Shown: piece by piece, positions 1-64,000 of the stretch
Position numbering within the stretch: position 1 is the first letter of the stretch
Layout: each line of letters begins with the position of its first letter
Notes under the pieces: generated by a model
What the model was told of the DNA's origin: nothing
The model's input: the letters and a program-made list of their open reading frames with translations, nothing else
Database searches by the model: none
Program-made: the position numbers and the translations under genes
IMG/VR virus record: IMGVR_UViG_3300028377_000005
Span: 1 to 64,000 of that record
Reading direction: 5' to 3' (one strand)
Source of the DNA: a virus
DNA: 64,000 bases

Positions 1-1
1 C

Positions 2-67
2 GTACTCCGTGTGGTAAACTACATCAAGGATCCTACGGGTAGCGGTATATCAAAGCATTACCAATGA
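2..67 (+). CDS. 3' end of an upstream gene (partial, ...VLRVVNYIKDPTGSGISKHYQ*)
   Basis: Frame is open from the window edge; its TGA (65-67) overlaps the ATG at 64 (ATGA coupling). Confidence 0.55.
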   Translation, partial: VLRVVNYIKDPTGSGISKHYQ

Positions 68-732
68 ATTTTGACTTCGAACATATCGGTCCCGGTGATC
101 ACATTTGCGTAGTTGCAGAAGCCAGCAATACCGATGCCGTGGGCCTTCACCTGCGGCATCTTGGTTTCGAGATTCGTGATGTTATCACGATCTTGATGCC
201 GGGCCTTGAGCGGATGGCTATCCTTGCACGCCAGTCCAGTAATCATACCATCGCTGACATAATGGTTCGGTATGGGGCTGGGTCGGTTAACATCGACGCC
301 TGCCGGATCTCGACAATGGATTCGTTAGACGGCGGAGATACTACGCGGGGTAAACGTAGTGCCTTGTATGGGGATCGTCCTTACATGCACGATGAGGAGC
401 ATCTTGACCACCGGCGCAAGGAGGCCGTAGGGAAAGTTGCAAGGGCAGAAAAGCTAGGGAGGTTCCCCGCTAACCTTTTGGTGATCCACGGACCTGACTG
501 TTCACTTGCCGGTATCCGCGAGGTGAAGACCCGAACGGACACACGCCCTGACGTAGACGCTGGACGGTCCAGCAAAGTGCAGTGGCGTTACACTCCTACG
601 TCGGAAACAAAACGCGGCTATGGTGGTGCTGACGGCGTGGAAAAGGTTCCTGAGTGGAACTGTCAAAGCAATTGTCCTGTGTATCTGTTGGATTCCCATC
701 CTTTTGGAGGCTGCACATGTCTATCCCCATAA
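64..732 (+). CDS. DNA methyltransferase-derived target-recognition module 1 (no DPPY, no FxGxG; C-terminus truncated)
   Basis: GFEIRD, GAGSVNIDACRI, GRFPAN and HGPDC...WNCQSNCPV motifs match the central part of phage beta-class N6/N4 MTases; paralog of 5479 and 6312. Confidence 0.8.
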   Translation: MNFDFEHIGPGDHICVVAEASNTDAVGLHLRHLGFEIRDVITILMPGLERMAILARQSSNHTIADIMVRYGAGSVNIDACRISTMDSLDGGDTTRGKRSALYGDRPYMHDEEHLDHRRKEAVGKVARAEKLGRFPANLLVIHGPDCSLAGIREVKTRTDTRPDVDAGRSSKVQWRYTPTSETKRGYGGADGVEKVPEWNCQSNCPVYLLDSHPFGGCTCLSP

Positions 733-994
733 AGAAGGTGGGGACGACTCTACTCGCATAGGGAATATGCTCTTACTGAGTAGGAACGTCCATAGGCTTT
801 TCGACAACGGGAAGATTTCTATTTGTCCCCGCACATACGAGGTTCATGTGTCCGAGGACGTGGCGGACCGTCCACTAAGGTCGGGTGTTCCCTGTAGTAC
901 CCTTCAAGGAAAAGTTGCCGAGGTTGAACATGTCGATCAAAGCTCTTTGGAGTACCATTGGCGCAAGTTTCAGGAACAAAAGGAAAAGGTATGA
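695..994 (+). CDS. HNH endonuclease domain (HNH_2-like) with no clear start of its own, overlapping the end of the MTase module in the +1 frame
   Basis: LLEAAHVYPHKEGGDD...NMLLLSRNVHRLFDNGKISI...SLEYHW; track ORF is 620..994 but similarity starts at about 701. Confidence 0.75.
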   Translation, partial: PILLEAAHVYPHKEGGDDSTRIGNMLLLSRNVHRLFDNGKISICPRTYEVHVSEDVADRPLRSGVPCSTLQGKVAEVEHVDQSSLEYHWRKFQEQKEKV

Positions 995-1578
995 GCGATC
1001 TAGTACGTGTTATCAGCTATCGTGAACCTGTGCCCGAAGGGTACGAGGAAATCGTCACCACCTCCCGGTCAAAGAACTGGACGAAGGGTTTGAGTCCTTT
1101 CGTGTGTGGTCCGGTCGACCTGTACGATGGTTACGTGGCAAAGAACGTCGAGAACGGGTGGCAATTCAGTAAGGTCTACATGGAGCACATCGGCGACGAT
1201 GGGTGCCCCAACGATCTGTATTTCGAATGGGCTAAAGAGGGGTGGGCCGATAACTATGCTCACCGGTATCCGATGGGAAAAGGAGCCAAGCCAGAATTCT
1301 CTTGGTGGGATGGTGAGCGACTTACCTACGTAGAGGCACGCAAGAAAATCTACATGCGTATCTATTCGCAAGGCTTGCGAGATACCTACGCTTTCAAGCG
1401 TCTAGTGTCGATGGTGCAGTCGGGATCGAAGGTTGCGCTCCGGGACTTTGACGGGTACGATCACAAGGCCGAAGGCTTGACTTACAATGAGGTCGTGAAC
1501 AATCCCGACCGCAAAATGGGCCACGCTTTCGTGATCGCAATGTTGCTGGACAAGATTTTGGAGGCTAACGATGCTTGA
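991..1578 (+). CDS. NADAR-like (DUF6939-type) protein
   Basis: VTTSRSKNWTKGLSPF, NVENGWQFSKVY, LTYVEARKKIY and GHAFV motifs; ATG 991 has an RBS and ATGA overlap. Confidence 0.55.
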   Translation: MSDLVRVISYREPVPEGYEEIVTTSRSKNWTKGLSPFVCGPVDLYDGYVAKNVENGWQFSKVYMEHIGDDGCPNDLYFEWAKEGWADNYAHRYPMGKGAKPEFSWWDGERLTYVEARKKIYMRIYSQGLRDTYAFKRLVSMVQSGSKVALRDFDGYDHKAEGLTYNEVVNNPDRKMGHAFVIAMLLDKILEANDA

Positions 1579-1858
1579 AGAGCTTGACTGTAAACCGCTA
1601 TCTCATGAGGACTTTGCTGAGATACTAGAACAGAAATACCACGAGGGTATCCGGGCGGTACAGATGCACCGCAACGACTATGCCTGTATCCGGGGAAAGG
1701 AGTTAGACCTTTGCCTCGATGGTGATCAGATACGTAAGGGCATCATGGGTACTATTCGGGATGTAACACTTCTTGTATTGCGTGATTCCAGTTTGCCGGA
1801 AGGTATGGTAGATTACCTTGATCAAGTGGCTTATCAACGATTTATGAATGCTAATTAA
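1571..1858 (+). CDS. hypothetical protein
   Basis: Coupled ORF in the operon, GGAGG RBS. Confidence 0.7.
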   Translation: MLEELDCKPLSHEDFAEILEQKYHEGIRAVQMHRNDYACIRGKELDLCLDGDQIRKGIMGTIRDVTLLVLRDSSLPEGMVDYLDQVAYQRFMNAN

Positions 1859-2078
1859 CCACTTCAACGCACTGACTTTACTGCCACCAGATCACCGAAC
1901 AGCTAAGAGGATTTCGGTCCAGAAATCAATCACTCCGCGTTCACGTTACGAACCGGGTCGTGTCCTTGTCCTTGTGAACGGCTATACAGAATACGGCTTT
2001 CATTGTAATTTACGTTCCCCGTTTTTGACCTTTAGCGAATTCGACCGCTTGATGAAAGGCGATCGGTTTAACCAATAA
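1848..2078 (+). CDS. hypothetical protein, probable paralog of 4375..4683
   Basis: Fills the gap before the topoisomerase gene; N-terminus MLINHFN..LLPPDH. Confidence 0.55.
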   Translation: MLINHFNALTLLPPDHRTAKRISVQKSITPRSRYEPGRVLVLVNGYTEYGFHCNLRSPFLTFSEFDRLMKGDRFNQ

Positions 2079-2087
2079 GAGACTTCA

Positions 2088-4373
2088 ATGGCGCATTTGC
2101 ACGAAGAAATACGAACACGTTACTTGAACTACGCCATGTCCGTTATCATGAGCCGGGCTATCCCGGACGTGCGTGACGGTCTGAAACCTGTGCAGCGTAG
2201 GATTCTCTACGCCATGTATAAGAACCTCCGCCTTACCCCGAGCGCACGGTTTAGAAAGTCCGCTGCGATCGTCGGTGAGGTGATGGGTAAGTACCATCCC
2301 CACGGTGACTCTGCTATTTATGGGGCAATGGTTCGTATGGCACAGGACTTTTCGCTCCGCTACCCTCTGGTAGACGGACACGGCAACTTCGGTTCGATCG
2401 ACGGGGACAATGCGGCTGCCATGCGGTACACGGAGGCTAAACTCCTCCCCCTTGCCGAGCGTTTGCTCGATGAGTTGGGTGACGGAACGGTGGGTTACCG
2501 ACCCAATTACGACGGCACCGTGGAAGAACCCGACGTCCTACCCGCTCAGATCCCCAACCTCCTAGTCAATGGGGCCACGGGTATTGCGGTCGGAATGGCA
2601 ACCAACATCCCGCCTCACAACCTGAAAGAGTGTATCGACGCCTGTTGTGACTTGATCTCTAACCCGTCACGCAAGGTATCGACACTGGTCAAGAACCACA
2701 TCAAGGGGCCGGATTTCCCGACTGGCGGAGTGATCTTGGAGAGCCAAGATGAAATCGCTGAGTCTTACGAAACGGGTTCTGGTACGTTTACAATCCGGGC
2801 GCGGTGGCACCTCGAAAAGGTGAGCGCCAATGGGAAACAAGCTATTGTGGTGACGGAGATTCCGTACAGCACGAACAAAGATACGCTTGTCCAAAAGATC
2901 GCCGAGCACGTGGCGAACAATAAGGTGCCTCAGATTACCGACGTGCGTGACGAAAGCACCGATGAGATTCGGGTCGTCATGGACTTGAAACGCGGGTCCG
3001 ATGAGAACGCGGCCTTGGCTTATCTGTTCAAGCATACGCCATTGGAAGATCGTTTCCACTTGAACATGACGTGCCTCTTACCCTCTGACGACCTCAGCGT
3101 GCCGAAGCCGGATCAGGTAGACTTGAAGACGGTCTTGCAGGCGTTCCTAGACTTCCGTCTGGACGTCACGACCAAGCGGTTGCAAAACAAGCTCGACGGC
3201 CTTGAGTCACGCATCCATATCCTCGAAGCCTTTGAAGTGGTTTTCGGGGATATCCAAAAGGTGCTCAAAATCGTCCAGAAAGCCACGTCCAAAAAGGAAG
3301 CCCGCAAAGGTGTGATGAAAGGCTTTGGGTTCGATGAGGAACAAGCTGAGGCGATCATTTCGATCCCCCTATACCGACTTGCCAATACCGAGAAGGAAGG
3401 CGTCCTGAATGAACTGAAGGCCAAACGCGGGGAAGCCGAGCGTCTCCGTGAAGTCCTCAGCGACGAGGAGGCAAGGTGGTCGCTGGTTCGCACTGAGCTT
3501 AGGGAGATTGGCCGGGCTTATGGGGACGATCGACGTACATCGGTAGAGGTGGAAGTCGAAGATTACGAGTACAACGAAGAGGACTTCATCGAAGCCGAAG
3601 ACCTGTATGTCGTAGTGTCCCGTGACGGTTGGGTGCGCACACAAAAGAGCTACGGCGACCTGTCGAGTTTGCGGTGCCGAGATAACGATGAGATTGGGTG
3701 GGTACTTCCGGGCAACACAAAGGATACCGTCCTGTTCTTTACTTCGGCGGCCAAGTGTTATACGGCGCGCATCGTTGATCTCACCCTGACGACGGGGTAC
3801 GGCGACCCTATCCAGTCCATGTTTTCATTCGGGGACGGCGAAAAGATCGTGAACGTACTCACTCTGAGCGACCTTGTGGTGCCCGGCTCTCCAGACCCTG
3901 CAGATATCGAAATGGTGTCCGTCGCTAAGAGCGGGTTGGCCGTGCGATACAACCTCGATGGTTTTGATGAGCCTTCGACTGTCGTGGGCCGCACTTTCCA
4001 GCGCCTAGAGGATGGGGATAGCGTAGTCAATTGCTGTTACCGTCAAGACGGCGATCACGTCGTGCTCGCCACACACAACGGTAGAGGCACTACGTTCGAA
4101 GCCACCGAGGTCAAGAGTTACAAGGGTCCGGGGAAAGGCGTGAAGTCTATCAACATTCAAGATGGGGATCTGGTACTGGCCTTTACCCTTTGTGGGGATA
4201 ACCAGTCTGAAAACCTGTACGTCGAAACGAACCGGGGTGCGGAGCGGATGGTCACTCACCAGACGTACAAGCCCACCAAGCGTGGTAACAAAGGTTACAC
4301 GATCATCAAGCGCGGCCATTTGATTCGGTGGAAGCGCCAGCCTGTAGAAATCAACTATCCCGGAGACGAATGA
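2088..4373 (+). CDS. gyrA: type IIA DNA topoisomerase subunit A (GyrA/ParC family)
   Basis: [34 protein letters not shown], catalytic [23 protein letters not shown]-terminal pinwheel repeats; no GyrA-box seen, so it may be ParC-like. Confidence 0.95.
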
Positions 4374-4374
4374 T

Positions 4375-4683
4375 ATGATTGTTAATCATTCCAACACGAG
4401 TGGCTTGCCCTTAGATCATTTCCTCGACACCAGTTTGGCTGTGGACAACATGGTCTTTAGGATCATGTATCAAGTTGAGTCTACGGGTGATGTGGTAATC
4501 GCAGCCGACAATCCTCGCACGACAGCATCGGTTTCGTTGTGGGTGACATGCAGTATGAAATCAGTGTTTTTCAGGTGCGTGATAACATGTCCCCATGTCT
4601 GGATGATTTTTCAAAACAGCGCCGGAACGGCGACGTTTAGCGGAATTACTCACGAACGGAACGCTGTTGGACGAATTACGTAA
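4375..4683 (+). CDS. hypothetical protein, probable paralog of 1848..2078
   Basis: Operon position; N-terminus MIVNHSN..GLPLDH. Confidence 0.55.
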   Translation: MIVNHSNTSGLPLDHFLDTSLAVDNMVFRIMYQVESTGDVVIAADNPRTTASVSLWVTCSMKSVFFRCVITCPHVWMIFQNSAGTATFSGITHERNAVGRIT

Positions 4684-4694
4684 AAGGGCAACGA

Positions 4695-4988
4695 ATGACT
4701 GATCAATTAGATGAAGAGGGGTTGCTCGACGTTGAATGTGGGGCAGCTATCGAAGAGGCGCTGGAAAACGACAACCCCCTATTACAGCGGGCTTTGCGTC
4801 GTATCCGTGCCCTTGAGGGTGGTGTGAGGTATGCTGACGAGCGCGTGAACAGTTTGATCACAGAACTTAGCCGCATCCGGGATGTTGTTTTTCCACCGGG
4901 CAGTGGTATCCCTACCGGGGATGCCTTGTACTTGGCGATCAAGGAGACCTTCGAAGCTAAGACCCCGCCCGAAGAGGCCGAAGAATGA
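4695..4988 (+). CDS. hypothetical coiled-coil protein
   Basis: ORF with RBS, coupled to the next gene. Confidence 0.7.
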   Translation: MTDQLDEEGLLDVECGAAIEEALENDNPLLQRALRRIRALEGGVRYADERVNSLITELSRIRDVVFPPGSGIPTGDALYLAIKETFEAKTPPEEAEE

Positions 4989-5248
4989 TCCGCCCTGAAG
5001 AAGTGCTAGACCACAGGTTTTTAGTGTGGGAAACGACCATTGATGGTATTCTTCGCAGCCACGAATGGAGCCAATCCCGAACGTGTCCCGTACAGATCGG
5101 AACCCAACAGCCGGGACTAGATAAGTTGCTAGACGAATACCGTCGTATCGGTTGGATTGTTCATGCGGTCCAGAACGATCGCGGTACCCTTTGTCGGTTC
5201 ATGCCTGCAGAGTTACTGGAAACGGACGATTTCGATGAGCAAGCGTGA
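4985..5248 (+). CDS. hypothetical protein
   Basis: ATGA-coupled ORF. Confidence 0.7.
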   Translation: MIRPEEVLDHRFLVWETTIDGILRSHEWSQSRTCPVQIGTQQPGLDKLLDEYRRIGWIVHAVQNDRGTLCRFMPAELLETDDFDEQA

Positions 5249-5489
5249 TCAAATAGCGGCCCGCTATCCAGAGGTCCTTTTCGCTGACGGTTTCGATGAT
5301 GCAATCGTAGGAGTGGCTTACAAAGGCGGACAAGGCATTTCTGTAGCTTATGATACGACATCGTGCATTTTGATTTTGATGGACGACATGACTGAAATGG
5401 AAGCTGTAGAGTATTTCGAATACAATGTGTTGGACGCTTTCGTAGGTGAGGCTACACCCGTATTTATCATGGAACCCGATGAGATTTGA
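5235..5489 (+). CDS. conserved small phage protein
   Basis: LFADGFDDAIVGV...EAVEYFEYNVLDAFVGEATPVF, a motif I recognise from many phage hypothetical proteins. Confidence 0.75.
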   Translation: MSKRDQIAARYPEVLFADGFDDAIVGVAYKGGQGISVAYDTTSCILILMDDMTEMEAVEYFEYNVLDAFVGEATPVFIMEPDEI

Positions 5490-6315
5490 TCTAAAACCCG
5501 GCGAACACGCAGTTTTCGTGAGCGAGGCTGCAACCGTGGATGGTGCGGCTTTCCGTATACGTAAAGAGGGGCTAGAGATCCGGGACGCCGTGGCTATCCA
5601 GATGGTAGATCAATCGTTGGTGGCGATCCTTGTGCGTGCCGAGCTTAACGGTTCGATCGTTGAGAATACGGTACGGACCGGTGCGGGTACGATCAATATC
5701 GATGCGTGCCGTGTGTCGGTAGAGTCCAGTGAAGTCGTGGATCAAAGCTCCGGTGACTGGACGGTAGGTAACGCCCACGAAGGGTACAAAAGGCCGGGAC
5801 GTTCCATGTTTACGCACAGTCCGAAGGAGCGCAATGGCCCTGCTAACCCCGCTGGCCGTTGGCCGCCGAATCAGATCCTAGTCCACGGTCCCGACTGTGT
5901 GTGCAATGGTACTAAAAAAGTGCATCCCAAAGAGGGGCATCGTCCTAATCCGGTACAGCAACAAGCAGACGGGCGTATTCAGTTTAATACGAAAGAGCCG
6001 GGTTACCAGAAGATCAGCTACACTGCCGAAGACGGCAAAGAAACAGTAGCCGATTGGGATTGCCAGCCGGGATGCCCTGTGGTGGCCTTGGATCAACAAA
6101 GTGGTGACAGACCGGGCTGCACAAGTCCGTCTGACGCCCAACCCGAAAGTATTTTCAGGCCGGGGCAGGGTGGGTATCAGAAACAAGGTCCTATTTACGG
6201 TGACAAGGGCGGTGCATCGAGGTTCTATCGCCAGACTCAAAGCATAGACGACCTGATCTGGTACCTTGCGGATCTTGTGGGGTCGGTGGATCGTGTGGTG
6301 TGGGTGGACGCATGA
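5479..6315 (+). CDS. DNA methyltransferase-derived target-recognition module 2 (no DPPY, no FxGxG)
   Basis: LKPGEH, GLEIRD, GAGTINIDACRV, GRWPPN, HGPDC...WDCQPGCPV, LDQQSG, GDKGGASRFY. Confidence 0.85.
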   Translation: MRFDLKPGEHAVFVSEAATVDGAAFRIRKEGLEIRDAVAIQMVDQSLVAILVRAELNGSIVENTVRTGAGTINIDACRVSVESSEVVDQSSGDWTVGNAHEGYKRPGRSMFTHSPKERNGPANPAGRWPPNQILVHGPDCVCNGTKKVHPKEGHRPNPVQQQADGRIQFNTKEPGYQKISYTAEDGKETVADWDCQPGCPVVALDQQSGDRPGCTSPSDAQPESIFRPGQGGYQKQGPIYGDKGGASRFYRQTQSIDDLIWYLADLVGSVDRVVWVDA

Positions 6316-7163
6316 AAAACTGGCCTACTTTACAACCCGGTGAGTACGTGACGGTCTTGACTACCGAAACACAAGCGGACGCCGTAGGCTTTCGTGCCCT
6401 CCGTGCGGGCTTGGAAGTGCGGGACGTCGTGACGGCTCAGTTGCCGGGTGGTCAGGTGCAAGTGGCTCTCCTCTTGCGTCAAGACCCGGAGTCCTCAGTC
6501 GTAGAACGCATCGTGCGTTCGGGAACGGGCGCTGTAGACATTGATGGGAGCCGTGTGGCCTATGCGTCCGATAGCGACGAGGATAACGCTAGGGTGCCGC
6601 AGCCTGCTTTCGATTCACCAACCGGAAAAGTCTACAATTACAAAACAGGTGAAGGACGTTCCGGTGATATGTTTGATCCATCAAATGGGCGGTGGCCTGC
6701 CAATTTCATTTTCGTACATGCTTCGCAGTGTGAACGTAGAGGCACCAAAAAGGTTACGAACACTTCGGGGTCTGTAACAGGCAACGAACCCAGCGCCCTG
6801 ACTAAAAACGCCTATGGCGAATACAAGGGTCGCCCTAAATTCCAAGCCTACGGTGACGACGGTACCGAAGAGGTAGATGATTGGAACTGCCAACCCGACT
6901 GCCCCGTAGCCCTTGTCGATGCCCAGAGCGGCTACCTGAAAAGCCCTGCTCCCTATGTTAAAGCGACGTCTACCTACAATCGGGTCGCATTCGGTAAAGG
7001 CATTGGACAGGCGGCTGGCGAGGTCGTCAAGGGCTTTGGCGACGATGGCGGTGCGTCAAGGTTCTTTAAGCATGTAACTTCCCTTGACGAATTGGCCGAT
7101 TACCTGCACACTTTGATACGTAACGAATATGTATTGCACGACGAGGAAAAAACACATGAGTGA
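6312..7163 (+). CDS. DNA methyltransferase-derived target-recognition module 3 (no DPPY, no FxGxG)
   Basis: LQPGEY, GLEVRD, GTGAVDIDGSRV, GRWPAN, HASQC...WNCQPDCPV, DAQSG, GDDGGASRFF. Confidence 0.85.
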   Translation: MKNWPTLQPGEYVTVLTTETQADAVGFRALRAGLEVRDVVTAQLPGGQVQVALLLRQDPESSVVERIVRSGTGAVDIDGSRVAYASDSDEDNARVPQPAFDSPTGKVYNYKTGEGRSGDMFDPSNGRWPANFIFVHASQCERRGTKKVTNTSGSVTGNEPSALTKNAYGEYKGRPKFQAYGDDGTEEVDDWNCQPDCPVALVDAQSGYLKSPAPYVKATSTYNRVAFGKGIGQAAGEVVKGFGDDGGASRFFKHVTSLDELADYLHTLIRNEYVLHDEEKTHE

Positions 7164-7665
7164 TAACCCTTATGAAGCGCCCTTTCTGTATACAGCAAAG
7201 GCGTCCCGATCCGAGCGTGATGCCGGTTGTGAGCATCTTTTCTGGAAATACGAGGGTTCCGATCCCGTCCAGATCACAAAGGAAGAATACGATGAACTCG
7301 AAGCCGCTGGAGAACGGGTGGCCGAGGGTAACATTCATCCCACGGTCAAGCCGGTCGAGGTGATGGAGTGGTTGGTCAATAGGCTCTGTCCCGAAGACGG
7401 CGTGGTACTGGACCCTTTCACGGGTTCGGGAACAACAGGTATCGCGGCAATCAAAGCCGGGCGTGATGCCCAGCTTATTGAGCTTAATGCGGACGGCTCT
7501 TACGCTCCGATTATCCGGGGCCGCCTTGAAGCTGCCAAGTATACCCATATCGAAGAGGTTCCGGTCTGGGAAGCGAAGCCTGAGATCACGGTACCTACCG
7601 ATGTGGATGAAACGCCGCAAGCGGAAGATGACCAAGAAGTCAATTTCGGCGACCTTTTTGGGTAA
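7156..7665 (+). CDS. stand-alone C-terminal SAM-binding module of a beta-class N6/N4 DNA methyltransferase
   Basis: FLYTAKASRSER...HPTVKPVEVMEWLV (motif X), VLDPFTGSGTTGIAA (motif I), LIELN (motif II); no DPPY. Confidence 0.9.
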   Translation: MSDNPYEAPFLYTAKASRSERDAGCEHLFWKYEGSDPVQITKEEYDELEAAGERVAEGNIHPTVKPVEVMEWLVNRLCPEDGVVLDPFTGSGTTGIAAIKAGRDAQLIELNADGSYAPIIRGRLEAAKYTHIEEVPVWEAKPEITVPTDVDETPQAEDDQEVNFGDLFG

Positions 7666-7666
7666 A

Positions 7667-7695
7667 TAATCTATTTGTGGCCCGCGTTAAATAGA
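7667..7695 (+). promoter_or_regulatory. putative phage late promoter (TAATCTATTTGT-N13-TAGA)
   Basis: Instance of the recurrent intergenic motif (see findings). Confidence 0.55.
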
Positions 7696-7711
7696 CACAT
7701 AGAGGGATCAG

Positions 7712-8152
7712 ATGCAATTTACTGCACCCAAATTCAGTACCGAAGTTAAGACCTTCCGGGACGCAAGTGACGTCCTCATGTCCCTGCTACATGCTCAAAA
7801 CCAGACGTACAACACCTGTATCATGCCGAGTTTCCATCACGGAAATGACATGGTTGAGGCGGTGATCAAGATGCTGGACACCGTAGAAAGTCCCGATGGC
7901 CTCGATCATATAGTGGTTCTAGCTCATAGCACTGTTTACTACCGTATCCGTAAAGAATGCCGTTCCGTGCTGGAAATGGAAAACCACGATCCCCGTGTAG
8001 GGTATTCAGGTACCCTCCTTGGTCATCGGTTTTTTGCACACCCCCGTCTTCGCCGAAACACGATTGTCGTCGGAGGTAAAAAGGGTAAAGCGGTACGGTT
8101 CATTGTAGGTGCTGAAACAGACTGGAACCCCAACCAGCCACTGGTGGTGTGA
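7712..8152 (+). CDS. hypothetical protein, possibly a divergent major-capsid-protein (HK97 A-domain) fragment
   Basis: IVVLAHSTVYYRIRK...LEME...GYSGTLLGHRFFAHPRLRRNTIVVG resembles capsid C-terminal regions; ORF is solid, function is tentative. Confidence 0.4.
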   Translation: MQFTAPKFSTEVKTFRDASDVLMSLLHAQNQTYNTCIMPSFHHGNDMVEAVIKMLDTVESPDGLDHIVVLAHSTVYYRIRKECRSVLEMENHDPRVGYSGTLLGHRFFAHPRLRRNTIVVGGKKGKAVRFIVGAETDWNPNQPLVV

Positions 8153-8718
8153 ACATGGACATTCATCCGTCACAAAACAGAGGGTGGATCGAAGTCGTTA
8201 CGGGAACTATGTTTGGCGGCAAGTCCACTGAACTCCTGAGACGCATGGAGCGCGCCCTTATTGCGCACCAAGATGTTATCGCTTTCAGTAAAGACACCCG
8301 TTTCGAAAAGGGTGCGATCACAACCCACAGCGAACACTCCCTAACTGGTCATTACGTCGAGACGGCCCAAGATATCGACCGCATCTTGTCGGACAACGCG
8401 ACCATCCAAGTCATCGGCATCGACGAAATACAGTTTTTCGACCAAGACCTTGTGGACGTTTGTCGTGATTGGGCATTGGCGGGCAAACGGATCATCTGTG
8501 CCGGGTTGGACCAAGATTACCACGGTGAACCTTTCGAAACGACGTTAGGTTTGATTGCCGAAGCCGAGTACGTCGACAAGTTTTTGGCCATTTGCACCAA
8601 ATGTGGCAACCCTGCCGTGCGCAATCACCTTAAGATAACCAGTGATTCACGTATCGTGGAGGGGGCGGGTGATCTTTACGAGGCCCTGTGCCGCAACTGT
8701 TTCGCAGCTATCAGCTAA
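8149..8718 (+). CDS. tdk: thymidine kinase
   Basis: GTMFGGKSTELL, IGIDEIQFF, AGLDQDY.GEPF, Zn site CTKC...YEALCRNC. Confidence 0.95.
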   Translation: MNMDIHPSQNRGWIEVVTGTMFGGKSTELLRRMERALIAHQDVIAFSKDTRFEKGAITTHSEHSLTGHYVETAQDIDRILSDNATIQVIGIDEIQFFDQDLVDVCRDWALAGKRIICAGLDQDYHGEPFETTLGLIAEAEYVDKFLAICTKCGNPAVRNHLKITSDSRIVEGAGDLYEALCRNCFAAIS

Positions 8719-8729
8719 TGGAGTCAAAC

Positions 8730-8999
8730 ATGCCGAAAAGCAAGGAAATGAACAAGTACCGGGTTTCATTACCACTCAAGGTGGGGAAATACGTCGCTTG
8801 TGTATCCCCGGAAGCAGCGGTTCAGGCATGTTTTCCCGACGCTGAAATCGAAGAGCATTCGAAAGGTCCGAGGTGGGTTCGTTACAAGACCTCCGAAGAG
8901 TTGCCAAAAGGGTGGCCAAAGAAAACCGAAGGTGGCGGTGGCGGAACGATCATCGACCTTGAAGAAATCGGCAACGTATTGGTGGTATTCGATGAGTGA
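8730..8999 (+). CDS. hypothetical protein
   Basis: GGAG RBS before ATG 8730; coupled to the next gene. Confidence 0.65.
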   Translation: MPKSKEMNKYRVSLPLKVGKYVACVSPEAAVQACFPDAEIEEHSKGPRWVRYKTSEELPKGWPKKTEGGGGGTIIDLEEIGNVLVVFDE

Positions 9000-9543
9000 C
9001 CTGAGCACCAAAGAGCTGCGACGCAAGATGCTGGAGGCGTTGCGTCACGAACCGGAAGCGTTTGATTTAGCTTTGGATGATGAAGGGTTCGTTACGGTAG
9101 CGGACTTTGTATATGGGTTCGGTATTACCCAGCCTGTAGACGCCGATGAGGACGCCGTGCGTGATGTTCTAGGCCCCGATGGTGGTGCCTATTTCGATTG
9201 CGACGGGGATCGTTTCAGGGCCGTTACAGGACACACTACCGAAGATTTCGATTACCCTGCAGGACAGCCTACCTTTTACCTGTACTATTTGATCGACGAA
9301 AAAGACCTTTCTCATACTAAAGAGCACGGCTTGGTGGCGGTCAAGCAGCGGTACCTGCGCTTAGAACGGTCGCCCGAGGATGCAATTGCTTCCAAGGGTC
9401 GTCGGCGCATCAAAAAACCTGTGATTGCTACGATCGACATCGAAGCGTATGCACAGGGAGTTGCCTTTTATCATTATTGCGGGGCTTGGTATTGCGAAAG
9501 CGTGCCTCCCCATCTCATTAAATATGGACCAAGACATGCGTAA
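8992..9543 (+). CDS. kptA: RNA 2'-phosphotransferase (Tpt1/KptA)-like protein with degenerate motifs
   Basis: ALRHEPEAFDLALDDEGFV, RFRAVTGHT, GL....R, PVIATID...GVAFY....WY...VPP; HGT and HLS motifs are replaced. Confidence 0.8.
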   Translation: MSDLSTKELRRKMLEALRHEPEAFDLALDDEGFVTVADFVYGFGITQPVDADEDAVRDVLGPDGGAYFDCDGDRFRAVTGHTTEDFDYPAGQPTFYLYYLIDEKDLSHTKEHGLVAVKQRYLRLERSPEDAIASKGRRRIKKPVIATIDIEAYAQGVAFYHYCGAWYCESVPPHLIKYGPRHA

Positions 9544-9769
9544 GCAAATCGAAGATGTATTTTTGGAGTGGCAAACTTCACTCGAACGCAAGGATCAAGA
9601 GCGTGTTCATTACGAGGAATACGATGCCTCGCTCCAGACGGTGTTCGTCGAAAGGCTTGACGGTTTTGATAAGCTTAAGCTATCGGCTCTAGAAGCGATG
9701 CTGCAAGATCGGGTCTGTAAGACCGTTCTCGTATCGTCGCTACACACCGAAGGTTTTGACGGAAGTTAA
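9536..9769 (+). CDS. hypothetical protein
   Basis: Coupled ORF ending the operon; start uncertain (9524 or 9536). Confidence 0.6.
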   Translation: MRKQIEDVFLEWQTSLERKDQERVHYEEYDASLQTVFVERLDGFDKLKLSALEAMLQDRVCKTVLVSSLHTEGFDGS

Positions 9770-9784
9770 GTGTTATGGTATAAA
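9756..9784 (+). promoter_or_regulatory. sigma70-type promoter
   Basis: TTGACG-17 bp-TATAAA with extended -10 TG. Confidence 0.7.
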
Positions 9785-9826
9785 TAGATGAGGCAGGAAA
9801 TGCGCCTTTCAGTTAGGAGTGGCACA

Positions 9827-10027
9827 ATGCGAATCCCAGACTTCATCATATACGACGAACTCAAGAAAAAACGAGAACAAGAACGGCAGCGCCGTGAAGA
9901 GCGTCCAAGGGTTAATATCCCGGAGCCTTCGCCCGAACAAATCCGCTATATAGAAAAGCAAGAGCGGGAAAAGGAACGCGAAAAGAAGGACGACGTGGAC
10001 CGTGGCGTAGAGATATTTCATATGTGA
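9827..10027 (+). CDS. small charged protein
   Basis: AGGAG RBS, own promoter and terminator; MRIPDFIIYDELKKKRE...RPRVNIPEP...DRGVEIF. Confidence 0.75.
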   Translation: MRIPDFIIYDELKKKREQERQRREERPRVNIPEPSPEQIRYIEKQEREKEREKKDDVDRGVEIFHM

Positions 10028-10095
10028 TACAGGTTCCGGGGGCGGGCCTAACGTAATTGGTAATACTGTGTCCCCCTATACCTAAAATTCCACCG

Positions 10096-10121
10096 ACCGG
10101 GCTATCTAATGCCCGGTTTTT
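10096..10121 (+). terminator. intrinsic terminator
   Basis: ACCGGGC-8 nt-GCCCGGT followed by a T run. Confidence 0.75.
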
Positions 10122-10138
10122 CTATTTGACCCACACAC

Positions 10139-10172
10139 AAAGGAGGCCCGGCTTTTACACCGGGCCTCCTTT
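10139..10172. terminator. bidirectional terminator between convergent operons
   Basis: Perfect 13-bp inverted repeat AAAGGAGGCCCGG/CCGGGCCTCCTTT. Confidence 0.75.
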
Positions 10173-10190
10173 CGCATCCCCTCCGATCCC

Positions 10191-10889
10191 TCATACCAGA
10201 GACTGTTGATCTGGCCAGCCTATTTGCTTGACCTGTTGGAGCACATCTTCGAGGAGTGCGTCTGGCCCTGTATCCGTACTGTCCACCATGTAAAAATAGT
10301 AACGGTGCTGTGGGAACATCACGTTAATGTTCATGCGAACGTGGGCGTAACAAAGTTCGAGGCGGTCCTGTAACGTCGCCAGACGCTCCGTAAGGGCTTT
10401 GGGATCTGTTACCCGTTCAATGTCGTCTACGCGGTCTGTGGTACGCCCCAGCACCCTCTTAGACGCAACCTCCGGGTCACATTTGACGTAGATAAAGAAC
10501 ACGTCTTTATCGTCGGTCATGTCAGAAGGATTGCGGGTTGAAAGCAAGGCTTCGGCACCTAGCGACATAATCCCATGAAAGCGTGGATTGACAAGCTCTT
10601 GGCCCACGGTGTCGTTGTACCCTTGGTAAGCCATCGTCGTGATAAACGACCGGTCACAGATCCGAATGTCATTGAGCCTCTTGTGGTTCCGCATCGTTTC
10701 GTGAAAGTCGTTCAGGTGAAACATAGTCCGGCTGAAAGGGTCCGCTTTCTCTGCACCTTCCGGGATCCGGGTTGGAAAAGGGAAAGTGGTGACGGGACGG
10801 TCAACCGGTTCGGCTAAGATCCGATCAAACAAGTTAGTCACGAGGGTGCTTTTCCCCGTCCCGTCAATACCATCAATAAAAATCAACAT
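10191..10889 (-). CDS. tmk: thymidylate (dTMP) kinase
   Basis: IFIDGIDGTGKSTL P-loop, FP motif, ICDRSFITTMAYQG. Confidence 0.85.
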   Translation of the reverse strand: MLIFIDGIDGTGKSTLVTNLFDRILAEPVDRPVTTFPFPTRIPEGAEKADPFSRTMFHLNDFHETMRNHKRLNDIRICDRSFITTMAYQGYNDTVGQELVNPRFHGIMSLGAEALLSTRNPSDMTDDKDVFFIYVKCDPEVASKRVLGRTTDRVDDIERVTDPKALTERLATLQDRLELCYAHVRMNINVMFPQHRYYFYMVDSTDTGPDALLEDVLQQVKQIGWPDQQSLV

Positions 10890-10922
10890 GTGTAATTCCT
10901 TTCGTGTTCGTGTGGGGTGACT

Positions 10923-11870
10923 TTAGACACCGTACCATTTGTTGTTCCAGATGAAAGATCCGTCGTAGTTTACCGGGATCAGGTTGGGCTGCATGACTTC
11001 ATTTTCATCGTCACGGTAGACCATACAGAACCCGTTCATCCAGTTCGGGTTTAGCATGTAATCGCACTGTTCGATGTCGAACAGGCCGCCATTCTCAATA
11101 GCCCACCGGTTACCTGTGTAGCCCTTGCGATGGTGGAAAGCGAGCCTGTGAACGTGTCCTGTGATGATGTATTTGAAGCCGCCACGTTCCAGTTCACGTT
11201 TCGCCGAGTAACCGGCGTGCCCACTGATATGGGTGCCGTGGTAAAGCGCCAGATCTCCAAGCCATACGATATCGCCATATTGCTTGTACTTGATCCCGAG
11301 GCGGTCGAATTCAAGCAACGACTCCAGTTCGAATGCCCGGAGGCCATAAAGGCCGTGCTGTTGTTTGATCAGGCGACGTAGACGTTCCTCATGGTTGCCT
11401 TCCGTGTACCAGATATCCGCCAGCGGACAGTAACGTCGTAGCTGGTCCAAGATCTCGAGTCCCTCATCAAGTTCCTCTTGGAGAGTGGGAGCACCCGGCT
11501 CTTTGTGGAAGCTACTGATCGAGTAGCAATCGAGAAAGTCGCCGTTGATCACGATCGTATCCGGCTGGTTGTCCCGACAAAATTCGAGGACTGCAGCCAC
11601 ACCATTTTTATTGTGGAAAGGAACATGGACGTCGTTGAACACGACGATCTTTTCAATTCCATCGGGCAGGGTACAGGTGCTTCGGAAAAGAGACTCGGCC
11701 TCATCCGAAGCAAGGTAGTTCGTAGGGGCCTCTAACCCGTGCCTTTTGAACGCCGAACCAAGTGAATTTGCGGACTCGTCTAGTTCTTCCAACGCTTGAC
11801 TATAGTCGTGTGATCTGGTAAGAATAGCAAGCGCTTCTTCGATACGATCTTCTGTCCATTTTTTGCTCAA
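10923..11870 (-). CDS. calcineurin-like metallophosphoesterase with N-terminal helical domain
   Basis: DVH, NGDFLD, GNHE, HG, GHVH motifs; TTG start with GGAGG RBS. Confidence 0.9.
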   Translation of the reverse strand: MSKKWTEDRIEEALAILTRSHDYSQALEELDESANSLGSAFKRHGLEAPTNYLASDEAESLFRSTCTLPDGIEKIVVFNDVHVPFHNKNGVAAVLEFCRDNQPDTIVINGDFLDCYSISSFHKEPGAPTLQEELDEGLEILDQLRRYCPLADIWYTEGNHEERLRRLIKQQHGLYGLRAFELESLLEFDRLGIKYKQYGDIVWLGDLALYHGTHISGHAGYSAKRELERGGFKYIITGHVHRLAFHHRKGYTGNRWAIENGGLFDIEQCDYMLNPNWMNGFCMVYRDDENEVMQPNLIPVNYDGSFIWNNKWYGV

Positions 11871-11911
11871 AACAACCTCCTAGACTGACGGATTACATAA
11901 GGATGTACACC

Positions 11912-11957
11912 TATCAGCGACGGCGTGTCCCGTTAAGGTGTCTATACGTCGCTGATA
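11912..11957. repeat. perfect 11-bp inverted repeat in the divergent intergenic region
   Basis: TATCAGCGACG (11912-11922) and CGTCGCTGATA (11947-11957), 24-nt spacer. Confidence 0.8.
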
Positions 11958-11968
11958 CAAATGAATTA
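11941..11968 (-). promoter_or_regulatory. putative late promoter (TAATTCATTTGT-N12-TAGA)
   Basis: Recurrent motif, oriented toward the metallophosphoesterase gene. Confidence 0.5.
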
Positions 11969-12014
11969 CACCCTTACTCGTCGGTTTTTGTGATCTGAAA
12001 AGGACTAACCCTTT

Positions 12015-12845
12015 ATGTCTGACCGCCAAATTCGTATTATTCCGTCGTTCACCGGTTACAAAGAGGGTGTGATTTGCTTCGAGACACAATGCGGTCCCGA
12101 AGAGGTTAATGATCTCTCTTTGTATGCTTTCGAGCATCATGGGGACGCTTATACGCCCTTTTCGCCCGGTGCTTTGAGGTTGTTTCATGAGCGTGTCTTA
12201 CTTGGTCAGGACATGCCTTCTATGCTGGTACTTACCCGATGGTTTCGTTACGACCAGATTATGGCCGCCGCTATTTTCATCCAGCCGAAGATCGTACTTG
12301 AACCCTCGTGTACCAGTCTTGTCAATTCCTTCGATCTCGTAGATCGCCTCGGGCCTCCAGCCTTCGGTCATGTGCCTTTCGAGCACAAGGAATTGGCCTA
12401 CATGCTACGCAACATTACCGAGCCATACGTATCGAGTCAAGCATCTGTGGAAAAAACCTTGGAGATCGTGACTAGATGCGCCATGCTGATCATAGATTAC
12501 GTACAGGACGGAGTGCTGCCGCCGATCGAATTACCGCTCCCCCATTATGAGGTCCTAGACGAGATGGGGCCGTTCGTGGCTTTCGAGTCTGAGGATTATG
12601 TGTGGGATGAGCTTTACCGGGAGGGTTATATGTGTGGCGTGTGGTTCCGGGAGGATGACACTGTGATAAGCCGCAAGAGCGCCCTCACGCCGTTCTTAGA
12701 GCCTGAAATGGTGCTAGGCCACCTCAAAGAGATCGACCCCGCAGGCGACTGGTCAATCGCTCACGGGGCCGTGGTAGGTACAGAGACAGGGTTAAAACGT
12801 GCGGAGTTACTAAAGGCTATATGTGACTTATCTCACTTTTCCTGA
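12015..12845 (+). CDS. hypothetical protein (weak DHH-like EHH motif)
   Basis: 276-aa ORF with RBS; FEHHG motif; function unassigned. Confidence 0.7.
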   Translation: MSDRQIRIIPSFTGYKEGVICFETQCGPEEVNDLSLYAFEHHGDAYTPFSPGALRLFHERVLLGQDMPSMLVLTRWFRYDQIMAAAIFIQPKIVLEPSCTSLVNSFDLVDRLGPPAFGHVPFEHKELAYMLRNITEPYVSSQASVEKTLEIVTRCAMLIIDYVQDGVLPPIELPLPHYEVLDEMGPFVAFESEDYVWDELYREGYMCGVWFREDDTVISRKSALTPFLEPEMVLGHLKEIDPAGDWSIAHGAVVGTETGLKRAELLKAICDLSHFS

Positions 12846-13216
12846 ATAGTAAGGTTGCCAGCTTTGATAGTGTAGGAGTCCCCTGATACCACGTCCAATC
12901 CTTGAGAGAATTGACCGTGGTAAAGGACATTACCGCCAGTTTCGGCGTCACAGATAGCGAAGTGCGTAATCGTCCCCCAACCCCCGGTAGCTTCTGTGAA
13001 CACAATTTCATTATTTGAGGTTTCTCCTCCAGAAGCCGTGGTGAATGTGATCTCTTCACGGACATATCCATTCCCAGAAACCTCCCCGCTAAGATCTCCA
13101 GCCTCTCCTACCTCAGTGGTTGATAGCGCCAAAAAGGGCGTCGGACTCGCTAGGGGAGTTGTGCCTGTGAGGTGATCCAAAATAGCATTTTCTAGGTAAT
13201 TAGATTTTTGGCTCAT
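12833..13216 (-). CDS. small virion/fibre-associated protein (SNYLEN family), paralog of 60386..60778
   Basis: SNYLENAILDH...EVSGNGY.R..ITF...WGTITHFAICDA.TGGN.LYHG. Confidence 0.85.
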   Translation of the reverse strand: MSQKSNYLENAILDHLTGTTPLASPTPFLALSTTEVGEAGDLSGEVSGNGYVREEITFTTASGGETSNNEIVFTEATGGWGTITHFAICDAETGGNVLYHGQFSQGLDVVSGDSYTIKAGNLTIQEK

Positions 13217-13728
13217 GAGTTTCCTATGTTGAAGATGTACGGGACGCCGGGTAGGGACGTATTGTTATTATCTATATCAATTCTACGAACACTGCCGTCA
13301 GGATTCGAGTTGTAAGTAGCTTGGTAATAGGCGTGACCGTCTGGTGCCATTATGACCCACCCACTCAAGTTTGCATTGGCTTGGCCGTGATTTTGATTCC
13401 ACACTTCTACCCCATCCCCGTCCAAGCCCTTAACCCAGCCTCCAGAGGTTGAAGTAACACAAATGAAAGAACCATCTCTTGAAACTGCGATCTGTTCTAG
13501 CTGTGCTCCCAAGGCAGCACTCTCCCATATTTCGTCTCCGTTAGGGTCAAGTTTAATTACGGTTCTGTCATTATGCCCCACGTAAGTATTACCGTCACCG
13601 TCCACATCTACCGTCCATGCGTCTCCTGCCAAGTAAGATTCCCATACTTCATCTCCGGTGGGCGATATTTTGAATAGACTCGTACTATTACCCGCATAGA
13701 CAAATCCGTCCTTGTCTATGCAAATATA
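13213..13728 (-). CDS. beta-propeller repeat domain; frame is open to 13728 and overlaps the end of the upstream gene
   Basis: Repeats IDKDGFVYAG..LFKISPTGDEVWES, VDGDGNTYVG..VIKLDPNGDEIWES and VSRDGSFI..VKGLDGDGVEVWN; track ORF starts only at TTG 13632. Confidence 0.7.
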   Translation of the reverse strand, partial: YICIDKDGFVYAGNSTSLFKISPTGDEVWESYLAGDAWTVDVDGDGNTYVGHNDRTVIKLDPNGDEIWESAALGAQLEQIAVSRDGSFICVTSTSGGWVKGLDGDGVEVWNQNHGQANANLSGWVIMAPDGHAYYQATYNSNPDGSVRRIDIDNNNTSLPGVPYIFNIGNS

Positions 13729-14690
13729 TCACCTGTGGGGACAAGCCACGATCCCAGATACCATACGTCGATTCGGTGAACGTACACATCTCCTGTAAAT
13801 AGGTCTTCGGCTATGCTAGGGTCTCTGCGAAGAATGCCCCACCAAAATGTGCCGGGTCCTATTTGACTTGATGTGGTGATATCTAAGTATCCCAATTCGG
13901 AGTCACTAGAGGGTGTGCTTGTTCCTACCACACTAGGCGGTGGGGATGGTCCAAAGGACTCGCCGCTTTCCATACGGGAAATGAAAAGTTCAAAGGCGAA
14001 TTGATCTAAAGTAGCGCCCGTTTCGACCGTATACCATATACGAAAATGAATATTTGACCCCTCCTCCCTATTTCCCAGAGGGGGAAATTCAAAACTCCAA
14101 TCCCCAGACCCTGAGACGGGGAAAGTCACTGCGGGCACAATAGAGTCACCTGACCCTCTTACGGCACCATCTAGTTCCCCTTGGCTCGTATTGATGGACT
14201 TGAATAGTTTTGGATCGGCTGTTGTTTGGACGAGCGCTGGACCTGTGAATATTTCAGCACTTAGGTGGACATCCACACTTTCCAGCGCCTTTTGTACTGT
14301 CGACCCCGAGATTTTAGATAGATCAGATTCGTCAACACCTACCCTAGTTGCGCCCGGTTGGTGATAAACGGTAAGATCATCACCGCCAGACGAACTAGAA
14401 AGGTCCTCATTGACTTGGATTTCCGTGGCACTTGTGACTTGCGCTACGGTATAGTCCCCGGCATTGGGGCCACCTGCAAGCTCAACCACGTCCTCTGGTT
14501 CAATCCCCAACTGAGTGAAATCTATCCCGGATGAAGTGATCGTATTAGTGCTGGTATTGACACTATCCGTCGTTACCGGCCACGTCCCCGAAATTCCAAG
14601 GGCAAGGTCTTTGTAGCTCGCCCCAAGCTCGTCATTCGTGACCAAATCTTCATCTTTGATCCGGCCTTCTGTAAATTTAGTCCGTGCCAT
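13716..14690 (-). CDS. putative virion fibre/decoration protein
   Basis: Beta-rich, FTQLGIEPEDVVEL.GGPNAGDYTV domain and STVQKALES fibre motif; in the structural cluster. Confidence 0.7.
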   Translation of the reverse strand: MARTKFTEGRIKDEDLVTNDELGASYKDLALGISGTWPVTTDSVNTSTNTITSSGIDFTQLGIEPEDVVELAGGPNAGDYTVAQVTSATEIQVNEDLSSSSGGDDLTVYHQPGATRVGVDESDLSKISGSTVQKALESVDVHLSAEIFTGPALVQTTADPKLFKSINTSQGELDGAVRGSGDSIVPAVTFPVSGSGDWSFEFPPLGNREEGSNIHFRIWYTVETGATLDQFAFELFISRMESGESFGPSPPPSVVGTSTPSSDSELGYLDITTSSQIGPGTFWWGILRRDPSIAEDLFTGDVYVHRIDVWYLGSWLVPTGDIFA

Positions 14691-15156
14691 CTCTTAGTGC
14701 CTCTTCTTGGGTGGCCTTTGCCTGTTTTTGCTGCTTGCGCTGCAGCTCACCCTTGTGGATGAATGCACCGAACTCTTGGTCCGGGTTAGGCAGATTAAGG
14801 AGGTATTCGTCACTGTCTTCCGGGATACCGTATTTGGCTCTCAGTCCGTTTGCGGCGACCCGAATGGTCTTTGTCTTGTCCTCGATCTGCTGGAGCAGCT
14901 TTTTTTTCTCTGCCTCGAACTCTGCTAGCAACTGACCTAGCTTGTATTTAGTATCCGTGATCTCGTTGTTGGTCTGTTGGAGTCCACGGAGATTGTCAGC
15001 CGGAATTCTCACATAGGTCGGAGGCTTTTGAGCGAGTTCCTGCACCTTTTCGGTAGGTTCGGGCTCTTCTGGGAGGGGTTCAGGCTCTTCTACTTGCTGC
15101 TCCATACTATCCTCAACACGGGTGTGCTTCAAAATTGAACTCAAAAAATTTTTCAT
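14677..15156 (-). CDS. hypothetical coiled-coil protein
   Basis: 159-aa ORF co-oriented in the operon. Confidence 0.7.
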   Translation of the reverse strand: MKNFLSSILKHTRVEDSMEQQVEEPEPLPEEPEPTEKVQELAQKPPTYVRIPADNLRGLQQTNNEITDTKYKLGQLLAEFEAEKKKLLQQIEDKTKTIRVAANGLRAKYGIPEDSDEYLLNLPNPDQEFGAFIHKGELQRKQQKQAKATQEEALRDGTD

Positions 15157-15190
15157 TTTTTCAATTCCAGTATGCTTATGGTGTCAGATG

Positions 15191-15223
15191 AAAGGGGGCG
15201 GTCGCAATTAGGGTGCCGCCCCT
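15191..15223 (-). terminator. probable intrinsic terminator
   Basis: GGGGCGG/CCGCCCC stem followed by TTTC on the minus strand, just after the 590-aa gene. Confidence 0.55.
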
Positions 15224-15230
15224 AGCTACT

Positions 15231-17003
15231 TTACTGTGCGTAGGCCACTTGGATGGTCGCGCCGGGCCGTGGCGTGTATTGAAAAGTGATAGAAGTTCCC
15301 GAGATCGTGTAGTCGTTACCAGCTCCCCTGGCTTGGAACTGACCATTGACGTATACGAGTTCGGAGTCCGAGGCCGGTGTGTTACTGAGAGTAAAGACGG
15401 TGGTCCCCCCACTGCCCGTAAAGGCGTCTCTGGCGAACGTGGTGAGATCACCCGTTCGTGCTACCGTGTTATCGACGGCAATAGCCCCGGTCTGGAACTC
15501 AAGGCCGTCACCGATATTAGCAACGACATCGTTAGCGTTGACCGTGATACCGTTGCCGCCTACCACGTCAATGCCCGTCTCGTCGCCTGTAAGACCCGCA
15601 CCTGCAATGTTGGTGGTGTCTGTGTGGGTAACAACTACCGTGTCGTCAATGGCGATGTCAGCACCACTGACGGTAATGCCTGTGCCGCCTGTGAGGTTAA
15701 CAGCTACGGTATCGGTATCAATCTGAATACCGGTGCCGGGATTAACATCGAAAGCGCCGGAGGTGCCATTCAGGACAAGACCCGCACCTGCATCGGAGTC
15801 GCGGATAACCGTGGTACTTACCGAGAAGCCGGTGTTGTCACCTGTGAGTCCGTCACCGATAGCAGTGTCAAACTCAGTTTTGGTGTACATATCCGAAATG
15901 TCGGAATCACGCACAACGTCGGCTGTGACCGCAACAGCGTCGCCCACGATCTGGATACCGTCACCGGGATTCACATCAAGAGCCGACCCTCCTACAATAA
16001 GGCCATCACCTGCGTTTACGCTTACGCCAGAAGCGCCCACACCGATAGAGACGTCAGCCGCCTGCACACTGAATCCAGACGTGCCTCCAGTGAGGCCGTC
16101 ACCAACGTCGGAGCCTTCAAGATAAATACCCGCAAGGTACGTGTTGTCGAGGCTTACGGTTCCTGTAGTGACCGTAAGGCCCGTCCCCATATCGCCTTCG
16201 AGAAGCACGTCAGAGGCGGTGCTGATAGTCGCACCACTAACATCAATGCCCGTACCACCTGTCAGGTTAACGGACACTCCGTTACCATCAACCGTGATAC
16301 CTGTGTGGGAATTTACCTCTAGACCGGTACCAACCGTAAGCCCATTACCGGCATTCACGGCAACATTGTTTGCGCCGACTGTCAGTGAACTATCAGCGGC
16401 TACAAAGTCAATGGAGTTACCGTTTTTGACAAGTCCATCACCTGCTGTGATGCTCCCCGCACCTGAGAACTGAGAGAACGTAACCGAATCCGTACCGGGG
16501 ACAAGGCTTCCGTTAGCCGTAACCACCCAACCAGAGTTAGCCTGTCCACCACCTTCTTCGACGAAGGCGAAGGTGCCGCCAGACAATTCATCGGTCTCGT
16601 CCGCATCATTCGAGCGGGTCATGCCCCCACTGTTATAGATGTAGAAACCGTTTTCGGTGTCGTCCGTCTGGTTTTTAACCAGCACGCGCTCACCGTTCGC
16701 CATTGTCACCCCGTCAATGGTGGCGGGCGGGGTGGAAAGGCTGATATTTTGTGTGGTGGCAACCCGGACCGATTCCTTTACATCCAGACCTTGGATGTAA
16801 TCTGAGATCTGAGAGTTAACCCACCCTTTATTGGCGGCGTCACCATCGAGAGACGGGTCAGGGAGGTTAGTGATGGTATGGGTGTTAGCCGCACTAAGGT
16901 CGCCCTCAAGGGCCACGCTACCATCAGCTCTCAGGAACCAATTTGTTCCCGAGGAATTGTCGTTGTTAGTCTGGGTTTCCAGACGAATCAATGTTCTAGC
17001 CAT
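15231..17003 (-). CDS. Gly-rich fibre/head-decoration protein
   Basis: DAANKGWV, GLDVKESVRVATT, RVLVKNQT..ENGFY domain, many (A/V)GDGL/GTGI repeats, C-terminal FTLSNTP..VYVNG..DYT domain. Confidence 0.85.
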   Translation of the reverse strand: MARTLIRLETQTNNDNSSGTNWFLRADGSVALEGDLSAANTHTITNLPDPSLDGDAANKGWVNSQISDYIQGLDVKESVRVATTQNISLSTPPATIDGVTMANGERVLVKNQTDDTENGFYIYNSGGMTRSNDADETDELSGGTFAFVEEGGGQANSGWVVTANGSLVPGTDSVTFSQFSGAGSITAGDGLVKNGNSIDFVAADSSLTVGANNVAVNAGNGLTVGTGLEVNSHTGITVDGNGVSVNLTGGTGIDVSGATISTASDVLLEGDMGTGLTVTTGTVSLDNTYLAGIYLEGSDVGDGLTGGTSGFSVQAADVSIGVGASGVSVNAGDGLIVGGSALDVNPGDGIQIVGDAVAVTADVVRDSDISDMYTKTEFDTAIGDGLTGDNTGFSVSTTVIRDSDAGAGLVLNGTSGAFDVNPGTGIQIDTDTVAVNLTGGTGITVSGADIAIDDTVVVTHTDTTNIAGAGLTGDETGIDVVGGNGITVNANDVVANIGDGLEFQTGAIAVDNTVARTGDLTTFARDAFTGSGGTTVFTLSNTPASDSELVYVNGQFQARGAGNDYTISGTSITFQYTPRPGATIQVAYAQ

Positions 17004-17036
17004 GACGTCTCCTTAGAGGTAGATTAAGGTTTATTT

Positions 17037-17065
17037 ATTCAATTACGCGATATACAAAAGCAATA
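17037..17065 (-). promoter_or_regulatory. putative late promoter (TATTGCTTTTGT core)
   Basis: Recurrent motif upstream of the fibre gene. Confidence 0.45.
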
Positions 17066-17075
17066 CCGATATTTT

Positions 17076-17873
17076 TCAGGCGCTATATTGGTAATTGATC
17101 GTCACTTGATCACCCGGATGTAGTTGGATTTCCTGGGTAAGTTTGATCGTTTCTTCGGTGAGTGTATAATCCTTAGTGGTACCTTTGGTAAGCCACACAC
17201 CATTCCAGTAAACGCCTTCGCTACCCTCTATAGGTGTGTTTTGTAGCGTAAAAGTCGCCGCCGCCGCCGGGTTCGTGACGTCAAAAACCTCTTCTTGATA
17301 GGGTCGTTGTGTTATGTCAGAAGGTAAGGGGTACTCGGATACGATCCACCACCCACTGGCAGCACTGCGAAGCTCGAAGGCCCCGAAATTGGCGGTTGTA
17401 ACAATAGCAAGCGAATTTCGGTCAATACGATCAGGGCTTTGCGTCTGCAAAATGAGTTGATTAGGGTCCGCAGTGGTCTTTTTGATAAAAAGTTCACGTC
17501 CCTGTGGCTGGTTAATAAGTTCAGGGAGGGTGATTGTAACATCATGCGCGCTGGTATCCACGAGGACGATTTCAGAATCTCCCCGGACGGTGTATTCCGT
17601 CATCCCAGTAATATCGGCGACGCTTTGGTTCGAGAAAATAAAGGCTTCGATTAACCCGTTCTCAGCGTGCCGGTGGAGGGACCCTCGATTGTGGGAAATC
17701 AACACTGAGTCGATCAACGGGATATCAACCGTACCACCGTAAGGCACGTACACCGGGATCTTGAGATGCTGGTTGTGGTTTTCCAGCGTATCCAGATCGT
17801 TCAGGTAAATGGACCCCGTGCTTTTCTTGAGGTGTCTTACCCTCACGAATAAAGAATTTGGGGGGATTGCCAT
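17076..17873 (-). CDS. putative virion structural protein
   Basis: VDTSAHDVTITLP..GRELFIKK domain and C-terminal FTLQNTP..VYWNG..DYT domain shared with the 590-aa protein. Confidence 0.8.
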   Translation of the reverse strand: MAIPPNSLFVRVRHLKKSTGSIYLNDLDTLENHNQHLKIPVYVPYGGTVDIPLIDSVLISHNRGSLHRHAENGLIEAFIFSNQSVADITGMTEYTVRGDSEIVLVDTSAHDVTITLPELINQPQGRELFIKKTTADPNQLILQTQSPDRIDRNSLAIVTTANFGAFELRSAASGWWIVSEYPLPSDITQRPYQEEVFDVTNPAAAATFTLQNTPIEGSEGVYWNGVWLTKGTTKDYTLTEETIKLTQEIQLHPGDQVTINYQYSA

Positions 17874-17918
17874 CGTCGACCTGTTTCGGGACTTCAAAAT
17901 TTTGGATATACAGCAGTA

Positions 17919-17947
17919 ACCATCAACCCCACAATATAAACAGAATA
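17919..17947 (-). promoter_or_regulatory. putative late promoter (TATTCTGTTTAT-N13-TGGT)
   Basis: Recurrent motif. Confidence 0.5.
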
Positions 17948-17967
17948 CGAAAGCGGTGGATTCGCCG

Positions 17968-18216
17968 TTAGTTATCGTCAGAATCCCAGAGGTCTAACTC
18001 TAAGGTGTCTGGTTCGGGGACAGGTAAACGGGTGTCTGGGTCTTTAGGGATCTCTTCTGTTATTGAATCCTCTTTACGTAACCCTTCAGCTAACTCTTCG
18101 CTGCGCTCCGACAGGGGTGTTTTTTCCCGGACCCAAAAAGGATGTTTCTTGGTGTCTTGGACTTGCCAAGGAGCAGGTATGAGAATCGCACAAAGCGGTA
18201 CTTTATCGTCACTCAT
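17968..18216 (-). CDS. hypothetical protein
   Basis: GGAGG RBS; preceded by motif core TATTCTGTCTAT at 18255-18266. Confidence 0.65.
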   Translation of the reverse strand: MSDDKVPLCAILIPAPWQVQDTKKHPFWVREKTPLSERSEELAEGLRKEDSITEEIPKDPDTRLPVPEPDTLELDLWDSDDN

Positions 18217-18329
18217 GTTCGGTCCCTCCGTTAAGTTAATTGCCTCGAATTTTTATAGACAGAATATGATCTTGACAGAGGTGGGAACTTCTGGTATGGC
18301 TTTCACCACTTAATTGATCTTGCTACGGA

Positions 18330-18848
18330 GTGATACGTATGAGTGTGATAAAGCTACTTGTATTGACGACCATGTTTGTCTCTTACCAGTCCGGGGAGGT
18401 CCCCGAGGTTCCAGTCGTGGAAGTTCCACCAGTGGCACAAGTGGGACTGGCTTCGTGGTATGGTTCGGGTGACGGCACCAATGACGGCGGCCTTCACGGG
18501 GCTATCACAGCTACCGGTGAACGCTTTGACCCTTCCCTGCAGACCTGTGCGTCCCGACACATCCCGCTCAACACGATGGTTCTGGTCGAAGACGTCAAAA
18601 GCGGTCGCCGGGCTTGGTGTCGGGTAAATGACCGTGGGCCTTATGGGGCTATGTTTGAAGGGGAATGGGTTCTGAAGATTCGAAGGTCCGACCCCGGACG
18701 TTGGCGTGGTGTTATGGACCTTTCACGAGGCACTGCAAAAGCTCTGGGATTTAATTTCCGGTCGGGACTTAACCGTGTGCGTTTGCGCTACCACCGTGAC
18801 CCTACGCCTGCGAGGTACGCTTTTGCTCGGAGGCCACTTTCTTTTTGA
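18330..18848 (+). CDS. rlpA: RlpA-like (double-psi beta-barrel) lytic transglycosylase with N-terminal signal
   Basis: GLASWYG, TATGERFD, TCASRHIPLNT, VNDRGPY, MDLSRGTAKALG. Confidence 0.9.
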   Translation: MIRMSVIKLLVLTTMFVSYQSGEVPEVPVVEVPPVAQVGLASWYGSGDGTNDGGLHGAITATGERFDPSLQTCASRHIPLNTMVLVEDVKSGRRAWCRVNDRGPYGAMFEGEWVLKIRRSDPGRWRGVMDLSRGTAKALGFNFRSGLNRVRLRYHRDPTPARYAFARRPLSF

Positions 18849-18873
18849 CGTGGCCAACCTTTTAGGGTATAAG
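18845..18873 (+). promoter_or_regulatory. sigma70-type promoter
   Basis: TTGACG-17 bp-TATAAG. Confidence 0.5.
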
Positions 18874-18956
18874 GTAATGTGTATCCCCTTTGTAGGGGTG
18901 CAATTAGCGACGGACATGGAGGTTATGCGTGAGAAGCACTCTGAGGAGAAAAACCA

Positions 18957-19529
18957 ATGGGAAGACGCATTACCGAAGAAGACAAAGAGGTCATCCGCCA
19001 AATGATTTCCATTGATGGCGCAAGCCTTCAGGAGACAGCGGATGTTTTGAGCGGGGATTCAAATGACCCCGTTTCCAAACAAGCGGTACATTACCACGTC
19101 CAGAAAATGGGCTTGGAGCCGCCTGACGACGACGAACGCGAAGAGCGTCTATTACAGGCCAACGAGTTGCTTTCTGAGGACTCGGACATGAACATAAAGG
19201 AATTGTCCGAACACTTGGATTGCTCGTGGGCATGTGCCAAATCTGTGATGGAAGAGTTGGGCTATTACGAGGAAGCCGTGCCGTTTATCGACAAGGTAGA
19301 CTCGACCCGGCTTATCCGGCTGTACGTGGTTGAGGACATGAGCTTGGCAGACCTTAACAGGGTCTTTCCAGACGTGTCCGAGATGACTATCAGCAAGACC
19401 CTAAAGGAATTAGGTGTCCCGATGCGACCGCAAGGCGCATCGACCGGCAAATTGCGCCGAGATTGGCGTAAAGAGGCTATCGTTAAGATGGGCCTCGGCA
19501 AAGACCTCGCACGTTCCGAAGCCTCCTAA
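18957..19529 (+). CDS. multi-HTH DNA-binding protein
   Basis: Three HTH-like segments: SLQETADVL..VSKQAVHYH, NIKELSEHLDCSWAC, SLADL..VSEMTISKTLKELGV. Confidence 0.75.
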   Translation: MGRRITEEDKEVIRQMISIDGASLQETADVLSGDSNDPVSKQAVHYHVQKMGLEPPDDDEREERLLQANELLSEDSDMNIKELSEHLDCSWACAKSVMEELGYYEEAVPFIDKVDSTRLIRLYVVEDMSLADLNRVFPDVSEMTISKTLKELGVPMRPQGASTGKLRRDWRKEAIVKMGLGKDLARSEAS

Positions 19530-19553
19530 ATATACCTACAATTCATTTTCAGG

Positions 19554-19582
19554 ACCCGGCCTATTTTGTGGGCCGGGTTTTT
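19554..19582 (+). terminator. intrinsic terminator
   Basis: ACCCGGCC/GGCCGGGT stem followed by TTTT. Confidence 0.8.
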
Positions 19583-19615
19583 CTCTTTCTTGCCCCCGCC
19601 GCAACGCCCCACGAA

Positions 19616-19644
19616 TAATCCTTTGATAGTCCACTCTAAATGTC
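19616..19644 (+). promoter_or_regulatory. putative late promoter (TAATCCTTTGAT core)
   Basis: Recurrent motif at the start of the structural operon. Confidence 0.5.
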
Positions 19645-19681
19645 CGCACACACCCAAGGACTATACATTCGGAGTAGGCAC

Positions 19682-20551
19682 ATGAGTGAGTTCAAAAAGA
19701 TTAGTCGTTGGATCTCTGAGGTCGAGCAAAACATCAAGGATATGCACAAGCGTCGTGCATCAACCGAAGCTCGTATCGCCAAGAAGATCAACCGACTCGT
19801 AATTGATGCTGTGAAAAACGAATTTTGGTTGCCGCAGGACAAGGTGGCTCTTTGTAACCAGCTTGACCGCATGTCGCGCCTTCTGGAGTCGGAAGACGCA
19901 ACCCAGACTTCCCTTGAGCAAGTCGAAAAGGAAGTCGACAAGATTTACGGCAACCAGAGTGACAACAGTTCGTACTATTTCGGTCGCAAGTCAGCGGGCG
20001 AAAAAGAGCGGAAGCAGATGGAAGAGCTTTCGACTTTCGATCACAACAGTCCTGAAAGCCGTGACGTCAACCCCGAGTTCAATGACGACGGAATGCGTCA
20101 GTTGGTTGAAAAGGGCGGCGGCAAGAAGAAGGACGCCAATCTTGTGTTTCAAAAGCGTGGCTTGATGATGCTTTTGAAGCAAAGTCACGGTTCGAAGTGC
20201 CTCGACAATACCGACGATGTATTGGCCGTTGCTTCGGACATTGTGAAGACTTTCAAGCTCCCCCGAAAGGATGTGGATAAAGTCAGCAGCATCCTGAATC
20301 AGCACAGCCACCTGTGTTTGGATAACAGTCGTGGCGTTCGTGACGTGGTTCAAGCACTGATCGACGGGTTTGCTAAGACTTCAAGCTGGTCGGATTTCGC
20401 ACAGAGCGAAGTGGACTTCGAGGATATGGAACAGGCTGCTCGCCTCGAAGACGATGGCCAATACATCGACGACGGCGACCTATTGGACGTCGATGTACCC
20501 GACAATTACGACTACGAGCAGCAAGATCCGCTTAATGATCGGGATTTTTGA
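19682..20551 (+). CDS. hypothetical protein (possibly virion) with an internal H-x3-CLDN repeat
   Basis: GGAG RBS at ATG 19682; SHGSKCLDNTDDV and QHSHLCLDNSRGV. Confidence 0.75.
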   Translation: MSEFKKISRWISEVEQNIKDMHKRRASTEARIAKKINRLVIDAVKNEFWLPQDKVALCNQLDRMSRLLESEDATQTSLEQVEKEVDKIYGNQSDNSSYYFGRKSAGEKERKQMEELSTFDHNSPESRDVNPEFNDDGMRQLVEKGGGKKKDANLVFQKRGLMMLLKQSHGSKCLDNTDDVLAVASDIVKTFKLPRKDVDKVSSILNQHSHLCLDNSRGVRDVVQALIDGFAKTSSWSDFAQSEVDFEDMEQAARLEDDGQYIDDGDLLDVDVPDNYDYEQQDPLNDRDF

Positions 20552-20602
20552 AGTGTTAATGGCTCCGTAATGTTTCCCCCTAACCTAGCGTAAGAGGTTG
20601 TC

Positions 20603-21280
20603 ATGCAAGACAATAATAATTATATCTACCGCAAAGGCACCACGCCGAATACGCGGATTGCCGTTAGCCAGAAGAACAAGATTTATTCTGTTTCGACCGG
20701 CAAGGCGGCCTTTAGTCAGATCGGCGTCGTGTCCTCATTCGGTATCTCGGAAAGTCGTACCATTGAAGAGGTTCGTGGACTTGGTTACGGTGATCAGCTT
20801 GCCGAACTCGTTCCCGGTACGACTCCTTCGATGAGCATTTCGATCAGCCGTACCTTGCTTTACCTGTCCAACATCTATCAGGTGTTCGGATACAAAGCGG
20901 GCACGGACGGTCTGGTCAGATCGCTCAAACATCACCAATGGCCCTTCGATATGAAGCAGGAGTTGGTGTTCAGCCGTATCGCTACAGGTGATTCGGTATC
21001 CCCGAAGCTCATTGCCCCATCTTCGGATGGTACCAATGATGCGCTCTTGACGTTCTACGAGGCTTGTTGGTTGGAGTCGTACAGCGCTAACTACGCTTCC
21101 GATTCCGCTATGATCTCGGAAGATGTGGGTGTCAAAGTAACCGACATTATTGACGGTTCCAGCACCTATGGTGAGCTTGCTTCGGATGCTGAAAGCACGG
21201 GTAACAACCCGTTCTCGGATTCGAGTAACTCGATCCGATATAGCACGGGCGGCACCGGCGTTGCAACTGGCTTGATCTAA
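20603..21280 (+). CDS. tail tube protein (contractile tail)
   Basis: IGVVSSFGISESRTIEEVRGLG...ELVPG...ISISRTLLY...TFYEACWLESYS pattern; size and position upstream of chaperones and tape measure. Confidence 0.75.
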   Translation: MQDNNNYIYRKGTTPNTRIAVSQKNKIYSVSTGKAAFSQIGVVSSFGISESRTIEEVRGLGYGDQLAELVPGTTPSMSISISRTLLYLSNIYQVFGYKAGTDGLVRSLKHHQWPFDMKQELVFSRIATGDSVSPKLIAPSSDGTNDALLTFYEACWLESYSANYASDSAMISEDVGVKVTDIIDGSSTYGELASDAESTGNNPFSDSSNSIRYSTGGTGVATGLI

Positions 21281-21287
21281 GCCTAAT

Positions 21288-21307
21288 GGGGGACCTTCGG
21301 GTCCCCC
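21288..21307 (+). terminator. C(UUCG)G tetraloop hairpin after the tube gene
   Basis: GGGGGACC-TTCG-GGTCCCCC; no U-tract, so an attenuator or mRNA stabiliser is also possible. Confidence 0.6.
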
Positions 21308-21326
21308 GTAGCCCCACGAGAATTCA

Positions 21327-23534
21327 ATGAACCCTGACGAACTAAAACGTGTCCTCCTGATCATGGGTGTCAAAGCCCCTTCCCTGAAGTTGGCGATCCG
21401 CCAGATCCTCGACCACATGGTTGAAGATGGCGATGACATCGTGAAGTCTGCGAAGGTTGCCAAAGACCTCCCTAAAACGGTGGAGCGGTACGTCAAGGAG
21501 CACAAAGAACAGGGGATGGACGAGGACAAGGCATGGGCGATCGCATGGTCCCGTTACTGTGTGGCAGGCAACACCTTAGTGCCTACACAGAACGGACTTA
21601 AAAGTGTGGAGGAGTTATACAACGAAGCTGCGGGTCAAAAGGTAATGCACTCCGATGGGGTAGAAGCTAAACCAACCCGTGTAAGACTGGCCTCCCGATA
21701 TGGAGAGGCCGCTTCTAGCCATATCATTTATACAGGTACCAAGTCCACGGTGTCCGTAAACACTAAACATGGTTATTCCCTCACCTGTACCCCGGACCAC
21801 CAGATCCTCGTACTTAACGAGAATGATTACAGTACGGAATGGGTAGAGGCTCAGGAAGCTCTAGGACGCTATGCAGTGCTACCTACGCATGGTGTATGGG
21901 GAGCACGTACCACACTACCTGAGATCGGGTATGAAACCAACACATGGAACAATGTCATTCCATTTAGGCAGCCACGAGAACTATCTCCTGCTCTAGCGAG
22001 ATTGCTGGGCTACTTAGTTGCTGAAGGATCTGTAACGGAAGAAGGTGTGGAGTTCTCCAACACCGATCCCCGACTCATTAGGGATTTTGTTCGCTGCTCA
22101 AAAGAGGTATTTGGACAGGAGCCTATCGTAGAGTGGCGAGATAGGTCCGAGGAAGGGTGGAAAGATTGCGGGAAGGTTCGTCTCAGAACACGCTGGTATA
22201 GAGAGTTTTTTGAGGCTTTAGGTCTACCTCCGGGAACAGCTCACGACAAGCAGGTACCTTCCATTATTATGGAAGCGCCTCGTGAGATGGTGAGGGAATT
22301 CTTGGTAGGTTTCGTCGAGGGTGATGGGTACACTGGAGACTCCGACCACCTGAACCGTGTTGACTTGTCTACCTCCTCTGAGCCTCTAGCCCGTCAGCTA
22401 CACCTGCTTCTACTGAACTTTGGTATACCTGCCAGTCTCGAATGTAACGCTCGTGGCTATTTTAATGTCCGGGTACACAGTAAGCCTATGGTGGTGAAAT
22501 ACCGAGATCAGATAGGAACGGCATTTAAGAAGGTGGCCGTATCTGGAGATCGCCAGCGTCAGAGGGGGTCCGAGTTTGAGATGATCCCGGCTGAGTCCCT
22601 TCTTAAATTAGGTAGCAAGGTTAGGTCAGCATTTCCCGGCACCAAAAGGGTGAGCCTCTCACGTCTACTCCGCAAGTGGGACGCCTTAGAATCCTGTAGA
22701 GGCACCGAAGGTGTTGTTGATAATATTCGTGAGCTTATGAATCATGGGTATTACTTTGATAGAGTCACACAGGTAGAGGCTCAAGGGGAGACTGATGTGT
22801 ATGACGTTAGTGTTCCCGAAGATGTATCTTTTGTGGCAAATGGAATGATTGCCCATAACTGCAAATACAAAAACCCCGGTTCGCCGAGGTGCAAACAAGA
22901 TGGCTATTTCAAAGGTCGGGACAGTTCGATCGCCAAACGTGTTGCATCCAAATTCATCCGGCTATCCTATCTACCCAACATCCCTAATCGGTTCCGTCAA
23001 GAGATGGAAAGCAAGCTCATGAGCTTCATTCGAGCCGGGCTTTCCCCTTTCCCGACCGAAGATCCTCAGCGAGTCGAATCACTTCTTGCCGGGGATATTT
23101 TCAAGTTTTTGCAAAAAGAACTGCCCCCTCACGTGTCTGTTTCCAATGCTGACGTCCACCAGTTCATCGGACACGTGGCTCGTCAAGTGGACGTGTCGTT
23201 GCGGTCGTCTGTGATCGAAGATGCGATGAGCGACGTTCTGGGGGAATCCTACGCGGTCGATAACCGCACTGTCGGGATGCTTGCAGCGCAGATCGAGATG
23301 ATGATTGATGGACTGGCTGAGGACGCTTCGCGGGGTGCCATGAAAGCACAACGAAAAGCCGTCTCCCTGCTTGCTAGGGGGCTTGGTGTTGACGATTACG
23401 CGGCACAGCAAATCCTCGACTATGTGGTGTCGGAAGCCAAGATGGTGCTTCCCCTTACGTCGGATCAAATTAACTCATTGCTTGGTTCCTATTTGGACGA
23501 AGCAGCACGTGCAGCATCAAGCGAGGTATTTTAA
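21327..23534 (+). CDS. intein-containing protein (spliced product about 301 aa, ChaB-like helical motif)
   Basis: Extein junction KAWAIAWSRY|CKYKNPGSPRC around a complete intein. Confidence 0.85.
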   Translation: MNPDELKRVLLIMGVKAPSLKLAIRQILDHMVEDGDDIVKSAKVAKDLPKTVERYVKEHKEQGMDEDKAWAIAWSRYCVAGNTLVPTQNGLKSVEELYNEAAGQKVMHSDGVEAKPTRVRLASRYGEAASSHIIYTGTKSTVSVNTKHGYSLTCTPDHQILVLNENDYSTEWVEAQEALGRYAVLPTHGVWGARTTLPEIGYETNTWNNVIPFRQPRELSPALARLLGYLVAEGSVTEEGVEFSNTDPRLIRDFVRCSKEVFGQEPIVEWRDRSEEGWKDCGKVRLRTRWYREFFEALGLPPGTAHDKQVPSIIMEAPREMVREFLVGFVEGDGYTGDSDHLNRVDLSTSSEPLARQLHLLLLNFGIPASLECNARGYFNVRVHSKPMVVKYRDQIGTAFKKVAVSGDRQRQRGSEFEMIPAESLLKLGSKVRSAFPGTKRVSLSRLLRKWDALESCRGTEGVVDNIRELMNHGYYFDRVTQVEAQGETDVYDVSVPEDVSFVANGMIAHNCKYKNPGSPRCKQDGYFKGRDSSIAKRVASKFIRLSYLPNIPNRFRQEMESKLMSFIRAGLSPFPTEDPQRVESLLAGDIFKFLQKELPPHVSVSNADVHQFIGHVARQVDVSLRSSVIEDAMSDVLGESYAVDNRTVGMLAAQIEMMIDGLAEDASRGAMKAQRKAVSLLARGLGVDDYAAQQILDYVVSEAKMVLPLTSDQINSLLGSYLDEAARAASSEVF
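21558..22859 (+). mobile_element. intein with LAGLIDADG homing endonuclease (434 aa)
   Basis: N-terminal CVAGNTLV, block B LTCTPDHQIL, LLGYLVAEG and FLVGFVEGDG, VYDVSV..FVANGMIAHN followed by Cys+1. Confidence 0.95.
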
Positions 23535-24190
23535 TGGGCGACCTATTACAGCCGGGCCAGTATTCAATCCCCAATGAAAACCAACAGCGCATGGATTACG
23601 CTAAAAAAATGGCGTGGACCGGTGGGCTTATCCTATTGCTTTTCATTGTGGCTACGTTTGCTGTGGCCTTTGGTATGGATAACGTGGGCCTTGTGTGGGC
23701 GATGCTAGGCTTGAACGTACTTCCCGCCGCAGCGATCGTTTCGTGGGCGCTCTATTGGTACCACAAGCACGCACATTTCGTATACGAAGTGTTGGGGACT
23801 ACGATCACATTTGATAGCCCTGACTATTACGTACCTTCGTCATTGATGCTCCGCCTTGTCCGCTCCGTGCATAAGGCTTGGAAGCCGCACCTTGACGTTG
23901 ATCCGAAAGAAGTGTATAGTAGAGTATCACTTACGATCATGAAAAACCGACCTATTGACCCTGCTGGACGCACGGACAAAGTAGTCGGCCTTACCTACCA
24001 CAGACTACATCACAGCCAAGTATGGGGACCTTATGCTCTTGATCCGGGCGGAGCGGGGTATGAACTCCTCCTCCACGGGGCGGAGTACAAATGGCCCGGC
24101 TCTGACGAGGGTGACAAGATCGCCCGCATGAAAGAGCTAGGTGTTTTCGATGCTTTGCGTGAAGCCTACAAGTTAGAGTTCAACGAATAA
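23534..24190 (+). CDS. membrane protein (two TM helices)
   Basis: Two hydrophobic segments near the N-terminus. Confidence 0.75.
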   Translation: MGDLLQPGQYSIPNENQQRMDYAKKMAWTGGLILLLFIVATFAVAFGMDNVGLVWAMLGLNVLPAAAIVSWALYWYHKHAHFVYEVLGTTITFDSPDYYVPSSLMLRLVRSVHKAWKPHLDVDPKEVYSRVSLTIMKNRPIDPAGRTDKVVGLTYHRLHHSQVWGPYALDPGGAGYELLLHGAEYKWPGSDEGDKIARMKELGVFDALREAYKLEFNE

Positions 24191-24230
24191 CCCGTCAGTA
24201 AAAAGTATCCACGGTAATTGGGAGTAATAC

Positions 24231-25415
24231 ATGTCGAACGTCCTATCTTTCGACCTGCTTCAGCAGGGTCTCAGCAAGATCGCAGATCTCGGCCTTATCG
24301 AAGATGAGGTTGAGATCTATGATACCCGCATTTGCATCCGCACTTTGCGTGCCTCTGAACACAAGATGGTCAACGCTTACGTAGCGTCCTATATGAACAA
24401 GTACGAGGATGAGGATGCGTCCTTTCCCCTCGACGCTACGATGGACTTTTTCACGGTCCGTAAGATCGAGCCCTTGACGTATGCCATTCAGGAATTCGGG
24501 GACATGAATCTCCGGGGCATTGAATTCATCGAAACCGGTGATGTGGATAAAAACGGCAACCCGGTCAAGATCGAAAAGAACGTGTTCCTGCGGCGTATGC
24601 TGTCTGATATGGACCTTGCGGTAGTAGATGCTTTGCATCGCAAGTACGTCGATATCTTGTCTGACTCAGAGGAACGTGCGGTCGAAAAGATCCAATTCCG
24701 CAACCCGGAAGAAGAGTTGGAGCGTATTGAAAGTCGGCGTCGTGAACTCTTAGAGGAATTGGGCCGCCTTGACGAGATCGAAGGCACCGAAAATGAAAGT
24801 GCCGAAGATGAGAATAACCCGAGCGGCCTTGAAGGTGAAAAGATCGCTGAAGAACTGCGCAACGCTGCGTTCGGTAATGTAGATGAAACCGAAGCAGAGC
24901 GGCTTCTCAGGGAGCGTGAAGATGGGGCGCGGCAAGAAACACAGGATGAAGCACCGTCCAAGCCTGTTCAAGAAGAAAAGCCGGATGAGATCGAAGTAGG
25001 TAATGAGAAATTTATCCGTCTTGATGATCCCGACACGCCGTATAGCGAAGAAGAACAGATGTACCTCGAAGAGCAGGAGCGCCTGTTCCAAGAGCAAAAT
25101 GGTGGACCCGTGGAGGATGAAGATCCACGGGCCGAAGATGCTCAGGCAAGGTTGCGCAAACGTCGCCAACCTTTGAATCAAGTAGCTCCCCAAGTTCAAG
25201 AGGGGGAGCTGCCTTCGAAACAGAACTTGCACAGGGCACCCGTGGTGCGCAAGTCCCAAGTAGATATGTCAGATATCCCGCTAGCCGATGGATACGAAGA
25301 TCACGAGCCAGAGCGCCTCAACCGGGCTGGCGGTGATCAAAAAGGGTCCGATGGCGGTCAAGTAAATCCAAACCCCGAGGGCGGAGTCAACCCGCATTTC
25401 AAGGGTAACAAGTGA
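24231..25415 (+). CDS. putative tail assembly chaperone with long acidic disordered C-terminus
   Basis: Position between tube and tape measure; EDEVEI..TRICIRTL..SE pattern. Confidence 0.6.
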   Translation: MSNVLSFDLLQQGLSKIADLGLIEDEVEIYDTRICIRTLRASEHKMVNAYVASYMNKYEDEDASFPLDATMDFFTVRKIEPLTYAIQEFGDMNLRGIEFIETGDVDKNGNPVKIEKNVFLRRMLSDMDLAVVDALHRKYVDILSDSEERAVEKIQFRNPEEELERIESRRRELLEELGRLDEIEGTENESAEDENNPSGLEGEKIAEELRNAAFGNVDETEAERLLREREDGARQETQDEAPSKPVQEEKPDEIEVGNEKFIRLDDPDTPYSEEEQMYLEEQERLFQEQNGGPVEDEDPRAEDAQARLRKRRQPLNQVAPQVQEGELPSKQNLHRAPVVRKSQVDMSDIPLADGYEDHEPERLNRAGGDQKGSDGGQVNPNPEGGVNPHFKGNK

Positions 25416-25855
25416 GTGACCTTTACAAAAATAAAGAGTGGCTTGTTAATCAATATGTAGATCGAGGAAAAAAGCTAGTTGAAATAGCCGATATCTGTGG
25501 AGTTCACGAAGTAACTATTCGTTACTGGAGAGATAAATTCTCTATACCTCCAAGATCAAGAAAAGCTGCACAAAGACTTAATTCAGACCCCCGTCTTAAA
25601 GACCGTGCGTGGCTGTATGATAAAAACGACTATGCGTTTGTGAAGTGCGGAGACAATACCGGAAGAAACCTCAATGCGGACCACATAGTGCCTTTTGCCT
25701 ACATCCTAAAAAAGAACAACATTGAGACCGTAAATGAAGCCCTTAACTGTTCGGACCTCTGGGAATTATCCAATGGACGTACCTTGTGTGAGACTTGCCA
25801 CCAAAAAACTACCACTTATGGGGTGAAGGCCGCTGAATATGATGAGTCCCCGTAA
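25412..25855 (+). CDS. HTH-HNH homing endonuclease, apparently degenerate
   Basis: N-terminal HTH (EIADICGVHEVTIRYW), LNADHIVPF...SNGRTLCETCH; visibly AT-richer than neighbours. Confidence 0.85.
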   Translation: MSDLYKNKEWLVNQYVDRGKKLVEIADICGVHEVTIRYWRDKFSIPPRSRKAAQRLNSDPRLKDRAWLYDKNDYAFVKCGDNTGRNLNADHIVPFAYILKKNNIETVNEALNCSDLWELSNGRTLCETCHQKTTTYGVKAAEYDESP

Positions 25856-25872
25856 TTTTCTGTGGAGGGGCT

Positions 25873-27078
25873 ATGTCAAAACAAGATTACGAATCACTTG
25901 AAAACATGCTTTATAGGGGCTTCCTCACCTCTGAGGTAGTGGTCGGTGGGGTGCCTATTGTCCTGAAGACCCTCAACCGAGTCGAATACAATTTACTGGA
26001 CCTGCATTCGTTTTCCATGTCGGATGAATGGGAAGATACGGCTAGCTATTTCTTAGCGTACTCTACCCTGTTTTTCAACCACACGAATGTCTTGCCTAAC
26101 CGCCACGAGGTGATCCCCACCTTGGCGGAACACTATCGGTACATGCCTAAGTCCGTGTTGGTGGCCTTGCTTGTTGTCGCCAACCGTATCAACGGTAAGG
26201 CTGCCGAATGCCTCAAACAGGTGCAGGGGTACAGTTATGGTCCTCGGAGCCGCCAGATGTGGCAAATGACAAAAGGGTCTAACCTTTGTGACCCAAAGAT
26301 CACGGGGTTTACGGGTACTGACCAGATGGGCCTTAATATGCACCAGCGGTTGTGGACCTATTTCAACGCGACCGAAGATGATGAAGTTAGTTACCTTCAG
26401 ATGTATGGTTTGGCTAAGTTCGTCGTAAGTCCCCATGCACCCAAAGACGTCAAAAAAATGGACCAGAAGGATCGCAAAAAGATCCGTACACGGGACAAGA
26501 GACGTAAAGCACTGTTTGAAGGGCGGAGTCCGAACCTTATCCAAGAGGACAACCAGATCAAGATTACCAACGAAACAGCGGACGAACTTCTCGACCAGAT
26601 GGAGCGTTCCATTCAGGGAGGTAAAGACTACCACGATTTGGTGATTGAACAGCACCGTAAAAAGATCCACGAGTCTTATGTTCGCCGCCGTGAAGAAGAG
26701 AAAGCCCGGCGTGAAGAAGCCCGCCGCAAGCGGATGGCACAGTATCAGCAAGAACTCGAAAGCGAAATCGACTTTGACGGGTACACCCCGGAAGAGATCG
26801 AACATTACCTCCGTGTGTCAGACCAGAGACGCCGTGAGAATCGCGCTGTTGCCGCCGAGCATACACCTGTCGAAGAACGCGAACGCAACCTTATCCGGTG
26901 GGGATTCATTGATGAGCAAGACGTTCCCGAAACCAGACGCCATTACTATCGTGAAGGTAGTGAGACGGCTGAACGGGGCAATGAGATCGAGAATCCACTC
27001 ATAAAGGATAATTATGAAAGGGTATCCAACGATCTAAATCACCTGCGCCCACCTCGGTGGGACGACGAAGAATCGTGA
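25873..27078 (+). CDS. putative tail assembly chaperone
   Basis: Directly precedes the tape measure gene; N-terminal pattern similar to 24231. Confidence 0.6.
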   Translation: MSKQDYESLENMLYRGFLTSEVVVGGVPIVLKTLNRVEYNLLDLHSFSMSDEWEDTASYFLAYSTLFFNHTNVLPNRHEVIPTLAEHYRYMPKSVLVALLVVANRINGKAAECLKQVQGYSYGPRSRQMWQMTKGSNLCDPKITGFTGTDQMGLNMHQRLWTYFNATEDDEVSYLQMYGLAKFVVSPHAPKDVKKMDQKDRKKIRTRDKRRKALFEGRSPNLIQEDNQIKITNETADELLDQMERSIQGGKDYHDLVIEQHRKKIHESYVRRREEEKARREEARRKRMAQYQQELESEIDFDGYTPEEIEHYLRVSDQRRRENRAVAAEHTPVEERERNLIRWGFIDEQDVPETRRHYYREGSETAERGNEIENPLIKDNYERVSNDLNHLRPPRWDDEES

Positions 27079-27086
27079 TCTAACTT

Positions 27087-30000
27087 ATGGCAAATGACGA
27101 TTTCACAAAGCTGATATTCGAGGTTGAGCAGCAGGGTGCTGCCCGAGTCGAACGGAGTTTCCGAAACATCGAAGGTGGTATCACCTCGGCGCTTCAGGAA
27201 TATAAAAAATTCAATGTAGCTGCAGATCAATCTAGTGATGCTCTTCAGAAAAACACCACGGGGATGCGGAAATCCCTCGGCGCTCTTGAAAAAGTGATCG
27301 TCAAGACACGTGATAAATACTCTGGAATGTTCACGGGAGGTAAGCTCCGCCGCCAAGAAAAGCGAGTCCGGGAAATCACAAAGGAGATGGACAAGCTGTC
27401 AAAGGTCATGGCTTCGGGTAGTGAAGAGCAAAAAAAAATGGCCCGTGAACGTTTAGAGGACCTCAAGAAGGCTGCTGATTTTGAAGCGGCACAGACCGGA
27501 AAAGTGTTTCAGGAGCACAAAAAAGAATTCGATAAACTTGTCAACACGGAAAAGAAATCCCTTGCTTCATTGAGCAAAGAGGCAATGGGCGGGGGACTCC
27601 GGGGAATCAACCAGCTTCGTCAAGGCAATATATCCGGTTTCGCAGACACAGTTAAGGGTGGGGTTAGAAAAGGCGGTGAGCAAGCACGTAAACGTTCGTT
27701 TGACGCCGAGATGATGGGGGGTAAAGGGGCCGGAAAAGCTAACAAAAAACTCATGAAACTCCTAAAGACCTTCGGGAAAATGGCTGGGGGTATCGCTTTA
27801 TTTGTGGGTGCGGCTGCGGCACTGGTCAAGATGTTCCTCGCCCTTGATCAAAAAATTGCGGACGTCAATAAATCAATGCTCAAGAACGTGTCATTGGTCG
27901 AAATGTCGAGTAGTCAATACTCAAGCATGGGTGAACGGATAGCCGACGCCGAATCGGCTATGCAAGATTTCCGGGATACGGTAATGACCAATGCTGATCT
28001 CCGTATGCTTGGCATGAAAGAAGAGGATATGGCTAGCACCCTGCAATCCCTTAACGAACAGGGGATGTTGTTGGGGGACCTTCGGGCACAGGGACATGAC
28101 GCTGTCGACGCATTGGAAACCGCACAAGTGGCCGCTTTGAACCTCGGGGTGGACGCAAGCGAAACAGCATCTTTGATCGGAAAGTTGGCAGACGTATCCT
28201 CTGAATCCTTTGAGGAGGCAAAAGCGTCACTCACCCAAGTTATTTCGTTTGCACATGAAGCCGGTGTCGCGCCCAAAAAACTTTTCAGCGTTGTATCGGA
28301 CCTTATCCCTCAAATGGGCCTGTTCAATTACAGGATCGAAGATACGGCGGCCTTGTTCAGTAAGCTGTCGAACGTAATGGACGCCAAGAGCGCCGAAGAG
28401 TTTACCAATTCGCTTTCAACTGCCCTTAAAGACGCTTCGGCACTGGAACGCTCTACTACGGTGGTTGTCAACGGGTTGGGTAAGGTCGGTGAGATGGCTG
28501 ACCGCACTCAGAAAAGACTGGCAAAGGCGCTTGATACTGACGAAATGAAAAAGGCGTTTAAGAAGCTCGGCCAAGGGGACATATACGAGGAACTAGGTTT
28601 CGAAGGTGCAATGAAAAAGCTCTCTACGGACCAGAAGAACCGGTTGCAATCTTTGGTCAATGATATGAGTAAGGCCGCTGGCACGGCTACAGGTGAAGAG
28701 CTTAGGAAATTCAGGGGGATCCTCGAAGCTAACCGTAATAGCGTTATGGAGATGCAAGGCATTACGATGGACTTCGCTCTTGGTGACCAGATCGCTTTGC
28801 AGATTGGGGAACTCGAAGGCAAGCTCCGAATGCCTCTTGAAAATATGAACTCTGTATTGGCTGAAAGTCAAGGTGTCAGCGAAGCCCAACTTCGTATGAT
28901 GAAAGCAATGAAAAGTGATCTTAGCGGGGATCTAAGTCGCCTCCGTGCAGCCGCTGAGGAAAACGAGGATGATCCTGAATCATTCAAAAAGGTCGCTGAG
29001 TCAATGGGGTATAGCGTTGAACTCAGTGAGGTTCAAAACGGTAAGCTCGATGAATGGACCGACCTTCTTGGGGTCATGACAAAAGACAAGCAAGACAAGA
29101 TAATCGAGGAACAAGAAAAGCAAAAGACCCATGCTGAAAAGTCGGCGGAGATGCAACGCTCCATCCTCGACACGATAAAATATAAATTGCTTGATTTTGT
29201 GTCCGGGATGTACAAGACCCTTCTGGGCATTTACGACTTTTTGCTCAGCACTCCGTGGGGCGGTTCGGACGAAGAAAGAGCACGGGTGGCGGCTCAAAGA
29301 CGTGAAATGGAATTGAAAAATGAACTCAACAACAGGGAAAAGACCCTTGATAAAGCCAAGGAGTCTGGCGATAAAGAAAAAATTAGAACAGCGAAACTAG
29401 ATCTCGAAGAAATTGAAATGCAACTTGCCGGGAAAGGAGCTAAAGAGGCCCAGAAAAAGGTTGCTGAAGCAAAGGCCATCCCCACGGTAAGTTCGGTTGA
29501 TGAATACGAAGATGTGAAGTTCGCGGGGGAGCAACAAGCCAAGGCCAGCGGGAAACTCGGTGGAAAGCATTTCCGGTATGAGGGAAGTCCTAACCTTGAA
29601 AACTTTCAGGGTATGGAAAGTGCTGATTACGGGAAGCTCAAATCGGCAGTCCATGACGGAAAAGTCATTAAAGATCCCGTAGAGCTTAAAAAGTTTGTAG
29701 AGCAACTTTCTAAAGATGGGGTTGCCCGAACCAAGCTAGAAGAGAAGCTCAAAGCGGAAGCCGAAAAAGGAAACATCACAGCAACGCAACAGAAAAAAAT
29801 CCTCGATGATACGTACCAGACGTTAGCAAAGGACGGGATCAAGGTTGATAAGTCTACTCTTCGAGAGTGGGCAAAAACGTTTGTTGATGAACAGCGGTAT
29901 GCGGAGATGATCAACGAACTGATGCGTGTTGGCGGGTACAGAAAAGATGAAGCCCAGAATTTCGTTTCAAAGTACAAAGCGGGAGATAAGGATTTCTTAG

Positions 30001-30389
30001 CGGCGGCAAAGAAAAAGGGAAGCACCGGCATTGCGATGGAAACGGTCATGGAGCACTATGGCGTCCAACCGGGATCAACGAAACAAGTAAAACCGAAAAA
30101 AGGTTATGATGCGAAAATGGTCACGGCAGGTATTCCTTTCTTGGACCTCCAAGAAGGGGATATCATTGTAGATCAGGAATCCCTTGCCACCACTTTGGCA
30201 GGTGGTAAAGGGGACTATGTGCCAGACCTTATCCGCAAAAGCGCTGGAGGAAAGGGTGGGGGCGGTGGTGCTGGGGGCGGTAATACGATGCACGCAAACT
30301 TCAACATTTACGGTGGCGACGTTTCAAAAATCCGCGAATCCATCCTGAAAGTGATCGAAGAATGGGAGCGGAAGCGTTCTACGTCGTAA
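27087..30389 (+). CDS. tail tape measure protein
   Basis: 1100 aa, helical, Ala/Lys/Glu-rich, with hydrophobic segment GGIALFVGAAAALV; canonical position. Confidence 0.85.
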   Translation: MANDDFTKLIFEVEQQGAARVERSFRNIEGGITSALQEYKKFNVAADQSSDALQKNTTGMRKSLGALEKVIVKTRDKYSGMFTGGKLRRQEKRVREITKEMDKLSKVMASGSEEQKKMARERLEDLKKAADFEAAQTGKVFQEHKKEFDKLVNTEKKSLASLSKEAMGGGLRGINQLRQGNISGFADTVKGGVRKGGEQARKRSFDAEMMGGKGAGKANKKLMKLLKTFGKMAGGIALFVGAAAALVKMFLALDQKIADVNKSMLKNVSLVEMSSSQYSSMGERIADAESAMQDFRDTVMTNADLRMLGMKEEDMASTLQSLNEQGMLLGDLRAQGHDAVDALETAQVAALNLGVDASETASLIGKLADVSSESFEEAKASLTQVISFAHEAGVAPKKLFSVVSDLIPQMGLFNYRIEDTAALFSKLSNVMDAKSAEEFTNSLSTALKDASALERSTTVVVNGLGKVGEMADRTQKRLAKALDTDEMKKAFKKLGQGDIYEELGFEGAMKKLSTDQKNRLQSLVNDMSKAAGTATGEELRKFRGILEANRNSVMEMQGITMDFALGDQIALQIGELEGKLRMPLENMNSVLAESQGVSEAQLRMMKAMKSDLSGDLSRLRAAAEENEDDPESFKKVAESMGYSVELSEVQNGKLDEWTDLLGVMTKDKQDKIIEEQEKQKTHAEKSAEMQRSILDTIKYKLLDFVSGMYKTLLGIYDFLLSTPWGGSDEERARVAAQRREMELKNELNNREKTLDKAKESGDKEKIRTAKLDLEEIEMQLAGKGAKEAQKKVAEAKAIPTVSSVDEYEDVKFAGEQQAKASGKLGGKHFRYEGSPNLENFQGMESADYGKLKSAVHDGKVIKDPVELKKFVEQLSKDGVARTKLEEKLKAEAEKGNITATQQKKILDDTYQTLAKDGIKVDKSTLREWAKTFVDEQRYAEMINELMRVGGYRKDEAQNFVSKYKAGDKDFLAAAKKKGSTGIAMETVMEHYGVQPGSTKQVKPKKGYDAKMVTAGIPFLDLQEGDIIVDQESLATTLAGGKGDYVPDLIRKSAGGKGGGGGAGGGNTMHANFNIYGGDVSKIRESILKVIEEWERKRSTS

Positions 30390-30402
30390 GGGAGTTTGAC
30401 CT

Positions 30403-30954
30403 ATGCCAAATGGATATCCAGTTGCCTCTGTGCCGAGCGCATTTAACGGGCCAAACGACCAGCGTGGGAAAATACCTCTGTTGTTTCAGGTATTGTCGAT
30501 CGACCACGAGTCCTTGCTTTTACCCGAAGCGATGTACCTCCACGTCAACCCCACCTCACTGAGCTTCAGCTATACCAAGATCATTGAGCGGTTCCAGACG
30601 AAAGGTGGGTGGCAAGAGCAGCATTTCGGGGATCAAATGAGTGAGATATCGGCAGACGTGACCTCCGGTGGTTTCGTGAATGTGGACACGGGGATGGCGG
30701 TCCAAAATCGCCGGGACACGATCGCTTACGAGAAATTTCAGCACTTGGTTGAACTGTTCCACAACAACGGGTTGGTTTTCGATACCCGTGGCAACGTACA
30801 GTACCGAGGCCGCATCCGCCTCATGTTCGAAGGTGGCATTTACGACGGGTCTTTCCGAAGCCTTAACATCAACGAAACCGCCTCTTCACCGTTCCAATTC
30901 ACGGCGGATTTTTCTTTCCGAGTGGAGAAGGAAGTTACCAGCTTGCTCGTGTAA
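30403..30954 (+). CDS. putative tail tube initiator/baseplate protein
   Basis: LHVNPTSLSFSY...EQHFGDQ...YDGSF..LNI.E...PFQF pattern; follows the tape measure gene. Confidence 0.65.
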   Translation: MPNGYPVASVPSAFNGPNDQRGKIPLLFQVLSIDHESLLLPEAMYLHVNPTSLSFSYTKIIERFQTKGGWQEQHFGDQMSEISADVTSGGFVNVDTGMAVQNRRDTIAYEKFQHLVELFHNNGLVFDTRGNVQYRGRIRLMFEGGIYDGSFRSLNINETASSPFQFTADFSFRVEKEVTSLLV

Positions 30955-30964
30955 GGGAACCCCT

Positions 30965-32203
30965 ATGGCGGATAATGAAAACCAAGACGTATTACGGGTC
31001 CTGTTAGATGAGCCGATCACCCCGGACACCGAGGCAAAGGTAACGTCGAAATTCACTAAAGCCCGCTCCACGGTGGGCGACTTTGCCCGGTTGGTGTCGG
31101 GTAACGGCTATGACTTCCGGGCGTTCCCCTCCCCCGTTCAAGCCGTGGCTCATGCCCGAACTCCGCTGATCCCGATGCTTATCTCAGTGGTGCCCCCGGA
31201 CAATTTCCCCACCGGCGAAACCTCTACGAAAAAAGTCCATGCGCCAATGGAACAGGATGTGGCGCTCACGACCATGACCGAGCGTTTCCGGCCCCAAGCC
31301 GGTGGTGCCAGAAACATCACACGCATCATCCCCACGAGTCCTGAACGGGCGGAGCGAATTGACGCCTTGCGCCAACAGCTTGAGGACGATGAAAATCTGA
31401 GCGCTGAGGATAAAGCAGAGATCCGAAGGGAAGTTACCGATCTCCAGCGCGCCGCACGGTACATTGAAGTCGAAGTGCCGGAAAGCACTCCAGCCGGTCA
31501 AGAGCAACAAATCGAACGCACCGATGAGTATTTGCGTGGGATGCGGAACCGGTACGAAGATTTCCAGCGGTCGTCCCGTGAATCACGCAGTCGTATCGCT
31601 ACTTTGAACACCCCAATCACAGGGCCTAATCGTCGTGAACGCAAAGACCCTTTTGCCGACAACCACGAGATCAAAGACGCCCGTAAACGGCAAGTAGCCG
31701 ACGACCTTGATTACCTTCGGGAGCAAGCTCTTAGGATGCGGGAGATGCCGCCCCTGTTTATGTACGTCAACCCTACGACCTTTTCCCGGACCTACGAACA
31801 TATCGTATCCGACGCAAACAAAGTGCGTCACGGCTTCAGTATCGAAAACTGGGGCGAACAAATGCCCAAGATCCAAGCTACTGGACAAGTGGGAGCCTTC
31901 TACGTCAACGATAAGGACAAGCTAGGGCGAGGGTCTGGCGGTCTTGCTGTAGGGTCACGTAAGGGGTCTTACGCTTACCAGCAGTTCCTCTCCCTCTATC
32001 AAGTGTACCGAAGCAACGGTTACATTTACAACACGCAACAAAGGATCTCCCTTGTGGGGGCGATCTCCATTTTTTACGACGGCACTATTTACACGGGTTC
32101 TTTCGACTCTTTTTCGATCACGCAATCCGAAGACAAGCCGTTCACGTTCGATTACAATTTCGCTTTCACCGTCCGTTTCGAACAATCCATGAAGAGCATT
32201 TAA
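30965..32203 (+). CDS. putative tube initiator/baseplate protein; C-terminal domain paralogous to 30403..30954
   Basis: MYVNPTTFSRTY...IENWGEQ...YTGSFDSFSITQ..KPFTF. Confidence 0.65.
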   Translation: MADNENQDVLRVLLDEPITPDTEAKVTSKFTKARSTVGDFARLVSGNGYDFRAFPSPVQAVAHARTPLIPMLISVVPPDNFPTGETSTKKVHAPMEQDVALTTMTERFRPQAGGARNITRIIPTSPERAERIDALRQQLEDDENLSAEDKAEIRREVTDLQRAARYIEVEVPESTPAGQEQQIERTDEYLRGMRNRYEDFQRSSRESRSRIATLNTPITGPNRRERKDPFADNHEIKDARKRQVADDLDYLREQALRMREMPPLFMYVNPTTFSRTYEHIVSDANKVRHGFSIENWGEQMPKIQATGQVGAFYVNDKDKLGRGSGGLAVGSRKGSYAYQQFLSLYQVYRSNGYIYNTQQRISLVGAISIFYDGTIYTGSFDSFSITQSEDKPFTFDYNFAFTVRFEQSMKSI

Positions 32204-32619
32204 TGCCCCTCCTCTTGTCCAAAGAGCATTACCGGCCCGGCGAACTTCTTGTGTATGGGTTTGCAACCTATGAGCATTGGGAAGGTGAGCTTGAGCCGTC
32301 ATTCATGTTTCGCCTTGGTACCTATGAAAAGTCGGAAACCTTGTCCGACACGGGAAAGACCCGACACCTCATAGCCATGAAAGCTAGCATGTACTGCAAG
32401 GCGTCCAGTTACGCCGGTAATCGGTTTTACGTACCTACGGGAGCGCTTAGTCAAGTGGGGTGTGAAAGTCTTTTAGGGGCCGTGTGCGGGCCTCTGAACT
32501 GTGACGACCCTTACGAGATGAAAGCCTACCTCAAGCAAGTGATCAAAAAGTACCGTTCCCGCTTCCGAGACGATATTATGCAATTAGCCCTTTGCCTTGT
32601 GAGTAGCGAGGACGAGTGA
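32203..32619 (+). CDS. paralog array member 1 (unknown function)
   Basis: LLGAVCG...DPYEMKAYLKQVIKKY. Confidence 0.8.
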   Translation: MPLLLSKEHYRPGELLVYGFATYEHWEGELEPSFMFRLGTYEKSETLSDTGKTRHLIAMKASMYCKASSYAGNRFYVPTGALSQVGCESLLGAVCGPLNCDDPYEMKAYLKQVIKKYRSRFRDDIMQLALCLVSSEDE

Positions 32620-32620
32620 T

Positions 32621-33103
32621 ATGCCTCTGATCCGCAAAAAAGAACGGTTTCGCAAAGGCGACTTGATCGTCTGGTATTCCATCGACTTTGAAGAGGTCGA
32701 AGAAAGTATCGGTAGCCCTTTGCAGGTCTATCCGTTCTGTGAGGTGTCGGTCGGTATTTACCAAGGGGTTGTTCTGGGCAATCCACACCCATTTTGGGTG
32801 GGCTTGGGGACTACAGAGGGGCTTACCTTTATCCGGGCGGACGAACGTGGTTCGTTATATTTCGAAGCAAAAGATTATGCCGGTGCTTTATTTTACCCCC
32901 ACCCTGACCAAAGTAAGTGGTCGTTTTTAGAGGTCATTGATTCCGAACTGATCTTGGGCACCGTGTGTGGTACTTTAGAATGCTCAGATCCTTATGAGGT
33001 GCGGTCTTACCTCAAGCAAGTGATCCAACAGTACCGACCGTTTTTCATCGAAGAAATGACGCTGATGCTTCGGGATATTTGGGACGAGGACGAGGAGATC
33101 TGA
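32621..33103 (+). CDS. paralog array member 2
   Basis: ILGTVCG...DPYEVRSYLKQVIQQY. Confidence 0.8.
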   Translation: MPLIRKKERFRKGDLIVWYSIDFEEVEESIGSPLQVYPFCEVSVGIYQGVVLGNPHPFWVGLGTTEGLTFIRADERGSLYFEAKDYAGALFYPHPDQSKWSFLEVIDSELILGTVCGTLECSDPYEVRSYLKQVIQQYRPFFIEEMTLMLRDIWDEDEEI

Positions 33104-33104
33104 T

Positions 33105-33533
33105 ATGTCAATACTCATCGACAAGTCGAAGGTCCAAGTAGATGATTTCCTCGTCGAAGTCTACATCATGTGTATCCCCAAAGAGGGTGATCCCGTCCCA
33201 CGTATCGTCGAACTCACCCTGTTGCAGTTTGTCGGCTTTGATGATTTCATAACGGATAAAGATCACGTCGTCACGAGGTTGGGTACGTTACATTTCACCC
33301 CATACCGAGGGGGTGGGTTCAGCGGCGTGCATTACGTTTCACATTCGGGCGTGTATAGGCACTATGCGACGGAAGAACGCATCATGGGTGTGATTCCGGG
33401 CGGTATAGATCATCTTGACACGTATACCGTTAAGCAGTACCTTCGCCGGGTTGCAAAAGGGTACCATTCTTACCTGTACGATCTTTCGATGAAAAAATGG
33501 TACGATCGCTATTGCGAGACTGAGGATCAATAA
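33105..33533 (+). CDS. paralog array member 3
   Basis: IMGVIPG...DTYTVKQYLRRVAKGY. Confidence 0.8.
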   Translation: MSILIDKSKVQVDDFLVEVYIMCIPKEGDPVPRIVELTLLQFVGFDDFITDKDHVVTRLGTLHFTPYRGGGFSGVHYVSHSGVYRHYATEERIMGVIPGGIDHLDTYTVKQYLRRVAKGYHSYLYDLSMKKWYDRYCETEDQ

Positions 33534-33977
33534 ATGCCTTTACTAGTGCAAGGGAAAATCAGACCCTGCGATTGGGTGGTTGAGGTGTTTCCCGTCCATT
33601 CAGGGAGGGAACTAGGCAACGGCATGATCCGGTTTACTTCCGATCATAGGGTCCAACTCCTTTTGACTTACATAACCCGTAAATGTATCCCCCGCAGTCC
33701 GAGCGAACGGGGCATGTTGGTAGGGGATCGAAAAGGGAGCATTGAAGTGATGCCTTGCAGTGGTGGGATACGGGGCTACGAGGCTAAGTCCTATGTGCGG
33801 GATGCTCAGTTGATAAACCCCAAGAATTGTTTGGGGAAAATGCTAGGTAAACCCCCTGCGGACCCTTACGAAATGTCGTGTTACCTGAAAAGGGTCGCTT
33901 CCTATTATCACAGCGTATTGTATGATATAGCTTCCAAAGATTGGTTTGACGACTTTCAAAAGCGGGAAGACGCATGA
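33534..33977 (+). CDS. paralog array member 4
   Basis: CLGKMLG...DPYEMSCYLKRVASYY. Confidence 0.8.
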   Translation: MPLLVQGKIRPCDWVVEVFPVHSGRELGNGMIRFTSDHRVQLLLTYITRKCIPRSPSERGMLVGDRKGSIEVMPCSGGIRGYEAKSYVRDAQLINPKNCLGKMLGKPPADPYEMSCYLKRVASYYHSVLYDIASKDWFDDFQKREDA

Positions 33978-34273
33978 GCTACGCCCTTTACATCGACGAC
34001 GAGCGCAGCCCTAAGACCGAGCGTGATTGGGTGGTGGTTCGTACCTATAATGCGTTTGTAACGACTATCGAGGAACGGGGGATGCCTGAACACATTTCCT
34101 TCGACCACGACCTCGGTGAAGACGAGCCAACTGGATACGACTGTGCTAAATGGCTGGTGGAGCAGGGTTACGTTCCGCAAAGCTATAATGTCCACAGTGC
34201 AAATCCAGTTGGTGCGGAAAACATTCGCGGGTTGTTGGATAATTGGATCCGTTTCAACCGGGAAAACGATTAA
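33974..34273 (+). CDS. cyclic-phosphate-processing receiver-domain protein
   Basis: LYIDDER.P, ISFDHDLG, TGYDCAKWL, VHSANPVG motifs. Confidence 0.85.
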   Translation: MSYALYIDDERSPKTERDWVVVRTYNAFVTTIEERGMPEHISFDHDLGEDEPTGYDCAKWLVEQGYVPQSYNVHSANPVGAENIRGLLDNWIRFNREND

Positions 34274-34457
34274 CCAGTTAGCCGCCTTGCTCTTGATTGA
34301 ATCAATCGCCCTCGCCCTCCTTGGCCCCGCATCAACTGGCATTCTCATCGCAGGAAAAGCATGGCCTAACAGCACGTTTTCCAAGGTGCTGTTCTATTTT
34401 TTGGTGCTGTTTTTGGGGTGGGCGTCTTTCGAGCTTCACCTGATCTCGATCACATAA
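34116..34457 (+). CDS. small two-TM membrane protein (true start probably near 34240-34270)
   Basis: Hydrophobic C-terminal about 60 aa fills the gap; start unclear. Confidence 0.45.
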   Translation: MKTSQLDTTVLNGWWSRVTFRKAIMSTVQIQLVRKTFAGCWIIGSVSTGKTINQLAALLLIESIALALLGPASTGILIAGKAWPNSTFSKVLFYFLVLFLGWASFELHLISIT

Positions 34458-34483
34458 TGCGTCTATATGTTGCTCCGTATAGA
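34455..34483 (+). promoter_or_regulatory. putative late promoter (TAATGCGTCTAT-N13-TAGA)
   Basis: Recurrent motif upstream of the hub gene. Confidence 0.5.
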
Positions 34484-34519
34484 CGAACATGAACGGTTGA
34501 GTTTAGTGAGTGGAGCAGC

Positions 34520-37500
34520 ATGTTTCAAGGTACGTACAAGGCTAACAGGCGTCCAGTAGTTACTACTGCACCGGACTGTCTGGTCTATATCAACGGCGAA
34601 CTGAGCCTTCCTAGCGGTTCGAACCCCAACCGCCGTGTTGATCTACAACCCATGCTGGTTTCCGTAAGTGTCAACGTCGGCACGCAAGGCGGCTCCGGGT
34701 CTGCTTCCCTCGAACTCCATATCCCCGAACATTATCTGGACGATATTTACGTGGGCGGCAAGCTGACTCTGACGACCATGATGGAAGTCCAGATTTACAT
34801 GAAAGGCCACTTCACAGTTGGTGGTGCGCCACAGTTTTACCCTGTGTTCTGGGGTATCGTGACGTCGGTCAACGAATCTTACAGCGCCGGTGAACATACC
34901 GTATCCCTTTCGTGTAGCGATATTCTGTATTGGTGGGAGATCCAACAGATTGCGCACAACCCTTCTTGGATGGCGTCACGAGACGACCAGCAACAGCGAT
35001 TCAACTTGGAGGGTAGTGTCTTCACCCGGAAAAACCCTTTCGCGGTCCTGTATTCGCTTGCTCGGAACGTGTACGGCGATTCGATGAACATGCGGAACCT
35101 GAGCCTCACGGGGCAAGACGAACGTTCCGAACCTTCCCCCGAAGAAAACCGTCGCTTAATGGCGTATTGGTCTTTGCGTTGGGGCCGTATTGCTAACTCC
35201 CTTCGAATGTACGGTCCGACCGGCGAAGTTTTGCAGGGGGATGCTCTTGATTTCGCGATCAACCCTAGAAAGTTTCTGAAAGGCAAAAGGGGTCAAGCCG
35301 CCAAAAATGAAGGCACCTTTTTCGATGCTTTCAAACAAGGGGACATTGACTTCGCCAATATCACACCCTTTGCGTTGGTCTTTTCCAAGATGCAATCAAT
35401 GGAGATGACCAACTCGGAGTTCGAAACCAAGCTCAATGTAGCAAACCAAGTCAAGGAGGCCATCGGTTACGAGTTCTTCATGGACGTGACGGGTGAGTTG
35501 ATCTTCAAGCCTCCATTCTACAATATGGACGTGCGGCCCAATTATCCCGTATCGTGGATCCGTGACCTTGATGTGATCTCGTGGAACTTCGCGGAAAACC
35601 CCCCGGACGCCACATTTGTCGAAGCGACCGGTTTTCGTTTCCGGGGCCAGCAAGTGGGAATGGGCGACGAGATCCAACCCAAAGCTACGTATGTGGACTA
35701 CCGCCTCGTGCAAAAGTTCGGGTGGAAGCCCGGTAGCTTTTCATCTGAATTCGTTGGTGGGGATGCTTACGGCGGTCCCAAGGCTTTGTTCTACTACCTC
35801 GTGGATGTCCTCGACCGCCAGAACTCACGGGTCAACAATGGTACCGTGACGATCCCTTTACGCCCGGAGCTTCGGTTGGGATACCCGGTGTATGTCGAAG
35901 GCCGTGACGCCTATTACTACATCGAGTCCCTGACACATACCTTTTCTTACGGGTCCAGATGTACAACACAGGCCACTTTGATGGCCCGGCGTCAGAAGTT
36001 TTACGGGGATTTCGGTCGATGGGAAACGGAAAATCAAGAGCCGCAACCGGGCGATATTGCTGATCCGGGCACTGTCCCCCAGAACATGTACAAGCGTAAC
36101 ATTGATCCGGTGTCGGGTACGCCCGAAGGGGACCGCAACGTCATCCTGACCTATTTCCCGGAAAAGGCCCTTGACGAATACGGCAAAGTCGAGACGTTTG
36201 AGGATCAAGCAGCCAAAGCGGACGATACCGAGGTCTTGATGCGCAACCTCGTGAACCTCCGGTCACAGTTTGGCACCAACGGGCCGAACAAATACATGTA
36301 CATGGTTGATCCGAACCGTGACACACCCCACGATTCCGACGACAATGGCAAGCGTAATCGGGGACCCCTCATGCATATCGAAGCGGACCCCAAGATTGAC
36401 ATTGATGAGGAAGGCCGTAAAATAGAAGTGAACGCTACGACTTTCCCGGTGTCCGATGAACGTGGGTACGAGGTTGTGGGGACTTATGAATATGGTCGCC
36501 GCGTCTCACTTAATTCGAAAGGTTTCATTTTCGACAAGCAAGAGGATGATATCCGGGCGGAAGGGCTACTCAGTATGGAGCCTGATCACCAACGTGGAGG
36601 AACCACGACCCCCAACCAGTCTGAAGACCGTAGCAACCAAGCAGCTTCGGCACACAAGGTAGATCCGAGTAAAGACAAGAACTTTATGGTCGATCCCAAC
36701 AACTACGGGCGGATGCTTACGGAAGTGCGTCCTCCTAGTCTGGGGGCCGCAGACCTTGCGGGTATGGCCCAGACCGAGGCGGCCCGTCTTGCGGACGCTT
36801 TCAAGGGTTCGGTAGGTCCCGGTACACCTTCTGGGGATACAGGCACCTCTTCGAATTGGGAGGGCTATAACGGTGAACAGCCGGGAGTGACTCGAACCCC
36901 CACAACGGCCCAAAGTAAATGGGGCCGTACCTTTGCGTACAACAGTAACGTGGGGCGTTGGCGGGGGACAATCCGTTCGGTGCGTGAACGCTTGGGCTAT
37001 TCCGAAGAGACTTACCCAGATGAAGTGATCCTCGCCTTTATCCACACAGAAAGCGCCGGTGATGCGAGTGCCCGGCGTACAAATGTGGATAAAGATGGGA
37101 ACGAATCGTTGTCACAATTCGTGGGCTTGTTGCAGATCGGAAAAGATAACGCCGCCGATCATGGGCGTAAGAATACGGATTTCATGGGCAACCCGGAACT
37201 GTCAATCCAACATTTCCTAGAATATCAGGATGAATACAAAGATCGCCACAATGGTGATCCCAGAAAACAGGCCATCCTCTGGAAAGGCGGTCCGGGTACG
37301 CTGAAAGCCTACAACCGTCAAGAGGCGGCGGGGCAGACCGACCAACAGTTGGAGCATTGGTTGGCGAATTACCCTCCGGGTAAGACGAAGATCAATAAAG
37401 CGGGTGAGGAAGTAGCTGTCAATTGGGGCGTTGATGAGTACGCAAGCCGTGTAAAGGCGGCCAGCCGGGTGTGGAATACAGCACTTGAAAAAGAACCGGC

Positions 37501-38125
37501 AGGGCCTACCGAAGAAGAAACCGAAGATGCCAGTGCCGCAGGCGGATCAGCAGCGGATAGTGTGGCGGCACAGGCCGCAAACCTTATTGATGAGGCGAAC
37601 GATCCGGTGGCTTCCAAAAGAATTAACCGGGTGGGCCTCCCTTCGGAAGAGAATGAGGCCCGTGTACAGTTGGAACTGTTTGGACAACGACTCCAAGAAA
37701 ACAGGTCACAAGGGATCAATGCGCTTCCGTCCGACCTTAAACCACCTCGTGATCCCTCAGTGATTCCGGTCGTCACGACGTTCCTTCGGGACTTGTATCA
37801 GAGCGCATTTCAGAAAGGTAAGACCCGTGAGGCTGAGTTACGCGGTGAAACAAAGCAGGTTCCTCGGGTGCCCGATGCCGCGTCAATCCCGACGTCTACC
37901 CCCTCGGAAAAGGAATTTGTAGACTCGCCCCTCAGTCGTAAAGAGGTGAAGGACGCCTTGGACAGTGGTGAGACCGTGTCCAGCCTTTTCCGCGAGGATG
38001 GAGCCGTTGAGCAGCTCCGCGAAAAATTTAGGAATTCTAAGAACACCGCCGAACAATCGATCGAAGATGCTGGATCCGCACTTTCGAATCTTACTCCTAA
38101 CCCCACTACGGATGACGACGAATGA
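34520..38125 (+). CDS. baseplate hub protein with lytic transglycosylase (SLT-like) domain
   Basis: Hub-type segments (YEFFMDVTGELIFKPPFYN, GTVTIPLRPELRLGYPVY) plus ILAFIHTESAG...GLLQI. Confidence 0.8.
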   Translation: MFQGTYKANRRPVVTTAPDCLVYINGELSLPSGSNPNRRVDLQPMLVSVSVNVGTQGGSGSASLELHIPEHYLDDIYVGGKLTLTTMMEVQIYMKGHFTVGGAPQFYPVFWGIVTSVNESYSAGEHTVSLSCSDILYWWEIQQIAHNPSWMASRDDQQQRFNLEGSVFTRKNPFAVLYSLARNVYGDSMNMRNLSLTGQDERSEPSPEENRRLMAYWSLRWGRIANSLRMYGPTGEVLQGDALDFAINPRKFLKGKRGQAAKNEGTFFDAFKQGDIDFANITPFALVFSKMQSMEMTNSEFETKLNVANQVKEAIGYEFFMDVTGELIFKPPFYNMDVRPNYPVSWIRDLDVISWNFAENPPDATFVEATGFRFRGQQVGMGDEIQPKATYVDYRLVQKFGWKPGSFSSEFVGGDAYGGPKALFYYLVDVLDRQNSRVNNGTVTIPLRPELRLGYPVYVEGRDAYYYIESLTHTFSYGSRCTTQATLMARRQKFYGDFGRWETENQEPQPGDIADPGTVPQNMYKRNIDPVSGTPEGDRNVILTYFPEKALDEYGKVETFEDQAAKADDTEVLMRNLVNLRSQFGTNGPNKYMYMVDPNRDTPHDSDDNGKRNRGPLMHIEADPKIDIDEEGRKIEVNATTFPVSDERGYEVVGTYEYGRRVSLNSKGFIFDKQEDDIRAEGLLSMEPDHQRGGTTTPNQSEDRSNQAASAHKVDPSKDKNFMVDPNNYGRMLTEVRPPSLGAADLAGMAQTEAARLADAFKGSVGPGTPSGDTGTSSNWEGYNGEQPGVTRTPTTAQSKWGRTFAYNSNVGRWRGTIRSVRERLGYSEETYPDEVILAFIHTESAGDASARRTNVDKDGNESLSQFVGLLQIGKDNAADHGRKNTDFMGNPELSIQHFLEYQDEYKDRHNGDPRKQAILWKGGPGTLKAYNRQEAAGQTDQQLEHWLANYPPGKTKINKAGEEVAVNWGVDEYASRVKAASRVWNTALEKEPAGPTEEETEDASAAGGSAADSVAAQAANLIDEANDPVASKRINRVGLPSEENEARVQLELFGQRLQENRSQGINALPSDLKPPRDPSVIPVVTTFLRDLYQSAFQKGKTREAELRGETKQVPRVPDAASIPTSTPSEKEFVDSPLSRKEVKDALDSGETVSSLFREDGAVEQLREKFRNSKNTAEQSIEDAGSALSNLTPNPTTDDDE

Positions 38126-38313
38126 GCCTTTGGACTACAGACCCCAAGACTAAAAGCGCCCTCGAAGATATTGACCCAAACTCTTTCGACCCGGATGCGG
38201 TGACAAAAGCACTAGAGGACGGCGGTGCGGAGGAGCTTGAGCGCAAGATCAAGGCTGCGCAAGAGCCTTACCAACGTAAGCATAATCAATGGCCACACAA
38301 GCGGAGATATTGA
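38122..38313 (+). CDS. small hypothetical protein
   Basis: ATGA-coupled, fills the gap between hub and spike genes. Confidence 0.55.
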   Translation: MSLWTTDPKTKSALEDIDPNSFDPDAVTKALEDGGAEELERKIKAAQEPYQRKHNQWPHKRRY

Positions 38314-38316
38314 CCG

Positions 38317-40482
38317 ATGGCTAAACGTTTTGGACCACCAACACCTATTGGGGAAAGACCACTCCGAAGCAAAATGCTCGGACATAAAGGTCCTTTGCGT
38401 TTTGCCCTCCGCCTTGGTGAGATCCAGCGGGTGGACTATGAGCACATGGTCTGTGATATCCACTGGCTACAGGGTGCGACCCCTCCCGCAAAAGAGGTCC
38501 CGCTCACCAGCGGCTACTGGTCCAAGCGTGGTTTTCTCGGCGCGATGCCCGAAGAAGGTAGTGTCGTCGTGTGTGGTTTTTCTGCTGCCCATACTGATCA
38601 AGCAGTCAAGCCTTATATTCTGGCCTATTTGCCGAACGGCTACCTGACGGCTTTAGGTTTCGACCCCCTCGGTGTGGCTGAACGTAACGCTGAAGGGATC
38701 GACAAGCCTCTAGAAACGCTTCAGAGGGAATTACAGGGCCTCTATGGTCCGACCCGACACAAGATGCGTAAGCTGTATCCCGGAGACATTTACGGCGCTT
38801 CTGATAAGGGTGCGGAGCTTATTCTGGATCGGGATGCCCGACTACTTAACAGTGGTGGTGCTGAGTTGTGGTTGCGGACCGAAGACCAGTCTTTGATCAC
38901 AACGACTCTGGACGCCTATGCTACCACGGCTGCCGCCCGGCGTCGTTCGGGCCGTATCACTCGGAGCGCTCTTACGTTGCCTTCGGATATGACTTTTGGG
39001 GAAGACGGTCGTATCAAGCCGGGCACTCTACTGTTCGAACACCTCGTAGATGCTGGTTTGATTTTCGAGGATGGCGACATACCGCCAGACATTAACCGCC
39101 TCCCCTTCATCACCTTGGAAAGCGGGGAGCGCCTTGCCCTCGTGACGGAAAACCTTGCAGACGTGACGGACCCGGACGTTCAGGTGTATGCTGAAGATCG
39201 GGTGGAGATTCAAGAGTTTACCGACCAACGTCTACCGTTCCCGGACCACTACGGCTTTGATGGGGACTTGATTGGCGACAACCCCCAATGGAACCCGTTC
39301 ATCGAAAAGGTGAGCGGTACCGTGGTGGGGAACAACCCATATACAGCACGGGGCCGGTCTAACTATGGTAAGCTCCTGAAACCTGTTCTTTTCGATTCGC
39401 CTTCGTCCACGTCTGGACGTGTTCGTATGGAGCCGGTCAAGAACGAACAGGGTGAAAAAGAAAAGTCGCTAGTGGCGGCCCACCTATATCGGATGAACCG
39501 TCCCGATGGGCTTGGTGAACTGTTCCTTGCTCACGATAAAGAAGGGCATGTTTTCCTTTCGATCCCGGCTTCCACGTCGAAAAAATCCAACCTCGGTGCT
39601 GGTCGATCTATCGAAGCCGATGTGAAGGGGTCTATCAAAGCAGTGATCGGAGCGAACAAAAACGACCATACCTCGCTCGACATATTTGCCACCGGTGGAG
39701 CCAAGTGGACGCTTGGCTCCATTGACACCACGGGTCGATCCCTAGACCTCATTGCGAAAGGTGGCCTCGGCGTGAAGGTCACCGGTTCCGACCGGGATGG
39801 CTCGGCAATCACCGGTGAGCTTTCCGGGGACGTGGGCCTCGCCATTGAAGGTAGCTTCGGCCTTTCCACCACCGAAGACCATATCGAAGAGATCAACGGG
39901 AAAAAACAGGTGTCCTCCGAAGGTCGTGAGGCTAGCGTCGGTACCGGTGATGATGCTTTGACCGTCCTCAGTAACCAGAGCCACACGATCAAGGGGAATG
40001 TGTCCAATAGCATCGGCGAAGGGCGCACCACCACCATCGTCAAGCCCAGCACCACGAGTGCGAATGCTGAGGAACTCAAGATCCTTGCGGGCAACCGCCA
40101 GACGACATTTGGCGCTCCAGCTACGGACACCATTACGTATGCCTCAACCGGCACTAAGACCGTACAGGCGGGCGGCCCCCTTACGTGTTCATGGCAAAGC
40201 CCGACTACTGGAAACTTTACTTTCCAAGCCTCAAGCGGTACCTATTCGGTGACGTTGGGTGCGGGCACGATCTCTTTAACGGGAGCTAATGTAAATGTTT
40301 CCGCGTCCACAGCAATCAACATCCAAGCTCCCACCGTCAATGTGACAGGCAAGGTCGCGCTAGGTACGGCGGCAGCCGCTCTGGCAGTTGTGGGAGGCTC
40401 CCCCGGACCTAGCCCTTATATTGATCCACTCACAGGCTTACCGTTGACAGGGAACCCTCTGGTCAATGTACCTTCCGTTTGA
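38317..40482 (+). CDS. baseplate central spike (gp5/gpV-like)
   Basis: N-terminal OB-fold-like GEIQRVDYE...GAMPEEGSVVVCGF; Gly/Thr/Ser-rich beta-helix C-terminus. Confidence 0.75.
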   Translation: MAKRFGPPTPIGERPLRSKMLGHKGPLRFALRLGEIQRVDYEHMVCDIHWLQGATPPAKEVPLTSGYWSKRGFLGAMPEEGSVVVCGFSAAHTDQAVKPYILAYLPNGYLTALGFDPLGVAERNAEGIDKPLETLQRELQGLYGPTRHKMRKLYPGDIYGASDKGAELILDRDARLLNSGGAELWLRTEDQSLITTTLDAYATTAAARRRSGRITRSALTLPSDMTFGEDGRIKPGTLLFEHLVDAGLIFEDGDIPPDINRLPFITLESGERLALVTENLADVTDPDVQVYAEDRVEIQEFTDQRLPFPDHYGFDGDLIGDNPQWNPFIEKVSGTVVGNNPYTARGRSNYGKLLKPVLFDSPSSTSGRVRMEPVKNEQGEKEKSLVAAHLYRMNRPDGLGELFLAHDKEGHVFLSIPASTSKKSNLGAGRSIEADVKGSIKAVIGANKNDHTSLDIFATGGAKWTLGSIDTTGRSLDLIAKGGLGVKVTGSDRDGSAITGELSGDVGLAIEGSFGLSTTEDHIEEINGKKQVSSEGREASVGTGDDALTVLSNQSHTIKGNVSNSIGEGRTTTIVKPSTTSANAEELKILAGNRQTTFGAPATDTITYASTGTKTVQAGGPLTCSWQSPTTGNFTFQASSGTYSVTLGAGTISLTGANVNVSASTAINIQAPTVNVTGKVALGTAAAALAVVGGSPGPSPYIDPLTGLPLTGNPLVNVPSV

Positions 40483-40508
40483 CGGTGAGGGTATTCTTGT
40501 GGTATACA
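40479..40508 (+). promoter_or_regulatory. possible sigma70-type promoter
   Basis: TTGACG-18 bp-TATACA with TG upstream. Confidence 0.4.
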
Positions 40509-40533
40509 CTACGTACCAACATACGAGGTAATT

Positions 40534-40941
40534 ATGAGTGAAGAAAACACGCCGGAAGACTCCTCCGAAGAGGCGGGTATCAAGACCTTGCCCCGGATGG
40601 AAGACGACGAAATTCGTGAGTTCGTGGACGCCCTTTTGTCCGGGAACCTTTTCACGAGCGAACAGGTCCAAAACGAAAGCGACATTCCGATGGTCTTTAT
40701 GCCCCTGATGCTTGGGGCCTCTGAGCATTTGGAACCGATTATCGACGATATCGGTTGCCTGTACGAGTACATGAGCAAAGCCGGACCCCGTGGCATTAAC
40801 GGTCAGCCGGTTTTCTATTCGTTCAATGTGCTCCACAAAGACGACTGGTCAATCGTTTTGGACACTTTGAAATACGAGGAAACGCGCCGTCAAACCATGC
40901 CGGTCATTCGTCGTAATAACGATGAGGAAGAAAGCACCTGA
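40534..40941 (+). CDS. conserved phage hypothetical protein
   Basis: GAGG RBS; MVFMPL...YEYMSKAGPRGINGQPVF. Confidence 0.75.
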   Translation: MSEENTPEDSSEEAGIKTLPRMEDDEIREFVDALLSGNLFTSEQVQNESDIPMVFMPLMLGASEHLEPIIDDIGCLYEYMSKAGPRGINGQPVFYSFNVLHKDDWSIVLDTLKYEETRRQTMPVIRRNNDEEEST

Positions 40942-41528
40942 TGCCTGTTACCGCCCTACAGTTAGCTCCCGCAATACAAGCCCAGCTTAACTCCCAAGGC
41001 TTGGTTGGATCCTTTGTGACCAACCTCGCTTCGGGTGTGGGTATTGGTATTCAGAATTTCGTCCAGACCTTGGTCGTACAGGCTCAGGCTTTCGGGACTC
41101 TGGGTGCCGGTGAGGGTACAGGTAAATGGACACTGGACCCGCTATCGGGTATGCAGATCCTAGACACCAACATCATGGCATCGGCATTACCCGGAACGGA
41201 CAAGTCCAAGATAGCCAATGGTGTAGCGTTTGGTACGGCTCAGGTGATCAATAGCTCGGCGGTTGTTCAGACTGCGGTCGCTGGTGTTGCTGTAGGCAGT
41301 GAGACTGGCGCTGTGATTAACGCGGACCCTACGGCGGCCACGAGCTTTATCTATTCGGGCTTAACCTCTTACGGAATCGTAGGGCCTAAAGCGGCTAACC
41401 TTGCGTCGGGACTCGGCCAAGGTATTGCTATTTGGTTTGCTTCCGGGGTGGTTACAAACGCTGTCGTGGGTAGCCCGGTCTTCCCTTTCAACCCCACTAC
41501 CGGTTTGGGTACGGGTAAAATCACATGA
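40941..41528 (+). CDS. Gly/Ala-rich putative virion protein
   Basis: Internal repeat (NLASGVGIGI and NLASGLGQGI); near the spike gene. Confidence 0.7.
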   Translation: MPVTALQLAPAIQAQLNSQGLVGSFVTNLASGVGIGIQNFVQTLVVQAQAFGTLGAGEGTGKWTLDPLSGMQILDTNIMASALPGTDKSKIANGVAFGTAQVINSSAVVQTAVAGVAVGSETGAVINADPTAATSFIYSGLTSYGIVGPKAANLASGLGQGIAIWFASGVVTNAVVGSPVFPFNPTTGLGTGKIT

Positions 41529-41962
41529 GCGAGATCAGTTTTGATGATCTTTTCACGGCTCCCGAACCCAAAGTTATGGGCGTCGTAGGTTCGCGAGAAT
41601 GGCCCGATCGTGATTTTGTATTTGACACGATCACGTCTTATCTGGAAAAATACCCTACGGTAGATACGATCGTCTCAGGCGGTCAGCCTCTGGGTGTTGA
41701 TGGTTGGGCAAAAGATTACGCCGAACAGCACGATATGGGTTATATCGAACACCCACCGGCGCACTGGCTGGATAAAGACGACCCACGGTATCGGCCTTTC
41801 GCCTACAGTAACTATTTCGAGCGCAACACTTTGATTGCCGATGATGCGGATGTGCTTTTGGCCTTTTGCTATCAAGGGTCAAACGGGACTATGGACACTT
41901 TCAAAAAGGCTCGGCGTCGGATCAAGAGGCGGGCCAACCTTTACACGGAAGACGATTTATGA
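41525..41962 (+). CDS. SLOG-family (YspA/DUF2493-like) protein
   Basis: VVGSREW, IVSGGQPLGVD..A..YA, RNTLI, LAF...SNGTMDT. Confidence 0.85.
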   Translation: MSEISFDDLFTAPEPKVMGVVGSREWPDRDFVFDTITSYLEKYPTVDTIVSGGQPLGVDGWAKDYAEQHDMGYIEHPPAHWLDKDDPRYRPFAYSNYFERNTLIADDADVLLAFCYQGSNGTMDTFKKARRRIKRRANLYTEDDL

Positions 41963-42204
41963 AACAGACGCGAGCTTTGGTGACGTTCACGATTGACGAC
42001 TGTGTTGATCTACCCGATGAATACCTCGAAAAAGGGCAAGAGGATGTTTTGCGGGGCGCGGTACTTAACCATTTGGAATACCCTTATTTGGAAGTCGTTA
42101 GACGTGCTTCCCACGTATGCTTTGAAACCCCGGATGGCCGTACCCTCGGACTTAAAAACCGAGCGGACCTTCCCCAGACCCTAGACAAAGGAATGATCCT
42201 ATGA
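41959..42204 (+). CDS. hypothetical protein
   Basis: ATGA-coupled on both sides. Confidence 0.65.
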   Translation: MKQTRALVTFTIDDCVDLPDEYLEKGQEDVLRGAVLNHLEYPYLEVVRRASHVCFETPDGRTLGLKNRADLPQTLDKGMIL

Positions 42205-42509
42205 AAGAATTGACACAATCTGATTACGAAGAAATGGTAGGCAACAGTGAAGGAATCGTAGTGATCGATTTCTGGGCCGAATGGTGCGGACCTTGTAAGG
42301 TCGCCTTGCCTAAGCTCGAAGCCTTGTCGGAAGATTTTGGTGACGACGTGGCTTTTTACAAGGTCAACGTGGATGATGAAGGTGCGTTGGCTGCACAGTT
42401 CAGCGTCCGCAGCATCCCGACCTTTGTGGTGCTAGTGGATGGTGACGTGAACGAAACCATCATCGCCAATGTGGGTGAGCTTAAAGACCACCTTGAAAAT
42501 CTAGTATAG
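42201..42509 (+). CDS. trxA: thioredoxin
   Basis: IDFWAEWCGPCK, VRSIPT. Confidence 0.95.
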   Translation: MKELTQSDYEEMVGNSEGIVVIDFWAEWCGPCKVALPKLEALSEDFGDDVAFYKVNVDDEGALAAQFSVRSIPTFVVLVDGDVNETIIANVGELKDHLENLV

Positions 42510-42520
42510 GAGTAGTTGTT

Positions 42521-42853
42521 ATGTCAAAGTTAAAAGATCCGGTACGCCGTTTGCACAAAAGAACAGGTACTGATGCCGAGATATTTGAAAGAGAGGACCT
42601 CGTAGTTATATGCGGACATGTGAATGTAGCCGTTCGCAAAGCAGAGTATGATGAAGACGGCGAAGTTATTCAGTTAGAGGGTCCTGATCAATTCAACCGA
42701 ACAACGGTATTAGAGCCCTCAGTAGATCATGAGGGTCACATAAGAAAGGGTTTCCGGCTTTATAATGATAGGGGCCGCCTTACTATGATATGGAGAGGTA
42801 CTTACCTACATGTCCATGATGAGCACGGCCACATCCCCTACGACGATATTTAG
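42521..42853 (+). CDS. hypothetical protein
   Basis: AGGAG RBS. Confidence 0.7.
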   Translation: MSKLKDPVRRLHKRTGTDAEIFEREDLVVICGHVNVAVRKAEYDEDGEVIQLEGPDQFNRTTVLEPSVDHEGHIRKGFRLYNDRGRLTMIWRGTYLHVHDEHGHIPYDDI

Positions 42854-42862
42854 CCTGCTCGG

Positions 42863-42894
42863 TACTCCATTTGTGCCCTGCCCCTTACAGTAGA
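42863..42894 (+). promoter_or_regulatory. putative late promoter (TACTCCATTTGT core)
   Basis: Recurrent motif before the 2322-aa gene; TAGA lies 16 nt downstream rather than 13. Confidence 0.45.
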
Positions 42895-42927
42895 GGCAGG
42901 GCATTTGCGTTTAGGTAGGTATTTAGT

Positions 42928-45900
42928 ATGAGTGTTCCCTTCGACGGCTTCGTTCTTCGCAAGCCTCGCATCGCAGCTTCCAACAGTCCGTTCACGGCGG
43001 AAGGCGACGTTTTTGTTCGCCAACAGGATCGCTCTACCTACCTCACCAATTTCGTGAACAATAGTAGTGCGCCTACGACCGAATATTTGGTGCAAGTCCA
43101 CGAAACCGCTGACTTGGTGGTGCCTTCTGAGATCACGGAGACCGCGAAGAAAGTAAGCGAATGGGTATACCAGTTTAACAGCGAAGGCCGGGCTATTGAG
43201 TCGGTTTCTAGTGTGACTCCTACCCCGGATTCGACCGATGCACAGTCCGGGTTGGTCAAGTACAGTAGTGATCCGGGCCAAGACGTCGTGGTCGTGTGGG
43301 AACCTGCCCGCCTCAAGATCAACTGGACCAAAAACGACGAGCGCACACGTTTCGGATTCGATGACCGTTTCCAACGATGGACCCCACTTCCGGGCGGTGC
43401 CCCCGAGAACCTCGGCACCCTACCTGACACTCCGAACGGACAGACGCCCCTAGCTCTGCCAGTGGTGGAGGGCGGCGAACCCCTTGTGGTGATCGGTACA
43501 CCCGACCAGAATACAGGCACAGTGGTACCGGTCCCGGAAGCGAACCGCCTGACTGACGGGCAATTTCAAGCGTACATCAACGGTACCTCCTCGGTCCCCA
43601 GCGGCGAAGCGGTCCTGAACGTGGACAACGGGACCGTCCTCTTTGCTAATGATCTGGTCAATACCTATCTGAGCCAACCGGTTTACTTTTACCGGAAAAA
43701 TTTCTTCGCTTACGACGCTTCGACCGGCCAGATCGGTCATGTGGGCGACGCACTTTACATGAACCCTATCCCGGACGCTACGGAGGTGCCCCGTATCCGG
43801 GTCAAGTATCGCACGTATCTCCGGGGTGAACAGTCGACTTCAACAACCACGCCGTCGACCGGTTACGACTTCGTGTGGAACCCCAACACGGGAGCAGTCC
43901 ATCTTGATAGCTCGGTGGAAGCTGACTTTGAGGGCGAGGCCATCTATTATGATGGGGTCTTTTCAAATGCTGATCCTATCGAAAGCTATGCCCACACGAA
44001 TCTAGGGTCGATCGAAGATGCGAACCCTTTTACCACGGCGGGCCTATCAGACATCGATTTCACTGCTTACGACCACGATAGCATCATCCTGTACGTCACG
44101 GAGACCGGTGAAGCTATTCGTGATCTTGAATTCGTAGAGGACACCGGCGACTTTACCGATTCGCTCAACTTGCCGTCTACCAAGGCACAGGTGGTCCGGT
44201 CGGGTACCGACGCGGGTAAGATCCAGTTGTCGCACACTTTCCGTAGGGAAAAGGCGGACAATAACTATTCGCTGTCCGTGGGAACAAGCGACTTCCCGGT
44301 GGAGAAAGGTATTACTTTTCGCATGGAACAGTCCCCGGTTGATCCGACAAACAACCGTGGCCTCCCGGACGGAAAAGGAGTGTCCCGTGTGGCCAATGAA
44401 ATCCTGTCTACAAGTCTACCGGCAGGTCCGTCTTTCCTCTTGAATCAGTTGCCCCTACAAGACGTGGCGGGCTATGACGACAATGTGTTTTACCAGCTAG
44501 AGCAGGGAGCCAAGCGTAAGATCCTGCAGCCGGGCCTCGATGTGATGTATGACTTCGACAACCGGCAGCTTCAGTGGGCGCAGCAGGCTTCCCATAGTTC
44601 GGTGATCCCAAGTAGCTCGTACTCGGTCCAATTACCGCACCAAATTATCCACAACGAAAACTATTCGTTTGAACTCAATGAGGGTGGGGGCTTTGTTCCG
44701 CTGGAACCAGACGATGACGTGCTCATCAATTTCGACACGGGCACCATCACATTCATTGAGGACGTCGGAGACGTACTTTTCGAAGACATTGGAGTCCTAA
44801 CCAACCCTGATACGCTCCAAGCCGCTACGGCCAATCTGAGCGGCCTTACAGTCCCTTCTGACTCTCTGCGAGCGCCCCTTCTCCTTGTCGGCGAAGATGC
44901 TTATCGCATCGTGTCTACAACAGCGAATACGGTCACGGTCGATCGGAACATTGACCTGTCGGGAAACATCACTGAATTCACGATCATAGAGGTGCCCGAA
45001 ATCGTGTTCCGCTATGCGATGCAATCGGTGGACCTCCGGGAACGTACCGTGTTTCCGTATGTCGTTTCAGATGTAGACACGCACGCCCCGGACGGTGAAG
45101 CCCTTGAATTCGTTTCGGACGGGTCGGTAGTGCCACATATACTCCTTGAGCCGGAAACCCTCGGAGCCCTTGGGAGTACGATCACCCTCCCAGCCTATTA
45201 TCAAGCCTCGGAAGCCAACTATCGGATTTTCCGCGAAGGCGTAGAGTTGTTTTTCACGACCTCATCCCCCAACACAGGGGAGTATTCGCTCAGTGGAAAC
45301 ACGCTGGTGTTCAACAGCACCGATGAAGCCGATAACGTGGGGACCGACATTATTCTGGACCCTGACCTCAGTAGCACGAGGAGTACGGGTCCTATCGAAG
45401 TGCTTGTTTCTTCGCGTGAACTTAATGTCCCTACGGACCTACAAGGGACCGACCTTGAAGTGCGTGCTCTGGTACCAGAAGATCAGTATACCCTCCAAGG
45501 TTTGGTGCTTTTCCTTGATAAGCCTTTCCGGTCGGGACAGCGGTTGTTCGTGCGGTATACGGATAGCGACGGCACCGAAATCGAAGAGGATGTTGGTTTC
45601 AGGGTCGTCGATACCCTCGGAAACGTGGGGTCCGGTGCCTCCGACACTTTCGGTGCCGGGCGTACCGTTGACCTCCAGCGTCCTACTCAGGTGCTTGTTA
45701 ATGGTGCGCGTAGTGCCCTCGAAATCAATACCACTACGAAAACTGTATCCCTAGATTCGGTGCGGAGAGGGCGACGGGTGCAGGTGTCTTACTATGCACT
45801 CGATGCTGATGGCGGGGAGACGACGGTATCACTTTTGGAACGTCCGATGGGGTCCCCTGTTCTATTTGAAGAGGGAAGTACCCAGACGTTCAGGGGTGAT

Positions 45901-48900
45901 CATACAGATGTGCTTGAAGCGGATGTGTTTTTGCAGGCGAACGACCAGAGCTTCACGGTATTGGCGGCGGCTTATAACTCCACGACAAATGAAACGACGG
46001 TAGAGGTTTCACCGGCGGCCACCGGAGCTTTGCGCAACCCGAACGTGCTGGTATCGACAACACCCATCACGAACACCGAAACGGTGATGGTAGAGGTTGA
46101 GGATAATAGCGCCGGGGAACAACAGCTTCGGTTGATTGGGAACTTTACGGACAAGATCAGTGAGTCTAAGATCATCTATTTGGACGACGACCCCTATTAC
46201 GTGCAGGGCGCGGAGTTCAACGAAAACAGTGGCTTCACGAGGGTCACTCTGGCGTCTGCCTTGATGCAAGAGTATACGGATCCTACGGTTGTGGTATCTA
46301 CCTACGAGGTCTATGCCCCCGAAACCCAGATCCTACATGCTTCGAAATTTGGTATCCCGGAACGCACTGTTCGTCTGGTACGCTTTGATAAAACAGGCAA
46401 CGGGTCTGTTTTGGAAAAGGATTTCGCATATACGTTCGAAGCGGGTGGGCGTATCATCCTCGAACCTACAGTTACGACCCCGCCAAATCCCGAAGAGGTG
46501 TGGTACCTCGCTTACACGGCATTGCGTGAAGTGGGGCCACGATCTATCGCCGGGCAAACGTTCTTGCCCCGGTTCAAAGCGTCGTACACAAGACGGGTTA
46601 ACGCCACGGAAGATAACGGTATCAAAGGGGCTATGCTCCGGGCGTCGTTCGATTTTTCGTCCCCCGACACGTTTTATTTCAGGGCCGTGCGTATGGAGGA
46701 GTACGCCTTTGAGGTGGCCGAAGAGATCAACTCCAAGGCCAGACAGAGCGCCCCTTCGGGAGGGCCTGTCTTGTCCACCGCGCAGAGTCAAGACCTGTTC
46801 AAGAAAGGTAATGAAGGCTTGATTTTCGAAGGTGGTAACTTGCGGGACCAAGACCGTGCAGGTCGGGTGTTCCTAGAATTCTACAACCAGATCATCCTCA
46901 AGTTCGAAGAGGTCTTGGAAGTTATCGACGGACGGGTGGTGGGTGACCGTGACAGTAAGTTTGTTTTCCGTTTGCGTAATGACAACACGCCGGGCGGTAT
47001 TGACCCTGTGACGGGAGAACTCATCCCGTTCTACGCCAACCCGCAAAGCCCCGGCACCAAGCCCACGCCCACAGAGATCGCCAACACTAAAAACCTTTCC
47101 AGCCAGATGGGTGCCGTCGAAAATTACATCGACGACCTTGTGATGGTGAGCAAGAAGCCTTTCAAGCTGGAGATCGGGTTGCCCCTCGATTTCAAGTTTC
47201 AGGGGACTTTCAGGCCGGTATGGAAGCCTTCGAAATTTAGCCGACTGTACCCGGAGCAAAAGCAAAGTTTCTCGATCACTGTCCCGCAAATAGACGGGGA
47301 CCAGGAGTATGAATTCCCAGATGATTTCTTACATATCTTGGCGGACCCCCAACAGGAAAGCATCCTTTCGCTTGAAAACGTCCGCAAACGTGCTGCCAAA
47401 GCCCGTGTGCGGGAAGGTGGAACTTTCTCAGCTTCCACAGGTGATGTGCGTATCCATGTGGCGATGGAGTACGATCCGGTTACTGGCGATTTCAGTAACA
47501 CAACCTACGATCCCACGGGACCCGTACCGGAACTGTATATCCCGGCCTTTGAAGTGGGCGACCACGTGAACCTTGGCCGGGTGACTTATTCGGTTTCAGG
47601 TGGTGTGATTGACCAGACGACTACCCTCTACGGACAGAACCTCATTGTTGCTGCGGTAGGTGCCGATTACATCGAAGTCAGCACGAACCCTGAAAATGGC
47701 AACTCAGATTTCAACGATCTGACGATGACCGACGCAACGACCTTGAGTCCTCAGAAAGGGGACACGATCTATACAGTGCCCCCGGTGGCGGATTCGGGGT
47801 TTGTACTCGGGGAAAGCACGCCGCCATACTATCGAACGCCCCTTGACATGTTCGTCAATTCATCGGAAGGCGAATTGATCAACACAACGCTCCCCGGCTT
47901 CATTGCGAAGCTGTTAGGCCAGTCCCCTATCAGTCCGGGTACATTCCTCGACATGACGGTGAATTTCCGCAATCAACGCACAGAACCGTTTAGATTCCCG
48001 GCACTTGACGGTGGTGTGGTAGACGACGATGGTGATCAGCCGCCGCCGTTTGTTACCCCATTCAAGGACAGTGAGATCCAACGTCTCAATGCGGAGTTAG
48101 TCGCCAACCAGACGGTCATAGACGACACCGATGGTGGCACAGTAATCGAAGGCACCCTTGTCGATGCTGTGACCCTTTCGGTATCTACCGACCTGACAGC
48201 AATCGCTAACCCACCGGACGAGTTCGATCTTGTGGTGGCGGATAGCATTACGGAATTAGGCGACTCAGTAGAGTTCGATGTTGGTAGCATTGATCCGTCC
48301 AATGTGCGTTTGGCGTCCTTTGTGACCCCGGATACCGTGAACTTCACGGTAGAGAAACTTTATGAGGGTACAGATGGCGAACGCGATACTGTAACTACGA
48401 GGTGGAATGACGGTACCAAAGACTTTACTGATTTCAGTGGTTTCGATACGATGACCCTCCACGTTTCAGATGGGGCCGGGGGCTATAGCGCATACGATGT
48501 GGATTCAGTGTTCGATGGGTATCTCATAACGTCAAACCCGATCGCTGAATCTGGACCCACCGACTATTATCTGTCCCTTTCAGATAGCGGCAGCATCCCG
48601 GCTACCATTGACCGGATCAACTCAACGGGCATTGATTTCAGCGATGCTACAGGTGATGTGACGGTAAGTGGTGGTGGTCCCAACAATGGGACCTCGTACA
48701 CAGCTAAAGGTGGTGGACCCGGATTTTTGCATATCGAAACGATCCCTTTAAGTATCGGGGATCAGGTCGTCATTGGTATTTCCAATGCTTCGGTCGTCGC
48801 TTCGGGTACGGGTTCGGTGGACGCCGCAGGTTCGGTGATGCAAACCGCCGATTCTGTCGCCAATATTGAGCCGGGCCAAACATTGATCGTGGGTTCGAGT

Positions 48901-49896
48901 ACAGTCAATGGTGGGCGCTACAAGGTATCTTCGGTTGATGATTCAGGTGCGGTCAACACGATCACAATCGAAGAGACGTTCTATTCGCCGCTGGGTGATT
49001 CGGGTCTCGCCAATTACCCAATGTCTTGGAGGGTAACAAGGCCGCGCCGCTTTGCCCCTGAAATCGACGCTTTGCGTGATGAGTTGGTGGAGCAACGTGT
49101 CACCTATACTTTGAATTCGGATGCGCCAGTGGACATCCAGCCGCTCTTGACGGCAACCTCTGGCAACCCGTCGACCACTTTGAAAGAGCGGTTGACGGAT
49201 TTGCGCGAAGTTCTTTTCGGGCCGCCCATCCTTTCAGTGACGGGTGGGGATGCTGTTGCTTCCGTTACGGGATTCGAAGGTGCTGATTTCGTAGCCGAAG
49301 ACATAAGGCAGGGTGATATTGTCGTGGTCGAAGAGGGGATCAACCGTGGTTTCTATACGGTAGCCTCGATAGACGACTCGGTGTCTCCGCAACAGTTGAT
49401 CGTGTTCGAAAACAACAGCTACACCACTTATGTCCTGTCGAATGAGGTCGGTGTAGACTTCGACATTTACCGAAGCGACGTGTTGCAGCCAAGGTCTAAC
49501 CAGTTGGTATTGTATGAATATTTCAATGTGTTTGAGGTCATCGAACGGATTGATGATGGGATCAGGATGTGTACCCATGACCCCCTCAACCTTTTAGGTG
49601 CGTTAGGTGCGTTAACCGAACGTCCGGGCGACCCTGCGGATTACACGCTGTTGGATCACCAATCAGAGGTGAACGACCGCTTTAGTTGGATTCGGGACGC
49701 CAGCCCTGACTTGCGACAAGAGATCGTCGCTCTCTTGAAAGGGGTGGAGGCGCTCTATGACATTCGGTATGCGTGGATTGATTTCCGCACGAACCTCGAA
49801 GATGGAACGTTAGCGAAAATCGAACGGTACAAAAGCAATTTAGCGAAACGCAAACGTAAGCGGAAGCGCGAACTCACCAAGTTACTGTCGAGTTGA
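42928..49896 (+). CDS. giant (2322 aa) virion/baseplate structural protein
   Basis: Acidic, beta-rich, multi-domain; lies within the baseplate cluster. Confidence 0.8.
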   Translation: MSVPFDGFVLRKPRIAASNSPFTAEGDVFVRQQDRSTYLTNFVNNSSAPTTEYLVQVHETADLVVPSEITETAKKVSEWVYQFNSEGRAIESVSSVTPTPDSTDAQSGLVKYSSDPGQDVVVVWEPARLKINWTKNDERTRFGFDDRFQRWTPLPGGAPENLGTLPDTPNGQTPLALPVVEGGEPLVVIGTPDQNTGTVVPVPEANRLTDGQFQAYINGTSSVPSGEAVLNVDNGTVLFANDLVNTYLSQPVYFYRKNFFAYDASTGQIGHVGDALYMNPIPDATEVPRIRVKYRTYLRGEQSTSTTTPSTGYDFVWNPNTGAVHLDSSVEADFEGEAIYYDGVFSNADPIESYAHTNLGSIEDANPFTTAGLSDIDFTAYDHDSIILYVTETGEAIRDLEFVEDTGDFTDSLNLPSTKAQVVRSGTDAGKIQLSHTFRREKADNNYSLSVGTSDFPVEKGITFRMEQSPVDPTNNRGLPDGKGVSRVANEILSTSLPAGPSFLLNQLPLQDVAGYDDNVFYQLEQGAKRKILQPGLDVMYDFDNRQLQWAQQASHSSVIPSSSYSVQLPHQIIHNENYSFELNEGGGFVPLEPDDDVLINFDTGTITFIEDVGDVLFEDIGVLTNPDTLQAATANLSGLTVPSDSLRAPLLLVGEDAYRIVSTTANTVTVDRNIDLSGNITEFTIIEVPEIVFRYAMQSVDLRERTVFPYVVSDVDTHAPDGEALEFVSDGSVVPHILLEPETLGALGSTITLPAYYQASEANYRIFREGVELFFTTSSPNTGEYSLSGNTLVFNSTDEADNVGTDIILDPDLSSTRSTGPIEVLVSSRELNVPTDLQGTDLEVRALVPEDQYTLQGLVLFLDKPFRSGQRLFVRYTDSDGTEIEEDVGFRVVDTLGNVGSGASDTFGAGRTVDLQRPTQVLVNGARSALEINTTTKTVSLDSVRRGRRVQVSYYALDADGGETTVSLLERPMGSPVLFEEGSTQTFRGDHTDVLEADVFLQANDQSFTVLAAAYNSTTNETTVEVSPAATGALRNPNVLVSTTPITNTETVMVEVEDNSAGEQQLRLIGNFTDKISESKIIYLDDDPYYVQGAEFNENSGFTRVTLASALMQEYTDPTVVVSTYEVYAPETQILHASKFGIPERTVRLVRFDKTGNGSVLEKDFAYTFEAGGRIILEPTVTTPPNPEEVWYLAYTALREVGPRSIAGQTFLPRFKASYTRRVNATEDNGIKGAMLRASFDFSSPDTFYFRAVRMEEYAFEVAEEINSKARQSAPSGGPVLSTAQSQDLFKKGNEGLIFEGGNLRDQDRAGRVFLEFYNQIILKFEEVLEVIDGRVVGDRDSKFVFRLRNDNTPGGIDPVTGELIPFYANPQSPGTKPTPTEIANTKNLSSQMGAVENYIDDLVMVSKKPFKLEIGLPLDFKFQGTFRPVWKPSKFSRLYPEQKQSFSITVPQIDGDQEYEFPDDFLHILADPQQESILSLENVRKRAAKARVREGGTFSASTGDVRIHVAMEYDPVTGDFSNTTYDPTGPVPELYIPAFEVGDHVNLGRVTYSVSGGVIDQTTTLYGQNLIVAAVGADYIEVSTNPENGNSDFNDLTMTDATTLSPQKGDTIYTVPPVADSGFVLGESTPPYYRTPLDMFVNSSEGELINTTLPGFIAKLLGQSPISPGTFLDMTVNFRNQRTEPFRFPALDGGVVDDDGDQPPPFVTPFKDSEIQRLNAELVANQTVIDDTDGGTVIEGTLVDAVTLSVSTDLTAIANPPDEFDLVVADSITELGDSVEFDVGSIDPSNVRLASFVTPDTVNFTVEKLYEGTDGERDTVTTRWNDGTKDFTDFSGFDTMTLHVSDGAGGYSAYDVDSVFDGYLITSNPIAESGPTDYYLSLSDSGSIPATIDRINSTGIDFSDATGDVTVSGGGPNNGTSYTAKGGGPGFLHIETIPLSIGDQVVIGISNASVVASGTGSVDAAGSVMQTADSVANIEPGQTLIVGSSTVNGGRYKVSSVDDSGAVNTITIEETFYSPLGDSGLANYPMSWRVTRPRRFAPEIDALRDELVEQRVTYTLNSDAPVDIQPLLTATSGNPSTTLKERLTDLREVLFGPPILSVTGGDAVASVTGFEGADFVAEDIRQGDIVVVEEGINRGFYTVASIDDSVSPQQLIVFENNSYTTYVLSNEVGVDFDIYRSDVLQPRSNQLVLYEYFNVFEVIERIDDGIRMCTHDPLNLLGALGALTERPGDPADYTLLDHQSEVNDRFSWIRDASPDLRQEIVALLKGVEALYDIRYAWIDFRTNLEDGTLAKIERYKSNLAKRKRKRKRELTKLLSS

Positions 49897-49898
49897 TT

Positions 49899-50054
49899 AT
49901 GTCTGACGAAAAGCCGAAATGGAAAAAGACTAAGTTGCGCCCTTACAAGGGGTTGGTAGATAAGCTCCAAGAGGTACGGGACAAACTGGTCGAAGAACGT
50001 GATCGTCTGGAAAGGGAAATACAGGAAAAGGAACAAAAACAGGATGATGCTTGA
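49899..50054 (+). CDS. small coiled-coil protein (51 aa, not in the ORF track)
   Basis: MSDEKPKWKKTKLRPYKGLVDKLQEVRDKLVEERDRLEREIQEKEQKQDDA; fills the gap exactly. Confidence 0.65.
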   Translation: MSDEKPKWKKTKLRPYKGLVDKLQEVRDKLVEERDRLEREIQEKEQKQDDA

Positions 50055-50250
50055 GGTTTGGTACACATTAAACGAACGCCGGATGGACCTTGTGCTCAAG
50101 AAAGAAGCCACCGGGTTGACGGAAGAGGAGTCGCGAGAGCTTGAAAACCTTCACGAGGTGATCGACTTTTACACCGACTTTTACCAGAAGACCTATCGGC
50201 TTTTAGAATCTGACTTTGACCGACTCGTATCCAAATCGGGAACCAATTAA
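50044..50250 (+). CDS. small hypothetical protein
   Basis: Overlap-coupled ORF. Confidence 0.55.
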   Translation: MMLEVWYTLNERRMDLVLKKEATGLTEEESRELENLHEVIDFYTDFYQKTYRLLESDFDRLVSKSGTN

Positions 50251-52425
50251 ATGGCTGAGTGGAAGACATTTGACTTATCAGACGTCCTGCCGGGCGCTGA
50301 GAACCTTGAGGAACTTCAGACGGTAGTCGATGCGCTTGTCGCCGTTGGGGACGTGGCAGTCACCGTTTTGGAAGTCCTGAAAGCATTTTTGGTCGCTCTT
50401 CCGAACCCGGTCAGTGCATCCATTTCATTGCTACTGGCTGAAATTCAGACCATCCTCGATAACCTGCGGGAAACAGGGGCCTTCGGGTTGTTCTTGATCC
50501 CCACTACGCTGGAAGAAGTGCAAGCCTATAAGGGCGGGTATCCCAAGTTCAAGCAACTGTTTTTACAGAGCCTGTTTGACGTTGAAGATCCCAACCGTCC
50601 CCAGATCGGACCGGACGGACACCTTGGAGCATTCTTTTTGTTCGTCAATAAGGATTCGGTTGCTGACTTTTTGCGGCAGGTAATGTCCCTCGCAAACCTG
50701 TTCCGGCAGCCAGATTTACACGTCCAATATCCGCCGCCTATAAACGTAACTGTCGAACCCGCTGATGCTGATGGTGATACAGCGGGAAGTATCATCAACC
50801 TGTTCGAAGAGGATGACGACCTTACGTCGTTGGTCTTTTCATGGGAAGAGCCAAAGTTTTCCCAGAGCCTTTTTTACGATATTTTTGCGAGCAATAAATT
50901 TTACCTTGAACGCTCCAAATCCCGTGAAGGCACCCTCCTAACTCGCGATAAAACTCGGAAAGTACAAGAGAATCCGATCCAAAAGAAACGCAAAGAGGAC
51001 GGCCAAGACTCACAGATCAAGGAGCCGGTGCTTAATCGGTTGGGCGAACCGATTTATGTGTGGGAACCCGCTTTCCCAAACGACCCTTTTTTCAAGTTGG
51101 GTGACGATGACGTTAGTCAGAATTTCATTGCGGGCAGTTATTCGTATGTGATGCGGGACGTGGAAAAGGGGATCGAAAACGGGTATTACTATCGCATCCG
51201 GTCTGTGCCTTCGGATACAGGTTTAAGCTACGTCACAGGGCCAAACGGGGAAACAGTATATACCTTGGTGCGCAACGGTAAAGAGTGGTTAGGGTCACAG
51301 CCCTCCATGCCTGTGTTCGGGCACCTGCCGGATGTGGATACCAGTTTCGACATGCCTACGGCCCTCCTAAATGTTTATCGGGCCGCTTATCTATTGCGTT
51401 TTGATACAGACGCTACCGATCATTCAGATTCGAACCTTTTCATTGGTAGTAGTAGCATCGAACCCGGAATACCTACACGTATTCTTGACGCCGAAGCCGA
51501 GGGTGCTCGTGAACCCGAATTCGTGACTGCGTACAGCGACACACTTATCCAAGAGGACCGAGGCGATATCAATTTCGAAATTCTCGAAGGCGGTCTGTTC
51601 GAAGACGCTGCGGCTATCGAAGATTATGCCACCTCGCGGCGTTACGTATCTGTTGTCGGATCAATCACGTCTTCGGATACACTAGAAAAGGACCCCTTTG
51701 CGGGTGCTCGGGAGTTATTTGATGGTGTTTTTGGTATGTCTCCCCACCAACAATTCAGGATCTGGGTGGACAAGGTAGCCCTTGAACGGGTAGACGAGAT
51801 CTTACCCACCTTGACACAAAACGAAAGCCTGTACGAGATGGTGAAGAGTTTTTACGAGGATGCGGAAAGCTCCATCGTTGACCTCTTGACCTCAGACGGT
51901 TTCAACACGTCCAAAGATTTGATCACAGACGATACAGTCAGGACCAAGGTACATCTGCTGATTCAGACGGTAGATAAATACGTGGTTCTTGGGCAGCCGC
52001 CTAATTGGCAATCACTCCGTCTCTTTGAAGATCTCATCCCGGAAGGCGACCAGTTGCTTGACCGCCTATTTCGTATGATGAAGTCGTTTGAAAACGTGTT
52101 CGCCGACATAAACGCCGCGATTGAGAACACCATTGACGGCTTGCGGGCAAGGCTTGGAATCCTCAACGATATTGTGGATTTCCTTGACACGATCATTTCG
52201 TTTTACGCAAGTCTGGACGCTCTTGACTTTTCGGTGTCGGTGTTGTTCATCCCGCCGAATGTGGGAGGCACTCCGTACTTAGCGCGGGAGTTCATGGAAG
52301 CTGAATCGCCTCCCGATACTTCGCCAGATGATTTCTCTGCGGGTGTGGTCCTTGCGTTCGGTGGCGCTGGACGCGGCGATGTCGAAGCCTCTGAAAATGC
52401 CATCCGGTTCATTTTTGGCCTGTGA
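50251..52425 (+). CDS. putative baseplate/virion protein
   Basis: 724 aa with helical termini and an FN3-like centre; in the structural cluster. Confidence 0.7.
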   Translation: MAEWKTFDLSDVLPGAENLEELQTVVDALVAVGDVAVTVLEVLKAFLVALPNPVSASISLLLAEIQTILDNLRETGAFGLFLIPTTLEEVQAYKGGYPKFKQLFLQSLFDVEDPNRPQIGPDGHLGAFFLFVNKDSVADFLRQVMSLANLFRQPDLHVQYPPPINVTVEPADADGDTAGSIINLFEEDDDLTSLVFSWEEPKFSQSLFYDIFASNKFYLERSKSREGTLLTRDKTRKVQENPIQKKRKEDGQDSQIKEPVLNRLGEPIYVWEPAFPNDPFFKLGDDDVSQNFIAGSYSYVMRDVEKGIENGYYYRIRSVPSDTGLSYVTGPNGETVYTLVRNGKEWLGSQPSMPVFGHLPDVDTSFDMPTALLNVYRAAYLLRFDTDATDHSDSNLFIGSSSIEPGIPTRILDAEAEGAREPEFVTAYSDTLIQEDRGDINFEILEGGLFEDAAAIEDYATSRRYVSVVGSITSSDTLEKDPFAGARELFDGVFGMSPHQQFRIWVDKVALERVDEILPTLTQNESLYEMVKSFYEDAESSIVDLLTSDGFNTSKDLITDDTVRTKVHLLIQTVDKYVVLGQPPNWQSLRLFEDLIPEGDQLLDRLFRMMKSFENVFADINAAIENTIDGLRARLGILNDIVDFLDTIISFYASLDALDFSVSVLFIPPNVGGTPYLAREFMEAESPPDTSPDDFSAGVVLAFGGAGRGDVEASENAIRFIFGL

Positions 52426-52444
52426 TCTCTAATCTTGTTGGCCC

Positions 52445-52473
52445 TAATCTACTTGTAAGCCTACCTCAGTAGA
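52445..52473 (+). promoter_or_regulatory. putative late promoter (TAATCTACTTGT-N13-TAGA)
   Basis: Recurrent motif. Confidence 0.55.
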
Positions 52474-52503
52474 GATTCTCTGTTTGTCTGGCAGGGTAAA
52501 GGT

Positions 52504-53121
52504 ATGGCTTACGATTTTCTAGGTACATTCAAACGGTCGCAGTTCGAACTGTTGGCTGATTACGCGGAAGCGTCCCTGCAGGACGTGGATCCCCGTATAA
52601 CGTACCTTAAAAGTGAGATTGAGCGGCTGGGGTGGATCGAATATGAATTCGATGAGGAGGGGCGTCGAATTGATTATAACATCCAACCGCTCAATAGTCA
52701 ACTGGCAAAGTACGCTCTAGCCTTCGAATATTATGGTGGATCTTTAACAGAGCTTCAGATTCGAAGCCGTGGTGATTGGATTTATATCACCAAGGGCGAG
52801 TTCAACTTAGACGATGCTGCGCCTTACGCTGGAGGTAAACCTTCGGAGGGTAATTACAGTGAAGGTTCGAGGCATTACGACGATACCGTGCCCGGCAATT
52901 ATGTGGCGGGCGTAAAGGATTGGATAACACCTAAGATCAAGCGTCAATTGGAAGACCTTGAATTCCGCATCAAGAGGACAATCGACCTTTCGGATCAGTA
53001 CATCGAAGAGGTGGTTTTGTTGGTGAAGCGTAGTACCGGCGCGGAGACGCTTGAGGACCTCCGCAAAGATATCGACTTTTTCATCACCAGCGAAGATTTT
53101 CACTCGGCCACGGACCGCTGA
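52504..53121 (+). CDS. putative virion protein
   Basis: ORF in the baseplate operon. Confidence 0.7.
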   Translation: MAYDFLGTFKRSQFELLADYAEASLQDVDPRITYLKSEIERLGWIEYEFDEEGRRIDYNIQPLNSQLAKYALAFEYYGGSLTELQIRSRGDWIYITKGEFNLDDAAPYAGGKPSEGNYSEGSRHYDDTVPGNYVAGVKDWITPKIKRQLEDLEFRIKRTIDLSDQYIEEVVLLVKRSTGAETLEDLRKDIDFFITSEDFHSATDR

Positions 53122-53122
53122 T

Positions 53123-54205
53123 ATGTCCAAGGATCTCCGCCTAAAGCACAAATGCCCGCACCACGTGGTCGAAGAGTGGTTGTCTATCGAAGACGATCGG
53201 GAAACACTCCGTACCGTGCGTTACCCCTCCAGCCAACAAATAAAGGTCCTGTGGAACCGCATTGAAGTTCCTCGGGATGGTCTGGCTTCTTCCATCGAAG
53301 TTACAGGTCTGAAAGCGGAGCCTTTTGAGATCGAAACAGGTGATAACGATACCTTGGCTTTCAGTGTGGATGGTCAGTCAACCCAAACTATCACCCTCCC
53401 CAAGGGTCGCAAAATCAAAGCTGCTTACCTTGCCCGGACCATCAACGAGCAAGCCACGGGAATTACAGCGTCGGTAAAGAATGGCCGCCTTACGATCGAG
53501 CATAACAAGGGTGGCGCACAGTCGTCACTCAAGATGGAGGGTGGGAATGCTCACGCCACGTTAGGTTTCTCGGCACTCAGGTATTACCGTGGCCGTATTA
53601 TAGTGCCCGGTTGGGAGATCATCAAGGATAAAAACAACATGGACCCCCACGCTCGGGTGATTCGTTTCCACGAACCCTTGCGTACCGATGACGATATTTT
53701 TGAGGTGTCGTACCACACCGTCCGGGGTGTCTGTCGCCGGTGTATGGGTCTTGGGATAGAGAACGATTTCCGGCACGACCGGAAAGGCGATCCTATCTTT
53801 GTGGAAAACCAACGCCTCCTTTTGCAGGAGGTAGAAAAGATCGTATTCACGGTGAAAGGGTCCAACCTTTTTCACCGCTGGTACGGCACGTCTATTAGTG
53901 AGTTGATCGGCACCAAGATCGTAGGCGGCGGCCAGTATGTAGAGACACAGTTGGTCACAGAGGTTTCCGATGCGCTCGAACGGTACAAGCAAATCAAAGA
54001 GCAGCAATCGCGTTACCAGCCGGTGTCGCGAAAGGAGATGCTGCAGCGGATTGTTTCAATCGAAGTGAAGCAAGACAAATACGACGCCACGGTATTCGAT
54101 GTATCTATCGTGTTGGAAAGCCAGTCGGGTGAACTCGAACAGATCACGGATACCCTGCTTGTGGGCGATGCTAGTTTCGCGCAAGGCTTTCAGCGGGTAA
54201 AGTAA
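53123..54205 (+). CDS. baseplate wedge protein with C-terminal gp25-like domain
   Basis: LLQEVEKIVFTVKGSNLFHRWYGTSISELIG; CRRC Zn motif. Confidence 0.75.
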   Translation: MSKDLRLKHKCPHHVVEEWLSIEDDRETLRTVRYPSSQQIKVLWNRIEVPRDGLASSIEVTGLKAEPFEIETGDNDTLAFSVDGQSTQTITLPKGRKIKAAYLARTINEQATGITASVKNGRLTIEHNKGGAQSSLKMEGGNAHATLGFSALRYYRGRIIVPGWEIIKDKNNMDPHARVIRFHEPLRTDDDIFEVSYHTVRGVCRRCMGLGIENDFRHDRKGDPIFVENQRLLLQEVEKIVFTVKGSNLFHRWYGTSISELIGTKIVGGGQYVETQLVTEVSDALERYKQIKEQQSRYQPVSRKEMLQRIVSIEVKQDKYDATVFDVSIVLESQSGELEQITDTLLVGDASFAQGFQRVK

Positions 54206-54220
54206 AGGTGGTAGAGGATT

Positions 54221-57200
54221 ATGCCTGTAGAACCCCCAAAATTTGTAACGCCTAACGGACAGACAAAAACCACGACCCTAGACTTGGTAACGTCAGTACG
54301 TGATCAAGTGCTCACGGGTGAGTTGTCTTCGGATATTGTTGATGTTCAGGTGAAGGTCAACAACGAACCGTTCAAGAGCGACTCAAACCTCGTCTCGTTC
54401 GATCAGGATTCGTTTACGGTACCTAACCCTAATGTCTTCCCGGAAGGGCTACGCTTGGACTACGGGGCCAACAAGATCCAAATTCGCATCATTGATGTGA
54501 CGGGTGGTGTATCTACACCGGCTGTAGCTTCGATTAATGTGATACGGGATTCGGACCTCGATCTGGTGGTATCGCCTCCTTCGGGACTGAGGGTACGTCG
54601 CCGGTCAAATGAAGTCGAGATCGTGTGGGCACAAAACGACCTCCCCAATGTCATCGGCTACAATGTATACGGAGCGATTGATAGCGGAGGTGGTACCCAA
54701 GGTTACATCAAGCTCAATAAAAACCTCATCACCGAGGTGGCGTTCGAAGAAACTGAGCTTACGGGTGTCGCTGAAGACTCCACGTTCTATACGAGCGAAG
54801 GCGGCCAGTTGCGCATTCTCTTGGTGGAAGAGGATTTCAATGACAACCCGGTCAAGACGGTAGGGGAAAGCGTCGTCACCACAAGCCTCCGGGCGACCAA
54901 TGAGATCAAAGTCACGACCTCCCTTGATGGGGTGGAAACCCGTGACTACCTCCATTTCGTACACGACCGGGTGGCGACTGAAGATGATGGCGTCATTAAC
55001 AATGAGTTTTTCGCCGACGTCCCGAATGATGAACCTCTGTTTTATGTAATCACTACAGTTGCTTACGACCCGGACACAAATCGGCAGATCGAAAGTACAT
55101 ATAGCTCTGAGCTTGTGGGCTTGCCACTGGTAATCACTACGGGCCTCCAAGAGATTCCGTCCAAGTCTCAGAACGATATTGTCCGGGACTACCTGTCTTC
55201 GATCACCCGTACCGACAACCAAGTAAGCGCGATTCCCGGCTCGGTGGTTCGAGATGTGTTCATTGAACCGTTTGCGTCTGAAACCGAACGGCTCCATTTC
55301 ATCGCCGGGTTCATTCGTCGCTCCCAGAGTTTCTCGACCTTGTTGGCCATTGACGACCTCGATGGTGATGGTGAGTCAGATCCGGTAGCTCAAAACCCCT
55401 ATAAACAAGCCCTGAAATCGGCGCTTGGTATTGACCGTGATTCCGATGTTCAGGCGCTGATTGACGACTCCTTTGAAAAACTGGCGAGTAATGTCCAGAA
55501 AGCTCGTGGGGGCGCAGGTTTTGCGATTGGGCAAGCAATCTTTTACACGACGACGGAACCGACAACGGACCTTGTGGTGGAAGAGGGAACGATTATATCG
55601 ACCGAATCCAGCCAAGACAATCCTTCGGTATCGTTCACAACGACTTCCCGTGTTGTGCTTCCGTTCGATGTGAAGGATTCGTATTACAATTTGCGTAAGA
55701 AGCGCTGGGAGATCCAAGCCAACATCCGAGCAACTGAAGCGGGCGAAGACGGTAACGTAGTTGCCGGGGGAATCAACCGGGTACTTGGCGGTGCTTCCTC
55801 CATGCAAGTAGAGAACCTTGAAGCTACACGGTTCGGGCGGGACCGGGAAAGCAACGCCCGGCTTGCCGAACGTGCTATCCTTGCGTACTCCAGCGTGGAT
55901 GTTGGTACGGAAGGTGGCTATCTATCCACAGCCCTGAAACAACAGGGTGTGTTCCGGGCCAAGGTGGTCAAGTCCGAAAGCGAATTTATGATGCGAGACT
56001 ATGACGATCTCCGCGAAAAACATATCGGAGGCAAAGTAGACGTATGGTTGCAAGGTCTTGAAGAAGTGCAGGTTACTGACACCTTTGCTTTGCGTTTCAG
56101 GGTGGCTCGGAACATCCAGTTCATTCTGGACTCCAACCCCTCCGACCTCATTTTTGTAGCGGACGACCCCCGCCTGTCTCCCGATAATCCGATCACGGAA
56201 TTACTCGGAGCTACTAGCCAACAACAGGCCCAAGGGTTTGGTTTCCGTAACGTATCGACCGGTGAAGATTTCGATCTCACTAATTACACGATCTTAGATT
56301 ACAACCGAATCAAGTTGGATGCAAGCCTAACACAGCCTTCCGTCAGTACCAATGACATCGTGGCTGGTGATTTCCGATTCCAAGAAACGAGTCAATACGT
56401 CTTTAGTCGGCAGCCTGCGTTCGGGGTGGAAAGTATCTCGTCACTCAACACAGGTGCGGTCCTCGAAGAGGGTACAAACTACCAACTTTATCGGGTCGAA
56501 GACCCGTTGCTGGACGGCTATTCGACGCAAGCCCAAGATTACATCGAGATCACTCAGAGCGGGGGCGTGCCCTCCGGGAACACTTTCGTAGTCAATGATG
56601 AAAATCATGTCTTAGTGGGTGAAGCTCCTGAACCCCTTGAAAACTTGGGTGTTAATCCGATCAGTGTTCGTGTCTTTAGTTTGGACCGCCTCACAGAATA
56701 CGATGGCCCTAACTCAGCTTCACCTGATTTCTTGATCCAAGAGGGTGACGAAACGACACCCCTCGAAATTTTCCGGGTACCGTCCGGGTCAATCGGTAAC
56801 GGTGAAGAGGTGAGCGTCGATTACGAGCACGACGAAAACTTTGAAGTGGAGTACACGATCAACAACCTACTTGATCGTGTTCAGGGGGCTATCAACAAAC
56901 AGCGGCATATCACGGCGGACGTCTTAGTCAAGCAAGCCATTTCAAATGAAGTGGAACTTGAAATGACCGTCGTCTTGGAGCCGGGTTCCTCCAGAGCCCA
57001 AGTGGATGCGGACCTCCGAACCAACGTAAGTCAACTGCTCAACAGCAAAGCGATCGGCGAACCCGTTTACCAATCGGATGTGGTGCAAGCGATCGAAAAC
57101 ACGACCGGTGTTATATACGTGGTTATGCCTTTTGCCCGTATGGCTCTTGCCGATGGGTCGCTGATTATCCGGGAGCCGGTTAACAACGATGCCACGTTCC

Positions 57201-57646
57201 TAGAGCAGCAAGGCAACGCTAAGGTTTACGTCCTCAAAGACGGCCTCAATTACCCCACGGTGGCCGGTGGTGGAGATGTTTCCCAACACCACGGGGTCTT
57301 CGAAGATACGCAAATGATGGATCTCGTAAGCTCGTACAACGACCTATTTAATGAGGCAGGCAAAGCATTAGTCGTGGGGGCCGATGGTCTTAATATCGCC
57401 GGGTATAGCGACGACGCCACGTTGACGGCTGCGGGCTATGCTACAGCCACTGAGCGGGAAGCCCGGCGCAAAACACTGACAGCTAACCGCATCTTCTTCA
57501 GTGTGGATGGCAATGATTCCCCGGAAAACCACACGTATGCCGCCACTTACGCCGTGAACAGAGATAGTGGTTCCAAATCTATCATGGTCACTGACGTAAC
57601 CTATCTCGAACTCGGAAACTTTACGATCACATACCAGCAGAGTTAA
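54221..57646 (+). CDS. baseplate J-like (gp6/gp47) wedge protein
   Basis: PGSVVRDVFIEP, IRATEAGEDGNVVAGGI, FGRDRESNARLAER, GGKVDVW; N-terminal FN3. Confidence 0.85.
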   Translation: MPVEPPKFVTPNGQTKTTTLDLVTSVRDQVLTGELSSDIVDVQVKVNNEPFKSDSNLVSFDQDSFTVPNPNVFPEGLRLDYGANKIQIRIIDVTGGVSTPAVASINVIRDSDLDLVVSPPSGLRVRRRSNEVEIVWAQNDLPNVIGYNVYGAIDSGGGTQGYIKLNKNLITEVAFEETELTGVAEDSTFYTSEGGQLRILLVEEDFNDNPVKTVGESVVTTSLRATNEIKVTTSLDGVETRDYLHFVHDRVATEDDGVINNEFFADVPNDEPLFYVITTVAYDPDTNRQIESTYSSELVGLPLVITTGLQEIPSKSQNDIVRDYLSSITRTDNQVSAIPGSVVRDVFIEPFASETERLHFIAGFIRRSQSFSTLLAIDDLDGDGESDPVAQNPYKQALKSALGIDRDSDVQALIDDSFEKLASNVQKARGGAGFAIGQAIFYTTTEPTTDLVVEEGTIISTESSQDNPSVSFTTTSRVVLPFDVKDSYYNLRKKRWEIQANIRATEAGEDGNVVAGGINRVLGGASSMQVENLEATRFGRDRESNARLAERAILAYSSVDVGTEGGYLSTALKQQGVFRAKVVKSESEFMMRDYDDLREKHIGGKVDVWLQGLEEVQVTDTFALRFRVARNIQFILDSNPSDLIFVADDPRLSPDNPITELLGATSQQQAQGFGFRNVSTGEDFDLTNYTILDYNRIKLDASLTQPSVSTNDIVAGDFRFQETSQYVFSRQPAFGVESISSLNTGAVLEEGTNYQLYRVEDPLLDGYSTQAQDYIEITQSGGVPSGNTFVVNDENHVLVGEAPEPLENLGVNPISVRVFSLDRLTEYDGPNSASPDFLIQEGDETTPLEIFRVPSGSIGNGEEVSVDYEHDENFEVEYTINNLLDRVQGAINKQRHITADVLVKQAISNEVELEMTVVLEPGSSRAQVDADLRTNVSQLLNSKAIGEPVYQSDVVQAIENTTGVIYVVMPFARMALADGSLIIREPVNNDATFLEQQGNAKVYVLKDGLNYPTVAGGGDVSQHHGVFEDTQMMDLVSSYNDLFNEAGKALVVGADGLNIAGYSDDATLTAAGYATATEREARRKTLTANRIFFSVDGNDSPENHTYAATYAVNRDSGSKSIMVTDVTYLELGNFTITYQQS

Positions 57647-57647
57647 G

Positions 57648-60326
57648 ATGGCCAACGGATTTAACAACGGAAAGCAAGACCCGTATCCTTTGGTAGAGGA
57701 GGGGAAAGGGTACCAGAAACTTCTCATATCGAGAAGTCAAGCGGTCCTCAACGCTTTAATCAACCTGCTGCCCTCCAACTATGAGTCTAGCGTCGTAGGC
57801 CCGAATTACACGGTCTACATGAAAGCAATGGCTACGGAGTTGGCACGCATTACGATCATCCTAGAGCGCCTCGGCACAGACGTGTCTTTTGATGAGGTGC
57901 GATCTGAGTTTCTCTGGGAGACGGTCGGGTACCTTGTTTTCCTGAACCAACAGTTGCCAGACCTCGAATTCGACGACGAGAGCTTTCGGGATTTCCTCAA
58001 AGCGGTCATCGAAATTTACTTTGAAGGGTCAACACCTGCGGCAATTCGCAAAGGCGTCGAGCTATTCACTTCCGAAGAATTCACCATTCGTGAGAACTTC
58101 GAAGATGCACGCCAAGAGGGCAGCCCGCTTGATGTTAGTGATCAGTTTGGGTTTTCGCTGGACTTTGACCTCCAAGCGAAGTTCCCGAAAGACGTTTTCC
58201 GTTTCGACAAGAACCTCCGGTTGTTGATCGAGATCATCCGCCCGGCGCATACACTTTACCGCCTCCGCTTTATGTTCGGTGAGGACGCGGATCTCCTGAA
58301 CAATGTGACCGACGAAATGCGGATGCACCTCCGCAACTATTACTATGACGATGCTCGTGGGTATTGCGCGGGTATGGCGGGTTTCGATAGTACATCCGGG
58401 TATATCGAATTAGGTAGCCTCAGTGTACTCAAAGACGACGCCACAGACAAGCCCTTGGCTTCCGTTTCGGAAGGCGCAACCCTCTTGATTGAAACCTGCC
58501 TTAACAGTGGGCGTTACACCGTCGTTGGGCACCCTACCTCCAATTCGATCAAGGTCTTTCCGAAATTCGAAGGGGCGGAGGACCCGGTATCTTACCACGT
58601 CGAAGTGGACCGCCTCGGACGCAAAAAAGAGCTACTGGTCGAAGAAGATGTGTCCAGCCAGTTCTACGATACATCCCGGCTTACCGTAGATGGAGGTGGG
58701 CCTTATACCGTCACCGAAATGACGGACACCACACTAACCGCCTCGTCCAACGGTAGCGACGTAGAGTACGTCTGGGACCTTGATGGGGATAACGTATATG
58801 ATGATGCGTCGGGAGCCTCTGTGACGTACACAGCGCCTTCTGGACCCGCTGAGATAACGGTATGGGTAAAGGGGACCGACCAGCGGGGACGTAAGGCCAA
58901 AGATAGTGCCGTTATTGTAGTACTCGATCAGCATCAAGTTCAGATGCTCGGCACAGGTACGTTGACGATCAACGATGTTACGTGGTCCACGTCAGCTTCG
59001 GCCTTGATGAACGGTTCAGGTACCCTTGCCCCTTCGCCTACGGTAGAACACCTCGCCTCTGTTTCAATGGAAGGTGATTCTCTCATGGAAGTGATCCTCG
59101 GGCGCAACCCAGAGGACCCTTGCGCTATCTCAATGTATGGCTTGGCTTTCGTGGAAGTTGAAGCGTTTTTGGATCACAAAGGAGACGCTGATTTAACAGG
59201 AACGGCCTCCTTGGGTTCAACCCCCGTCATGGAAATGTTCAGTGCTGTAGATATGGTGGGGGCAGCTATTACGGATATAGGTGTCACCCAAGTGTTAAGG
59301 GTCTCGGCGGCTATGACGGGATCCGCTACCACCGTAACCAGCCCAACAGCCATCGCCTCGGCAACGGTAACTATGGCGGGGTCTGCCACGACCTCGGTGG
59401 AAAGCGAAGAAATTTCCACAGCATCCGTCTCTATGGTGGGATCCGCATCTATAACAACAGGTGCTCAGGCGTCTACGCCAATAACCACCTCCATGACGGG
59501 GACCGCAACGATTTCCGTCGATTCGACTGTAACACAAGACGTTTCCGTTTCTATGACGGGCACAGCAACGACAACAATCGATTCAACCTACACAATGGAT
59601 CCAACCTCCATTGCCGGGTTGGTTTATTGGATCGACCCCAGCGACAAAGATACCATATACCAAGATCAAGGGGGTACGGTAGCTGTAACTACAGATGGAG
59701 ATCCCGTAGAGCGGATCGAAGATAAGTCGGGTAATGCTAACCACTTTACGAACGAATCCGTAGTACCTTATTGGTCAGAAACAGGGCTCAATAGCATTGG
59801 TAGTTTGGGGTGGGATGCCACTACCCGATACCTGTATGCTAACAGTGTAACGCAAGTGGATACAGGCGCTCCCATTTCAACCTTTGCTGTAGCCATCACA
59901 AATGTTGAGGATGAAAACTACATCCTCAACCACAGCTATTCAGACGGATCCCCGGAAAGCCAGCGCCTTTTGCAATTGGGAGCGAGTTCCGGGGACTGGA
60001 ACCTAACAGGTTTCGACTCGCTAGGCACAGGGCACACGGCCACGATTTCGGGACAAGTCGGAAAAGCCTACGTTGTGAACATTGAATGGGATACTTCCAA
60101 CAATCTGTATGCCCGTACCAGACTCGGCACCGGGTCTAACCTCGGTAATGCCGACGCATCACCTACCTCAAACACGTACATCGAGCTGGGTATGGCCCGT
60201 GATGGAACCAACACAAGGGTGGGATATTTCGATGGACTATCTGGGGAGATCATTTGCTATGCAAGTTCCCTATCAACCTTAGATGAAACCCGATTGCGCC
60301 AGTACCTGTCCGATAAATGGCTCTGA
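57648..60326 (+). CDS. baseplate wedge/fibre-attachment protein with PKD domain, 20-aa repeats and C-terminal lectin-like domain
   Basis: gpI-like N-terminus (FRDFLKAV..GSTP.AI...IIRPAHTLY), YVWDLDGD PKD, MxGxA repeats, IAGLVYWID...IEDKSGNANH...GEII.Y...YLSDKW tip domain. Confidence 0.75.
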   Translation: MANGFNNGKQDPYPLVEEGKGYQKLLISRSQAVLNALINLLPSNYESSVVGPNYTVYMKAMATELARITIILERLGTDVSFDEVRSEFLWETVGYLVFLNQQLPDLEFDDESFRDFLKAVIEIYFEGSTPAAIRKGVELFTSEEFTIRENFEDARQEGSPLDVSDQFGFSLDFDLQAKFPKDVFRFDKNLRLLIEIIRPAHTLYRLRFMFGEDADLLNNVTDEMRMHLRNYYYDDARGYCAGMAGFDSTSGYIELGSLSVLKDDATDKPLASVSEGATLLIETCLNSGRYTVVGHPTSNSIKVFPKFEGAEDPVSYHVEVDRLGRKKELLVEEDVSSQFYDTSRLTVDGGGPYTVTEMTDTTLTASSNGSDVEYVWDLDGDNVYDDASGASVTYTAPSGPAEITVWVKGTDQRGRKAKDSAVIVVLDQHQVQMLGTGTLTINDVTWSTSASALMNGSGTLAPSPTVEHLASVSMEGDSLMEVILGRNPEDPCAISMYGLAFVEVEAFLDHKGDADLTGTASLGSTPVMEMFSAVDMVGAAITDIGVTQVLRVSAAMTGSATTVTSPTAIASATVTMAGSATTSVESEEISTASVSMVGSASITTGAQASTPITTSMTGTATISVDSTVTQDVSVSMTGTATTTIDSTYTMDPTSIAGLVYWIDPSDKDTIYQDQGGTVAVTTDGDPVERIEDKSGNANHFTNESVVPYWSETGLNSIGSLGWDATTRYLYANSVTQVDTGAPISTFAVAITNVEDENYILNHSYSDGSPESQRLLQLGASSGDWNLTGFDSLGTGHTATISGQVGKAYVVNIEWDTSNNLYARTRLGTGSNLGNADASPTSNTYIELGMARDGTNTRVGYFDGLSGEIICYASSLSTLDETRLRQYLSDKWL
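58944..59600 (+). repeat. about 11 tandem 20-22-aa repeats (S.SM.G.A...) within the fibre gene
   Basis: MLG, MNG, MEG, MYG, LTG, MVG, MTG, MAG, MVG, MTG, MTG at 20-22-residue spacing. Confidence 0.8.
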
Positions 60327-60330
60327 TCGG

Positions 60331-60359
60331 TTTTCTGTTTGTAACCTCGAAGTAATGGA
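60331..60359 (+). promoter_or_regulatory. putative late promoter (TTTTCTGTTTGT-N13-TGGA)
   Basis: Recurrent motif. Confidence 0.45.
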
Positions 60360-60385
60360 AACCGGAACTTTCAAGGAGAATAGTT

Positions 60386-60778
60386 ATGTCCCAAATGACC
60401 AATTATTTGGAAAATGCACTGGTCAATCACGTGCTTCGCAACACGGCATTGACTTCGCCCACAACCGTGTACCTAGCACTTTACGATGCTTCCCCTACCG
60501 ATACAGGTACGGGTGGTACTGAGATCACAGGTACGGGCTATAGTAGGCAGAGCGTAACGTTTACGGCACCTACTAACGGATCCACTTCAAACTCCAGCAC
60601 ACTTAGTTTCACGAACGGTAGCGGCGGTAACTGGACGATTGCCGCTGTTGGTATTATGGATGCCAGTAGTGGTGGTAACATGCTCTTTCACGGCACCCTA
60701 ACCGGAGGCAGTAAAACCGTTGCAGACGGTGATACCATCACGTTCAACGCTGGTGATCTCGACATCACGCTTGCTTAA
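60386..60778 (+). CDS. small virion/fibre-associated protein (NYLEN family), paralog of 12833..13216
   Basis: TNYLENALVNH...YLALY...EITGTGYSRQSVTF...DASSGGNMLFHG. Confidence 0.85.
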   Translation: MSQMTNYLENALVNHVLRNTALTSPTTVYLALYDASPTDTGTGGTEITGTGYSRQSVTFTAPTNGSTSNSSTLSFTNGSGGNWTIAAVGIMDASSGGNMLFHGTLTGGSKTVADGDTITFNAGDLDITLA

Positions 60779-61365
60779 TTGAGCGTTTCGGGCTTGATGG
60801 GTTCTTGGCGGTTCACTTCGTCCATCACGTAATCGCCCCACATGAGGACCACTTTGTTACGGTCCGTATCGTGGGATACCAGAGCAACTTCGGTTTCCGC
60901 ATCCACCGTCGTAACCAACACTGACCTCCCATTATAGGGTGGCGGATCTCCCGGAAGAAGGGGCACGGTCGCAATTGTGATCGCGTCCCTTTTTTCTATG
61001 GTGCTCAGGTCGACGGGTGGTTCTTCGAACCCTACGTACATGAAATCGTCATGCTGCCGGATCACGGGAAGCATCATGCCCGGCTCATATCCCGGAACCG
61101 CAAGTGCCGTCAAAAAATTGACTTCCAGCATCGAGTTTTTGAGAAGGCCAATGTCCCGGAGCATTAGGAACATTTGCTGGTAGCGGTGGATATGGGTGGT
61201 GAACCCTTCCATAAAAACGGCCCTATCCACCTTGAGGGTTTTATCGTCCTCGGCGATAGGGCCGGTCAAAAGTTCGTCTACTTGGTTTTCGAACTCGTCT
61301 TGGAGTTCAGTGAACAGACCACCTAGACGGTCGGATGGAAAAAAGATCGCACTATCGTCAGACAT
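60775..61365 (-). CDS. hypothetical protein
   Basis: GGGAG RBS, 196 aa. Confidence 0.75.
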   Translation of the reverse strand: MSDDSAIFFPSDRLGGLFTELQDEFENQVDELLTGPIAEDDKTLKVDRAVFMEGFTTHIHRYQQMFLMLRDIGLLKNSMLEVNFLTALAVPGYEPGMMLPVIRQHDDFMYVGFEEPPVDLSTIEKRDAITIATVPLLPGDPPPYNGRSVLVTTVDAETEVALVSHDTDRNKVVLMWGDYVMDEVNRQEPIKPETLN

Positions 61366-61428
61366 ACAGACTCCCTGTAATTCAGATGGGCAGCCGATCG
61401 TGTACGTCTTAGTAGTACGTCGTGTCAG

Positions 61429-62709
61429 TTATTCTGACTGCTCTTTTGCTTTTTGTTTCGCGTCGAGGATTTCACCCTTGATGCCACTGTACAACTCATG
61501 TTGCCACATGACGTCGAAGAGGATCACACTTTCACTGTTATAACAATTCATTATCAATGCAAAGTCCGCTCTAGTATACTGATCTTTAGCGTACAAAGCA
61601 AGGGCCTTTTGTTCCTCTGAAGGGTCCACGGGATGTACCTCTTCGAGGCATTCGGCCAACATGTCACGCACCTCATCCGCACGGGAACGACATTTCGCAA
61701 GCCAATCTAGGTATTGCGTGTGGTACTTTTTGTAGTACTCCAGCGTTTCCTCAGACGTCGAACCCTCGTCGATCAAGTAGGTCTTGAGGGCTTCCCATTT
61801 TTCGAACTCAGGCTTGCCGAAACATATTTTGGTGACAGTTTTAATCGAACAACTGTACCGGAGCGCGAACTCCCACCGCCACCGTTCTGTTTTAGCCTTG
61901 ACCCGGTGAACGATACGCCCGTCCTTTTCGAAGCAGATCACACCCCCTTCCGGCAACCAATCAGCATCCTCTAGGCCCAACACTGTTTCCACCGCCTCCG
62001 CCAGTGTTGTATTCTTGGCAAGGTATTCCACCGGCTTACAGTTGTTATCCTCGGCCCACTCCATCACGCGGTCGTTGGTCCAATACGTGTGGGTGTCCAA
62101 GTCAAACACCGAAAGCACAATCAGATCTTCTCGGTCCCCATATTTAGTGACGCCCGATTCGCATTCCGGGTGCAGAGCTTCACAAACGATGGTTTTACCG
62201 CGAATCACCTCGGGATCGAGCAACGCGGGGTACTGGTCCTCAGCGATGCGTCGAATAGCCCCGACATAATCGAAATCCGCGCCGTGGACATTGATATCCA
62301 CACCTTCGAGCATACTACGGGTCGATACGTAAACCTCACCGTCGTACTCGAAGATTTGCGCCATGTAACCGTCGTCTTTGAACGGCAAACTTACGCGCAG
62401 CGCTTCATCTTGCGCAAGGGCATGGGTTACCTCGTCGACCTTACCCTTTTCGCCGTGGTTGTAAATCTTGAGCAAGGGCAACGACACCACCTCATAAGGA
62501 TCACGTCGGTAAACGATGCCCTTGGCGTAAAGCTGGTGCTCCCATTCCGGCGTGAACAGGATGCTGGAAGCATTCGCAATCACAAGCCCATTGTCGTGAT
62601 CTCGCTGGTTAAGCATTTCATCGCCGTCGATAAGCGACAAGACCTCCTCCGGGTTGTCCCGGAGCTTACCCAAGAGGTAATCGATATGTACGTTCGTTAC
62701 AGCTTTCAT
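61429..62709 (-). CDS. RNA ligase, T4 Rnl1-like
   Basis: PLLKIYNHGE, motif I FKDDG, STRS, TIVCEAL, PEGGVI, RVKAKT; ATG 62709 is ATGA-coupled. Confidence 0.85.
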   Translation of the reverse strand: MKAVTNVHIDYLLGKLRDNPEEVLSLIDGDEMLNQRDHDNGLVIANASSILFTPEWEHQLYAKGIVYRRDPYEVVSLPLLKIYNHGEKGKVDEVTHALAQDEALRVSLPFKDDGYMAQIFEYDGEVYVSTRSMLEGVDINVHGADFDYVGAIRRIAEDQYPALLDPEVIRGKTIVCEALHPECESGVTKYGDREDLIVLSVFDLDTHTYWTNDRVMEWAEDNNCKPVEYLAKNTTLAEAVETVLGLEDADWLPEGGVICFEKDGRIVHRVKAKTERWRWEFALRYSCSIKTVTKICFGKPEFEKWEALKTYLIDEGSTSEETLEYYKKYHTQYLDWLAKCRSRADEVRDMLAECLEEVHPVDPSEEQKALALYAKDQYTRADFALIMNCYNSESVILFDVMWQHELYSGIKGEILDAKQKAKEQSE

Positions 62710-62969
62710 GCTATTTTCTCCGCCACCCATATCAAGGGGTGGTAAATCCACAACACAGTATCATTGATGCGGTCGAATATGCCCTCTCTCAAATCCCACA
62801 TGTGGTAGATTGCACCCACGAAAATGAGGGGCAACGTGACCGGCAGCACTAACAGGCAATAGGCCGCCAGTGCAAGGAGCCCAATCACATAAACAAAGGG
62901 CGTAAGCGTAAGCAGCACAACCGCCAGTGCCTTTTTCCAGAGGGGTGAACGATTAATGGCTATCCGCAT
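62706..62969 (-). CDS. small membrane protein
   Basis: Long hydrophobic stretch; overlaps both neighbours. Confidence 0.65.
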   Translation of the reverse strand: MRIAINRSPLWKKALAVVLLTLTPFVYVIGLLALAAYCLLVLPVTLPLIFVGAIYHMWDLREGIFDRINDTVLWIYHPLIWVAEKIA

Positions 62970-63660
62970 AGTATACCTCTTTCGCTTCCACCTGTACCAC
63001 TTCCCGCTCAGGCCACCTCAGAGCCGCCAAGGTGTTTCCCTTGACGCAAGACGTATCCACGCAACAGTAGTGCTCATGAACGGTCGGGTCGTCCATCCAG
63101 TAGTGTCCAAAGACAACAAACTCGGGGCCTTCGTAATCCCTCCACCATTCGATTCGGGAATTATCCGGGCCGCCACGGAGGCCGTACATACGCAATTTGG
63201 CCTTGCCATTGAACGCATGGACAGCAACGGCTTCACCACCGTCCAGTTCGATCTTGGTAGGCACTTCCTCTAAGAGGAATTCACCTAGCTCGGTTCTGGG
63301 GCTATCGAACGGCCACCCTTGCTCAAGCTCGGAAACCGTTTTCTGTAACCCGTGTGCGATGGAAACGGGGTTGCCTTTCATCCATCGGAACAGCTTGTTG
63401 TCGTGGTTGCCTTGCACCCACAGGGCTTTGCCCGCTATCCAATGGAAATAGGCAAACTGCAGGGCGAGGCTGTTATAATACCCACGATCTGTGATATCCC
63501 CCACCAGCACAAGCATCCGCCCTTCGGGGTGTTCGTACAGGCCATCTTCACCCATAACGTAACCGAGCTTTTCAACGAGTGCGATTAGTTCGTAGTAACA
63601 CCCGTGGACGTCGCCTACGGCGTCGAAGTGGGTAACGTGTTTTGCGTCGAGTGTCGTCAT
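62953..63660 (-). CDS. metallophosphoesterase, Pnkp phosphatase/PrpE-ApaH type
   Basis: GDVHGC, HPEGR.LV.VGDITDRG, GNHDNKL.R, VFGHY, VDTSCV.G..L.ALRWPE. Confidence 0.9.
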   Translation of the reverse strand: MTTLDAKHVTHFDAVGDVHGCYYELIALVEKLGYVMGEDGLYEHPEGRMLVLVGDITDRGYYNSLALQFAYFHWIAGKALWVQGNHDNKLFRWMKGNPVSIAHGLQKTVSELEQGWPFDSPRTELGEFLLEEVPTKIELDGGEAVAVHAFNGKAKLRMYGLRGGPDNSRIEWWRDYEGPEFVVFGHYWMDDPTVHEHYCCVDTSCVKGNTLAALRWPEREVVQVEAKEVYYADSH

Positions 63661-63670
63661 GGTTGCACAC

Positions 63671-63699
63671 TATTCCATTTATAGTTCGTATCAAGTGAT
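63671..63699 (+). promoter_or_regulatory. putative late promoter (TATTCCATTTAT-N13-TGAT)
   Basis: Recurrent motif upstream of the ORF at 63744. Confidence 0.5.
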
Positions 63700-63743
63700 A
63701 TCCTTAGACGTATGCTTATACCCTACTTATCGGATGTAGTCAA

Positions 63744-64000
63744 ATGAAAGACCTTAAAGATCGTCTCATCAAGCTCGGCAAGGTGCGTAAGGATTTGCGC
63801 CCCCACCTTCGGCCTGTTTTGGCGGAGTTAAAAAAGCAAGCTGCGTCGGTGCGGGTGCCGGTCACTATGTCTCAGACCTTCCGTCAGATGGAGTGGGAAT
63901 ACATGCACGAGCTTGGGCAGGTGATCATGGCCGAGTTCAACAAACAGGTATCCCGTGAGTCGCAACTCCACAACATCGAGCCTGCTATGGATTCCCGGTT
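63744..64000 (+). CDS. 5' part of a hypothetical (probably virion) protein, runs off the window
   Basis: MKDLKDRLIKLGKVRKDLRPHLRPVLAELKKQAAS..., open to the end. Confidence 0.7.
   Translation, partial: MKDLKDRLIKLGKVRKDLRPHLRPVLAELKKQAASVRVPVTMSQTFRQMEWEYMHELGQVIMAEFNKQVSRESQLHNIEPAMDSR

Follow-up and report, generated by a model that had tools for sequence, protein, structure and literature searches.

The closest described relatives of the locus analysed here are the single-chain phage β-class N6A/N4C methyltransferases (PF01555, phrog_67/3008/498; for example, P0008 and P0023). In the β-class enzymes CcrM and EcoP15I Mod, labour is divided between the subunits of a dimer (PMC7544214). Motif IV is eroded in METTL14 (with METTL3) and MTA9 (with MTA1), fold-keeping paralogues that retain a full Rossmann domain, are thought to aid substrate binding and have been shown to form heterodimers. 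The C5 methyltransferases of the Bacillus phages SPR, phi3T and rho11s, which belong to another enzyme class, carry one catalytic core and several target-recognising modules in one chain, and HsdS of the type I restriction–modification systems is a separate, exchangeable, non-catalytic specificity protein of a methylase. In our searches of the literature, no account of a split or modular phage amino-methylase came to light.

The window considered here (64,000 nt within the 115.6-kb record of a large lake phage) contains three methylase-derived modules (mod1, mod2 and mod3) and one SAM-binding gene (sam). These genes have in common with the single-chain enzymes motifs V and VI, the entire Zn-ribbon middle, helix X and, in sam, motifs I–III (homology at E 1e-25 to 1e-31), but what is one chain there is divided among separate genes here. 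Missing from the modules are motif IV, the GSGFPKS and W.GWGT.LKP loops, motif I and motifs II–III, and no DPPY-bearing part is found in the record. Relative to METTL14 and MTA9, the modules keep only a four-strand scaffold, for which pairing is predicted; relative to the C5 enzymes, they are separate proteins; and to HsdS, which is not derived from a methylase fold, they have no homology. CheckV places the record at ~25% completeness, so absence from the 115.6 kb does not equal absence from the whole genome. The features are as follows:

64..732, + strand: mod1, truncated dead module with V, VI, NIDxCR, GRFPAN, H-x3-C and C-x3-CPV, without the QSG...GGASRF...X' end
677..994, + strand: HNH_2 remnant in the +1 frame relative to mod1, without its N-terminal part (PF13391, E 2.1e-10, positions 3-65 of 66)
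692..698, unstranded: deletion junction, a 7-nt microhomology at which another lake sample has ~1,373 extra nt
5157..5489, + strand: small conserved gene upstream of mod2
5479..6315, + strand: mod2, complete dead module with V and VI strands, VIII remnant, Zn-ribbon reader insert, helix X' and short β-1' strand
5884..5898, + strand: H-G-P-D-C, the first two ligands of the mod2 H..C...C..C (presumed Zn) site
6312..7163, + strand: mod3, complete dead module, translationally coupled to mod2 and to sam
7156..7665, + strand: sam, stand-alone SAM-binding half with strand PFLYTAKASRSER, helix X, motif I, motifs II-III and an acidic linker
7642..7662, + strand: C-terminal tail of sam, NFGDLFG, resembling the gp45-clamp-binding end of T4 gp43 (SLDFLFG)

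A first-pass annotation, made from the sequence alone, had described the three paralogues as the middle of phage β-class N6/N4 methyltransferases, and our alignments agree, the match being to the middle of one clade of these enzymes only; the open reading frames and starts are as first given. The modules are 29–38% identical pairwise and share 42 invariant columns, among which are the motifs that the annotation had named; the codon strings that it quoted lie at 5884 and 5698. Retained are motifs V and VI, the Zn-ribbon insert (NIDxCR, GRWPxN, H-x3-C...C-x3-CPV, GGASRF) and a decayed helix X. Motif IV is missing, as reported, and so is motif I: the chains end past the decayed helix X', and no FxGxG follows it. 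The "decayed motif X" is thus present, yet its decay is not local, since the same L..YL..L helix and a short strand after it are conserved in a large family. Pfam, NCBIfam and PADLOC models gave no match to the modules, and mod2 and mod3 matched our module HMM at E 1e-95 to 1e-101, both carrying NIDxCR, GRWPxN, the Cys cluster and GGASRF of a separate reader module. H136, C140, C195 and C199 of the mod2 site are invariant across 79 sequences. An AF2 model of mod2 (pLDDT 77, pTM 0.72, both termini >90) had β-class or MT-A70 methylases as its top 19 of 19 VIA matches (Z 3.1–6.5, ~100–119 aligned residues), including structures of the METTL3–METTL14, MTA1–MTA9, CcrM and EcoP15I Mod kinds; Foldseek against the PDB returned nothing for the model at E <= 0.001, and the module sequence profile matched no PDB chain. 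The mod2 ATG at 5479 overlaps the stop of the small gene upstream, whose product has no Pfam match and is 51% identical by blastp to that of L081 2477-3145, which likewise precedes a module, and 42% identical to a protein of L032. The mod3 ATG at 6312 and the mod2 stop overlap as ATGA, with GGTGGA upstream.

The gene at 7156 was as first described, with intact HPTVKP (helix X, 7336-7353) and DPFTGSGTT (motif I, 7411-7437), its own ribosome-binding site and no DPPY: GAGGAA precedes its ATG by 8 nt, and the gene shares 8 nt with mod3. It matches PF01555 (E 2e-16, 60.9 bits, cut-off 26.7) over profile positions 136-213 of 221 only. Its 11 orthologues (163–177 aa, 42–64% identity) all share the same start point, and both motifs are invariant over the resulting 12-member group. 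We considered and rejected a programmed frameshift that would join mod3 and sam, because sam has its own Shine–Dalgarno sequence and ATG, the start point is shared by all 12 orthologues, and the fused chain would contain the RFF/PFLY strand and helix X twice. The C-terminal tail, kept in the orthologues and similar to the SLxDLFG consensus of permuted and three-part SAM proteins, looks like a clamp-binding motif of the kind described for T4 gp43 (PMC6212786); no gp45-type clamp (PF02916, PF09116) was found in the 115.6-kb fragment.

One proposal that did not hold is that the 7156 gene is a shared catalytic core, as it supplies the SAM-binding half only and a DPPY half is nowhere in the 115.6 kb. 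A search for a DPPY-only open reading frame elsewhere in the record, suggested at the outset, found none: [DNS]PP[YFWA] did not occur in a methylase context in any open reading frame of at least 50 aa in the 115.6-kb record, two N-terminal-half HMMs had no match there, and mod1–3 and sam themselves lack (D/N/S)PP(Y/F/W) after strand β-4. Neither a Dam-type nor a C5 methylase was detected in the same 115.6 kb, and a split-intein ("fractured gene") test found no Hint domain in the window genes. Catalytic PF01555 genes do lie elsewhere in two complete huge-phage genomes that contain dead forms.

To place the locus among its relatives, we compared it with related phage loci and proteins (a blastn search of a phage collection gave no match to the window, a related-locus search with a single protein as query found none, and no close sam orthologue was found in IMG/VR). 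The idea of an enzyme built from parts was supported, in that many phage contigs encode a β-class methylase as several alternative parts alongside just one SAM-binding gene. These two- and three-part systems (a DPPY half of 190–260 aa, a reader module and one SAM gene; for example, L013, L019, L028, L062, L089, L106, L121 and L152) belong to the same protein clade and have the same clamp-like tail, but their readers lack V–VI or X' and their SAM gene carries a dead Rossmann domain. In the window, by contrast, a dead scaffold sits on each module, the one SAM-binding gene next to the modules is the live half only, without the dead V–VI domain of the three-part SAM genes, and DPPY genes are absent from the record. 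Single-chain enzymes with 2–5 tandem Zn-ribbon units also exist, which fits a modular reader; those of P0122, P0125 and L052 are the amino-methylase analogue of the C5 multispecific target-recognition domains. In the model of P0016, a permuted relative that holds the same parts in one chain, residues 211-324 resemble whole Rossmann domains, and the match of residues 324-459 is confined to the SAM-binding half of CcrM, RsrI and BceJIV. In the closest syntenic relative (L153; GyrA 77% identical), a DPPY N-half lies directly upstream of sam, and a module overlaps a DPPY gene; the module is frameshifted, and the N-half is followed by a truncated Hint N-part (a broken intein), where homologues such as P0394 have whole mini-inteins at the same site.

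The explanation that we tentatively favour, at a little under an even chance, is that the modules, as dead protomers bearing the reader, partner a live protomer assembled from sam and a DPPY half. That DPPY half, absent from the record, would lie in a part of the genome that was not sampled or would have been lost. Each module would fold its three methylase-sheet strands, helix X' and β-1 stub into a small scaffold bearing the clade-specific Zn-ribbon insert, a conserved core with variable loops, and would be unable to bind SAM, or to flip and methylate a base. The sam product would be the SAM-binding half of a reader-less live protomer with a clamp-binding-like tail, presumably completed by a DPPY half with motifs IV–VIII. 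One dead module at a time may then pair with this protomer, like the subunits of β-class dimers (CcrM, EcoP15I Mod, METTL3–METTL14), and supply sequence recognition, such that several modules could yield several methylated motifs on replicating phage DNA; mod1 probably belonged to the set before its truncation. What favours this reading is the homology combined with the motif losses, a fold remnant that matches only β-class and MT-A70 methylases, the translational coupling of mod2, mod3 and sam, the conservation of sam orthologues in length and motifs, selection (below), the two- and three-part systems elsewhere, the parts of P0016, the DPPY N-half beside sam in L153, the methylase neighbours in three further loci (below) and the catalytic PF01555 genes of the two huge-phage genomes. 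Against it stand the missing DPPY half and the lack of any Dam-type or C5 methylase in the 115.6 kb, the loss of mod1 in part of the population, and relatives in which modules occur without sam or any methylase part. A module also has its own X' and β-1' cap and therefore may not need sam, and even in L153 the live protomer may be broken, since the N-half there terminates in a truncated Hint domain.

If the parts do cooperate, large phages would have made a one-chain DNA methylase into a kit, with a live core and exchangeable dead DNA readers, a handful of genes could shield a phage genome from many restriction systems, and the arrangement would offer a natural scaffold for programmable methylation; the anti-restriction role of the modules is one that we infer only. 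The window represents a new cut pattern among split methylase systems and, as a kit that lacks the catalytic half, offers a natural test case.

A further reading, possible although we consider it doubtful, is that the 250–300-aa modules make up a large family, specific to phages, of free "reader" pseudo-methyltransferases. These would dock on any reader-less β-class protomer of phage or host and fix or alter the sequence that it targets. Plug-in specificity of the HsdS kind would then have arisen within the type II β-class fold, with the live protomer clamp-tethered.

The main alternative, which we likewise regard as unlikely but serious, is different: the modules would be autonomous pseudo-methyltransferases, that is, non-catalytic, sequence-reading DNA binders that shield sites, regulate genes or act as dominant negatives on a host dimeric methylase, with sam adjacent by chance and part of another, reader-less split methylase. 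Among the 150 nearest clusters at 50% identity, 92 consist of module-like proteins (<=340 aa, lacking both motif IV and motif I), 72 of these 92 extend from V–VI through X', and the ESM Atlas clusters of the family are "hypothetical" and 90–100% viral. A methylase part is nearby (within 7–8 kb) for 1 of the 7 well-flanked modules of the window's build, leaving 6 of 7 without one, versus 40 of 46 reader-only modules (Fisher p = 2.5e-4), and the window build clusters on the reader-domain tree (16 changes versus 42 +/- 2 in shuffles). L081 has two modules and no sam within 16.7 kb, and in L153 sam is paired with the DPPY N-half, not with the module. However, approximately one-third of the window-build modules examined adjoin or overlap a methylase gene (in the window, L153, L120, L056 and L079), the mod3–sam overlap has a Shine–Dalgarno–ATG arrangement, and DNA binding by the insert is putative in every member. 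The module family is large, virus-restricted and outside the domain libraries searched (Pfam, NCBIfam and PADLOC), so even free DNA binders of this kind would define a new phage protein class.

Far less probable is that mod3, or any module, together with sam forms a complete SAM-binding, DNA-reading complex without motif IV, acting as a SAM-dependent binder, a SAM sink or an unconventional methylase. Consistent with this, 21 of the 150 clusters are single chains with the same parts and no DPPY, in which a replacement motif, HG.I..G.PT, is conserved, and L008 has a full-length fused form with both motifs eroded. Such chains nearly always occur with a separate DPPY gene in the locus, however (L006, L007, L050, L098, L146 and L152), and no amino-methyltransferase is known to work without the (D/N/S)PP(Y/F/W) loop.

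Synonymous sites were saturated in every pair (pS 0.72–0.90, even for GyrA), so dN/dS was not computable. Protein identity to relatives is nevertheless 50–59%, with pN of 0.28–0.35 (0.28 for sam versus L153), which argues that the genes are under selection; the initial view of the modules as stripped methylase derivatives that bear target-recognition domains and are selected, not decaying, was upheld. The view of three paralogues was upheld, except that mod1 is not an intact third copy. In hmmsearch mod1 covers profile positions 14-214 only, and its likeness to the paralogues stops at ..CPVYLLD (~693), the site of a 1.37-kb deletion variant that fuses it, out of frame, to the 3' part of the HNH_2 gene; the mod1 orthologue in L081 (3141-4007, 43% identity) has the full C-terminus. 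A contig from another sample (X2) matches window positions 1-698 and 692-8200 with 1,373 letters in between, one from X4 spans 377-1068 exactly like the window, and one from X5 breaks at 696. The mod1 deletion is polymorphic in the lake population. We also rejected a module–HNH nuclease fusion, because the junction results from a deletion and neither the ~500 homologues nor the loci contain such a protein.

Decay of what were once full-length methylase genes in tandem is the least probable explanation and, for mod2, mod3 and sam, is already largely refuted: the out-of-frame mod1, the lesions in L153 and the missing catalytic half would fit it, but mod2, mod3 and sam are intact and identical across independent lake samples, identity to relatives persists despite synonymous saturation, and dozens of diverged same-length homologues conserve start and end and keep H/C/C/C, GR.P and GGASRF invariant. 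None of the listed sequencing runs carrying the region was an RNA run, and a scan for promoters and terminators found them to be no more numerous than in shuffles. The X4 contigs are identical to the window over 5014-8113, and an identical sam is also present on a 142.5-kb contig (ENA/Logan).

The modules mod1, mod2 and mod3, three paralogues of the middle part of phage β-class N6/N4 methyltransferases, are under selection but catalytically dead, each carrying a reader (a Zn-ribbon insert, presumed to recognize DNA), and sam is the conserved SAM-binding half of such an enzyme. They lie in an IMG/VR virus record of 115,647 bp (completeness ~25%, CheckV), of which the window is the initial 64 kb, and the window DNA is also present in several lake-water and salt-lake metagenomes. 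Identical sam genes occur on longer public contigs, and run X2 has a contig of 131 kb. The first-pass annotation had described stripped modules beside a stand-alone SAM-binding module; this observation of motifs and open reading frames (ORFs) was confirmed, and the codon strings that it quoted were found in the window. The genes are arranged as follows.

64–732, + strand: mod1
958–1578: DUF6939 protein
2088–4373: GyrA/ParC-like topoisomerase subunit
5157–5489: small conserved protein (ADGFDDAI...EYFEYNV motif), preceding a module here and in the related locus L081
5479–6315, + strand: mod2, its start overlapping the stop of the upstream gene
6312–7163, + strand: mod3, its start overlapping the stop of mod2 as ATGA
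7156–7665, + strand: sam, with a GAGGAA box 8 nt 5' of its start and an 8-nt overlap with mod3
8149–8718: thymidine kinase
8800–9543: Tpt1/KptA RNA 2'-phosphotransferase (PF01885)

Given the start/stop overlaps and the GAGGAA box before sam, mod2, mod3 and sam are translationally coupled. In another locus (L032), a homologue of the small protein at 5157–5489 is encoded ~1 kb 5' of a canonical methylase gene.

Pairwise identity among the modules is 29–38%, with 42 invariant alignment columns, and all three share LxPGxH, G(L/F)E(I/V)RD, NIDxCR, GR(W/F)P.N, H-x3-C and W.C-x3-CPV, to which mod2 and mod3 add QSG, GGASRF and a terminal L..YL..L helix. They had zero matches in Pfam, NCBIfam and PADLOC, the sole PHROG signal was a weak match of mod2 to phrog_3008, and by sequence comparison the middle segment is absent from all solved structures. 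Each module has its own V-VI-VIII remnant N-terminally and its own decayed helix X (X') and short following strand (β-1') C-terminally, hereafter the window's build. In an AF2 model of mod2 (pLDDT 77, pTM 0.72), both termini and the conserved insert core were confident and the variable loops disordered; each of the top 19 structural matches was a β-class or MT-A70 methylase, at modest Z scores (3.1–6.5).

The match of sam to PF01555 covers profile positions 136–213 of 221 only (E = 2e-16), with HPTVKP and DPFTGSGTT intact and a content of only FLYTAKAS plus motifs X, I, II and III. Its orthologues (n = 11; 163–177 aa; 42–64% identity) all begin just before PF.Y.AKASRSERD.GCEHL, and their C-terminal ends hold an acidic linker plus a conserved tail, in most cases (V/I)(S/G)F.DLFG. 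The tail (...(S/N)(L/F)xDLFG; window 7642–7662), found also in SAM-binding proteins of three-part systems and of the type of the single-chain relative P0016, resembles the gp45-clamp-binding end of T4 gp43 (SLDFLFG, in EKASLDFLFG; PMC6212786), and by analogy might anchor the enzyme at the replisome; the 115.6-kb fragment holds no clamp gene.

A full HMMER scan with mod2 as query returned 4,700 proteins at E ≤ 1e-3, and the best 150 clusters were typed by motif and HMM. Short forms (≤340 aa, median 268 aa) lacking both motif IV and motif I made up 92 of the 150, 72 of them spanning V-VI through X' as in mod2 and mod3; 26 were canonical enzymes (order IV-V-VI...reader...X-I), 24 had motif I but not IV (21 of them >340 aa) and the last 8 fell into two small classes (IV without I; neither motif, >340 aa). 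Many IV-less chains are permuted (reader, X', pseudo-IV, V-VI, FY.(A/P)KAS, X, I; P0016, P0028), and several canonical chains carry 2–5 tandem GRWP-CPV-GGASRF units (P0122, P0125, L052). Single-chain β-class methylases of 870–1,160 aa with 3–5 tandem Zn-ribbon units (P0122, P0125, L052:6323–9304, L046:1111–3723) are, from their sequences, candidate multispecific amino-methylases. ESM Atlas neighbours of mod2 fell in unnamed clusters that were 90–100% viral. A fused full-length homologue in a 529-kb phage record (L008:6878–7939), has both motifs eroded (TYTGS for DPPY and DPYCGLGD for DPFxGSG) and resembles an entire pseudo-methylase.

In related phages, parts of this sort make up multi-gene methylases. 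At many loci on IMG/VR and JGI contigs, three types of ORF overlap one another out of frame: DPPY halves (190–260 aa, from motif IV (DPPYG) via GSGFPKS to W.GWGTALKP..EP), reader modules (~200 aa, from the strand preceding NIDxCR to just past GGASRFF) and one SAM gene per locus (X' (..YF..MITPP), pseudo-IV, V, VI, FY.SKAS.SER, then X, I–III and an SL.DLFG tail). One locus (L013) combines four DPPY halves with three modules and a single SAM gene, and L011, L024, L109, L113 and L152 are similar; we found no description of such split phage methylases in the literature searched. The cut points of the window differ from these, in that the V-VI-VIII and X' remnants sit on its modules whereas sam is the live half only. 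An AF2 model of P0016 (pLDDT 71) fell into two units in its matches to known structures: whole Rossmann domains for residues 211–324 and, for residues 324–459, just the SAM-binding halves of CcrM, RsrI and BceJIV. On this model, P0016 would combine a dead domain formed in cis with a live half needing strands IV–VIII from another chain, and mod3 and sam would be the same parts spread over two polypeptides.

Three loci, the window, L081 and L153, have a GyrA...TK...Tpt1 backbone in common, with methylase-related genes at different places around it. The 16.7 kb of L081 contain two modules, both intact and stand-alone, and lack sam. In L153, a frameshifted module overlaps a DPPY half beside thyA, and the position of sam in the window is taken by a DPPY N-half (IV-V-VI to WLYG) that continues into a truncated Hint domain, with sam after it. 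This intein site in phage methylases lies directly after W(L/V)YG, before SGFPKS (L153:12719–13267, P0391–P0406), and homologues carry whole mini-inteins there (for example, P0394). Several short ORFs on 41–78-kb contigs stop after intein block B and, judged by sequence, could be split-intein N-fragments.

The first-pass annotation had suggested searching the rest of the genome for a DPPY-only ORF and more paralogues. Neither was found: the 115.6 kb (~25% complete) yielded no motif-IV N-terminal half (two HMMs and a regular expression), no further module or sam copy, no other PF01555 gene and no Dam-type or C5 methylase. Two complete huge-phage genomes with dead forms also have catalytic PF01555 genes, far away. 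The proposal of a shared catalytic core with interchangeable specificity subunits stands in part: the modules are selected, dead and reader-bearing, and related phages build multi-gene methylases from such parts, but the catalytic half is absent from the 115.6 kb and this build often occurs alone. We tentatively favour, at a little under even confidence, dead reader protomers that serve a split live protomer.

A possible but less likely alternative is that the modules are autonomous DNA binders, as modules of the window's build often stand alone. Among modules flanked by ≥5 kb on each side, 40 of 46 reader-only modules but 1 of 7 of the window's build shared their locus with a DPPY, SAM or canonical gene (Fisher p = 2.5e-4); with less well-flanked cases included, approximately one-third of the latter directly adjoin a methylase gene (the window, L153, L120, L056, L079). 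In a reader-domain tree, the window's build occupied few, mostly pure clades (16 changes versus 42 ± 2 with shuffled labels), with mod2 and mod3 in a clade of 16 (support 97). An unconventional complex operating without motif IV is very unlikely.

The least probable reading, that the genes are decay remnants, applies clearly to mod1 only. Synonymous sites were saturated in every comparison (pS 0.72–0.90, even for GyrA at 77% identity), and pN (0.28 for sam versus L153; 0.35 for mod1 versus its L081 orthologue) was similar to that of neighbouring genes; mod2, mod3 and sam were identical between contigs of independent lake samples. At window 692–698, exactly where the likeness of mod1 to its paralogues stops, the contig of one sample (run X2) has ~1,373 extra nt, and another sample bridges the junction like the window, so the window form is a real deletion variant. 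The deletion, made via a 7-nt overlap, has placed the HNH_2 domain of a downstream gene behind the 5' part of mod1, in another frame. At the mod1/HNH junction (692–698, and 620–994), the lake population is polymorphic for a 1.37-kb indel, and the HNH_2 domain lacks its N-terminal part.
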